Assembly: GCA_012295275.1 (NCBI GenBank)
Contig: CM022676.1
Location: 1,860,001-1,924,000, forward strand
Direction of reading: 5' to 3'
Length of the DNA: 64,000 nt
From: Chrysomallon squamiferum
Taxonomy: Eukaryota > Animalia > Mollusca
Positions 1 to 64,000 of this stretch are shown one piece after another; the stretch's first letter is position 1, and each line of letters begins with the position of its first letter. The notes below the pieces were generated by a model that ran no database searches, was not told where the DNA came from, and worked only from the letters and a program-made list of their open reading frames with translations. The position numbers and the translations under genes were made by a program.

Positions 1-316
1 CCACCTGCTAATGTCAACAAACTCTGTCAAGTGCTCATTCAGGAATCAACACTTTAATCAATTCTGTGTGCCTGCAATACACTGCAGTGGTCAGTTCAAG
101 AGGTGGTCACACACATTATTAGTGGGGGTTTTTTAACCCCTACCAACTTGGTCAGAATTTCTCCCAGTTTCTGTTAACCTATGGCCATGATTTTTACACC
201 CAACAATGCGTAATGGAACATTCTTTAAATGCATATATAACAATTGTTCCCCTAGTTTCTTTTTCATCAAGTTATGTTCAAGCAAGGTTACCAGAAGTTT
301 CTTATTTTGTTCAGTA
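1..316 (+). mobile_element. 3' end of a decayed Tc1-family DNA transposon (transposase C-terminus and right TIR)
   Basis: 1-122 reads, with one frame break, PPANVNKLCQVLIQE / INTLINSVCLQYTAVVSSRGGHTHY*, matching the Tc1 transposase C-terminal GGHT(R/H)Y end. It terminates in GTTTCTTATTTTGTTCAGTA followed by TA. Confidence 0.7.
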
Positions 317-1832
317 TACATGTTTTTCAGTATCCAGCTTTTTTATGAATACATACATACATATATATATTATCCATATTTGATGTCATTTTGGTTGACA
401 TGCAAAAAAATGCAGAATAATTTAATTTTTAAAAACAAATATTTTAAAATTTTATTTTGTTGTAATTCTACAGAGTATAATTTAAAAAAAAATACATGTA
501 TGAATTCTGCAAATATGTTACACTTGCCAGTTATAGAAACGCCTACACTGAAAGTGTAAACATGACTGATTCACTGATACAGTGAAATGATTCCCTCACT
601 GGTGGAATGAAAACAATGAAATAGTTACTGAAATATATTTATTGTTACAGTTGCCTTACATTAATATTATCTTTGAAAGATGGATGATAAGCAGTTACTT
701 ATTAATTTGCTTAATGGTAATTATAAATTAATACATTTTGTTACAATTATATCAAAGTCGTAATTACAAAATTAACATATACTTTGTTTACTCTATAAAC
801 TGTGTTTGTAACAAATTATAAAATTGTTTAAGAATAATTATAAAGTAATATAGTTTGTTACAACTATATCAAAGTCATAATTATTGAATAATTGTAATAT
901 TAATACATAATTTGTTTACTGTTTAAATTTTCCTCTCTTTTTATCAGAATTGTACGTAACATATTTACACACAGCAGTACAAATGAATGGCCTAAAAATA
1001 AATTACTTTTATACTCTAAATTATCATCTAACTGTTTTGGATCCATAAATGCAGATTATGATAATAATACAGAAAACATTTGGACACAGTTATAACAAGA
1101 ATCCTGATATTATAAGTATATAATAGATGGTTCTATATTTTCTTGCGATACTAGAAAACAAGAAATACCCCACCAGAAAAATGTACAACCTTCAGAAATA
1201 CCTTCAATTCCCATTTCAGTAAATAAGTAGGTCTTGTATATGATAGAGAGAAAGAAAAAAAATTATTACAAGATATTTGTTTCTTTCAACATTGATACTT
1301 CATTTTATTAATTAAGAATAGATGGCAAAACACTCCAAAACAAACAAACTGTAACTAGGATGTTTGAAGAAGACATTTCCACTTTTATTCGTGTTTCATA
1401 TTATTTAAAGTTTATGTTAAAAAGAATGTGTTCAGTCTGTCACACAGTAACAGATGATGTCTGCTGGTGTGCAGTGTGTTAGATTGTCAATTAAGGTGTT
1501 GTAAACAACATACTGAACATTGTTTATAACTATCGGAATAAAAAGTATTATAATATCTTAATTTTATTTAAAATGCAAACAAAATAATAGTATGGTTTGT
1601 AATACATACATAAATAAATACATACACACATACATTTTCAAACAAAAATACACCTACATACATTATTACACATTTACATATGAATGTATATTTCCACACA
1701 CACACACAGAGATGTACACATAAATAATCTTTATGACATTTAACTTTTTAGAAGAAATTCCTAGATGTAGTCTATTCTACATGCATGAATAATTGTGCAT
1801 ATGTTTTATTTATATTACTTATCTTTAAATTC

Positions 1833-1881
<49 letters not shown>

Positions 1882-2151
1882 TTCTTGATACATAGCAGTA
1901 TAAAGTACAAAGTTTGTTTTAGAGAAGTGTTTGGTTCATTGAGGTTTGCCATAAGGTAATATGTTGGAAACGTGTTTTAGTTAGGGTTTGATTTTGATAA
2001 AGTTCTGATATATTTAACTGTGTGTATTTATTGTTTATTTTTATCATCATCATCATCATTCAATTATTACTATTGTTAACATTATCACTGTATTTATCAG
2101 TTATTTTCTTTATTACATATGATAAAAAAACATCTTTCTTTTCTATTTCAG

Positions 2152-2913
2152 TGCTTCCACCCCCACCCCCACCCCCACCCCCTCCAGAAAGCTTGGTGAG
2201 TTCCTCAGTAGCCAAAACAGACAGTAACAACATGTTTCTGCCCCCACCCCCACCCCCGCCAGTGTCGTGCATCACCCCTTCCTTCATACCTCCACAGCTC
2301 AGGCACCGAGGGACAGTGCCCCCTCCGATGCCACGCCCGGGTCACATGATATCCCGCCCTCCCCCGCCGCCTGGTTCTATGGGTCCTATGGGGGGCCATC
2401 CAATGGGAATGCCGATGGGACCGCGAGGTCCTATGATGGGACCGCGAGGTATGGGACCGATGCCATATGGCATGCATCCGGCTATGAATAACATGAACTA
2501 CCCCCCATCGATGGGGGATAAAACTAAACACATCATTGAGAGGCCCAAGGTCGTGTACTCGGCACCACCTGTGAAACTTGTGCCCAGCGAAAATAACAAG
2601 ACAACAACATCAACAACATCATCAGCAACAGCATCAACAACAACAACAACACCGTCATCGTCGTCGTCATCAGAAGAAGTTAAAGTTGCCGAAGAGTCTG
2701 CGGGTGTGATGCAGAAAGCAGATGCTCCTGCTGAGGGAAGTGCTGCCGAGGTGGCCAATGCGGCTGGGGGAGGGGTCGCAGGGGGAGAGGCGGAGACCGA
2801 AGGGGAGACGCCCGTGTTGACTAAGAAAGAAAAGAAAGATAAAAAGAAGAAATTTCTGCGAACAGCTGCAGGTACAACATGGGAGGATCCAACACTGACA
2901 GAGTGGGAATCAG
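2152..2913 (+). CDS. RBM42: RNA-binding protein 42, internal exon (Pro/Met/Gly-rich region and conserved pre-RRM segment); upstream exons not found in window
   Basis: Acceptor ttctatttcag, donor G|GTAACA, phase 1-1. Encodes poly-Pro tracts and KKKKFLRTAAGTTWEDPTLTEWES, the RBM42 motif preceding the RRM. Confidence 0.92.
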
Positions 2914-3552
2914 GTAACAGTTCCACTGTTATTATTGTTGTTGTTGTTATTGTTGTTGTTATTGTTATTGTTACTGTTATTACTGCTATTATTATTATTA
3001 TAGTTATTACTATTATGGTTATTATTATTATTATTTCTATTATCGTTATTGCTATTATTGCTATTTTTGTTATTACTGTTACTGTTATTGTTGTTATTAT
3101 TTATTATTACTATTATCGTTATTGCTATTATTGCTATTATTATTATAGTTATTGTTATTATTGTTATTATTATTATAGTTATTGTTATTACTATTATGGT
3201 TATTATTATTATTGTTATTATTATTAATATTATTTATTATTTCTATTATCGTTATTGCTATTATTGCTATTATTGCTATTTTTGTTATTATTATAATTAT
3301 TGCTATTATTATTATTATTATTATTTTTCTTCTTATTATTATTATTGCTATTGTTATTTTTGTTGTTGTTATTATCACAAACATTGTTAAAAAAACAAAA
3401 AAACAACAACAAAAAACTCCGGGAATTTAAATCTACATCATGTTGAGCCTCAGCTTTGTGAGTGAACTGTTAAACATGTAACATGTTTAATAGACACATG
3501 TCACACACACTCAGTATATCATTGGTGTGTATTTACATAAGTGTGTGTCTGC

Positions 3553-3634
<82 letters not shown>

Positions 3635-4538
3635 ATATATATATATGTATCTGTGTGTGTATATGAATATATGTCTATCTATCTATCTATCTGTGTGTAT
3701 ATGAATATATGTCTATCTATCTATCTATCGATCTATATATGTGTGTGTGTGTGTGTGAATATGTCTATCTATATATATATATATTTGTCACAAGATTTAT
3801 GAGTGTCTGGTTTGAGTTTGCAAGTGTGTGTGTTTGTGTGTGATCTCTGTATATATGTTTAAGTACATATATGTTTTGAGTGAATGAGTATGTATGTGCA
3901 CATGTGTGTGTGTACATGTATAAGTGTGTGTAACTGTATACCACTATATGTGTATAGTTTTCACTAATCGGTTGAATTCAGCTCTTCACACTGAAGTTAA
4001 CTGCTAAATATTTGTTTAGAAACCTTTTCTCGTTGACAAGTATCACGTTTTAATTACTGTGGCTATATTGAGCAGTTGACATTTCTAGTAGCATAGACTT
4101 TAATATGGCTGTCTCAGTAGTGATTCTTTCTAATTAGCCTGTTTTATGGAGAGAATCGTTTTTGTTTTTTTGTTTTTTATTAGTTGTTTTTTTATTGTCT
4201 TAGCTAAACTTACCAGTTTTGTGGCTGTTTTGGGATTCATTTTCTTTTTTTTCAATTTAAATCTTTCTTTTTTTGGGGGGCATTTTTTTCTTCATCATTT
4301 TCTTTGTCTTCTTTTAGAATGAGAAATAATTGTAAAACGAATTAAGCGTCCTTTTAACTGTTCTTTTTTCTAATTCCAACCAGCATATTCACACATCTCC
4401 TCTGATCTCCATCAGCAGATAAATTTTCTTTGTAAAAATCATCACTAATTTAATTAATTTTTTATTATTTTTTGATTTTTTCCTGTTCATGCTTTCACAT
4501 TTTTCTTGTTGTCTGTTTTTTAAATATTTTATTTTCAG

Positions 4539-4733
4539 ATGACTTTCGGATGTTTTGTGGCGATCTTGGAAATGAGGTTACAGATGAACATCTGACTCGA
4601 GCATTTTCTAAATATCCATCGTTCATTAAGGCTAAAGTCATTCGAGATCGCCGTAGCAACAAGACAAAGGGTTACGGTTTCGCCAGCTTCAGGGACCCTG
4701 CAGACTTCACTAGAGCCATGAGAGAGATGAACG
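4539..4733 (+). CDS. RBM42: RBM42 exon, main part of the RRM
   Basis: attttcag|AT ... AACG|GTAAGG. Encodes DDFRMFCGDLGNEVTDEHLTRAFSKYPSFIKAKVIRDRRSNKTKGYGFASFRDPADFTRAMREMNG with RNP2 and RNP1. Confidence 0.96.
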
Positions 4734-7080
4734 GTAAGGTCGCTTTTAATTCTTTTTTAATAACACATTATTTTACATATCTCCACTAAGTTGTTATAAA
4801 TAATCAGAAGGAAAAAAAAAAAATATATATATATATTTTTTTTATATACTACAGGTCGAGATTTCAATTTTCAAAAGTGCAGAATATAAAAGATTTTGCA
4901 AGCAGCCAAAATGGCAATATCTTACAGTTTTGGGACGGTTGATATATATACATAAACTTTAATTAATGAACAAAATTATTTATATATATATGTATAAAAT
5001 GCTGCAAACTCTCTGGATAAAAATATAAATAGAGTTTGTGTTCAGACATGAATGCTGTTTAAGTTTGTGTTCAGACATGAACAGATCCTCACCCTGTATC
5101 ATAATTTGTGTGTAGTGTTCTGTTAAACATTCTGCTGAGGTAATTTCAATTTAATCTCTGAATTTAAAACCTTAGGCTTGGCAATTTTAATTACTAAGAA
5201 ACTTTTTATAAAAGTGTCTTTTGGGCTTTTTCCCATTCCAATGAATTCTTCTCATAATGTTTTGTTCAGGAAATATTACAGATCAAAACTAGAATTACCA
5301 CTGTTATATTCTCATTGTCTTGGCCAGTATTTTATTTTCATCCATGTATATGGGAAGGTCAGCATAAAAGATCTATTACTGCTGATACATGCAGCAACTT
5401 TCTTTTTCTCAGTAAATTTACTGAAAATAATTTGTTTTTATTAGTTTTCTGGAAAATAAATAAATAATAATAATAACACTTTTGTTTTCACAATCATTAT
5501 AGAAAATTATTTGTTTTCATTATTGTTATAGAATATCATTTTATTTTAAACATAGCAGCTATTAATGTTATGAACCAGTTCTTTAATGACTGCTTTAACA
5601 GTGTTCAGTTTGTTTTCTTCTGTGATCACAGACATTATACTTTGAGTTATGACAGAATCTCTGGTGTTTCATGTCAGTCCAGTGTAATGTCTGTTACTGT
5701 ATCCTTCAGTTGTAATTCTGAACTAAATCCTCCAACATCTTCCAGAAAAAACACATTTCTTTTGTTGTGCAAGCAGAATTTAAACAGTCACTGTTGAGAT
5801 TGCAGAGTTATTACCCTTGATTTGTAATCTGCAGTATGTGTGTGTGAGAGAGAGAGAGAGTATGATGGTAAACCGTTTTTTTTATCTTACATAGTAGGGC
5901 CCTTAACCATACCCTAATAGGGCCTCGTTCAAGCTGTGAAAAGTTTTCTCAGCAATATTTAGATGTACTGTTTTCTGTGTTTCTTTAACTTAGCAAAATG
6001 GTCCTAACTTATTTACTAAACCACAGATCACAGTTTAGGTTAAACCTACTTGCAGAATCTGCTGGTAGCTATATTTTGACTTATTATACTATTTTATATT
6101 GTTGTACTATTAAGGTAGAGTTTTTGAAAATGTCGGTAACATATTTACTATTTACCTAAATAGCTTACTTTAACACAGTTTAACATGTTGTAATTATTAA
6201 AGTAACTGAATATGTTATCCATTCGTTTCTACAAATATTCCTAACAGTATGTATTAATTAAATATCTACTGTTAGTTAACAGTAATCCAATTACTGAAAT
6301 CACCTAACAATTAACGATCATTAGCGAGAGACAAAAGGTACTTTTGTCAGTTCTGCTGACTTCAGGGAAGTCTGCGACTTGTTTATTTAAGTAAAAGACA
6401 TAAGGTATCACAAGAAACCACAAAGAACAAATAGAAGACACAGGTGGGACTGAGGAGTTGGTGGCCATTATTAGCCAATTATGTCAGTAACCATATTTTG
6501 GGTTATCTTTGTTTAATATGGAATCAGGGACAAATGGTTATCCTGTTTCTTTAACTCTGTTTGATTTGTTGATCAATTTGATGTCACCTGTATATGCTCC
6601 ATAAAGAGTTTGAGTTATATATTTATTTCTAACATAACCTGTCAGGGAAAATTAAATGAATTACGAATTATAATATTTCATTTAACACCAACTCCCACAT
6701 CCTCAACCACTAAGTAATAAGTATATATCTGTAAAATAAGTAATTATCTTTGTAATATAAATATTGTGTTTTGTTTTGGTGTTCATAGTGGATACTTAAT
6801 ATTATATATAGTTTATATCTGTAGTATATGCAAATATATATGTATCTGTCACAGTTTCACCAAAGGTGCAAACCCTAGAAAGAAACAAGTCATATCTTAA
6901 CTGGGTCGTTAGCACTTGAAAGCTAACACCTCTTATGCACTGGGCCCTGGGACACAGGGTAGGGAGAGAAACAATGAGATGGGGAGAGGGAGAAAGAGGG
7001 AGTGAGTGAGTGTGTGTATGAGTGTCAATGAGAAAGAGTGAGTTTTTAATGTTATATAACAGTATATGTCAGTCTGTACC

Positions 7081-7370
7081 TATAAATTAACAAGTTACAT
7101 TCTGTCTATATGCATATCTATAAACTGATCAGTTACATTCCAGTTTTCATCATTTACTGTGCCTATATCTGTAAATTAATCAGTTACATTCAAGTTTTCA
7201 TCATTTACTATGTCTATATGTATATCTATAAATTAATTGGTTACATTCAAGTTTTCATTATTTACTATGTCTATATGCATATCTATAAATTAATCAGTTA
7301 CATTCTAGTTTTCATTATTTACTGTGTCTATATGCATATCTATAAATTAATCGGTTACATTCCAGTTCTG
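7081..7370. repeat. 57-bp minisatellite, about 5 copies
   Basis: Unit TATAAATTAATCAGTTACATTCTAGTTTTCATTATTTACTGTGTCTATATGCATATC; explains the 19-aa periodic ORF 7110-7391. Confidence 0.85.
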
Positions 7371-8984
7371 ATCAGTTATTCTGGTGTGTGACAGTCTGAG
7401 TTGTAACACAGTGCTAGATGTTGACATGTAATAACCAGCTGACATTGTCCTGTGGGAGATCTAGTTTCTTACATTAATGTTTAATTTGATTGTATTTCTC
7501 ACATTTTATTTTGTCTAAGTAAGCTGACATTTCCAAGCTAAACAAATATTATCAGATTTGATCAGGATTTATTTCTGTAATGCAGGGTTTAAACAGCAGG
7601 AAATGAATTCCATGACATTTAGTCTGTTTTCAACAGGAATATTGTTTTGTTTCTGATCTGGTTTTATATATTTTTTTATTTTTCGAATTTTTTAGTTTTT
7701 TTGTTTGTTTTTTTTTGGCTTTTTTTCTTTTTTGTTATTACAGAAGATTTGTGAACAGAATGTGAACTGAGATTATTTTCTTTCTGATGTTTATCAGCTG
7801 AGATAGGTCAAAAACAGAATCCTTTTGCTCATCTCATCTCTCACAGGTCAGTGAGTGAGTCATTCTCATGGTTGAGTAAATGTGATATCTCTGACTGGGT
7901 ATTGTTATAAGAAGTATTCTCTTTTTTTCTAATAATTAATGACCTAAGAGTTCATTAAAAAAAAATAAAAAAAAAATACCAATAACATCATCATTGAAAA
8001 CAACAAACAACAGCAGCAGACAACCACACAACAACAACAGCAACATCAACAGCAACACATCCCTTCCCAACAAAAATTATAAAAACAATAACTGAAACTA
8101 AGACAAACATCAGAGTTTTATTTCATGTAAATACTGATTAAAATGTGTACATGCTGTTCATATTAAAAGCATCTTCACATTGTTACTGAATTTGCTTTCA
8201 AAACTTTGTGAAGATAGTATTTTCACTTGACTAGAATTAGACAGATTAACACAAATTCAGATTTCATGTCCTGTTGTCTCTTAAGCTTCATTTTACATTT
8301 AGGCTAAACAAAACAAATTTTACATTTAAAGATATGAAAACCTACGTTCAAAATTATGAAATATTACAGTCACGGTAAAGATTTTATTAAATTTTACATA
8401 TTAATTACATTTCGCTAGTAGAAACATTTTGGTAATGTTCAATTTAAATATGGGATAGTAAAATTCACATTTTAAGGAAAAAAGATACAAAAAAACTAAT
8501 TTTAAGTGTTAATTCTAATTTTTATTATAATATCATAAATATGTGATAAAATGTTCATAAAATAATACTTAATTTTTCATAACATTTTGTTATTTCAGTT
8601 CCTTGGTCTTTAAATATCTATTAATTTGTGACATATATATATATATTAGCACTGACTGTTAAAATATTTTACAGAAGTATTAGTATAGCAATTATTGCCT
8701 GTCAGACTGAGTATTATGTGACAAATTTTGACTTTCTAGATGTGAAAAGTTTTATAAGACTGAGTGTAGAAGTGAGTGATTTTTTTCCAATAATAAAAAT
8801 AAATATTCACCAGTCTATTTGTTTATTTATTTATTTATTTTTTTTTTTTTTTTTTCGGGGGGGACAAATTATTTTCTTAAAGTTTTTTTTTCCATACACA
8901 AAAATTCACTGAGTATTAATTGCACTGGCATCACTTCATCTTTGGTTTTGAAGATTTTCTTTATGAGTGTTTCCATGGTTACGT

Positions 8985-9076
8985 CTAATGTGCTACCTGG
9001 AATTTGCCGCGGCGCTGTAACTGACTCTGAATTGCTTTGTATTCCTCAGGGAAGAACTGCTGTACCCACTTGTGAT
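8985..9076 (-). CDS. Candidate alternative terminal coding exon of the nested neuropeptide-like gene
   Basis: Minus-strand acceptor tttttgtttgtcacag. Phase 1 matches the 11867 donor, giving (D)HKWVQQFFPEEYKAIQSQLQRRGKFQVAH*. It is a GC-richer island in AT-rich intron with AATAAA downstream (about 8820-8840). Confidence 0.5.
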
Positions 9077-9396
9077 CTGTGACAAACAAAAACATAATAA
9101 TAATATATGTATGTAGGCATCTATGTATACACACACATATACATAAAACACATGAGAAAACTGCATTGAAATCTTAGTTTTTTCAATTGTAGCATAGTGT
9201 TAATAGGATGGCCCACATACACACACACACACACACACACATATATACATACAAACACATAATTAGTTATGCATATTTAATCATTTCTATTATTAACAAC
9301 AACCAAAACATACATACACAAACACACACATACACGCACATACATATATATACATATACAAACACACACATACACACAGACACACCCACACACACA

Positions 9397-9456
<60 letters not shown>

Positions 9457-10126
9457 TATGTGCTCAAACATATTTACATTCACCCAGGCCTTCATAATAC
9501 TTTAAATATTAATGTCATCGGATTTAATCCAAAATAGGGTATTAGTCTGCAAATAGTTTAATAAATGTCTAATCATCTATCAAGGTCAGCATATAAAATG
9601 TTGAAATTCATCCGTATATGTAACTGAATACCCACAACTCGGTTGTTATGATAGTCTCCAGATTGTAATAAGTCCTGTTACACAACCAATGTGTGATTAC
9701 AGAAAGGTGTAATTCCATTAAGGATCTTCTCTTACTGATCTGTCAGTAATTAACAGTCCTGGTTACATTCACTCTTACTTACTTTCACTGCTTACATTAT
9801 TAGTATCAGTATCTCATACATTTTTCTCTGTAGTTTGTCTAACATTAACACCTAACATGACGGTCATGTTTTGTTTTTTAACTGATGGTAATTGCTTTTC
9901 ACCTCATCCATTATTTAAAAACTCACTGTTGGCTATTGCTTGTATTACAAACCTGTTTAAAAATGTTGCCTGAAGGTTATTTTTGTTCAGAAACTTGTCT
10001 TAATTGTCAAAAAAAAATGTGGTGAGGGTTTTTTTTTTCCATTACAGATTTTTATTTTTTTTATTTTTATTTGATTTAACAGGTTTAGGAAATTGTACAG
10101 ACTTGGTTTGTCCAGTCATTTCATAC

Positions 10127-10157
<31 letters not shown>

Positions 10158-10481
10158 AAAAGAATCAGACAATGAAAGAAACAAAAAAATAAATAACTAC
10201 AAAACAAGCAATAATAATAATAATAAAAATTATAATAATTTTAATAATAATAATAAAATAATACAAATAAAATCAATTTCATATGAGTAATGTCTCTGTT
10301 TTTGCTTCACAAATAAATTAAAACAATTTGCAGATTAAAACAACCTTTCTGAATTGCAGATTAAAACAGACTTTCAGACTGGCAAATTAAAAAACTAAAA
10401 ACTTTTAGATTTGAAGATTAAAAAATTTTTGATTGGTCAGTTAAATCGAACTTTCTGATTGGCAGATTAAGAATCAGGTGA

Positions 10482-10603
10482 CTAAAACCTACGTTGTTTA
10501 TTGGATGTGAGGACGTATGGCAGCAGCATTCTCCTCAGATAGGGGTCAGCATGCCATGATGTCGAGCCCCAGCTTCTTTTGCCCATAGCGCCCCAGGATG
10601 ATC
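10482..10603 (-). CDS. Nested neuropeptide-like precursor, terminal coding exon with amidation site
   Basis: attacag|GA, phase 1. Encodes GSSWGAM-GKR-SWGSTSWHADPYLRRMLLPYVLTSNKQRRF*; GKR is an amidation plus dibasic cleavage signal. Confidence 0.8.
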
Positions 10604-10804
10604 CTGTAATATATAATGATATTGTACTGATGACATACTGGATGTATATTCTCCTGAAAGTGTATTAGCATTAATATATCACTGTTAAAAGAATAAATCT
10701 TTTAAATGTGGTTAAAATTACTACAGGGATATTATGTTAATTGTGTGACAATTTTTTGTGTTATCACTATATATATATATTTAATTTTCTTAATTTTAAA
10801 ATTT

Positions 10805-10839
<35 letters not shown>

Positions 10840-11371
10840 GATATTTATAGATATATGAGAGAGAGAGAGAGACAGAGAGAGAGAGAGAGTAAACATTTTT
10901 ATTAACACACATTCAATCACAAAACACACATACTAATTCACTCAATTAACAACAAATAATGTTATAAGTTACATTTTTGATATTATAAAGACACATTATG
11001 TTTGTATTAATAAATGATTATTCCTTTCAACAAGGTTAATTCAGACTTTTACAAATAAGGAGACTAGTTAATTGAAAATTGAAATTAAAAGAATTTATTT
11101 AGTTTGATGTGTATAATAAAAGTTCAGGAAATCAATCTCCAATGATGAGCTTGTTCTGAATGAATTAGAGATTAATTAATTGGTCAGTATATGTACAGAG
11201 AAACACAAAACCACAAAAAACAACAACCATACAGTATAAAAGCAATGAACAGCACAGATAATTTGTAATGATGTATGAATAATAAGATTATACTAAAATG
11301 AGGTTTATTTTATTATCTTGTAAAAGTACTGAAACTGAAAACAACTCTCTCTCTGTCTTTCTGTGTGTGTG

Positions 11372-11443
<72 letters not shown>

Positions 11444-11866
11444 GGGGGTCTTTAAAAGTAATATATAAACAATAAAGAGGTATATTTAGAATGTAATGAT
11501 AAATTAATATAGATTCAATACACATCTTTAATAACTTCACCCACTTTATGTTTTTGTTCATCACTTTCCATAGCTAACTCACTTGATATGAAGAGAAATT
11601 GCCTGTTACACATCTAATAATATATATTATATATATTTTTTTGCATACAGTAACTTTAAGATGACTGTCTTTGGTAGCTCACACATCTAATGATAATCTA
11701 TGATACAATAACCTGATGTGAAGAAAAATGGCGGGTCAAACATCTAATTATACTCTTTGATACAATAACCCACCTGACTGGCCAATTAAAACAAACACTC
11801 TGATTGGTCAATCAAAATGTTGGGGTTAAACATCTAATGATAATTTTTGACACAGTAATAACCCAC

Positions 11867-12122
11867 CTGATGTGAACAGGAAAGGTGGACCGTACATTCC
11901 ATCTTCTTCCTTCTGCTTGTGCTGCTGCTGCTGCTGCTGCTGACTCTCTGAGGGGTCATACGACGTGTTCACGTCACCCTCGTAGTCCATGTTTGTGCAG
12001 CCAGCGCCCCAGCCACTGCAGCGGAAGAAGCTCTGCCGACGTGCACGTGGTGGCATGGAAAGGACACTTTGAACTGTGAGGGTAACTAGACATGTCAGTA
12101 GAAGGTGGGACAGTCCTTTCAT
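11867..12122 (-). CDS. Nested neuropeptide-like precursor, first coding exon (signal peptide, furin-type site, Cys-ring peptide)
   Basis: Acceptor ttgtttttcag (exon starts 12138), ATG 12122, donor G|GTGGGT. Encodes MKGLSHLLLTCLVTLTVQSVLS-MPP-RARR-QSFFRCSGWGAGCTNMDYEGDVNTSYDPSESQQQQQQQHKQKEEDGMYGPPFLFTS; 125 aa when joined to 10603-10482. Confidence 0.82.
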
Positions 12123-13390
12123 ATCTCTTACAAAGTAGCTGAAAAACAACAGTAAATACATACATACATACATACATACATAGGTAACTAGACATGTCAG
12201 TAGAAGGTGGGACAGTCCTTTCATATCTCTTACAAAGTAGCTGAAAAACAACAGTAAATACATACATACATATATACATACATAGGTAACTAGACATGTC
12301 AGTAGAAGGTGGGACAGTCCTTTCATATCTCTTACAAAGTAGCTGAAAAACAACAGTAAATACATACATACATACATACATACATACATACATACATACA
12401 TAGGTAACTAGACATGTCAGTAGAAGGTGGGACAGTCCTTTCATATCTCTTACAAAGTAGCTGAAAAACAACAGTAAATACATACATACATACATACATA
12501 CATACATACATAGGTAACTAGACATGTCAGTAGAAGGTGGGACAGTCCTTTCATATCTCTTACAAAGTAGCTGAAAAACAACAGTAAATACATACATACA
12601 TACATACATACATAGGTAACTAGACATGTCAGTAGAAGGTGGGACAGTCCTTTCATATCTCTTACAAAGTAGCTGAAAAACAACTGAAAAATACAAACAT
12701 ACATACATACATACATACATACACAGGTAACTAGACATGTCAGTAGAAGGTGGGACAGTCCTTTTATATCTCTTACAAAGTAGCTGAAAAACAACAGTAA
12801 ATACATACATACATACATACATACATACATACATACATACATACACAGGTAACTAGACATGTCAGTAGAAGGTGGGACAGTCCTTTCATATCTCTTACAA
12901 AGTAGCTGAAAAACAACAGTAAATACATACATACATACATACATACATACATACATACATACACAGGTAACTATACATGTCAGTAGAAGGTGGGACAGTC
13001 CTTTCATATCTCTTACAAAGTAGCTGAAAAACAACAGTAAATACATACATACATACATACATACATACATACATACATACATACATACATAGGTAACTAT
13101 ACATGTCAGTAGAAGGTGGGACAGTCCTTTCATATCTCTTACAAAGTAGCTGAAAAACAACAGTAAATACATACATACATACATACATACATACATACAT
13201 ACATACATACACAGGTAACTAGACATGTCAGTAGAAGGTGGGACAGTCCTTTCATATCTCTTACAAAGTAGCTGAAAAACAACAGTAAATACATACATAC
13301 ATACATACATACATAGGTAACTACATGTCAGTAGAAGGTGGGACAGTCCTTTCATATCTCTTACAAAGTAGCTGAAAACACAACAGTAAA
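12081..13390 (-). repeat. 12-copy tandem array: 76-bp constant unit (3' splice site, 16-nt UTR, ATG, 14 signal-peptide codons) separated by variable (TACA)n
   Basis: Unit starts at 12081, 12183, 12285, 12403, 12513, 12615, 12726, 12848, 12966, 13092, 13214 and 13316; periods 102-126 bp. The copy at 12081 is the real exon start. Confidence 0.95.
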
Positions 13391-13424
<34 letters not shown>

Positions 13425-13434
13425 CATACATACA

Positions 13435-13468
<34 letters not shown>

Positions 13469-13583
13469 CAGACATACATACACACACACACACGCTTTTA
13501 TAATCTGTAAATATGTAACTACATGTGTATATATATTATTTTTATACATACATACACTTACTATTACACATATATATACATAG

Positions 13584-13622
<39 letters not shown>

Positions 13623-13746
13623 AATACACTAACATACATAATACCAATGGAGAGAAAGACTGAGTGAGTTAGTTAGTTAGTGTGTGTGTGTGTGTGTGTG
13701 GGGGTTAGTTTTGTGTTTATAATCTTTTATATGTCTGAACGTACCT

Positions 13747-13781
<35 letters not shown>

Positions 13782-15194
13782 CATATTTAAATACAAACAT
13801 GCATACATATGCCTACATTAGTACCAACATACCTAACTACATACAAGACATACATGCATTTTTCTGTTTCTCACTTCTCCTTCAGACACATTGTACAGAA
13901 AATAATAATATTTTTTATATTAGTTATAGAATATATTTCAGTAATTAACATACATTTCTGTTTTGTATGAAATAAAAAAAAAATTAAAAAAAAGCACTGT
14001 TCTGTTTTTGAACGTTCTGTTACATATATCTTTTATTTAATACTTGCAGTTGTCATTTTTCAGTTTTCTTTAATATGTTGTCTCTGCCCAAATGGCATGT
14101 GCTTAGTTACAGATTTGGAAAACAGAAAAATATTAAAATACTTTGCCAGGTTTCTTTTGATAATAATAGTCTAGGAAAATGTAAAGTTAGAAAAGTATGG
14201 GCATATTGTATAGGCAAGTTACAGTTTCAGAAATTCTCATCATTATTATCCCAGAGTTAGTTCAAATGTATGGGATAATTATCTTAAGGATTTATTTATT
14301 TATCTATCTGTCTATCTATATATCTACCTATCTACCTACCTATCTACCTATTTATTTATTTATTTATTTTAGAAATATTATATATTCTGAATTATTCTTG
14401 TTAATTGAACTCATTTTAATATTGTTAATATATTTCAGTATTGACATTATTGTTATTATTAGTAATAGGTCTAACAGCAGTTCTAAAGTTTAGTACCAAG
14501 TGTAGTAGCTGAAATGGTATTATTAAGTAATAGTTGTAATGGTGGTGGTAGTAGTAGAACTAGTATAAATAGCAGTAATAGTTCAAGTTTAGTAGCAATA
14601 GTTACAGTAGTAATACTTGTGTTAGTAATAATTGCAGCAGTAGTAGTTACACTAAAAATTGAGTAGTGGTAGCTTTAGTATAATAGCAGTAGAGTAGTAT
14701 TAATAGTAGTGGTGGTAGAAGTAGTAATAGTAGGAGTAGTTATGGTAGCAGCAGTATTAGTGTTTTTATTGTTGTTGTTATAGTGGTAGTAGTAGTAGTA
14801 GTAATGATATAGTATTGCAGTACTAGCAATTACATCATTGTTGTATAATACATAATACAAATAAATGACTATGGAAAATATAAATATCATATTTAATGGA
14901 CACAAACTGACAAAATCTTAATTACAAGAACAAATTCTAACTAGAAGTTCTGTTAGAAAATATGACAGTATTTAATTAATTTTTCCATTCCTGTTTCTGA
15001 TTTTATTATTACAAATACAGTAACTTTAAAAATCGTAAGTATAGTCAGTGTACATACATAGTTTTAATAAAGTCTAATTCAAATAAACTGAAATTAACTG
15101 TAACATAAAACTGTTTTATTTTATTTTTATTATTATGCATACAGTCTTATAAATATGACACTTTCATGTTGATTAACAGCAATTAACCTGAATT

Positions 15195-15236
<42 letters not shown>

Positions 15237-16526
15237 TGTTTTTGTTATGTACAGAGACTATTATCAGCATTACACAAATGTTGTAATGATAATAATGGTA
15301 TAAACTGAACTAATTTGGGGATATTCTTTAACAGTGTCTCAAAATACTGACAGTTTGTTGCTCTCTGTGACTAGTTTATATTTGTCTTTGTTTGTTGTAA
15401 AGAATATCAAATATAAAGATAATGGATACAAAAGAATAAAAAAGAAAGATAAAAAAAAAGATTAAAACTAAAAATAAAAATAAATAATAACAGAAAGTAG
15501 GTTTATTCTTGAAATTGGTGAAGTTTTATTATTCTTAATTTAATTTTATTACTTTTAATTTAATTTAATATTTCATTTTCTTTTTCTTTTCTCTATTTTT
15601 AAAAGGATTCTTGCTTGTGTTTTTTTTTTTTTTTTTTTTCCTGTTGAGAATACCATAGGGCTATTTCCCATTCCAGACATGCTCCATGGAAAACATTTTC
15701 TTATTCTGTTGTATTTATTTAACTATCCATGATCTAATGCAAATATATATAAAAAAATATCTTTTGCTTTTAATCAATAAAGATAGCATATCATTGAAAC
15801 AGAAAAACCAAACAATCAGAAAAAAAGAAGAAGAAAAGGAGAAAGTTAAAAAAGAAAGAAATGATTTGAAGCAATTATTTTGAGAGATTTATTTTGGGTC
15901 CACTAAAATATGTAGGTGGATTGAATTATAGTGATGCCATTTGATTGAAAATTGCCATCTTTGTTGTGGTTAACACCTAACCTTATTTTATTATATTATT
16001 ATTATTATTTTTTACAATTACATTACTTTAGATCCATTCGTCAGTTTTATTCATACTGTATCATTACAATTTTATACATTTTCAAACTTAATGTTACAGT
16101 TTAGGAACAGTCCATATATAACTGAAATTATGCTGTAAAATATGGCAGTTATTATTATTAGAAATTTCAAAAGATATTATACATTGAAATTAAATACTAA
16201 TTAAGTACTAATATATTTTTAATATGCTTTGAAATGTAGTAAATATTTAAATGCATATTGCCAAATTTAAAGAAATATTTTCCGTGAACTGATATTAGCT
16301 ATTACATACCCAAGCATATATATATATATATATATATTAAATGCTCTTTGAAATTTAATTTATTTCTTCTATGCATGGAAATCTTAAAACCTTCACATCA
16401 ATTTAGTTGATGTGTGAACATTGCTGTTGTTGTTGATTTATAAATGACAACAAATTTTGCAATTTTGTTTATGTGCAAACATTATTGTGTAGTTGTGTAT
16501 GCAAACATTTCAAAACAGAAAAAACT

Positions 16527-16570
<44 letters not shown>

Positions 16571-19500
16571 TGCGTAAGTACAAATCGTAAAGAAACTATA
16601 TATATTATATATTAACAGAATGAGAAAGGGACAGAAGCAGAGAGAGACAGAGAGACAGAGAGACATACACATCTCTCAAGTTAAAAACCCCACTTTAAAT
16701 GCTTTGTAATTATATATGAGTATTAATTATTGCTTCTACAGAAACCTCTAAAATGAAGAGCTGTTTTCTCGGGCAATTTGCTCCCTACACATCAGTAGAG
16801 GTTTTTATTTCACTTGACTTTTTCTTTCTTTCATACATATCTTTTTTTTTTTTTTTTTTTTTTGTCCAGCTAACTATACTTTTCATTGAGAAACCTCACA
16901 TTAACTCGACTGAAATGTTTTGCCTAATTGTAGGAAATTGATTTGTGATGCATACCGCTTCCAATTTCCTGACAACAATTTCTAGTAATTGATCTCAACA
17001 TTTCATAAAATACTTTCACTGGCAGAGCCAAGAAAAAAAGGGGAAATAAATGGACAAACACAGATGGATGGATGGATGGATGGATGGTGGAAATTTGTAA
17101 AGAAAAAAGAAAGAAAGAAAGAAAAATGAAAATTGACATTGGTGGATGTATGGTTGAATTGACTTGAAGAAATAACCAGTCTTATTTAGTGGATGGATGG
17201 TTTCTTGAAATGTGTGAATCTGAAACAGATTGCTGTGTCATTTGTATATGAATGGTTAAATGGATTTATTAATTTATAAAAATAACTAATGTATATATGG
17301 ATAGAGTGAAAGAAAGAATGGATGAATGGAAGAATGGATGGATAAATGGATTGTTAAAATTTGTGAACATAAAAACAATTGTCATGATATTTACTGATGC
17401 ATGGTTTAATAGAAATTTTAATTTATGAAATAACCAATGTGTATATATTGATGGATGGTTTATATACTGAGGAAAATGAGTAATATCTACATGGACAATC
17501 ACATGAATGGATACTCTTTGAGACTACGGATACTCTATCTGATACACTGTGTGTATTTATGGATCCTTATTGAAATAATTCATCATTACATGCACGGACA
17601 CACTGATGGATGGATGATGATATTCAGCTGTGGTCAGTTTTTATAGTTTTATAAAGTTTTTATCTGTCCATGTAGATATTAGTAATTTTCTTATAGATAG
17701 GCAGAATGACAGATGTGTTATTATATCTTAGTATTAACCTGGACAGACAGATGAATGGATTATCATATTTTATAAATTAAATTGATAGATAACGGAGTGA
17801 TTGATGAACATTATTGTATTTTTAACGAACTGAAAAAAATAAGAAATATATGGATGGATAGATGAGCTATCATTTTCTAATAATCAACCCAGAAGTTAGT
17901 AAATAAATAAATAAATAAATAAAAATATATAAAAGTGGTAGCAACACTAATAGTTGTATTAATATAGTGATAGTTGTAGTAGTAGTAATAACACTATTAA
18001 TAATACTGATGGATACTCTATGAGTCTGTAGATACATTGTCTATATTATGTTGAGTAATAGACAGATCATTATCAAAATAATTCACAATTATATGCACAG
18101 ACATACTGATGGATGGATGTAACAAATAAATAAACTGTAAGCATCAGTACAAGCAGTTTCCATCATGGACGTTTTGTACTTTTTGTCACAACCTGTCACT
18201 CATGTGTACTTTGTGGATGACCCATGACTCTGACCATTTAGATGACCTCTTTGACCAGCCATTGACATATAAGTGATGTTTTTTCAATCACCCTGGAGAT
18301 ATATGATATGATTGTGTTTTTGTTTGTTGCCTGACGTGGACAAACTCATCTCTGCAAATAGCTGTCCTTTGGGGATTTTGAAATAATTGTTAAAGAACTT
18401 TTTTTTTTTTTTTTTTTTTCATATGACACTTCATCATTTTGATTCTGAACTCATAAATAAAAAAAAGAGTCTATTACTTTTTGTATTTATCCAGAAGAGA
18501 CATTATAAATCCAGATATGTGTGTGTGTGTGTGTGTGTGTCTGTGTGTGATACAAATATATTTTTGTTTATAAATTTTTAAAAAATAATAATGATGTTAT
18601 TATTTTAAAATTTTATAAGCAAAAATACTGTTCTATCATTAAGAAGAGTAATACAACCAGAAATTTATTATTATTATTATATTTTTGTTATTATTTTTGT
18701 TGTTGTAAACAAAAAAAAAAAAAAAATAATAATAATAATTGTAATTTAAAAACATATTGGAAAAAATATTGGATTCAAGTCATTTTGCAAGTTGTCACAA
18801 AGGCTGGGAAACCTGATCAGAATTAACCCTTTGGCTGCTGTGTGTGTCCTAATGTGAATGGTTAAATGGATTTATTAATTTATAAAAATAACTATGACAG
18901 TGATCTTCAGAATTGTCTTTGCCACTGAATATACAGTCAGTAAGGAAAAGCCAGGGTATATGGCTCTATGGTTAGAGCATTTGTGCTCTCTTTGTGCTCT
19001 ATGTGACAGAGCATTTGTTCTCTACGCAGCAGAGAATTTGCTCAAGGTACAGAGGACTGACAGATCAAATCCTTGTGCTGGACACACTGAATTATTTCTC
19101 ATCACAATTTTAGTAATAAATTTATTAAAATAAAATATCAGTATTTGTTAGACAATTGTCATTGGACTTATTATATCACTGGTAAAGGAAGAATTTATAT
19201 TATTTAAAAAAAAAATAAAAATTATTTCTGGTTATTTAAGAAAAAAGAATGACATTACAGATTTCCTTTACAAAAAATGTTTTCAAGAATTTAAAAAAAA
19301 AAATTTAATAAAATAATAATAGAGTTATAAATTGTTAGCTTATCTCTTCACTGGTTTTTAATATCCGCTTTTGAGATCTCATAACAAATTAAATTATTTC
19401 AATTTTTTTTTCATTTTTTTTTTCAGTTATGTGTTTTAATATTGATCTGTAAAGGCAAGGATGTCATGAGAATAGTAAAATTTGAAATACCAGAAGATTA

Positions 19501-20168
19501 AAATTTTCAACTTTGATTTTAAATAAATGCTCTGCTTTTCTAACTTTTTTACTGTTATCATCATTGTTGTTGTTGTTGTTGTTCTTACTGTTCTATTATT
19601 ATTAATATTACTAATATTTTTATTATTAATTTTTTTTTTCTTACTATTGTTATTGTTATTGTTATTCAGGAATATTGTAAATAAAAAATAAAATAAAAAG
19701 TAGTAAGTAAATAAATAAACAAATACATATGTATGGCACTAATCAGACGAGCAAACATGACAGAAAACACACATGCACACATACACATGCACATGCATGC
19801 ACACACTAACATAGACACACCTAAAAAAAAACACAGACATAGGCACATAGTCACACATACATACACATAATACAAACACAACATATAAACACACCCATAC
19901 ACACACACACAAACAAAATATTTTAAAAATCATACGTAAATAAAAATTCTGTATTTTGCTAATGATAAAACCAAAAAGATAAACAAAAACAATTTATCAT
20001 ACTACATTAAGAAAAAAGATTATATTCAATATTTTTCTAACTCAAACTAACTCAATATTTTCTATTGTCTTTCTAACAGAAAAAAAGTTTCTAATATTTT
20101 GTTAACAAAATAAATATCTAATATTTTGGTAATAATAAAATAATGTCTAATCTTTGACAGCAGCTAAA

Positions 20169-20211
<43 letters not shown>

Positions 20212-20348
20212 AGAGAAACACACAAACACAAAATTAAAAAATGATACCAGCATAGAAACTTGTTAGGTATTTTGCATTAATCTCATTATTTCACACACAT
20301 GTACAGTTATAACTATTTAAACTTAATAATTTCTGATATATTGCTTAC

Positions 20349-20480
20349 CTTATGTTTTCCCTGCTGGTGAATTCTTCAGTCTGATATATTGTCACAAGTT
20401 CTTCTTGCACTGGGTATATCACAGCCCGAGACAGTGACACTGCAGTCTGATTGGCTGAGAGGTTTTTATTTCTGTGCGGG
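20349..20480 (-). promoter_or_regulatory. Candidate core promoter and non-coding first exon of the nested gene
   Basis: Minus strand reads AATAAAAA (TATA-like, about 20463-20470), CCAAT (about 20450-20454), then a strong donor AAG|GTAAGC at 20348. Confidence 0.35.
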
Positions 20481-21113
20481 GGAGGAGAGGGTAGGTGTGT
20501 AAAACTGACCTCTGCTTCTCTGCTTTAACAAAGAGAGTTATTATTTGTAACGTTAAATTCCCACAGTGTGAAGAAAACATAGGCAGATTATAACTAAGAA
20601 GTGAAATGCTGAATGTGGATGCTTATAGAATGCTGATTGAATGCTAAATGATGAAGTTTAGCAGAATTATCTTAAGTGGAAAACAATTTACAGTTTTTAG
20701 TTACTGTTTAATGGTTTTCTCTTCTTTTTTCTTGATGTGTTTTTTAATACTGTTTCTTTTTTCTTTTTTTCTTACCTTTTTTCGATTTTTGGCCTAATGG
20801 TTATGTTTTGTATGATACTTTCTGTTTGATTTTTCTTTCATTTCATTAAATATTATTACTAGAGTTGTATTATATATTTACTATTTCTTTGTTGTAGTCT
20901 CTTTTTTTTCTAATTTATAATAATGCATCTTAGAGAATCACATCATTTTTCTCTGTCTGTCTGTCTTTCTGTCTCTCTATTTCTTACACACACATGTACA
21001 GGCATAAAACAATTTAATATAATAAAACAATTTTTTTAATATAAAAGTACATTCAAATCTTTTAATAAGGGCAACAAAAACAACAAGTCAAAAGAAATAA
21101 CTAACAACAAATT

Positions 21114-21153
<40 letters not shown>

Positions 21154-21617
21154 GCAGCAGCAGCAGCAGCAGCAACAACAACAACAGAACATTAATAGTA
21201 ATACACAGAATGTATCTCACAGAATGGATTTCGAAGTGTGATATATTTCTGTATTGCAGTGTGTGGATATCACCGTTTATATTAATCTTTACTTGTAAGT
21301 CATCTTCCTTCATTAAAACAGCAGATTAACAGCAGAGTGGCCCCTGCCTGGACTCACATTACACTGAACTGACAGCTCGGTCTGGGAAGTGTGGGAATAA
21401 CAGTAAATGTTTTTAATTTCCAGCAGTTTGATTGAGAGAAGAACAGGAAAGGATTGTCGTCCCTGTGGAGTTAGGATTATGTTCATGTGGTGTTGGTTAA
21501 AGAAAGCTGATACGTCTGTCTGTTCGTCTGTAACTGATGTTAATCTGTCATCATTTGTGTGGTTTGCAATGAAATTATATTGACACAAAGACATGCACAC
21601 ACACAAACATGCATACA

Positions 21618-21657
<40 letters not shown>

Positions 21658-21676
21658 ATATCTCTATATATATACA

Positions 21677-21708
<32 letters not shown>

Positions 21709-21713
21709 CATAT

Positions 21714-21759
<46 letters not shown>

Positions 21760-22519
21760 GTTGTGGGTCTTTGTTTATAGAGTATCATTACTGTTACATG
21801 ATTTAAATTTGTTTTCATTTATGTTTAGCATTAAATTTACAAAGTTATTAAAATATACCCAAAACTCATTAAAGGGAATAATAAAAAGCTAATTATTTTA
21901 AATAAGAATGTCTGCCTGGGGTTTTTAACTGCTTGTATTTTATGTTGATACCCATAAAAACCTACAAATCTATGCAGTTACTCTATGAGGTATATATATT
22001 AAAAATCTTTAGTTGTTAAACAAAGCTTTTGTGAATGGAATATCTATTTACAGACTATTTTTCTTTTTTTATGAGCAGAATAATTAGCAATTAAATTGCC
22101 AATTAATTTGCTTTCAACCAAATAATTGTCATCAGTTTCAAATTAGATGTTGAAATTCAGAATTAAATAGCATTTTTAAAAACCATATCATCAAATTCTG
22201 ACAGATATTATAAGAAAATTGTTACTAAAGGGACTTAATCATAATTTTCTGGTAACTATGTTCATGTTTTTTTTTGAAAAACCTAATGAATGCTGGTTAA
22301 TGTATACTCAACGTTGTCATAATATATAAACTTGATAATGAAGAAACTACATAAGTGCCAAGGTTAAAATCAGTTCTGTGTGGTTTGCTATTTTCCTGAA
22401 ATTTTTAGAATGGATGAAAAGTAAATGAGAAAAATGTTGATATCCATAATGAATAATAATTCATGATTAAAACAGAATTTAAAAGTGAAATATAAAAACT
22501 GTAAACAGGTTGACTGTAA

Positions 22520-22805
22520 TTGCACTGGTAAACAGAATTATAACCAAATGTTCAGCACCAGTAACACAGTAATTGAAATTGGTAGACAGAGATTACAACC
22601 AAATGTTCAGCAACAATAACAACAACACATTTTAACTGCCACTGACTGACAGAGGTTATGCTTCAAATGTTCAGCACCAGTAACAACTATAGATACTATA
22701 GATGCCACCAGTAGACAAAGATTATAATCAAATGTCCTGCACCAGGAACAAATATAATTGCCACTGTCTGGCACAGATAATAACCAAATGTTCAGCATCA
22801 GTAAT
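22520..22805. repeat. Degenerate tandem repeat with core AACCAAATGTTCAGCACCAGTAAC
   Basis: About 5 diverged copies at roughly 60-bp spacing. Confidence 0.6.
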
Positions 22806-23352
22806 TCACTTAAAGTTGATTAACTCCATCCAGTTTCTCTGGCTCAGTTAAGGTGCAAAAAATTTCAACCAAAAATTGCATAAAAGGTGACATTTAAGAT
22901 TACGCAAGATTAATTATCACTGGTAAAAAACCTGACTTGTTTTGTTGTGGCAGATTTTGCTTTCAGTTTTTTAAAACAAATGAGTTTTCAAATCAGTCTG
23001 ACTGAAAGTTATAAATGAGAGTGGAAGTTAATAGTAAAAAGTAATTAAATTAGTTTCAACTAAATGTTTTCTTGGAAATACTGTGTTTTAGAAGGAAATG
23101 GACTTTTATTCATTGAGAGAATGATATATGAATTGAAAACTTTATAGAGCCATGCAAGTCTTAATGCATCTTTATATATGTGCATGCACAAATGGCAAAT
23201 GAAGACGGTAACATGTTACATAGAAATACAGAGCAAACAGTGAAGGGGAGAGAGAGTGAGAGAGAGAAACTATGAAAAAATACCTGTGTTATACATAAGC
23301 ATAAGAAATTATACAGACTACGTGTGTATGTGTATATGTGTTTCTGTGGGTC

Positions 23353-23404
<52 letters not shown>

Positions 23405-24239
23405 TGTGTTTGAAAAACCTCTTTATTTTAACACTGGATATGTGGCTGTGTGTATCAGACTGATGGTGATGATCTAATAAAAACTAATACTTTTAGACAT
23501 ATAAATTAGTTTAAATTAACTTTCCATCTTCTAGCTTAGATCAGCATTCATTAACACACAAGACAAACAACTGTAACAACAACAACAACAACAACACTAC
23601 AACAGCAAACACTTTAAAACATCACTGGTTTTTCACATCATCTTTCAGTTCAAGTCTGAATGTCTTGAGAGAGAAAACTGAGACAACTTCAGAGTGTGCG
23701 CTGTTTTAAAAGCTGCAAACTCTGCTCTGTGTGTTGGTTGACAGAGCCAGTGTGTACATTTCCTGTGGGAAGTGGTCACCACAGGCTTTCCGCTTCGCAA
23801 CAAAAGACTCACTAATGTGCACTGCGACAGTATAGCGTGGGGACGTTTGTGTGTTTTGTCGTTGGACTTTGTGGGGGCTGTGTCAATGTGAAGGCCATTT
23901 GTTCTTGAGTCTTTGACTTTCTGTGTTTGTCTTTTTTAATTTTAATTTTAATTTAATTATTTCTTTAATTTTATTATTTATTTATTTACTTATTTTTTTT
24001 TATTATTATTTTTTTTTTATTTTTTTTATAAATGGTTAAGAGATGTTTTTAATTTGTCTTTTGTGAGTTTGTATGGTAAGGTCATGACAATACTTTGTTA
24101 GTTTTTATTGATTTTTAAAAAATAATGTTACATTCTTTCTGATGTGGTTAAATTTGAAAAAAAAATTTTTTACATACTGTTATTTTAGTCTATATTAGGT
24201 TTGCATTTTCATTCAGAACTATTATGAATGGCTTTCTCT

Positions 24240-25520
24240 AGTTGATGGCTATTACAGCTGTTCAGCTGATGTCTGTGTTTGTTGCAGCTGTTTAGTTGAT
24301 ATCTGTGACAGCTGTTTAGTTGATATCTATGTTACAGCTGTTTAGTTGATATATATGTTGGTGACAGCTTTCTAGTTGATATATATCTCAGTGACAGCTG
24401 TTTAGTTGATATATACGTATGTGACAGCTGTTTAGTTGATGTCTATGTTTGTGACAGCTGTTTAGTTCATATATATGTCAGTGACAGCTGTTTAGTTGGT
24501 ATATATGTATGTGACAGCTGTTTAGTTGATATATATGTTTGACAGCTGTTTAGTTGATGTCTGTATGTGACAGCTGTTTAGTTGATGTCTATGTCTGTGA
24601 CAGCTGTTTAATTGATGTATATATCAGTGACAGCTGTTTAGTTGATATCTGTCTGTGACAGCTGTTTAGTTGATGTCTATGTCTGTGACAGCTGTTTAGC
24701 TGATATCTGTGTCTGTGACAGCTGTTTAGTTGATGTCTATGTCAGTGGCAGCTGTTTAGTTGATATATGTGTCTGTGGCAGCTGTTTAATTGATGTATAT
24801 GTCAGTGACAGCTGTTTAGTTGATATCTGTGTCTGTGGCAGCTGTTTAATTGATGTATATGTCAGTGACAGCTGTTTAGTTGATGTCTATGTTTGTGACA
24901 ACTGTTTAGTTGGTATATATGTTTGTGACAGCTGTTTAGTTGATGTCTGTGACAGCTGTTTAGTTGATGTCTTGTCTGTGACAGCTGTTTAGTTGATGTC
25001 TATGTCTGTGACAGCTGTTTAGTTGATGTCTGTGGCAGCTGTTTAATTGATGTATGTTGACAGCTGTTTAGTTGATGTCTATGTTACAGACAGCTGTTCA
25101 GTTGATATATATTTTACAGCTGTTTCAGTTGATGTCTGTGTCAGTGACAGCTGTTTAGTTGATATTGATGTCAGCTGTTTGATTTTGTGTCAACTGACAG
25201 TTGTTTGTTATGTTTGTTACAGCAGTTTAGTTGATGTCTATGTCAGTGACATCTGTTTAGTTGATGTCTATGTTTGTGACAACTGTTTAGTTGATGTCTA
25301 TGTTTGTTTATATTTGTGACAACTGTTTAGTTGATGTGTCTATGTTTGACAGCAATTTAGTTAATGTCTATGTTGTTTGTTACAGTAGATGTTTAGTTGA
25401 TGTCTATGTTTGTTACAGCTGTTTAGTTGATGTCTATGTTTGTTACATCTGTTTAGTTGATGTCTATGTTTGTTACATCTGTTTAGTTGATGTCTGTGTT
25501 TGTTACAACTGTTTAGTTAA
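24240..25520. repeat. About 30-bp minisatellite GTGACAGCTGTTTAGTTGATGTCTATGTCT
   Basis: Dozens of tandem copies; explains the 10-aa periodic DSCLVDVYVC ORFs. Confidence 0.92.
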
Positions 25521-26479
25521 CCTAAGACATTGTGTATGTGCTATCCTGAGAGTTTGAAACTAAACATAAATATTATCTGCTGGAAGTAATTTTTCATAGA
25601 AAAAAGAAAGAATTTAAATATTTTGCCATTTTTGTTGGGTATTTTTTTATAATAATATCTAAGTATAATTATTGGGTTTTTTCTTCACTTCAAATTTTTA
25701 TATTTTATTTTATTTTGTTTTATTTTATTTTATTTATAGAAAAGTTAGTGGTTCAAAATTAAGATGAAATTTATTAATTTGAATTTACTCCAATTTGTGT
25801 AGTTACTTCTGATCTTTATCGATTGATCCAGTTTGATTGTTTTTTTTTGGAAACTGAATAATTATAATTTATTTCTAATGTTCAGTTGTGATAAAATGGT
25901 GAAATTGTCTTGAAATAAATGGCTAGAATTAGCTGCTATTATCTCCAAATTATCGCAGTATTCTGCCATTATTCTTGAGTGAAAAAACATGTTGAGAAAT
26001 CTATTACTCTCTTTCTATTTCGTTTTTTTTTCTCTCTCTCTCTAGATATATATATATCTTGAAAATAAAAGTAGATTTAAATTTTTTGTAGAAAATACAA
26101 CTTACTATTTATATTATTTATATTATTAATTTTTAAATTTGATATTATTAGATTTTTAAAAATAATTTATTCTTTCTTTTTTTTTTTTTCTTTTTTAATC
26201 TTTTTGACAGGAAATAAAATATTTTGTTTTATTACTATATTAAGTTATTACTATTATTGTTTTTCTGATTGAAATTATTATACAGGCAAATCAATAAATT
26301 AAGTCCCAAAAGATCAGTTTTCTTCAAAATATTATTTTTTATACTCACACCTGCTTCATTGTCACACTTGTTTTCACTCTTGGACATAAATAATCTAGCC
26401 ATTATTATCAGTCTCATTGTTGTCACCTAATTATCACCATTTTGTATCTTCTTGTATAATCATTGACTTACATGCACAA

Positions 26480-27150
<671 letters not shown>

Positions 27151-27160
27151 GTCTTTGTAG

Positions 27161-27273
27161 GAAAGTATGTTGGCAATCGGCCTGTGAAACTGAGGAAAAG
27201 TACGTGGAAAGATCGCAACCTGGACGTAGTGCGGAGAAAAGACAAAGAGAAAAAGAGACTCGGTCTTAGATAA
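27161..27273 (+). CDS. RBM42: RBM42 last coding exon
   Basis: gtctttgtag|GA. Encodes GKYVGNRPVKLRKSTWKDRNLDVVRRKDKEKKRLGLR*, completing the RRM in phase with the 4733 donor. AATAAA signals follow at about 27300-27365 and 27650. Confidence 0.95.
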
Positions 27274-28139
27274 TGAACTTCTGTTAAATTAGCAAATGAA
27301 ATAAATAAATAAAATTTAACAGGCCAATTATGCTAGCACTTCTGTCAAATAATGACATTAATAAAAAGAAGATAAAATTCTTTCAGTCGAAAAAAAAAGA
27401 AAATTATAGTGTCAGACATTTGTTACAAACAGTTATTTTTATAAGTTGTTTATTTTAAATGATAAATTTAAGAAGACTGAATTTAAATAATAATGTGTAA
27501 GTTTCATTCATTCAGATGTATTTTGTGAGGAAATGAAAAAATAATATTAAAAGTTAGAAAGAAAAACTATTTTTTCTTTTTTATCTTATTTTTGTCTTCT
27601 TATTATTTTTTCTTGCATTGAGAACAAGTTCTGTTTTTATGTTGTGATGAATAAATTCGCAATTTACAAGTTAATATTCTTTTTCTCTCATTTTTTTTTT
27701 TTTTTTTTTTTTTTTTTTGTTTGTTTTGTTTGGGGTTTTTTAATGTACTTTTTTATCCCTAAATTTACGCAATAATGCACTTTTTGTAAGATTTTGGGAA
27801 ATGAATGTTGATGAATCTTGGTCTACATTTATCCAGTAGTTTAATTAAAAAAATTAATAATATATAAAGAAATTAAAAAATTAAAAAAATTAATATTAAA
27901 ATATAAAAAATATTTTTCAATCAAAACAAATTCACAAACAATAAAAAACTGAAACAAGTGAGCATGAACAATAATAAACTGTTTGAACCAAGAAATGAGA
28001 ATTCACAAACTGAAACATAAATTCACAAACAATAATAAACTGATTGAAACATGGATTCACAAACAATAATTAATTCAAACGAATGTTAATGGACAATAAT
28101 ATATAAACTGAAACAAGAATGCACAACCGAAACAAAAAT

Positions 28140-28532
28140 TCACAAACAGGAATAAACAGACTGAAACAAGAATTCACAAACTAATAAATTGACTGAAAAG
28201 AATTCACAGTAATAAATTGACAGAAACAAGAATTCACAAACTAATAAATTGACTGAAACAAGAATTCACAAACAGTAATAAATTGACTGAAACAAGAATT
28301 CACAAACAGTAATAAATTGACTGAAACAAGAATTCACAAACAGTAATAAATTGACTGAAACAAGAATTCACAAACAGTAATAAACTGACTGAAACAAGAA
28401 TTCACAAACAGTAATAAATTGACTGAAACAAGAAATCACAAACAGTAATGAATTGACTGAAACAAGAAATCACAAACAGTAATGAATTGACTGAAACAAG
28501 AAATCACAAACTAATAAATTGACTGAAACAAA
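28140..28532. repeat. About 34-bp minisatellite GACTGAAACAAGAATTCACAAACAGTAATAAATT
   Basis: About 11 tandem copies with degenerate copies upstream from about 27920. Confidence 0.9.
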
Positions 28533-29511
28533 GAGTACATTGTATATTTTAGTTCTGCCAGTAATAGGTATGATTGGCTACAGACATATACTCATTTAAT
28601 GGATACTTTATGTCTGGCAGATCCACAAATTAAAAACATAATGTTGCTTTGTTTGTTTCTAATAAGCATGGGTGTCATTTCTGTTGCATTTGTTCATTCA
28701 TCATTTGTTCATTCATTCATTTATTCATTCTGTTATTTGTTTCTTTTCATATAACATATTAACAGAACAGTTTTTCGTTTTTTGTTGTTTTATTATTTTC
28801 CCTTTCTTTTTTATGTAAAAATCTAAAAAGATATATATGTTGTATTTTGATATATATATGTATTAAAAAAAGTTAAAGAAAATGAATTGTTTTGGAGTTT
28901 TAAAATTAATATTTTAGTGAAACATACATTGTGTGTGTATTGTGTATTTACGTGTGTATATGTGTTTATGTGTGCCTGTGTATGGTGCGTGCATATCTGT
29001 GTATCCATGTGTGTCTGTATATATATGTGTATGTGTAAAACAAAACCATACAATAATATCAACAACAACAATTATAAAAATAATAAATATATAGAGAAAC
29101 TTTTAAAGAAAATCAGAAACAACAGCAGTATTGTCAGCATTTTATTTCAAATAAGTTAAAATATAATCAACGTCATTGATAACGTTTGTAATTACATCTT
29201 CAATGTAATGTCTTATTTCTTCACCATATTTGTTTCTATATATATTCGAAACAACGCATGCTATTTTTAATATGAATAACAACTACCAGATTGAACTACT
29301 ACAGTTTCTATAATTCTTATAAGCATCTTACCTGCGTATATGATGACGTAATCAACATATAACTTACATGATAAACATACACCAGCGCATTTATCCGAAA
29401 TAAGTAATGGCGAACAAGGGTCTAGCATATAAATATAATCACTTCCATCACAACACGTAAATCTTTCATACATCTTTTTTATTCTCTTTCCTTTTGTTTC
29501 TCGGTTAGTTA

Positions 29512-29580
<69 letters not shown>

Positions 29581-30319
29581 TTTATTTTTATTTATTGATT
29601 TTTATTTATTGATTTCTGTTTTACTTCAGAACTGGTGAATGCTTTTCTCTCTGTCTTCATTTTTCTTTGCTATTTTATTAACACTTCTGACTCCGCACGT
29701 GATAGACGTTTCCTCCATCTGTGTTTTACGTCACAGAGCTTGTTAATTACGTCATTCCCTTGAATGTTGTATTTGGTCCCCATTTCTCTTTTGCTTGCTT
29801 CAGCGATAATTTTATTATTTCGTTACAGAAATCTTTCTTTTGGAATCCACTTTATAAAGAATATCTAGACTGCAGAGATTATTTTTTTCTCTCTCGCGTG
29901 AAATATCGATTATAATAAATGATATGTCCTTAATTTTTGTCCTTTGTAAAAGATCTTTCCACAGTATCCACTCTGAAAAGACGATTACCAGTTGAACTAT
30001 ATTCCAGCACGTAAAGATTGTTTCGCTGTGTCAGCGAAAATGATTTATGGTTATATAAAGAATTATTTTCTCTTTCATACTGTAAAGTGTCTTTCCTTAA
30101 GAAAAGATTTCTCCTTTAAAAAAATATTTTGTCTGAAACTTTGTGTACTCTCTCAAGTATCTTGCGTTAAAACACTGCCTTTTTAAAAGGATGTTTCCTT
30201 TGTTAAGTCTTTTTCTTTATACTTGACAAAGAATATTAATATCGGAAATTCAATTAACTGAATATTCGACTTTTAATAATCCAAACTCTTAACGATTTGC
30301 TCGCAATACAGCCGCTAGG

Positions 30320-30495
30320 ATAAACTACTATTATTTGTTACGTCATAAATGTTTTACGTCATAAACTATTATTTGTTACGTCATAAATGTTTTACGTCAT
30401 AAACTACTATTATTTGTAACGTCATAAATGTTTTACGTCATAAACTACTATTATTTGTTACGTCATAAATGTTTTAGGTCATAAACGTTTTACGT
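30320..30495. repeat. About 41-bp tandem repeat containing paired TTACGTCA motifs
   Basis: Unit TAAACTACTATTATTTGTTACGTCATAAATGTTTTACGTCA, about 4 copies. Confidence 0.8.
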
Positions 30496-30646
30496 TGTAA
30501 ATGTAACAACGACACTGAAGAACACTTGGAAATATGAGTTTAATGTACATACTGTACACTGGCAAGTGCTGCTTTAGAGCAGTTTTACATTAAATGTTAT
30601 ATGTGTTTTGTTTAAAAGTAATACATTTATAAAAGGCTGTAAAATT

Positions 30647-30705
30647 ATCTGTGGTTACCCCAACGACCCCTAGCGGCGATTAACAGATAAAGTGAAGTGA
30701 AGAGA
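30647..30705 (+). mobile_element. Possible 5'-truncated 3' tail of an RTE-clade non-LTR element or related SINE
   Basis: ATCTGTGGTTACCCCAACGACCCCTAGCGG...GATAAAGTGAAGTGAAG resembles RTE-type 3' termini ending in short tandem repeats (recognised from memory, not searched). Confidence 0.4.
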
Positions 30706-31039
30706 CATTATATTCAGCTTTATCTTTGTTCTCGTTACGTCATAGTGTTATACTGTTCGGAGATGTAATAATATCATTATGTCTTTTACGAAAAAGGAAA
30801 GTTTTGAAAGTAACGGTATTTTGTACTACGTTATGAAAAGAAACTATCGGTTGTTTTAACAAATTTGACAAGCGAATGTAAGAAAAATTACAAACAACAA
30901 CAACAACAATGATGAAAGAAACAAAATGGCCATCAATATTTGTATTTCTCCTATCAGGCTTGATTGTTTTGTTTTTGTTGTTACGGATTTTTCTTTTTTC
31001 TTTATTTCTTGTTATTATACATGTATATATGTCTATATA

Positions 31040-31755
31040 CAGTGGTACCTTGACTTACGAGTTTAATTCGTTCCATGACCGAGCTTGTAACTCAATTTGT
31101 TCGTATATCAAATCAATTTTCCCAACTGAAATTAACTGAAATAACATTAATCCGCTACAGATTTAAAAAAAACACCTCAATTTTTGTGTAAGATAAATAA
31201 GAAAAATGTATTTATAAATGATAGATATTGTATGAAAATAAAATAAAACAGAATGTAAAGAAATAAACTGGTTTTGTAAAGTGTATTTATCTTGGAGATC
31301 AGATTATTTTAACGCTTTTGGCTGGAGTTACAGTCTTTATCGACTCCTTCTGCGGCAGTATCGTAGAAGTGCTACCTTGCTCTTGTTTGCCTAGTCACCT
31401 TGCTCTTGTTTTCCTATGAATTCAAGCTTTAGTTCAATGGGCATCATCCGCTTCTTCTTCTCAGCACTGTCCTTTGCACTCACTTTCTTGCGATCCATGG
31501 TCAGAAAAACAAAAAATTTGTCAAAATACTATACAAAACGCGAACACAATAGAGATGCTTCCACGGCGAGGTAACCACGTGAAGTAAACGAGTGAGAGGT
31601 GGGATGCTGGGTGGATGTTGTATTATTCATTGCGCCAACCAGCAGCGGCGCATCTGAAGTTCGCTCGTAATTTGGATTTTGGCTCGCAACTCAACGCAAA
31701 AAATTGACCGGGCAACTTCTTTTACTCGAAAAACTCGTTAGTCGAGGTACCGCTG
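31040..31755 (-). mobile_element. Internally deleted Tigger/pogo DNA transposon (716 bp)
   Basis: TA target sites on both sides. TIRs CAGTGGTACCTTGACTTACGAGTTT and (reverse complement) CAGCGGTACCTCGACTAACGAGTTT. A minus-strand relic from ATG 31498, MDRKKVSAKDSAEKKKRMMPIELKLEFIGKQEQG, is a Tigger transposase N-terminus. Confidence 0.88.
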
Positions 31756-33016
31756 TATTTTATTTTTTACATCGTACTTTATCGTTATGAAATATCGTTA
31801 CATTCTGTAAAATACATTTACTGTTGTTGTTCGTACAATAACGGTACATTTTAACTTTAGTCTCTCGCTGATTTCAGATACATCAAAATGTCGAATCTTT
31901 CACGCGTCGTCGCTTCAATGATTTTCATGTTAATCTTCATAATGGCTTTTCTGAAACCGTCTTTCAAGTAATTTACTTACTTTAAAGTCAAAGAATTCAT
32001 TATCTTTCATTTAAAAACACCCGCAATCTTTGGAAGAAGTGGAAAGAAGCTTTGATGATAATGTTATAAGCACTTCAGAAGAAACAGTGAAATTGAATTG
32101 TTGTAAAATTTAGTGCCACATCCACCCACCCACACTCACACATACACCACACCCACCCACCCACCCACCTCACACACACACACACACACCCACCCACACA
32201 CACACACTCACACACACCCACCCACCCACACACACACCCACCCACCCACACACACACACACACACTCACCCACCCAACCAGGGACAGTCAGACACAAATA
32301 CGCAGAGAGAAAGATTATTAAGAAATTCATAAAAATCAGTGTTTCACTTAAGAATTTGATGAAACCAGCAAAATCTCACTGGATTTCGTGTAATTACTGA
32401 AAAATGAAGCATTATATTACACAACTTTACAGAAAACATGATTTCCAAAGGTTAATAAACCACAATCAAGGATTTAGCGAAATAACTGGAAAAACATTTC
32501 AGTAAATATATGAAATTCCAATAGTTATTAGAAATTTTATGCAGTCATTAATCAGAACAGTGACATTTTATTTCTCTGTTTCTTCTTCTTATTATTATAT
32601 TTATTATTATTTTATTTTAATATATTTATAAATTTTATTTAGGGATTTCATGAAAATCTCACTTTCAAAATCTTAAGAAAAAATATATATATTTTATTTA
32701 CTTGTTATTCTGTTGTTGTTTTTTTCTGTCACTCAGTAACATAAGTTAATTTTGTACACTTCCAAGTTGTTATTTTATTGAATAGTGGCGATATATCTTT
32801 GCAATAATAAACTGTAATACGTCTGTTCATGTCGGTGTATAATTATTAATATTATTTTTTATTATTATTATTTCGTTTTATGATGTGTTATAAATATGAA
32901 ATAAATAAAAAGAAGAAGAAGAAGAAGAAGAAAGAGCAGGAGAAGGAAGACAATATTAAAATAATGATTTAAGTTGGAACGGAAAAAAATGTAAAAACAA
33001 AAATAAAAAGTGTTTT

Positions 33017-33073
<57 letters not shown>

Positions 33074-33876
33074 TACATGTGTCTGGGCTATCTCCAGCTT
33101 CCGTAACGGTTGCTTTGTTCAGTTTATTTTCCACTCGACAATATTGTTCTTTGTTTATTTTCTTCCTTTTTTCGCTCGAGTACCATCTCCTAAACACATT
33201 CGTTTATTTCGAAATCAGACAACGTTTACAAACATCATTCAACACTACGGTTTCTGCTACTACCTGTGCAAACACTCTTCCTTTTCAATATTAAAAATAA
33301 AATCAGAATTCGTCAACAGTCGTTTCGACAGTAACCTTTCTCCAAACGACAGGCTATTCTTCTGACCGCCGTGTTGAACAATCGCTACTAAAACAATGGA
33401 ATATACATCGCGAATAATAACGACCGAAAACGACTCACTTCAAAGCTTTTGACTTGACACTAAATAAATAGACACGAATAAATAAACAGATAAAAATAAC
33501 ACTCGCCAGTCTCATCAAATGGCAAAATTAATGACCACATTTTCAGCTGCTGGCGAAGTTATCGCCTGCTTTTCTGAATCGTGTTAAAAATTTCTGTCTC
33601 TCCGTAATTTCCGGCTCTGTGTTCGTACGTACTCGTCATTTTATGACGCCAAATAAAACCGGATAAAACCGGATACATAGACATCAGAAAAACCCGTTTT
33701 TCGATTATTAAATTTGTTTTGTTTGCACTTTTCAAATTATTTTACTATTAAAGTGAACTGAATTATTTTCATGTATTTTAAATTTAATAAAATTTTTAAA
33801 TTGTTTTAATTTTTATATTTTAATTATATTTATTCATAATTATTTCATACAGTTTACAGAAGACCGGAAATGTGTC

Positions 33877-33920
<44 letters not shown>

Positions 33921-34111
33921 TGTATGTGTTTGTATGTGTCCATACATTGAAACGTTCACACAAACACACACATACCACACACATACTTACCAGTGAACAT
34001 ACATACATACATACATACATACATACACGTATGTTTTTGTTTACAAACCAACAAACAAATAAATAAATAAATACATACTGAGCTTTGAATGAACATACTG
34101 TCTACACACAC

Positions 34112-34173
<62 letters not shown>

Positions 34174-34519
34174 GTTTTAAACTATTAGAAGTTATGAAAA
34201 TTGGTTTCCAAATGATAGAGATTACAACACCTAATTTAAAATTTAATTGTTCAATAAGCAAACTTTGCTAACGAAAAAAAACAATAAAAAAAAGAAAATG
34301 TTTACTACTCAGTCTTTCTATTCAATTTTCACCAATGATATTGCCTGTAAACATTTAACACTTGGAATGTAACCACACACATAAATACTTACTATAAAAT
34401 AATCCTTACTTGATAAATAACAAAATGAAAGCTTATTAAGTTTTTGTGATTATTTGGTAAACAAGTAGAGGAGTACTGATTTATCAACATATTAGAGATA
34501 ATTGTTATTATTCATGAAA

Positions 34520-36266
<1,747 letters not shown>

Positions 36267-36559
36267 TCCTGAAATAAGTAACACATACGTTAAGCGCTCT
36301 AACACTAAGCTGTGGTTCACCTCATTTCAAAAACTAGATCAAACTTTATTAACCGATAACGTAAATTTACGTGTGTTTTATGTTAATACGTGACTTACAT
36401 CTGGTTCACAGAAATTTAAACAGTGACAATTATTTTACACGTACGAAAGACAGGATTGGTAGATAATTACTTTTTAAATAAAAGTGAGGATGGGAAGAGA
36501 TAAAAACACTGATATATAAAATACTGCATAGACAGACAGAGAACAAAGAGAGAAATAAC

Positions 36560-36663
<104 letters not shown>

Positions 36664-38131
36664 CATGTGTGTGGGGGCTATTATAAAGAGACAGAGAAAC
36701 ACAGACAAGGAGAAAGTGAGAGACTGACATACGCATTCACACACACACACACACGTACACACACAGTAAGAACGAGAGAGTTTATCGAGAGTGACAGAGA
36801 CAGAGAGGAGTAATTAAGTTTGTATGTATAAATGTATGTAATTAGCAGTAAATATTTCATTATCTTATATGAGTCTGATTATATTCTACACACAGTAATC
36901 GGGAACGCTCTGGCACAGGAGCACAACATTCAATCACGACGTCAACAACGTCAGAAGCTGCTACCCGCACCCTAAGATGGATGACGATAAACTCGACTAC
37001 GGAAACAACGTTTTGTGTTTTTATAATAAATTAAAATAGACAGATAAATATATAAATAGATACATGAGTAAGTAAATGAAAATAAATAAACAGACAGACA
37101 GATATTAAGTAAATAAATACTAAGTAAACACATTACATATATAAATAAATGAATGTATTACAAAGCATTGCATGTTTGAAAAAGTTAAAAATTAAAATAT
37201 GAGTTTGTATGTGTGTGTATGTTTGTGCTTGTGTATATGATTGTGTTTTGTTTTTTTGTAGTGTGTGTGTATGTATAAGGATGTTTGTGCATGTGTCTCT
37301 GTGTGCGTGCGTATTCGTAAGTGATGTTAAAAACATTATTTTTGTATGATCTCCAGACTAACGCTCCTATTATTCCACTGTATTTTATTTTCATCCATAT
37401 TTAATTAATCATTTGGTAAAATAAAAGAAAGAGTTTGCCACATTTTTTTTTTTATAGAACTGAACAGACTAGAACATGGTGGCAGTCCTCACATTGGTCG
37501 TATGTTAATTAATAAAAATCAATTAACAGATTATTATAGTTGATTGTTTATATGTTGGGAAATGTTAATAACTGCCCGGATACCATATGTCCGGTTAGAC
37601 TGAGAATTTAATTAATTTTGTTACCATGGTGAATTCGTCATAAATAAATTCTGAATATCTATATATGATTAATTTTATTTTGGTTTTGACACCTATTATT
37701 TGCTAATAACAAAGTATAATTCAAGGTGATGGCTCTTTTAGGCAGTCATCTAACCTTTTCATGACGTCATTTCGTATATCATTGTTTCTACTACTACTAA
37801 TATACTGCTGCAAATACAACTACTACTACATCTATTACTAATACCTATTACTACTATTTTAGAACTACTACCACTACTTACTAGTACTAGTATTCTACTA
37901 CTTTTACTATTAGAACAATAACAGTAATAATAATAACAATAATGATGATGACGATACTAAAAACAGCAACAGATATATCCCTAAGTTATGACTGAAGAAA
38001 CACACAACGAGGTAAATAAGTATATCGACAATCCTTTTCATCCGAATTTTTTTTTCGCTCTTTTTGACCATCTGCTAATATAATCTAAAGTAAAATCACA
38101 GGTGAGAGGTGTCGGAGATAACTGTCTTCAC

Positions 38132-38252
38132 ACTTCCGCCATCACATCCGGAACCGCGAATTCTTTTCTCTGATTGGTTGATCTGTTTTATAAATAGCTT
38201 TGAACATCCTTTTCCTCTGTCCTCTCGGGATTCTTTCTGAATTCAGGTAAGT
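38132..38252 (+). promoter_or_regulatory. Probable promoter and non-coding exon 1 of the PLA2-like gene
   Basis: ACTTCC (ETS-like) 38132, ATTGG 38173, TATAAATA 38189-38196, then donor CAG|GTAAGT at 38247. Confidence 0.6.
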
Positions 38253-38683
38253 CACGCTCTAAATAATTGTTATTATGTTTTTTATAAAAACTATTTTAAA
38301 TAAACAGATAAATAAATAAAATGTAGACTATAACAGTAAGACTAATAGATGGCCATAACTACACTGAGGGAAATTCTTCATACAGAAATTGACGATTCAT
38401 TATAATTTTTCTGTTCTTTTTTTTTGGACTTTTTTTTAACTTTTTTTTAATACAAAGATTTTATTTAAAAAATATAAAATATGACTGCCTATTCCGATAG
38501 AAACAATATCCACTGAATGAATTCGTTTATGACTATGATTACCATTTGAAGTCTACAGACATCGTTGCGATGAAAGACATAACTGACTTCAAAGACTTCA
38601 AACAGGTTTATCGGCGATTAAGTGTTTTTGCCTCATTTCAAAAAGAATCTAGTTTAGGCTGTGGTAATAGTAGTAGAGAATAT

Positions 38684-38716
<33 letters not shown>

Positions 38717-39145
38717 CGTAGTATTAGCATGGTTGTTGTAGTGGCAATACACTGATATTAACTAGATAACTATTAACGTCAATAGCAGAAGTATTGTTGG
38801 TAGTAGTAGTTACAGCAGATGTTGTTGTTGTAGCAATGGTAGTAATAGTAGTAGCTGTATCTTAATAATGGTACTAGTAGTTGTAGTAGAGTATAAAATA
38901 CAAAATTAAATTTAGATTATGTTAAATGATCAAATCTAATAACTGATAATAGAGAATTAACCTTTTTATATCTAGTGCATCAATTTTATGCTGACTGTAA
39001 AAAAAAAAAAAAAAAAAGAAAAAAAATTAAAAATTAAAGAAATAAAGAAACTAAATAAAGAAAGAAAAAATAAGAACAACAAAATATTTGATTGTCTATA
39101 AACTTTAAGTTTCAGAATTAGAATCTATTTGATTGTATGTATCAA

Positions 39146-39178
<33 letters not shown>

Positions 39179-39365
39179 AATAATCGCTTTTTCTTGTATA
39201 TAAATATTTAACTATAATTTCAAATATATGTTTAATTATATGGATAATAAATAATAATAAATTTGCTATAGTGACATCCTTAAAGAAACTTTTATTTGAC
39301 TCAAGACAGCAAAGTCGTCAGTTATCTCCCTTGTGGATTAATTTTAACTTTAGCTAAAGATTATA

Positions 39366-39531
39366 CAGTAAAACCTCTCTAAACCGAACTCGGTCAGGAC
39401 AAATAAAAAAATCGTTTTGTAGAAGTGTTTGGTTTATCGAGGTTTTACTTTCGGCTACTTGAACAGCGGAAATCGTTCGGTTTGGAGGAAATTCCGGTTT
39501 AGTCAGGATCCGGTTCGAAATAATTTTACTA
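39366..39531. mobile_element. Degenerate Tc1/mariner-pogo-type MITE
   Basis: Begins TA|CAGTAAAACCTCTCTAAACCG; right end CCGGTTCGAAATAATTTTACTA is an imperfect inverted copy; internal subterminal repeats. Confidence 0.45.
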
Positions 39532-40150
39532 TGGCAGAATTGCCTAATATTTTATTGTATCGTACGTGTGTGGGGGGGGACCAAAAAAAAAAAAAAAAAA
39601 AAGAAAGAAAGAAAAAGAGAAAACAAAAAAAGAAAGAAAAAAGGGTTTGTATACACACACACACAGAGACACACATAAACACACACACACAGAGACACAC
39701 GGACACACACATACAAACACATACACACACAAACACGCACACACACACACAGACACACACTCACACACACATACACACACACAGAGACACACAGACACAC
39801 ACATACAAACACATACACACACAAACACGCACACACACAGAGACACACACACTCACACACACATACACACACATACATATATATCAGGAAATAGAACCAG
39901 GACATAGGAAAACGAAAGGTGGCCATACTGAAGACTGAAAAAAACCCCTCACAAACACAAACCTGAGAAAGCGGATGTAGACAAAGCTCGCGGTTCCCAA
40001 AAACGTTTGCTGGAACCCAAGCGACCCCACCTCTCAAACAAACACCGCGTAACGTCTGTGTTCTTCCTCCGCGTCACAAACAAGTTCACCCGCGACTTTT
40101 TAATTTTACGTCGCTTAGCTTCAAGTCGAAATCATGGGATTACCGCCGTA

Positions 40151-40184
<34 letters not shown>

Positions 40185-40376
40185 TGCTGTTAACTGGTTA
40201 TATATCAATGGCTATTCAGTCATCAGGAGTGATATATTCCAAAAATAATTAAGATAATGTTAATGAATAAACTGCATGTAACATTATTATATTCAGCGAA
40301 CTATAATTATAAGAAAATGAATTAATGTAATCTAGATATATTATTTAACTTTATAAATTATAAATTATGATTATGA

Positions 40377-40419
<43 letters not shown>

Positions 40420-40585
40420 GTTGTTGTTATTATTATTATTATTATTGATATTATTATTATTATTATTGTTATTATTATATTCTTCTTATTGTTATTGTTA
40501 TTGTTATTATTATTATTATTATTGTTATGATTATTGTTATTATTGTTGTTGTTATTGTTGTTGTTGTTGTTGTTATTATTTCAGG

Positions 40586-40760
40586 ATGTGGAAAGAACTG
40601 TTTTTGGTGCTCGTCGTCTCGCTCGTGGTTGTGGACGTCACGGATGCGGTGTCGTGCAGCACCTACTCCGACGGCTGCAGCATTCGTCTCGGACTTGTTT
40701 TTTCAGGATAAAGAACTGTTTTAAATGCTCTTCGATAAACACGACGTCTGTTACGGATGC
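40586..40760 (+). pseudogene. Conodipine-like (group IX-type) secreted phospholipase A2, first coding exon, with frameshift and stop (pseudogene or assembly error)
   Basis: tatttcag|G ATG. Encodes signal peptide MWKELFLVLVVSLVVVDVTDA and VSCSTYSDGCSIRLGL, then after a frame shift in a T run FFQDKELF*MLFDKHDVCYGC. The HDxCY catalytic motif is at 40740-40754. No canonical phase-0 donor follows 40760. Confidence 0.75.
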
Positions 40761-40775
40761 GGTGTCGAGCACCAT

Positions 40776-41075
40776 CAGCTACGTCATCATCACTTCCTTT
40801 TCATCATAAGCGTTTTCAATCAGTTACGATAGGAACGACGTAATTAAACGTTATAACATCAGCTACGTCATCATCATCATTATAATCAACAACTACAACA
40901 GGAACGATAGTAATTAAACGTTATAACAGTAGCAGCTACGTCATCATCATCATTATAATCAACAACTACAACAGGAACGATAGTAATTAAACGTTATAAC
41001 AGTAGCAGCTACGTCATCATCATCATCATAATCAACAGCTACAACAGGAACGATAGTAATTAAACGTTATAACAG
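40776..41075. repeat. 73-bp tandem repeat, about 4 copies, starting just after the PLA2 catalytic exon
   Basis: AGCTACGTCATCATCATCATTATAATCAACAACTACAACAGGAACGATAGTAATTAAACGTTATAACAGTAGC at 40861, 40934 and 41007. Confidence 0.85.
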
Positions 41076-41322
41076 TAGCAGTAATAGTAACAATAAGAAC
41101 AGAATATCAAAACAGCACCAACAACAACTGTTACAGCTGTTACTATTGGTCTTCCTATTTCTCTTCTTCTTCGTCTTCTTCTTACTATTGTTACTGTTAT
41201 TATTTTTTTTCTTGTTGTTGTTGTTGTTATTATTATTATTATTATTATTATTGAAATAAATTATTTTATTTGAGAAATAAATAAATATTATTATTATTAC
41301 TATTACTTCTCTTCTTCTTCTT

Positions 41323-41353
<31 letters not shown>

Positions 41354-41748
41354 TTATTAGTAGTAGTAGTAGTACCATTTTAAATTATTTTATTTTAAAA
41401 TAAAAAATATATTACTATTATTGCTACTAGTTTTCTTCTTCTTATTATTATTAGTAGTAGTAGTAGTACCATTTTAAATTATTTTATTTTAAAATAAAAA
41501 ATATATTACTATTATTGCTACTAGTTTTCTTCTTCTTCTTCTTATTATTATTAGTAGTAGTAGTAGTACCATTTTAAATTATTTACTTTAAAAAAATATA
41601 TATATAACACTGTTATAGCTGTCAGTCTTCATTTGTTCTTGTTCTTGTTCTGACTGTTTCTGAGTGTTTCTGTGTGTTTCTGACTGTTTCTACAGTTTCT
41701 GAGTGTTTCTGTGTGTTTCTGACTGTTTCTGTGTTTCTGTTGTTTCAG

Positions 41749-41951
41749 GGTGCACTGCGGGGTACGAGCAGGTCGTCATGTGACAAGTATTTGTACAGAA
41801 ACTCGAGGAGGAGGTGCAAGTGGTATCTGCCGTACTGCCAGCGCTTCGCCCTCCTGTACTACCTCGCCGTCAGGTCGGGGGGCATAAACACTACCGAAAA
41901 ACATCACCCGACTGGTGCAGGCAGAGCTGGGTGCCCGGATGTATGAAATAA
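41749..41951 (+). pseudogene. Conodipine-like PLA2, last coding exon (one frameshift in a G6 run)
   Basis: tgttgtttcag|GGT. Encodes GALRGTSRSSCDKYLYRNSRRRCKWYLPYCQRFALLYYLAVRSG, then with one added G, GHKHYRKTSPDWCRQSWVPGCMK*. The CD, YYxAVR and WCxxxWV motifs are typical of this PLA2 group. Confidence 0.78.
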
Positions 41952-42066
41952 ATAAAATAAAATAAAATAAAATAAAATAAAAGATGAAGAAATAGAAAGT
42001 TTAGAAAGAGAAAAGACAAAAGAAACGAGCGAACAGCCAGTTTTGGAAATGTGGATGATTAACAAA

Positions 42067-42097
<31 letters not shown>

Positions 42098-42959
42098 ATC
42101 ATTTTTGTTCATTTTTTTTTTGTTTTTTTTTTTCCTGTTTGTGGTTTTTGTTTGTTTTCTTAGCTTTAAGGAAATGGAAATTGAAACACGAGAATAAATT
42201 AGGTTTCGTACTAAATTATATTTTACTACGTTTTCACGAGTTAAGAAAAGAGTAAACAAGCCAACTGTTAAATAAACAGTAAACAAATAAACTGTTAAAT
42301 AAACATTTAATTTTTAACGCGGTTTACTGATAAACTGGTATCCATTGAATGTTACTTTGGCCGGAAGTCACTGATAACATTACAGGGACCAAGTAATCTG
42401 GTTTGAGATTAAAATAGTAATAATAGAGTAGTAGCAGTAGTGGTAGTGGTAGTCAAAGTAGTAGTAGTAGTAGTAACAAAAATAGCAGGATCAGTAGTAA
42501 TAGCAAAACAAAACAAAACAAAAAAATAATAATAATAAAAAAAAAAAATCCTTAGACTATCTTGATTTTGTATTTCGCAATATCAGGACCAGCAACAAAC
42601 ACAACAATAACAACAGCTAAAATAAACAATGGAAATTAATAGCATTTATCACAACAGAGAAACAACAACTATGACAACAACTAAACAAAACCAGTAACAA
42701 CTACATCTACGACAACAACAGAGGGTATTTTAAGAACTTTATTCAGTTATCGGAAAATGCACAGTCCAGTAATTTACTGAAAATACTTTTTTTTTATTAT
42801 TAATGAGCTTTCTATTTTATTCACGAAATTTCTATTTTAGTCACGAAATGTCTATGGCTGTGTGCACATGAAATCATTCTTGCCATCGCACATGCACGTG
42901 CCTTGATAAGCTTTAAATCTCTCATGCAAAGGATGACATGATCCTGCCACATAGCAAGC

Positions 42960-43211
42960 TAAAATGTAAAATATTACATTTTATTATGTTAAATATTTAA
43001 TATTTCAAACGGAACAAAAATGTACTATATTACATTTTATTATATTAAATATTAATATTTCAAAAGGAACAAAAATGTAAAATATTACATTTTATTATAT
43101 TAAATATTTAATATTTCAAACGGAACAAAAATGTAAAATATTACATTTTATAATGTTAAATATTAATATTTCAAAAAGAACAAAAATGTGAAATATAACC
43201 TTTTTGCTACA

Positions 43212-43267
<56 letters not shown>

Positions 43268-43339
43268 AACTACTACTACTACTACAACAACTACTACTAC
43301 TACTACTACTTCTATTACTACTACTACTACTACTTCTAT

Positions 43340-43378
<39 letters not shown>

Positions 43379-43520
43379 AACTACTACTACTACTACAACT
43401 ACTACTACTACTACAACTACTACTACTACTACAACTACTACTACTACTACAACAACTACTACTTCTATTACTACTACTACTACTACTTCTATACATATTA
43501 CTACTACTACTACTACTACA

Positions 43521-43584
<64 letters not shown>

Positions 43585-43585
43585 T

Positions 43586-43621
<36 letters not shown>

Positions 43622-43643
43622 AACTACTACTACTACTACTACA

Positions 43644-43681
<38 letters not shown>

Positions 43682-43730
43682 AACTACTACTACTACTACA
43701 ACAACTACTTCTATTACTACTACTACTACT
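42960..43730. repeat. About 57-bp AT-rich minisatellite (42960-43200) followed by (ACT)n microsatellite
   Basis: Direct inspection; source of poly-T/L/S ORFs. Confidence 0.85.
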
Positions 43731-44211
43731 TTGCTGCTGCTGCTCCCCCACCTCCTCCCCCTGCGGCTTATCCCCTTCCTCCTGCCCCTACTATTACCAT
43801 TATCTGAAACTGGGTATACTTTGACTACTGCTAGTAAAGAAAAGATAAATAAAACAAACCATCTTCATCTATTTTTCCATCCAAAAGACAAACTTTCTTG
43901 TCATGATCCGGAACACTTTGGCTTCCTAGAGACAGAAAAATATAACAATAACAGAAAATACTTTCTTTAAATATACATTAAATCTTTGGACTGTATAAAT
44001 CCATAAAAGCATTATGTTTTTGTTACTTTAGCAGTAAATAAATAAATAAGTAAGTAAAAAAGTTGCATCTATGTGGACACTGAATACAACATGATCTTAA
44101 ATAGTTATTTTTTCATCATCATCATCAGCAGCATCAGCAGCAGCACCATCATCATCATCGTCGTCGTCGTTGTCATCGTCATTGTCATCAACATTATTAT
44201 TGTTATCACAA

Positions 44212-44310
<99 letters not shown>

Positions 44311-45500
44311 TTACTTACCTGAAATAACAAAGGAGGAGAATATTAAAAGGAAAATAAACGCAAGTTTATTTTGGTGCATTGTGAAATTCAAGTTCGCAGG
44401 ATAGGGTTGATATCTGTTTTTTATCCAGCAATCCTAAACAATACAAAAAGCAAAATACATTTAGTGTTTTATTCATAAAGAAGTATGAATACACACCACG
44501 CGCACAGCAAACTAGCATTAATTTACGTAAAATAGAAGCATCACAGTTTGTACTCTGTCCTTTTTCTGTGTAACTCGATGACATGTAAAAAATCTCTTAC
44601 CTCTTTTGCAGAGTGTTCAAAGAACAACACTAACAGAGAATGACAAATGTTTGAATTCTGTTTATCCACAGTTTATGTCAGCTGTATGGTATGGTGCAGT
44701 TTATTAACATCAAACGTTTCGTCTCAAAGGAACTCATTTCATACGTAAAATAATCACGTTTGACAAGACGTGAACTGCAGCACAGACACATTTAATTTAC
44801 AGTCAAACACCTGTTACTTTTTAAACGTTCCTCGATTCGATTTCTTAATTCAATTTATGAACGTTTAATTGCCTTTCTCTGACATTACTGGCTGTAGTAT
44901 TACCAACAAATATTACGTTCAAGTATATATATATATATATATATACACACACATATATCTGTATAAAAAGCAACTTAGAATACGTCAGAAGCTATATGAC
45001 ATTGATTAATACATCTGTGAATTCATTTTCCAACTGATAATGTCTGTTTATAAGTTTTGTAAAAACGATTGTGCAGTTAAATGCTAGATATTAATTTTCA
45101 TTCATAAGTTTATAAACTTGATCGAAACATGTCTTTGAAAGGGTTTAACTTATTACTTCACATCTGAAAATTTAAATAACAACAACACAACTTTTCCTAC
45201 TCGTTTACTTAATTCGATTTCTAAAAAAGAAATAATAAAACTTGTGTGACGCTTTCCTTAGATATATTATCAACAACGCAACATCTATATTATTTACAGA
45301 TTAATATTGAAATTAAAAACGTTTCTGTTATGTTAATATAGGCAGGCACCTTTTCGATTATTAACAAATTAATTTTTTTTGGTGGCTGAACGACTAAATA
45401 AGCTGATAAATTTCTTTATTCTTGCGATTTATTATTTTTCTTCTATTCGAGCGGCCGATAATCGATCATTGCGAGGTAGCAATGATGTTATCAACCACGT

Positions 45501-45568
<68 letters not shown>

Positions 45569-45870
45569 TTGTATAAATTAGATACTATAAAAATAAATAA
45601 ACAAGGAAAGAGAGTAAAATAGATCAACGGTTGTTAAATGATCATAAAGCAATATATCAACTATTAGCTCTTTTTGTATATATATGTGTGTATTTGTGTG
45701 TGTGTGTGTTTGTGTGTGGGGGTGTGTATTTATGTACACACACACACAGTCATAACTACATGTTTCGACTACTTTGAAAAGTACTAACTGTACATTCTAT
45801 TATTTCGGATATACTTTCTTCACCCGTTGGTGCTCTTTGAATGGGTAGAAAGTAAGACACAACAATTGAC

Positions 45871-45918
45871 GGAGTTATCGCTCTTTTGATATCCACTTCC
45901 TTTTGTCCAAAATGGCTG
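45871..45918 (+). promoter_or_regulatory. ATP5MG core promoter region
   Basis: Pyrimidine-rich CACTTCCTTTTG (ETS/TCT-like) just 5' of AAAATGGC (YY1-like motif overlapping the ATG); no TATA. Confidence 0.45.
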
Positions 45919-45966
45919 CAAGGGCATCTGCATCGTTAGTGCAGAAAACGACAAATGCTGCAAAAT
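45912..45966 (+). CDS. ATP5MG: Mitochondrial ATP synthase subunit g, exon 1
   Basis: MAARASASLVQKTTNAAK + T|GTAAAC, phase 1 matching the next exon. Confidence 0.8.
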
Positions 45967-47669
45967 GTAAACCTTATTATTTATTAACAAACATGCATTT
46001 TATTTGTAGACTTTCTCAGTTTTCAGCGGGTTTGTTGTGACCTTATTTTGGCTTATATATTAAGGGAATCTTTTGAACATTTGTTAAGTTTTGACCTTGG
46101 AGTTGATTCGGGTTTTGAGTTTGTGAACTTCGTACATGCTCATAGAAAGATCAAGTTATTAAAAACACTTTCTATTAAAATTGTTAAATTATCACTATTT
46201 TATTAAATGTGTATGAAAAATATATTTTGCACTGCTCCATACGTTTCTTAATTTATGTTCAGGATATAAATATTAAATTCCGCTACTCAGATACTGATAC
46301 ACAAATAACAAATCATGCAGTGATATAATGATATACAACTCATTGATACTAATATGATTTTTATTCTATTTGAAATATTAAATGGTTAACATAATTAAAA
46401 ATATAATAATTATATACTGTAATATTAGATGATCTTGGTGTATTGCTGTCAATTCAAAGGATAAATATAAATATGATAAATTCCAGAAAAACAGTAAAAA
46501 CTAAAATTTTGAATCACTTTTGGGAATGTTATCAATATGGATGAATTAATTAAAATTTATATTAAATGCTATGGAAGTTGTGACAGATATTCTTTTTTAT
46601 TTATTAGGTTTGAGTGTAGAAAAATAACACTACAAACAACAAAACAAAATATCACAGACAGTTAAATAGATTTCTTCCTATATCTTTCAGGTAGAAGATT
46701 TTAAATAACTGTGTCATTATTAACATATGTTCACATACTTCAAAACTGGAAATATCCCAGATTGTTTAATCTAGAAAAGTATTGTATGTTAAAAGTTATT
46801 TTAGTGATAGAGATATTTGAAAATTTCATTATAGTTAATCCGAGAGACATTTTAGATTTTTACTTTAGCAGTTTTTCTTACATTTTTTTGTTCATTAAAC
46901 AAAATTTCATTGGATTTGCATTAATTAATATTTAAACTAGTAGGTTCTTTTTGCATTAAAGTTGCTAGAAATCTATGTTTTGATATTGGAATATACACTT
47001 CAACTCTGGTTTGTCTTGTAATTTTCACAGTCTGTAAAATAATAAATTATTTTATATGCAAGCTGTTAATACCTGTTGATGTGTTTAAGATAATGAAAAT
47101 TGCAGAGAAATTCTTTTCTCATTAAGCATTTGTAACCTCTTCAGAATATTCACAAAACTGAGGAGAACATTATTAAAATGTAAATAAATTATGACTTGCT
47201 ATGCTAATGTGATACATTATAATTCAGTAATAAAAATTTATCTGGAATAAATATAATATTCTATTTAATACTTGATTATCATATTTTGTCATTAATATTT
47301 TAAAAATGTTATTGTTGTGCAGGTTTAAGTCTGAATTTGTAATTGTTGATGGGATATTACGTGAATACATTATATAGCTTATCTGAAACAAAATTTTAAT
47401 TTAATATTTAACTATTTTTTTTTTTTTTTTTTTTTTTAAAAGTTTTACAACTGAAAATGTTAAACTTTGCAGACTTTAAATATTTATCTGGATATTTTAA
47501 AATGACATTTTTGTTTTATAACACTGATACATTTCATGTTATAAAAGTTACATAATTTTATGTTGTGTTATCATTATTATTTTTTAAACAGTTTTAAGCT
47601 TTGAGATCAATATTAATATTAACATAATAATAACGATAATAATAATAAAGTTTGATGTCTGCATTTCAG

Positions 47670-47830
47670 GTGTTGTTACATTTACGAAGCCAAAATTGGC
47701 GACGTTTTGGAAATATGCCAAAGTTGAGATGAGACCACCTAAGATGTCTGAAATTCCTCAGATTCAGCAAGGAATAAACAATCTTATTGTGTCAGCTAGG
47801 TGTGGCAAGTGGAAGCAGCTCTCAGTCAAA
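47670..47830 (+). CDS. ATP5MG: ATP synthase subunit g, exon 2
   Basis: catttcag|GT ... AAA|GTACGT. Encodes CVVTFTKPKLATFWKYAKVEMRPPKMSEIPQIQQGINNLIVSARCGKWKQLSVK with the family motif FWKYAKVExxPP. Confidence 0.95.
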
Positions 47831-48627
47831 GTACGTTTCTCCCTGTAGGTGCTAAGTTAGAGACATCTTCAAATGCAAGAAGACAGCTGACGAGATTTCT
47901 TGACTTTTCTCCCTAGCTTACGTTAAACACTAACAAAGCTCTGACATAATTTTCCACCAAATATCTGGTGCTGGCAAACGTGCTGTGCCAGAATTTACCA
48001 CCAAAAGTGTTACACTTGATTTTAAATTTATCATCCTGTTCAGTTAGTGTTTTGAACTAATTTAAACCTGTCATCTCAAAGACATCCATTGCATTAAAAC
48101 AATTACAATTTAAGAAAAGATCTATCATAGTACACACAAAGCTAATTTCAATGCAGAAACACTTTCATATTCTCTCCAGTTCAGTTAATTAATTAAAGTT
48201 TTGTATCTTTAGGAAGGAACTTAAAATTTTTTATTTTCTGAGGAATATGAGATATCATTTTACAGGTTCTGATGAGTTATCTCCCCTTATAATAATTTTT
48301 AGCATCTGATAATTTTAATAGGGTGTGTTTTCATTATTATTTGTTAGTATAGATATTTTTATAATTTTCAGCATCTGATAGACAACTTTTAGTTACTACT
48401 ACTATTTGTTAGCATATTTTTTTTAATAATTTGTATCAGACAGTGTTAATTTAATAGACAGATCTGTTTTCATTATTATCTGTTACTAGTCATTTTTAAT
48501 GTCATTGAAAATTATTATTAGATTTTTTGTTTATGACTTTGCATCATTCTTTTTGTTTTTTCAACTCTTTGTTATTATTTTATACATATTTTTCCTATTT
48601 TTAAAAATTTGTTTTTTTTAATTTCAG

Positions 48628-48750
48628 GAGGCATGGTTAAATACACTTGTTACTATGGAGATTGTGTTTTGGTTTTTCGTTGGAGAAATTATTGGTAAAG
48701 GCAGCATCATAGGTTATGATATACCAGGAGCCACACACTTTGGAAAATAA
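48628..48750 (+). CDS. ATP5MG: ATP synthase subunit g, exon 3
   Basis: atttcag|GAG. Encodes EAWLNTLVTMEIVFWFFVGEIIGKGSIIGYDIPGATHFGK* with the GxxxG transmembrane motif; 112 aa in total. Confidence 0.96.
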   Translation, partial: EAWLNTLVTMEIVFWFFVGEIIGKGSIIGYDIPGATHFGK

Positions 48751-49883
48751 TCATTTTTGTGTTTTATCTTTGTTGTGGTCCATATATTTTATTCCTGGAC
48801 ATGAGAGACAGAAAGAATCAAGTAGAGAAATTGTAATTAAAAACAGTCAGTGACTACAAGTGTGTCTTTTTTTTTTTCTTTTCTAAATTTAATAAATATT
48901 TGAGGAAAAAGGAACTCCATCATTTAATATGTACCCAGACAGAATGGACATGTTACAAAGATATAAACTGTCAGTGAAATGGACAGTAACAAAAGTTTTG
49001 GTTTTTCATTTTATATTTCTTTGAGGCTCTAGTAAATAAAATTAAAAAATGCTACAGTTCTTTTATAAAGCATATAGCTGGAAGTAGAATTCAAATTAAA
49101 CATTTAGCAGAAATAATGTAATTAAAATAATTAGTGGCTATATATGTTTCTTGTTCATTTTATGGCTTTTCGATATCTGATCAATTAAATATTTTAAAAA
49201 ATTAATGCCAATAAGAATTGATATACTTGGATATAGAATTTGAATTGTATTAAGTGTAAATAATGTAATTAAAATAATTAGCACCTACATGCACTTTTTG
49301 TTCACATTATAGTCTAGCTTTTCGACAATCTAATAAATATTTTAAAAAATGTATTATTTTACATATTTGGGCAAAATGTGTAGGCTATATAATTTTATTT
49401 AATTGTTTTTTTCACTTTTTGTTTTGTAATAATAGTCTCGTAATTATTATAAAAGAAAGATTGCTAGTATTGCTTTGATGAAGTATAAACAAAAAATAAT
49501 TTTAAAAAAATGTCCAAGGGATAAATACAAATCTAAGTACAATTAAGAAATATTTCTTTAAAAAAACAACAAAAAAAAACAGTGTTTTCTTTCAGAATTT
49601 ACTTCAATAAAGCCTAGGCATAATTTAAAAATATTTTAAAAAGGAAAACAAGTAACAAATTTATTTATAAATAAATAATATCCAGATAATTATAACTGAC
49701 AAGTAAACCTGATGAAATTAATAAAGTTAATAAAATTAAATGAACAACATGATTAATTCTTAATTATTTGTTTTTTCAAAAGCAAATATAAAGTGTGTGC
49801 ACAGTTTCAACCACTGTTGAAATGAAGCTGATTTCCATTCTGTTTTAATGGTCTACAGAGAATTTTATAGTTGATGATGCATA

Positions 49884-51671
<1,788 letters not shown>

Positions 51672-51699
51672 CTGAAAGATTTAAATGTATTATGAGAAA

Positions 51700-51908
51700 C
51701 AGTTTAAAATTGATTATAAGTTTTGAGATTTGTTTTATCAACAATAAAAAAAAAAAAAAAAAAAAAATGATGAAAAATAATAATGTCTATTTTTAATGTA
51801 TTTACAAGAATTTCACAAATATATATATATATATATATAAGACATATAATTAACCCGTTGGACAAATAGTTTAAAATTGATTATAAGTTTTGAGATTTGT
51901 TTTATATT

Positions 51909-51944
<36 letters not shown>

Positions 51945-52013
51945 ACGAATTCACAAGAATTTCACAAATATATATATATATATATATATATAAGACATAT
52001 AATTAACCCGTTG
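51700..52013. repeat. Local tandem duplication of about 160 bp
   Basis: AGTTTAAAATTGATTATAAGTTTTGAGATTTGTTTTAT...poly-A...AAGACATATAATTAACCCGTTGG occurs twice. Confidence 0.8.
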
Positions 52014-53371
52014 GGGTTTATGCAGTCCAGCTCCCAGTGTTTATACAGTTGTTGTAGGTAAAGCCACTTGAAATTTTACATTAGTTTAATCAGTAGATAA
52101 AAAGTGGGAGTAGATGGAATCACCCTGAACAGACTCACTGAAATGTCACAATAACAGATGTTTTATTTTACTTGTTTATGTACAAGTGAAAACTTTGGTG
52201 ACTTAGTTCAGTAAAGTTATTATCTTGCCAAAATTTCTTCTTTTATTACTTTTGCTGTTTCAGATTTTGTTGAATTATTTTTTTAGACTTATTACAAAAT
52301 TAAAAGTTTGTCTTTTAATTATTTTGGTATTATTTGAAACGTCAGTTGAATTTATTCCCGAAAATGTAAAAAAAAACAAAAAAAAAAAAACAAACAAATG
52401 TATAGTAGTTGAAACTTTGATTAAACTAATACATTTAAGTTTATACAGAGTAAAAGTCTGTATTTTAGTTTGTTTTGTACTTGTTAAAACTTTAGATGGA
52501 CTGATTTACGAAAATGTCACAATGTAAAAGTGTGAGTTTTAATTTTTTTCTACTCGCTGAAAACCTGGTTGAAAGGTCTAATAATTTAAATCTTTAAATT
52601 TTGTTTCTTTAAACTTTATAAGATGTATTTTCAAAGACACGTGGATTCATGGATTCATTCATTGTCAATCATTCAATTATGTTTTGTTAATGTTAATATT
52701 TTCTCTTTTTTTTCTACTGGATAAAAATTAGGATGAATTAAGTTATCGATAAAAAGTTCAATTTATATTTTATTTTTATTTTATCATATTTAGGATGAAT
52801 GTTTTGATTTGATTAAAAAATCTATTATTTCATTTTTATTATACAGACATTAATTTTATTTACTAATATTTTATTTAGGATAAAAATGAAACGATTAATT
52901 ATTTCTATTACCTTTATTTTTTTTATTTTATTTTTATTTTTTATTTTAGAATAAATGATTTGATTAATAAATTTTATTTTACTAATTAAAAAGAATAAAA
53001 GAAAAAAAAATTAAAAAAGAAGAAATATATTTAGATTTAGTATATGTTTCATTATGAATAAATATATTAAAAAAGTAATTAATTTTGTTATTATTTTATT
53101 TAGGACAAGTGGATTCATCTGTGCTAACTTGATTGCGACTAACTGTGTGAACATAAAGGGAACATGAGTCAGCGTTTTACATACATTTTCAGGTTTTAGA
53201 AAAATCTGTTGTAGATGTATAGTCACATTTATGATGTGTATTAGTAACATTCTTATTTATAAGCTGATGTCGTCATCTTTCGATCCACTATTATTAATAT
53301 AACATTATTCCTATTTGGTTTGTACTGATGCTGACACACACACACACACCCACACACACACACACACACAT

Positions 53372-53402
<31 letters not shown>

Positions 53403-53824
53403 ATACTAATAATAAAAACAACATAACACCCACCCACCAACCCACCCACGTGTCACTATGTTTCAGTCAGTATATTTTGTTATATCTTTCATATATATTT
53501 AATCACTGTAATACTTCATACTGCAAGCAAACTGAGGCATATCTGGATCAAAACTATATATGTTTTCCTGTGTATGGGTAGGTGAATCCAAAAGATTTCT
53601 TTCTGCAAAACGCAATAAAAATTATATATAAACAGATATATAGATAAGAATATATAGATATATAAGAATATATGAGATAATCAGAGATAATGTCCTGAGT
53701 GTATACTTAAATAAAACAATATTCTTGTTTTGTTTTTTTTTTATTAGTGAAGAAATTGATCAACTAATAAAAACATTCAATCATTTCATCTGGTGTAACC
53801 CGGCATTTTACGTTAGAATTGATT

Positions 53825-54056
53825 ACTTCCTAACATCAACAGTCTGCACAGCATTGATTGGTCAGTTATACATGATGCTATAAAATACGGTATTTCAAGC
53901 TGCTGCTTAATGATTTTGGTCAGATTCACTTGAAGAAGACTTTCAAGCAAAAAGTGGCAAGTAGCAGACAAATAAAGACACAGTTCTATTTAGTATTTCA
54001 AGCTTTGAATTACCCAGTCACTCCAGGTTTGCTCTACTCAGCCGTTACAGGTTTGT
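53825..54056 (+). promoter_or_regulatory. Probable promoter and non-coding exon 1 of the Cys-rich secreted protein gene
   Basis: ACTTCC 53825, ATTGG 53857, TATAAAA 53879-53885, donor CAG|GTTTGT at 54051. Confidence 0.55.
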
Positions 54057-54239
54057 ACACTTTAAATACCTAATTTTTATTTATTTACGAACTCAGTTGA
54101 TAATTTTTCATTCATTTGGTAATTAGACATTTGACGTTTTGAAAATTTGACGTAGAGTAGCAAGGGATCTCTTATATCTACATCAAAGTGTTAGTTAATA
54201 AGAAAGTATATGATACTGTATTTTACAAAAATATAGTGT

Positions 54240-55770
54240 ACTACACTTTACTTTAGTTTACTATACTATTCTAAACTAGACTACACTGCACTATACCGTA
54301 CTATATTAGACTATACTACACTACACTACACTACACTAACCTATACAATACTATACTATGCTGTTTCATACTATACTATGCTGTTTTATACTATTCTATC
54401 CTATATTGTGCTATGCTATACTATACTATACTATACTATACTATACTATACCATACCATACCATACTGTACTTTACTATGCTAAATTACACTCATCTTCA
54501 CTACATTAGACTATACTACACTAAACTGTACTACAATATGCTGCACAATAGTATGTTATCCTTCACTCTGCGGTACTATGATATACTATACAATACTAAA
54601 CTACACAATACAATATTATACTACACTATATTTTATATAATATATAATATACTATATATATATACTATATTCTACACTATATAAGTATACTATACTATCA
54701 TTCTACTATACACTATATACTATAACTATACTATACTACTACTATTACTACACTATACTATATTATATTATACGAATATTCTATTCTACACTACACTACT
54801 ACTATACTATATTATATTGTACTATATACCACTACACTTACTACACACACATTTACTATACTATATATAATACTATACTATTCTATGCAGTTATGTACAT
54901 TCACTATACTATATTGTTATACTAAACTATATTATACTATATACTATACAATTTTACTACACATACGTACTATACTATTACTATACTATACCGCATACAT
55001 ACACCATACTACTATACTATTATAAATATACTATACTATGCTATACAATATACATATTATACTATATATAACATATATACATAGGCAAACAGACAGATAC
55101 TATACTACACGCACACTATATATGCTACACTATTATATTACACTAAAAATATACATACACTGCAAAATATGCACTATACATATACAGTGTACTACACTAT
55201 ACTATTACGTACTGTATTATACTACATACACTACACTACACTACACATTGCACAACACCAACATATAACATATATACTGTATTGAAAACATACTACACTA
55301 CACTATATATTTATTATTTCTTTACTATTCTCTAGCTATACTAAATTGTACTAACTTATAGTATGCTATACGATACTATACTGTATTATACTATGCTACA
55401 CTACAGTACATTACACCACACTACACTACATTAAAAACACTACATTGTACTACACTATACTATACTGTACTGTAGTGTACTGTACTGTAATATACTATTC
55501 TACACTATACTACAGTACATTACACTACACTATGCTACACTACACAACACTGTACTACACTATACTATACTGTACTATACTATACTATACTATACTATAC
55601 TATACTATACTATACCATATACTATACATTACTGTACTACGCTACACTACACTATACTATGTTGCACTCTGTTATATTACACAAAACTACACTGCACTGG
55701 ACTATACTATACTATACAGTATTATAAAGTATTATACTATGTTATACTACACTACACTACGCTACACTAC
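54240..55770. repeat. Degenerate (ACTAT)n pentanucleotide satellite, about 1.5 kb
   Basis: Direct inspection. Confidence 0.9.
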
Positions 55771-55908
55771 ACTATTATTTTTTTTGTTTTTTTGTTGTTG
55801 TTGTCATTATTACATTACTACTACTACCACCAATACTGCAACAACAACAACAACTACTACTATTATCTTTTTTTCTAATTCTACAAAGGCTGACGTCATC
55901 ATTTCAAG

Positions 55909-55996
55909 ATGTCGAAGTTGGTATTGTTGTTGCTGCTTTTAACGGCAGTTGTCGCTGTTACAGCACGTAGTTACAGAGGGACAGTCTTTCGTGCCA
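55909..55996 (+). CDS. Secreted Cys-rich modular protein, signal-peptide exon
   Basis: Acceptor AG at 55887-55888, ATG 55909, MSKLVLLLLLLTAVVAVTA-RSYRGTVFRA + A|GTACGT (phase 1). Confidence 0.8.
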
Positions 55997-56247
55997 GTAC
56001 GTTTTATAACACTAACTATTTCACGTTTTTCTTCAACATATTTATTACATGTACTTATATATGTAAGTTTTTATTATATCTCTTTACGAAATTATATTAT
56101 ACATCTGTAATTACCTTCCAGAAAATTTTATCTCATGAGATTAAACTACATTTTTTATTTTATTTTATTATTATGGAAAATAAATGAGGAAGTTTTCTTC
56201 TATTTTTTTTCTTCTTATTGTTATGGTTACCGTTGTTGTTGTTGTTG

Positions 56248-56303
<56 letters not shown>

Positions 56304-56368
56304 TTCACAGTTATTATGCTACATATGTAGCCTCTGTTTTCCACTGATAAATCTCTTTGTTTTTCTAG

Positions 56369-56524
56369 AGGTATATGGGAAGTACATCGCGAAGTCAGGA
56401 AAATGCAAAGTGTTTGGAAAATACTATCGTTCTGGCCAGCTTATCCGCAGTCCCAGCAATTTGAAGATGTTCACGTTCAGATGTGTTAGAGGAAGGGGCG
56501 TAACTCTTGTTAGATCGAAAAGCT
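56369..56524 (+). CDS. Secreted Cys-rich modular protein, coding exon 2
   Basis: ttttctag|AG ... T|GTACGC. Encodes KVYGKYIAKSGKCKVFGKYYRSGQLIRSPSNLKMFTFRCVRGRGVTLVRSKS. Confidence 0.75.
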
Positions 56525-57788
56525 GTACGCTATTTTATTTCATTTACACACGCACACCAGTACTCTCACACTAACCCAGGTACATACGCACTTACACGTA
56601 TATACAAATATTACTCACTGATCTTCGTTTAGTATTTTGTAATCTCTGAATTTAGTTTCTGTCTGTCTTCGTGATTCAGGGTTTTTATTTTTTTATTTTT
56701 AGGTTTTGTTTGTGTGTTTTATACACATAAATTTAAACATATATATACATTTACAACATTCAGTCATATACATAGATACATAGAAGAATACATACACATA
56801 CACGTACATACACATACATACAAACGCACATACATACGTTCATACATACATACATACATACATACATACATACATACATACCTACATACATACATACATA
56901 CATACATAAGTTATTTATACGTATAATCAGAACACCATTTCCTTAACAGTATAGGGAAATTAAAACTTTAAAATTTTAAAATTTTAAAAAATACACCCCC
57001 CCGTAAAAAAAAAAAAAAAAAAAAAACACACACAAAAACCCCCACAAAAAGTGAACAACAACAAACAAATATCTATGGTCTATCTTAAGTAACCTTATTG
57101 AAATCCTGACAAAAAAAAAAAAAAAAAAAAAAGAAAAAAAAGGAAAATCAAACATTGTAAATCACGTGTTAACAAACACACATCAGTGTAAAGGAAGGGA
57201 GAGAACCGGATTTGAGAGACCTAACGTCAGATTAGATTCTTAATTAGGTTATTTCCATGACAACTATTCAACTAGACCGGGATATATCTCTCTCGATTCC
57301 GAGTTTTGTTACGTATTCAGACAAAAAGGCAACAAAATGGTTGGATCTTTTGGTATAACTTTTGTTTTAATTTTGCTCATCATAGTTCACATATCATTCA
57401 CTGACTCTCAAAACAATGAAACCGATTCAGCTTCGGGTCACGTATTTATTTTAATATTCTTGAGAAAGGATGTATCATTAACAAACAAACAAACAAATAA
57501 ATAAATAAATAAATAAATAGAGTTATAAAACGTAAAATAACATATATTAAGGCGTATATTGACAAATAATTCAATATTTTATTTCTAAGTTAGATGTGTT
57601 TTGTTCTTTTGAAGATTATTGTTTTCTTGTTTATTTAATTGTTTTTCTTAATCCGCTGTCTATTATTTACCTTCTGTCTGTTTTTCAGTCTGTCTGTCTG
57701 CCTGTCTGTCTGTCAGTCTGTCAATCAATCAGTCTTGAATCACTCAGTCTGTCTGTCTGTCTGTTTCATTCTTTTATTTATTTTGTAG

Positions 57789-57932
57789 ATTGTCTTTACA
57801 AGGGTCACAACATTAGATATGGCAGGACTTTCAGAGACGGGTGCTCTGTCTTTAAGTGTGGAATTTACATGTACAGAACAAGTAATCCATGGAGAAAAAA
57901 TGTTAAAAGCAAAATGAGCCTGATAAGTTCAG
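57789..57932 (+). CDS. Secreted Cys-rich modular protein, coding exon 3
   Basis: ttttgtag|AT ... G|GTAAAA. Encodes YCLYKGHNIRYGRTFRDGCSVFKCGIYMYRTSNPWRKNVKSKMSLISS. Confidence 0.8.
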
Positions 57933-58314
57933 GTAAAACTGTGTTGTTTATTTATTTATTTATTTGTTTGTTTATTTATTTTTTAAGTGTTTGTTTGCTT
58001 ATTTATTTTTATCTGTTTGTTTATTTGTTTGTTTATTTATATGTTTGTTTGTTATTTCTTTGTTATTTATTAGTTGTTGTTTTTTTGTTGTTAATTTCGT
58101 GTACTTAATTAATGTATGTATGTATATGTATATATGTATACAATTTATTTATCTTTTTACTTATTTTCTTTGTTTCTTTTACTCGATTTTCTTTTATTTT
58201 CTTTCTCACACATTTTTTTTTAATTTTTATATTTATATATTTATTTACTGTTTCTAGTTCAGATTTGATCTAACCTGTTAATTTCTTTATAACAAAATCT
58301 TTGTACACTTCCAG

Positions 58315-58485
58315 GATGTCGGGATGAGTCGGGGAGGTGTCATAGGGCGGGGTCCAAGGAGGAAAAGGGACAGAAGGTCTGTCACTGTGACAGTCGCACT
58401 CTGAAATGGCTGTGTCTTTACTTACCGCCCTCGTTTGGTCCTCCTAAGCGTCTACCACCTATACCCAACCCGAACGTTTGTCAAG
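58315..58485 (+). CDS. Secreted Cys-rich modular protein, coding exon 4 (absent from ORF track)
   Basis: cttccag|GA ... G|GTATGT. Encodes GCRDESGRCHRAGSKEEKGQKVCHCDSRTLKWLCLYLPPSFGPPKRLPPIPNPNVCQ. Confidence 0.82.
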
Positions 58486-58959
58486 GTATGTATGACGTCG
58501 TCTTCTTCTGTTACTACAACTACTTCTACTACTACTACTACTAGTAGTAGTACTACTACACTACTACTACAACTACACTACTACTACTACAACTACACTA
58601 CAACTACTACTACAATACTACCCTACTACTATTACTACAACGACTCTACTACCACTACTACTACCTCTACAACTACTACTACTACTGCTACACTACTACT
58701 ACTACTAGACTACTGCTACTAATACACTACTACAACAAAACTATTGCTGCCACTACTGCTACTACTTCTACTACTACAACATACACTACTACTATTACAA
58801 CTACACTACTAGCATTACTACTGCTATTACTACTACTATTACTACTACTATTACTATTACTACTGCTATAAGTACTATTGGTATTACAATTACTATTGCT
58901 ATCACAACTCTACTGCTAATGCTATTACCACTAATAGCACTAGTTCCATATTTCTAATG

Positions 58960-59001
<42 letters not shown>

Positions 59002-60526
59002 TTACCACTACTATTAGTATTACTATTACCACTGCACAACTACTCGTACTACTCCTACTACTACTTCTTGTAATTGATGCAAACTGTCGTGAGTCACGCG
59101 CACATTTCTGCTGCTTTCACTTGTACTTCGGGTCTGTTTGAACACAAATCACGTCTCTGTGTTAGGATAACAAGGATTCACAACAACTTGATGTTAACAC
59201 CACTGTAAGCTAGCTAGGGACGCTACTTCATGTTTACTTGAACTTGTTAATCGCTAAGTCTTTTCATCTGATGAACTTGTATGATACAAAGCATTTAACA
59301 TTCATTAACTGTTCAACGTTATCTATTTAACTTGTTTCACGCCTGTTTACATTTACACGTTTATCCATTCTTGCGTCCGCTCATTCGTGACAATCCGTCA
59401 TCATCATCTGTCATTCATCCATCCATCCATCCATCCATCCATCCTCCTTACTCGTCCATTCCTCCGTCTCTCCTTCCGTCCACTCACATCTGTCCATCCA
59501 TTGAATCATTTGCTCATGAAACCATCCAGTCTGTCCATAGACACACACACATATACATACACACACACACATACACACACATATATACATACACACATAC
59601 ACACACATATATACATACACACACATATATAATACACACATACACACACATATATACACACACACACATACACACACACAGCACACATACATACACACAT
59701 ACACACATATACACACACACACTCATTCATACACATACACACACACACATATATCCACACACATATATAAACACACATATACATACACACACACACATAC
59801 ATACACACACACACATACACACACGCATATACACACGCAGATATACACACATACGCACATGCACAGACATACGCACACATACGCACACAGACATACACAC
59901 ATACACACATATAAACACACATACACACATATATAGACACACACACGTATATAGACACACACACACGTATATATACACACACACGTATATAGACATACAC
60001 ACACGTATATGTACACACACAAACACACACATACATACACACACGTATATGTACAGACATACACACTAACACACACAAACACACACACATATATACATAC
60101 AGACATATATATGTAATTTAATTTATTACTTTTTATTAAATCACTGATTTCTTATTTGTTTCTTTCTTTCTTTATTTTCTTATTAACTTATTACTTTGTC
60201 AGTTTTGTTTGTTTCTATATTAATTTATTTATTAATTAATTTATTTACTTGTTTGTTTATTTGTTTATTTATTTGTTAGTTTTATTTACTTATTTATACA
60301 ATAATTTATTTATATACTTAATTATTTGATTGTTTATTTAATTATTTATTTATTTATTTATTTGTTTGTTGTTTGTTTCTTTATCCACTGCTCAGGTACT
60401 TTATTATTATTATTATTCAATGAGCAAAATAAAGAGCTACTTTCTAGCTAGACGTTTCACGTCATTTACGTAATTATATTCCATATAAGTATTTACACTT
60501 TTTAAAATAATTTTTGCTTTTCTCCT

Positions 60527-60599
<73 letters not shown>

Positions 60600-60649
60600 G
60601 TCTTTCTCTGTCTCTGTCTGTCTCTCTCTCTGTCTCTGTCTGTCTCTCT

Positions 60650-60702
<53 letters not shown>

Positions 60703-64000: not shown

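What the first reader, a model, noticed from the sequence alone, without database searches (positions are those of the whole stretch)
10482..12138. Unrecognised neuropeptide-like prepropeptide nested antisense in the RBM42 intron
Seen: two minus-strand exons splice in phase to 125 aa. The product has a signal peptide, an RARR site, then QSFFRCSGWGAGC (N-terminal Gln, 8-residue Cys ring), an acidic/poly-Q spacer, and PPFLFTSGSSWGAM-GKR followed by a third SWG. Established: signal peptide, RxRR, N-terminal Gln (pyroGlu) and GKR (amidation) are prohormone hallmarks. Inference: a Trp-Gly-motif peptide family that I cannot assign to any named molluscan family. I have an unverified recollection of uncharacterised arthropod precursors with paired GWG motifs.
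Basis: partly seen in the sequence, partly recalled or inferred. Interest (0 to 1): 0.8.

Follow-up and report, generated by a model that had tools for sequence, protein, structure and literature searches.

The report
Unnamed mollusc-wide peptide hormone precursor
A small gene lying backwards inside an intron of RBM42 encodes a protein conserved from snails to scallops that is predicted to be secreted and cut into a ring-headed, amidated signalling peptide, likely a neuropeptide of a family we could not find named.

Summary
Its two exons do splice to 125 aa, yet the Gigantopelta and Haliotis orthologues match a third coding exon at 9076-8985, giving 152 aa. It sits antisense in the 22.4-kb last intron of RBM42. 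Homologues occur in 11 named gastropod and scallop species, all labelled uncharacterized, and probably in a chiton. Conservation concentrates in two blocks: a head after R-x-x-R/KR (Q-x-x-F-x-C-x-GWGAG-C, then Tyr) and a tail (FTSG-x-SW-x-x-x-GKR), joined by a linker of 31-108 residues that is barely conserved. This is a prohormone pattern. No cleavage site follows the ring, so the proposed 13-residue peptide is unsupported; here a single 63-residue pyroGlu/disulfide/amide product is equally possible. No Pfam, PDB or literature match was found; WGAGamide, GSWN, GNamide, GWE and EP/CCHamide fail. The head resembles starfish GnRH in register but lacks its amide. Neural expression, processing, arthropod homologues and conserved nesting are untested. 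Verdict: a likely undescribed molluscan neuropeptide family.

The parts
11867..12138 (-). Coding exon 1: acceptor, 16 nt of leader, ATG at 12122, codons 1-85 plus one base; phase-1 donor GTGGGT
   Evidence: tblastn of P0001 E 2e-31
12057..12122 (-). Predicted signal peptide, about residues 1-22
   Evidence: hydrophobic core from residue 7, mean Kyte-Doolittle 2.5 over 11 residues; helix 2-21 in the P0001 model; cleavage position inferred, SignalP not run
12036..12047 (-). RARR, predicted furin/convertase site (residues 26-29)
   Evidence: R29 invariant in 12 of 12; RxxR, RR or KR in 16 of 16
11982..12035 (-). Conserved head, residues 30-47: N-terminal Gln, C35-C42 ring with GWGAG, Tyr47
   Evidence: 18 of 18 identical to Gigantopelta and three Haliotis, 15 of 18 to Patella and three caenogastropods, 8-9 of 18 to scallops; Gln in 15 of 16, His in Argopecten
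11892..11981 (-). Variable acidic/poly-Q linker, residues 48-77, with no dibasic or RxxR site
   Evidence: 2-4 of 30 identities outside Gigantopelta and Haliotis
10584..11891 (-). Conserved tail, residues 78-92, split by intron 1 inside FTSG; predicted C-terminal Met-amide
   Evidence: F83 T84 S85 G86 S88 W89 invariant in 12 of 12
10604..11866 (-). Intron 1, 1263 nt, GT-AG, phase 1
   Evidence: four unnamed homologues called without splicing lose similarity at this point
10493..10603 (-). Coding exon 2 (111 nt): end of tail, GKR (10583-10575), start of C-terminal peptide; phase-1 donor GTAGGT
   Evidence: tblastn of P0001 E 1.9e-20
9077..10492 (-).
8985..9076 (-).
   Evidence: 23 of 29 identical to P0001 118-146
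12081..13416 (-). Tandem array of 12 near-identical units, each the acceptor, ATG and first 14 codons of exon 1, separated by (TATG)n; only the last copy runs on into the gene
4538..4733 (+). RBM42 penultimate coding exon (RRM), host gene
   Evidence: donor
27161..27273 (+). RBM42 last coding exon, host gene

Best explanation
This is a conserved molluscan gene, nested antisense in the last RBM42 intron, whose predicted 152-residue product is likely a secreted prohormone that is processed to a neuropeptide or peptide hormone. Inferred steps: the signal peptide is removed; a convertase cuts after RARR; Gln30 cyclises to pyroglutamate; Cys35-Cys42 close an 8-residue ring; a cut at GKR with carboxypeptidase trimming and PAM amidation leaves ...SWGAM-amide. 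Because this species has no dibasic or RxxR site between head and tail, the product is either one 63-residue peptide blocked at both ends (calculated monoisotopic mass 7053.9 Da) or a ring peptide and an amidated tail peptide freed at single basic residues; I put these at about even odds for this species and favour two peptides in scallops and caenogastropods, which have Arg just before the tail. The peptide(s) would most likely signal through a G-protein-coupled receptor. The helical C-terminal 57 residues are probably an associated peptide. Nesting in RBM42 is shown for this genome only and is probably incidental.
For: Shown: gene structure with canonical sites and three exons matched by orthologues; homologues in 11 named mollusc species plus 4 unnamed records; 19 invariant positions among 12 full-length sequences, 18 of them at the first cleavage site, the ring, the tail and GKR; exactly two Cys after the first site in 14 of 16 sequences (the other two are read-throughs into intron 1) and GKR after the tail in 12 of 12 complete sequences; linker length 31-108 and composition free to vary; a chiton entry with KR-QWLFHCGGWGPGC behind a signal-like start in a bulk candidate file of PMC6425005 (one passage seen; entry lacks the tail). 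The AlphaFold model has a signal helix, no confident structure over residues 33-91 and helices 100-147. Nine of the ten ESM Atlas feature rows shown for P0001 were small secreted peptide precursors or known neuropeptide precursors, all under 0.9, so a lead only. Established knowledge: signal + RxxR/KR + Gln + GKR with conservation confined to peptide regions is the standard prohormone signature.
Against: No expression in nervous tissue, no spliced read and no peptide detection were obtained. The one RNA-run contig that lay on the gene (run X3, 184 nt, depth 3, 10430-10597) crosses donor 2 unspliced, which fits the 125-aa read-through, pre-mRNA of either gene, or DNA. The precursor is absent from ganglion catalogues where it might be expected: no motif hit in the supplements of the scallop (PMC5996578), oyster (PMC8398477) and abalone (PMC6523705) studies, although scallop and abalone genes exist; low or non-neural expression would explain that. 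No clean site frees the ring peptide in 9 of 16 sequences. Argopecten has His in place of Gln.
Confidence: 0.8

Rival explanations
1. It is a divergent offshoot of the GnRH/AKH/corazonin/ACP superfamily whose GnRH-like head gained a disulfide and a C-terminal extension, and it signals through a receptor of that clade.
For: The head aligns without gaps to starfish GnRH pQIHYKNPGWGPG-amide (PMC4923880): Gln1, aromatic 4, basic 5, Gly8-Trp9-Gly10-x-Gly12; the chiton entry has GWGPG exactly. Gly8-Trp9 is named as conserved in cephalopod and echinoderm GnRHs (PMC5592718). Mollusc AKH and wasp ACP precursors end SWGAGKR and GWGPGKR.
Against: No amide after Gly12 (Cys follows); a propeptide and RxxR separate Gln from the signal, whereas the AKH/ACP precursors seen have Gln straight after it; scallops carry one extra residue that breaks the register; no Pfam match; molluscs already have GnRH/corazonin and AKH genes. 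The resemblance was noticed after the fact and was not scored; PMC5592718 itself warns that partial motifs mislead.
Confidence: 0.12
2. It is a secreted, convertase-processed peptide with a non-neural role (exocrine, pheromonal, mucosal or immune).
For: Missed by three ganglion catalogues; processing signals alone do not show neural origin.
Against: The head is identical across Gigantopelta and Haliotis and 15 of 18 identical out to limpet and caenogastropods; such slow change fits a receptor ligand better than a defence or pheromone peptide (inference). The product here is acidic, not cationic.
Confidence: 0.12
3. The family is already named in literature or supplements that I could not search.
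For: Subscription papers, figures and cut supplement files are outside the search; files 2 and 3 of PMC6425005 were cut when stored; the supplements of PMC8735849 and of the insect papers were not seen; the family could be the mollusc side of a named arthropod or annelid peptide too diverged.
Against: All 11 named records are 'uncharacterized' or 'hypothetical'; no Pfam hit for 6 of 6 proteins; motif and gene-id searches of 8.1 million papers and 0.36 million preprints gave nothing relevant; no hit in the 3.9-million-character supplement of PMC8557429.
Confidence: 0.25
4. The first reader's 125-aa two-exon form is the main product in this species, exon 3 being skipped or vestigial.
For: One RNA-run contig reads through donor 2; AATAAA signals lie at 10071-10056 inside intron 2; Patella and scallop precursors are only 132-134 aa and do not match exon 3.
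Against: Exon 3 is open, in phase, has canonical sites and is 23 of 29 identical to Gigantopelta. The contig cannot show strand or origin. Either form carries the same head and tail.
Confidence: 0.1
5. The gene is being inactivated in this lineage by the tandem array of decoy acceptors and start codons upstream of exon 1.
For: Eleven extra copies of acceptor + ATG, with GTATGT donor-like hexamers 61 nt after the acceptor in the 10 copies examined.
Against: All three exons are intact, with head, tail and C-terminal peptide highly conserved against Gigantopelta.
Confidence: 0.04

Closest known systems
GnRH/AKH/corazonin/ACP superfamily, closest starfish ArGnRH (PMC4923880)
   Same: N-terminal Gln, aromatic at 4, G8-W9-G10-x-G12 in the same register in gastropods; a helical associated peptide after a GKR site
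   Different: Disulfide ring, no amide after the GWGxG, a propeptide before Gln, a second conserved block and a long linker before the amide; scallop register shifted by one
Excitatory peptide / CCHamide (PMC12969411)
   Same: One disulfide and a C-terminal amide on a single-copy precursor; gastropod tail WGA[MIN]-amide recalls arthropod GAH-amide
   Different: Lophotrochozoan EP has eight residues between the Cys and ends GGN-amide on the ring peptide itself; here six residues, ring and amide are 31-108 residues apart, and scallops end WNPI, Patella WSVI
Allatostatin C (scallop precursor seen)
   Same: C-x6-C ring
   Different: AST-C ring is at the precursor's C-terminus and has no GWG; no second block
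Bivalve WGAGamide/SYGAGamide, GNamide, GSWN and GWE/GWamide (PMC8398477, PMC5996578)
   Same: Short W/G-rich motifs; GNamide has pyroGlu, GWG and amide
   Different: Their precursor sequences lack the C-x-GWGAG-C ring and the FTSG-x-SW tail; the scallop SYGAGamide gene is LOC110455033 whereas the scallop homologue of this gene is LOC110453452

Membership tests
Neuropeptide/peptide-hormone precursor (general) | N-terminal signal peptide | tested here: met
   Hydrophobic 11-residue core (mean KD 2.35-3.5) before the first site in 16 of 16; helix 2-21; SignalP itself not run
Neuropeptide/peptide-hormone precursor (general) | Conserved convertase sites and amidation signal flanking conserved peptide regions | tested here: met
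   R29 and G93-K94-R95 invariant in 12 of 12; linker not conserved
Neuropeptide/peptide-hormone precursor (general) | Basic site releasing the ring peptide from the linker | tested here: inconclusive
   No dibasic or RxxR site in the linker of 9 of 16 sequences, including this one; present in 7 of 16
Neuropeptide/peptide-hormone precursor (general) | Expression in neurons or endocrine cells; mature peptide detected; receptor activated | not testable with these tools
   No neural RNA or peptidomics data were reachable
GnRH/AKH/corazonin/ACP | N-terminal pyroGlu with Trp at position 7-9 | tested here: met
   Gln1, Gly8-Trp9 in gastropods against Table 1 of PMC5592718; Trp10 in scallops
GnRH/AKH/corazonin/ACP | C-terminal amide closing a peptide of about 8-12 residues | tested here: not met
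   Gly12 is followed by Cys, not by a basic site, in 16 of 16
GnRH/AKH/corazonin/ACP | Peptide directly after the signal peptide | tested here: not met
   Short propeptide with RxxR/RR/KR precedes Gln; AKH/ACP precursors have none
GnRH/AKH/corazonin/ACP | Activates a GnRH/AKH- or corazonin-type receptor | not testable with these tools
   needs a receptor assay
EP/CCHamide | C-x8-C ring (lophotrochozoans) ending GGN-amide on the same short peptide | tested here: not met
   C-x6-C, amide far downstream against PMC12969411 passages
Allatostatin C | C-x6-C ring peptide at the precursor's C-terminus | tested here: not met
   Ring size met, but it is N-terminal and of different sequence
WGAGamide/SYGAGamide, GSWN, GNamide, GWE | Sequence homology to the published precursors | tested here: not met
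   Compared by eye with the alignments and sequences; no shared ring or tail; motif searches of both supplements negative
Doppelganger-related peptides (PMC10501145) | One of five described cysteine frameworks | tested here: inconclusive
   Descriptions do not fit and 5 supplement files held had no motif hit; figure alignments not visible
Fliktin / PaOGS36577 | Sequence homology | not tested
   Recalled lead; passages show only that the two names are one insect family; sequence not seen; no insect hit

The most novel reading that the evidence does not exclude
An ancient, overlooked protostome peptide system: a single long ligand with a pyroGlu/disulfide GnRH-like head and an amidated tail joined by a free tether, present from chitons to scallops and perhaps matching an unnamed arthropod cluster, that is the missing ligand of an orphan invertebrate receptor, possibly a further branch of the GnRH/corazonin superfamily.
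Probability: 0.15. Interest if true: 0.85.

Novelty: new variant of a known kind. Interest (0 to 1): 0.58.

Why it matters
Mollusc neuropeptide catalogues are thought to be near complete, yet many of their peptide receptors are orphans (general knowledge). A precursor kept from limpets, abalone and neogastropods to scallops, and probably chitons, that those catalogues missed gives defined synthetic candidates for receptor screens and for peptidomics, in groups that include aquaculture species. The ring-plus-tether-plus-amide layout, if made as one piece, would be an unusual peptide architecture, and the GnRH-like register of the head is directly testable.

Tried and rejected
No whole genome was held, so copy number and paralogues outside the window are unknown; within the window the three motifs occur once each. 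Sequencing runs: no RNA holder listed; 0 joints in 4 of 4 runs laid on 10300-12300 and no RNA cover of exon 1, which says nothing about expression; exon 3 was not examined with reads. Metagenome scan with the family alignment: 4 of 289 pattern matches passed tblastn, all off-frame chance matches in 67-68% GC bacterial DNA, dropped. Of 11 hits in the 1.84-billion representative search, 6 were family members and 5 (P0006, P0007, P0009, P0010, P0011) were repetitive unrelated proteins, dropped; that search used exon 1 only. The profile search scored only the 7992 best candidates. Pfam: 0 of 6 proteins matched. PDB by sequence: 2 rows at E 0.41 and 1.3, ignored. Foldseek on the pLDDT-65 model: no match. 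Atlas structure rows: all under the bar. Paper searches for motifs and gene ids: 0 papers; 19, none on neuropeptides of this kind; one AKH paper listed; 18; GWGPG hits are starfish GnRH and plant peptides; 0; 123 papers, 30 listed, all 'GWG motif' in unrelated fields; the 93 unlisted were not seen. Earlier scan findings: none in 5 look-ups. Conservation of nesting in RBM42 could not be tested: no tool gave genomic context for the homologues. No complex prediction was sent, as no candidate receptor was available.

Full report
Observation. On the minus strand an AG acceptor at 12138 precedes an ATG at 12122; a GT donor after 11867 and an AG acceptor before 10603 join in phase to give 125 residues and a stop at 10484-10482. 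The motifs are as described. The locus lies in the last intron of RBM42, 4734-27160 on the plus strand, whose flanking exons match human RBM42 379-444 and 444-479. The exons are GC-rich islands (48-54% against 27-29%) and the ring motif did not occur in 100 shuffles of the window.

A missed exon. The closest database protein, Gigantopelta aegis LOC121385743, runs 30 residues beyond the 125-aa product. tblastn places it on three stretches of the window at E 2e-31, 2e-20 and 5e-12; the third is 9074-8988, and the Haliotis asinina protein also hits it at E 0.001. A donor at 10493|GTAGGT and an acceptor AG|9076 join in phase, giving 152 residues with 119 identities to Gigantopelta, against 95 for the short form; AATAAA follows at 8839 and 8831. 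Against this, the only RNA-run contig that lay on the gene (X3, 10430-10597, depth 3) crosses that donor unspliced. It cannot show strand or origin, and poly(A) signals at 10071-10056 leave a short isoform possible. Both forms carry the same conserved peptides.

The family. Searches with exon 1, with P0001 and with an 8-sequence profile returned 12 family proteins, and cluster look-up added three: Gigantopelta, three Haliotis, Patella, Littorina, Nucella, Babylonia, Mizuhopecten, Pecten, Argopecten and four unnamed records. All 11 named ones are 'uncharacterized' or 'hypothetical'. A chiton entry with KR-QWLFHCGGWGPGC appears in supplement file 2 of PMC6425005, which by its content is the bulk set of candidate secreted proteins, not a named family; it lacks the tail, so its membership rests on the head alone. 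No arthropod, annelid or cephalopod sequence was returned; both searches have stated limits (exon 1 only; shared words and 7992 candidates). The four unnamed records lose similarity at FTSG, where intron 1 falls here; one continues G-E-S, as a G|GTGAGT donor read through would give, so the intron position is probably shared (inference).

Anatomy. Among 12 full-length sequences 19 positions are invariant: P24, R29, F33, C35, G37-C42, F83-G86, S88, W89 and G93-K94-R95. The 18-residue head is identical in Gigantopelta and Haliotis and 15 of 18 in Patella and the caenogastropods; the linker shares 2-4 of 30 residues beyond Haliotis and is 31-108 residues long, acidic here, basic in scallops, Gly-rich in neogastropods. 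The poly-Q and the SWG after GKR are local. The model of P0001 has a signal helix, no confident structure over 33-91 and helices over 100-147, with no PDB match.

Mechanism. Shown: the gene, its exons by homology, the conservation pattern. Inferred from established prohormone biochemistry: signal removal, cleavage after RARR, pyroglutamate at Gln30, a Cys35-Cys42 disulfide, cleavage at GKR and amidation of Met92. The open point is the middle. In 9 of 16 sequences, this one included, the linker has no dibasic or RxxR site; scallops have RxxR just before the tail and caenogastropods an Arg nearby. In this species, Gigantopelta, Haliotis, Patella and scallops the Gln-to-amide span is 55-63 residues. 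One long peptide and two short ones are both open. A GPCR target is inferred from the peptide class only.

Comparison with known families. No Pfam family. The similar-sounding bivalve families WGAGamide/SYGAGamide, GSWN, GNamide and GWE are different precursors (PMC8398477 section 2.7 and supplement part 6 of 7; PMC5996578 supplement passages). EP/CCHamide fails on ring size and amide position (PMC12969411 passages). AST-C shares the ring size only. The head lines up with starfish GnRH at Gln1, Gly8, Trp9, Gly10 and Gly12 (PMC4923880 passages; PMC5592718 passages), but two defining features of that superfamily, the amide after a short peptide and the position straight after the signal, are not met, so it is not filed there; working through such a receptor remains a 12% rival. 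The recalled insect lead PaOGS36577 is fliktin (passages of PMC10570428, PMC12604039, PMC9552230); its sequence was not seen.

What was searched in print. Full-text motif and gene-id searches; topic searches: 22, 34, 44, 45, 68. Supplements searched by motif: PMC5996578 (6 files), PMC8398477, PMC6523705 (otherwise only the listing seen), PMC10501145 (passages and section 3.1.5 also read), PMC6425005 (two cut when stored), PMC8557429 (passages also read). PMC8735849 was seen in passages only. Subscription papers, figures, bioRxiv supplements and cut files were not visible, so a prior name cannot be excluded; I put that at about one in four.

The upstream array. Twelve near-identical copies of the acceptor, ATG and first 14 codons stand head to tail at 12081-13416, separated by (TATG)n; one has lost its ATG. 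A contig in run X1, which differs from the window elsewhere in intron 1, carries the unit joined to the microsatellite, so the array is probably real. It looks like a recent local expansion; whether it affects splicing is unknown. The acceptor implies an upstream non-coding exon that was not found.

Verdict. A real, conserved, apparently unnamed molluscan prohormone, with a corrected 152-residue model. It is a new family within a well-known class; expression, processing, receptor, range beyond molluscs and conservation of the nesting are all untested. Interest 0.58.

Noticed in passing
window 12081-13416 (-): Twelve tandem copies of this gene's splice acceptor, start codon and first 14 codons, interleaved with (TATG)n that supplies GTATGT donor-like sites; a natural set of decoy mini-exons that would be out of frame if included.
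   Followed up: partly
window 11590-11790 (-): Degenerate partial copies of the exon 1 donor region inside intron 1 (one still reads PPFFFTSG), so both ends of exon 1 have been locally duplicated.
   Followed up: partly
window 55900-63590 (+): Several short Cys-rich exon-like frames of a repeated type (C-x-x-K-G-x-x-Y ... C-x-C ... W-x-C) with signal-like starts at about 55906 and 57340; by eye reminiscent of von Willebrand factor C-type modules (label recalled); no Pfam hit for the 6 pieces tested.
   Followed up: partly
window 40586-40708 and 41752-41943 (+): A signal-peptide exon followed by a Cys- and Arg-rich frame, possibly a small secreted defence peptide gene; no Pfam hit for either piece.
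   Followed up: partly
P0003 (Littorina saxatilis): The C-terminal region carries a tandem duplication that gives a second SWGAN-KKR copy of the tail.
   Followed up: no
   Followed up: no
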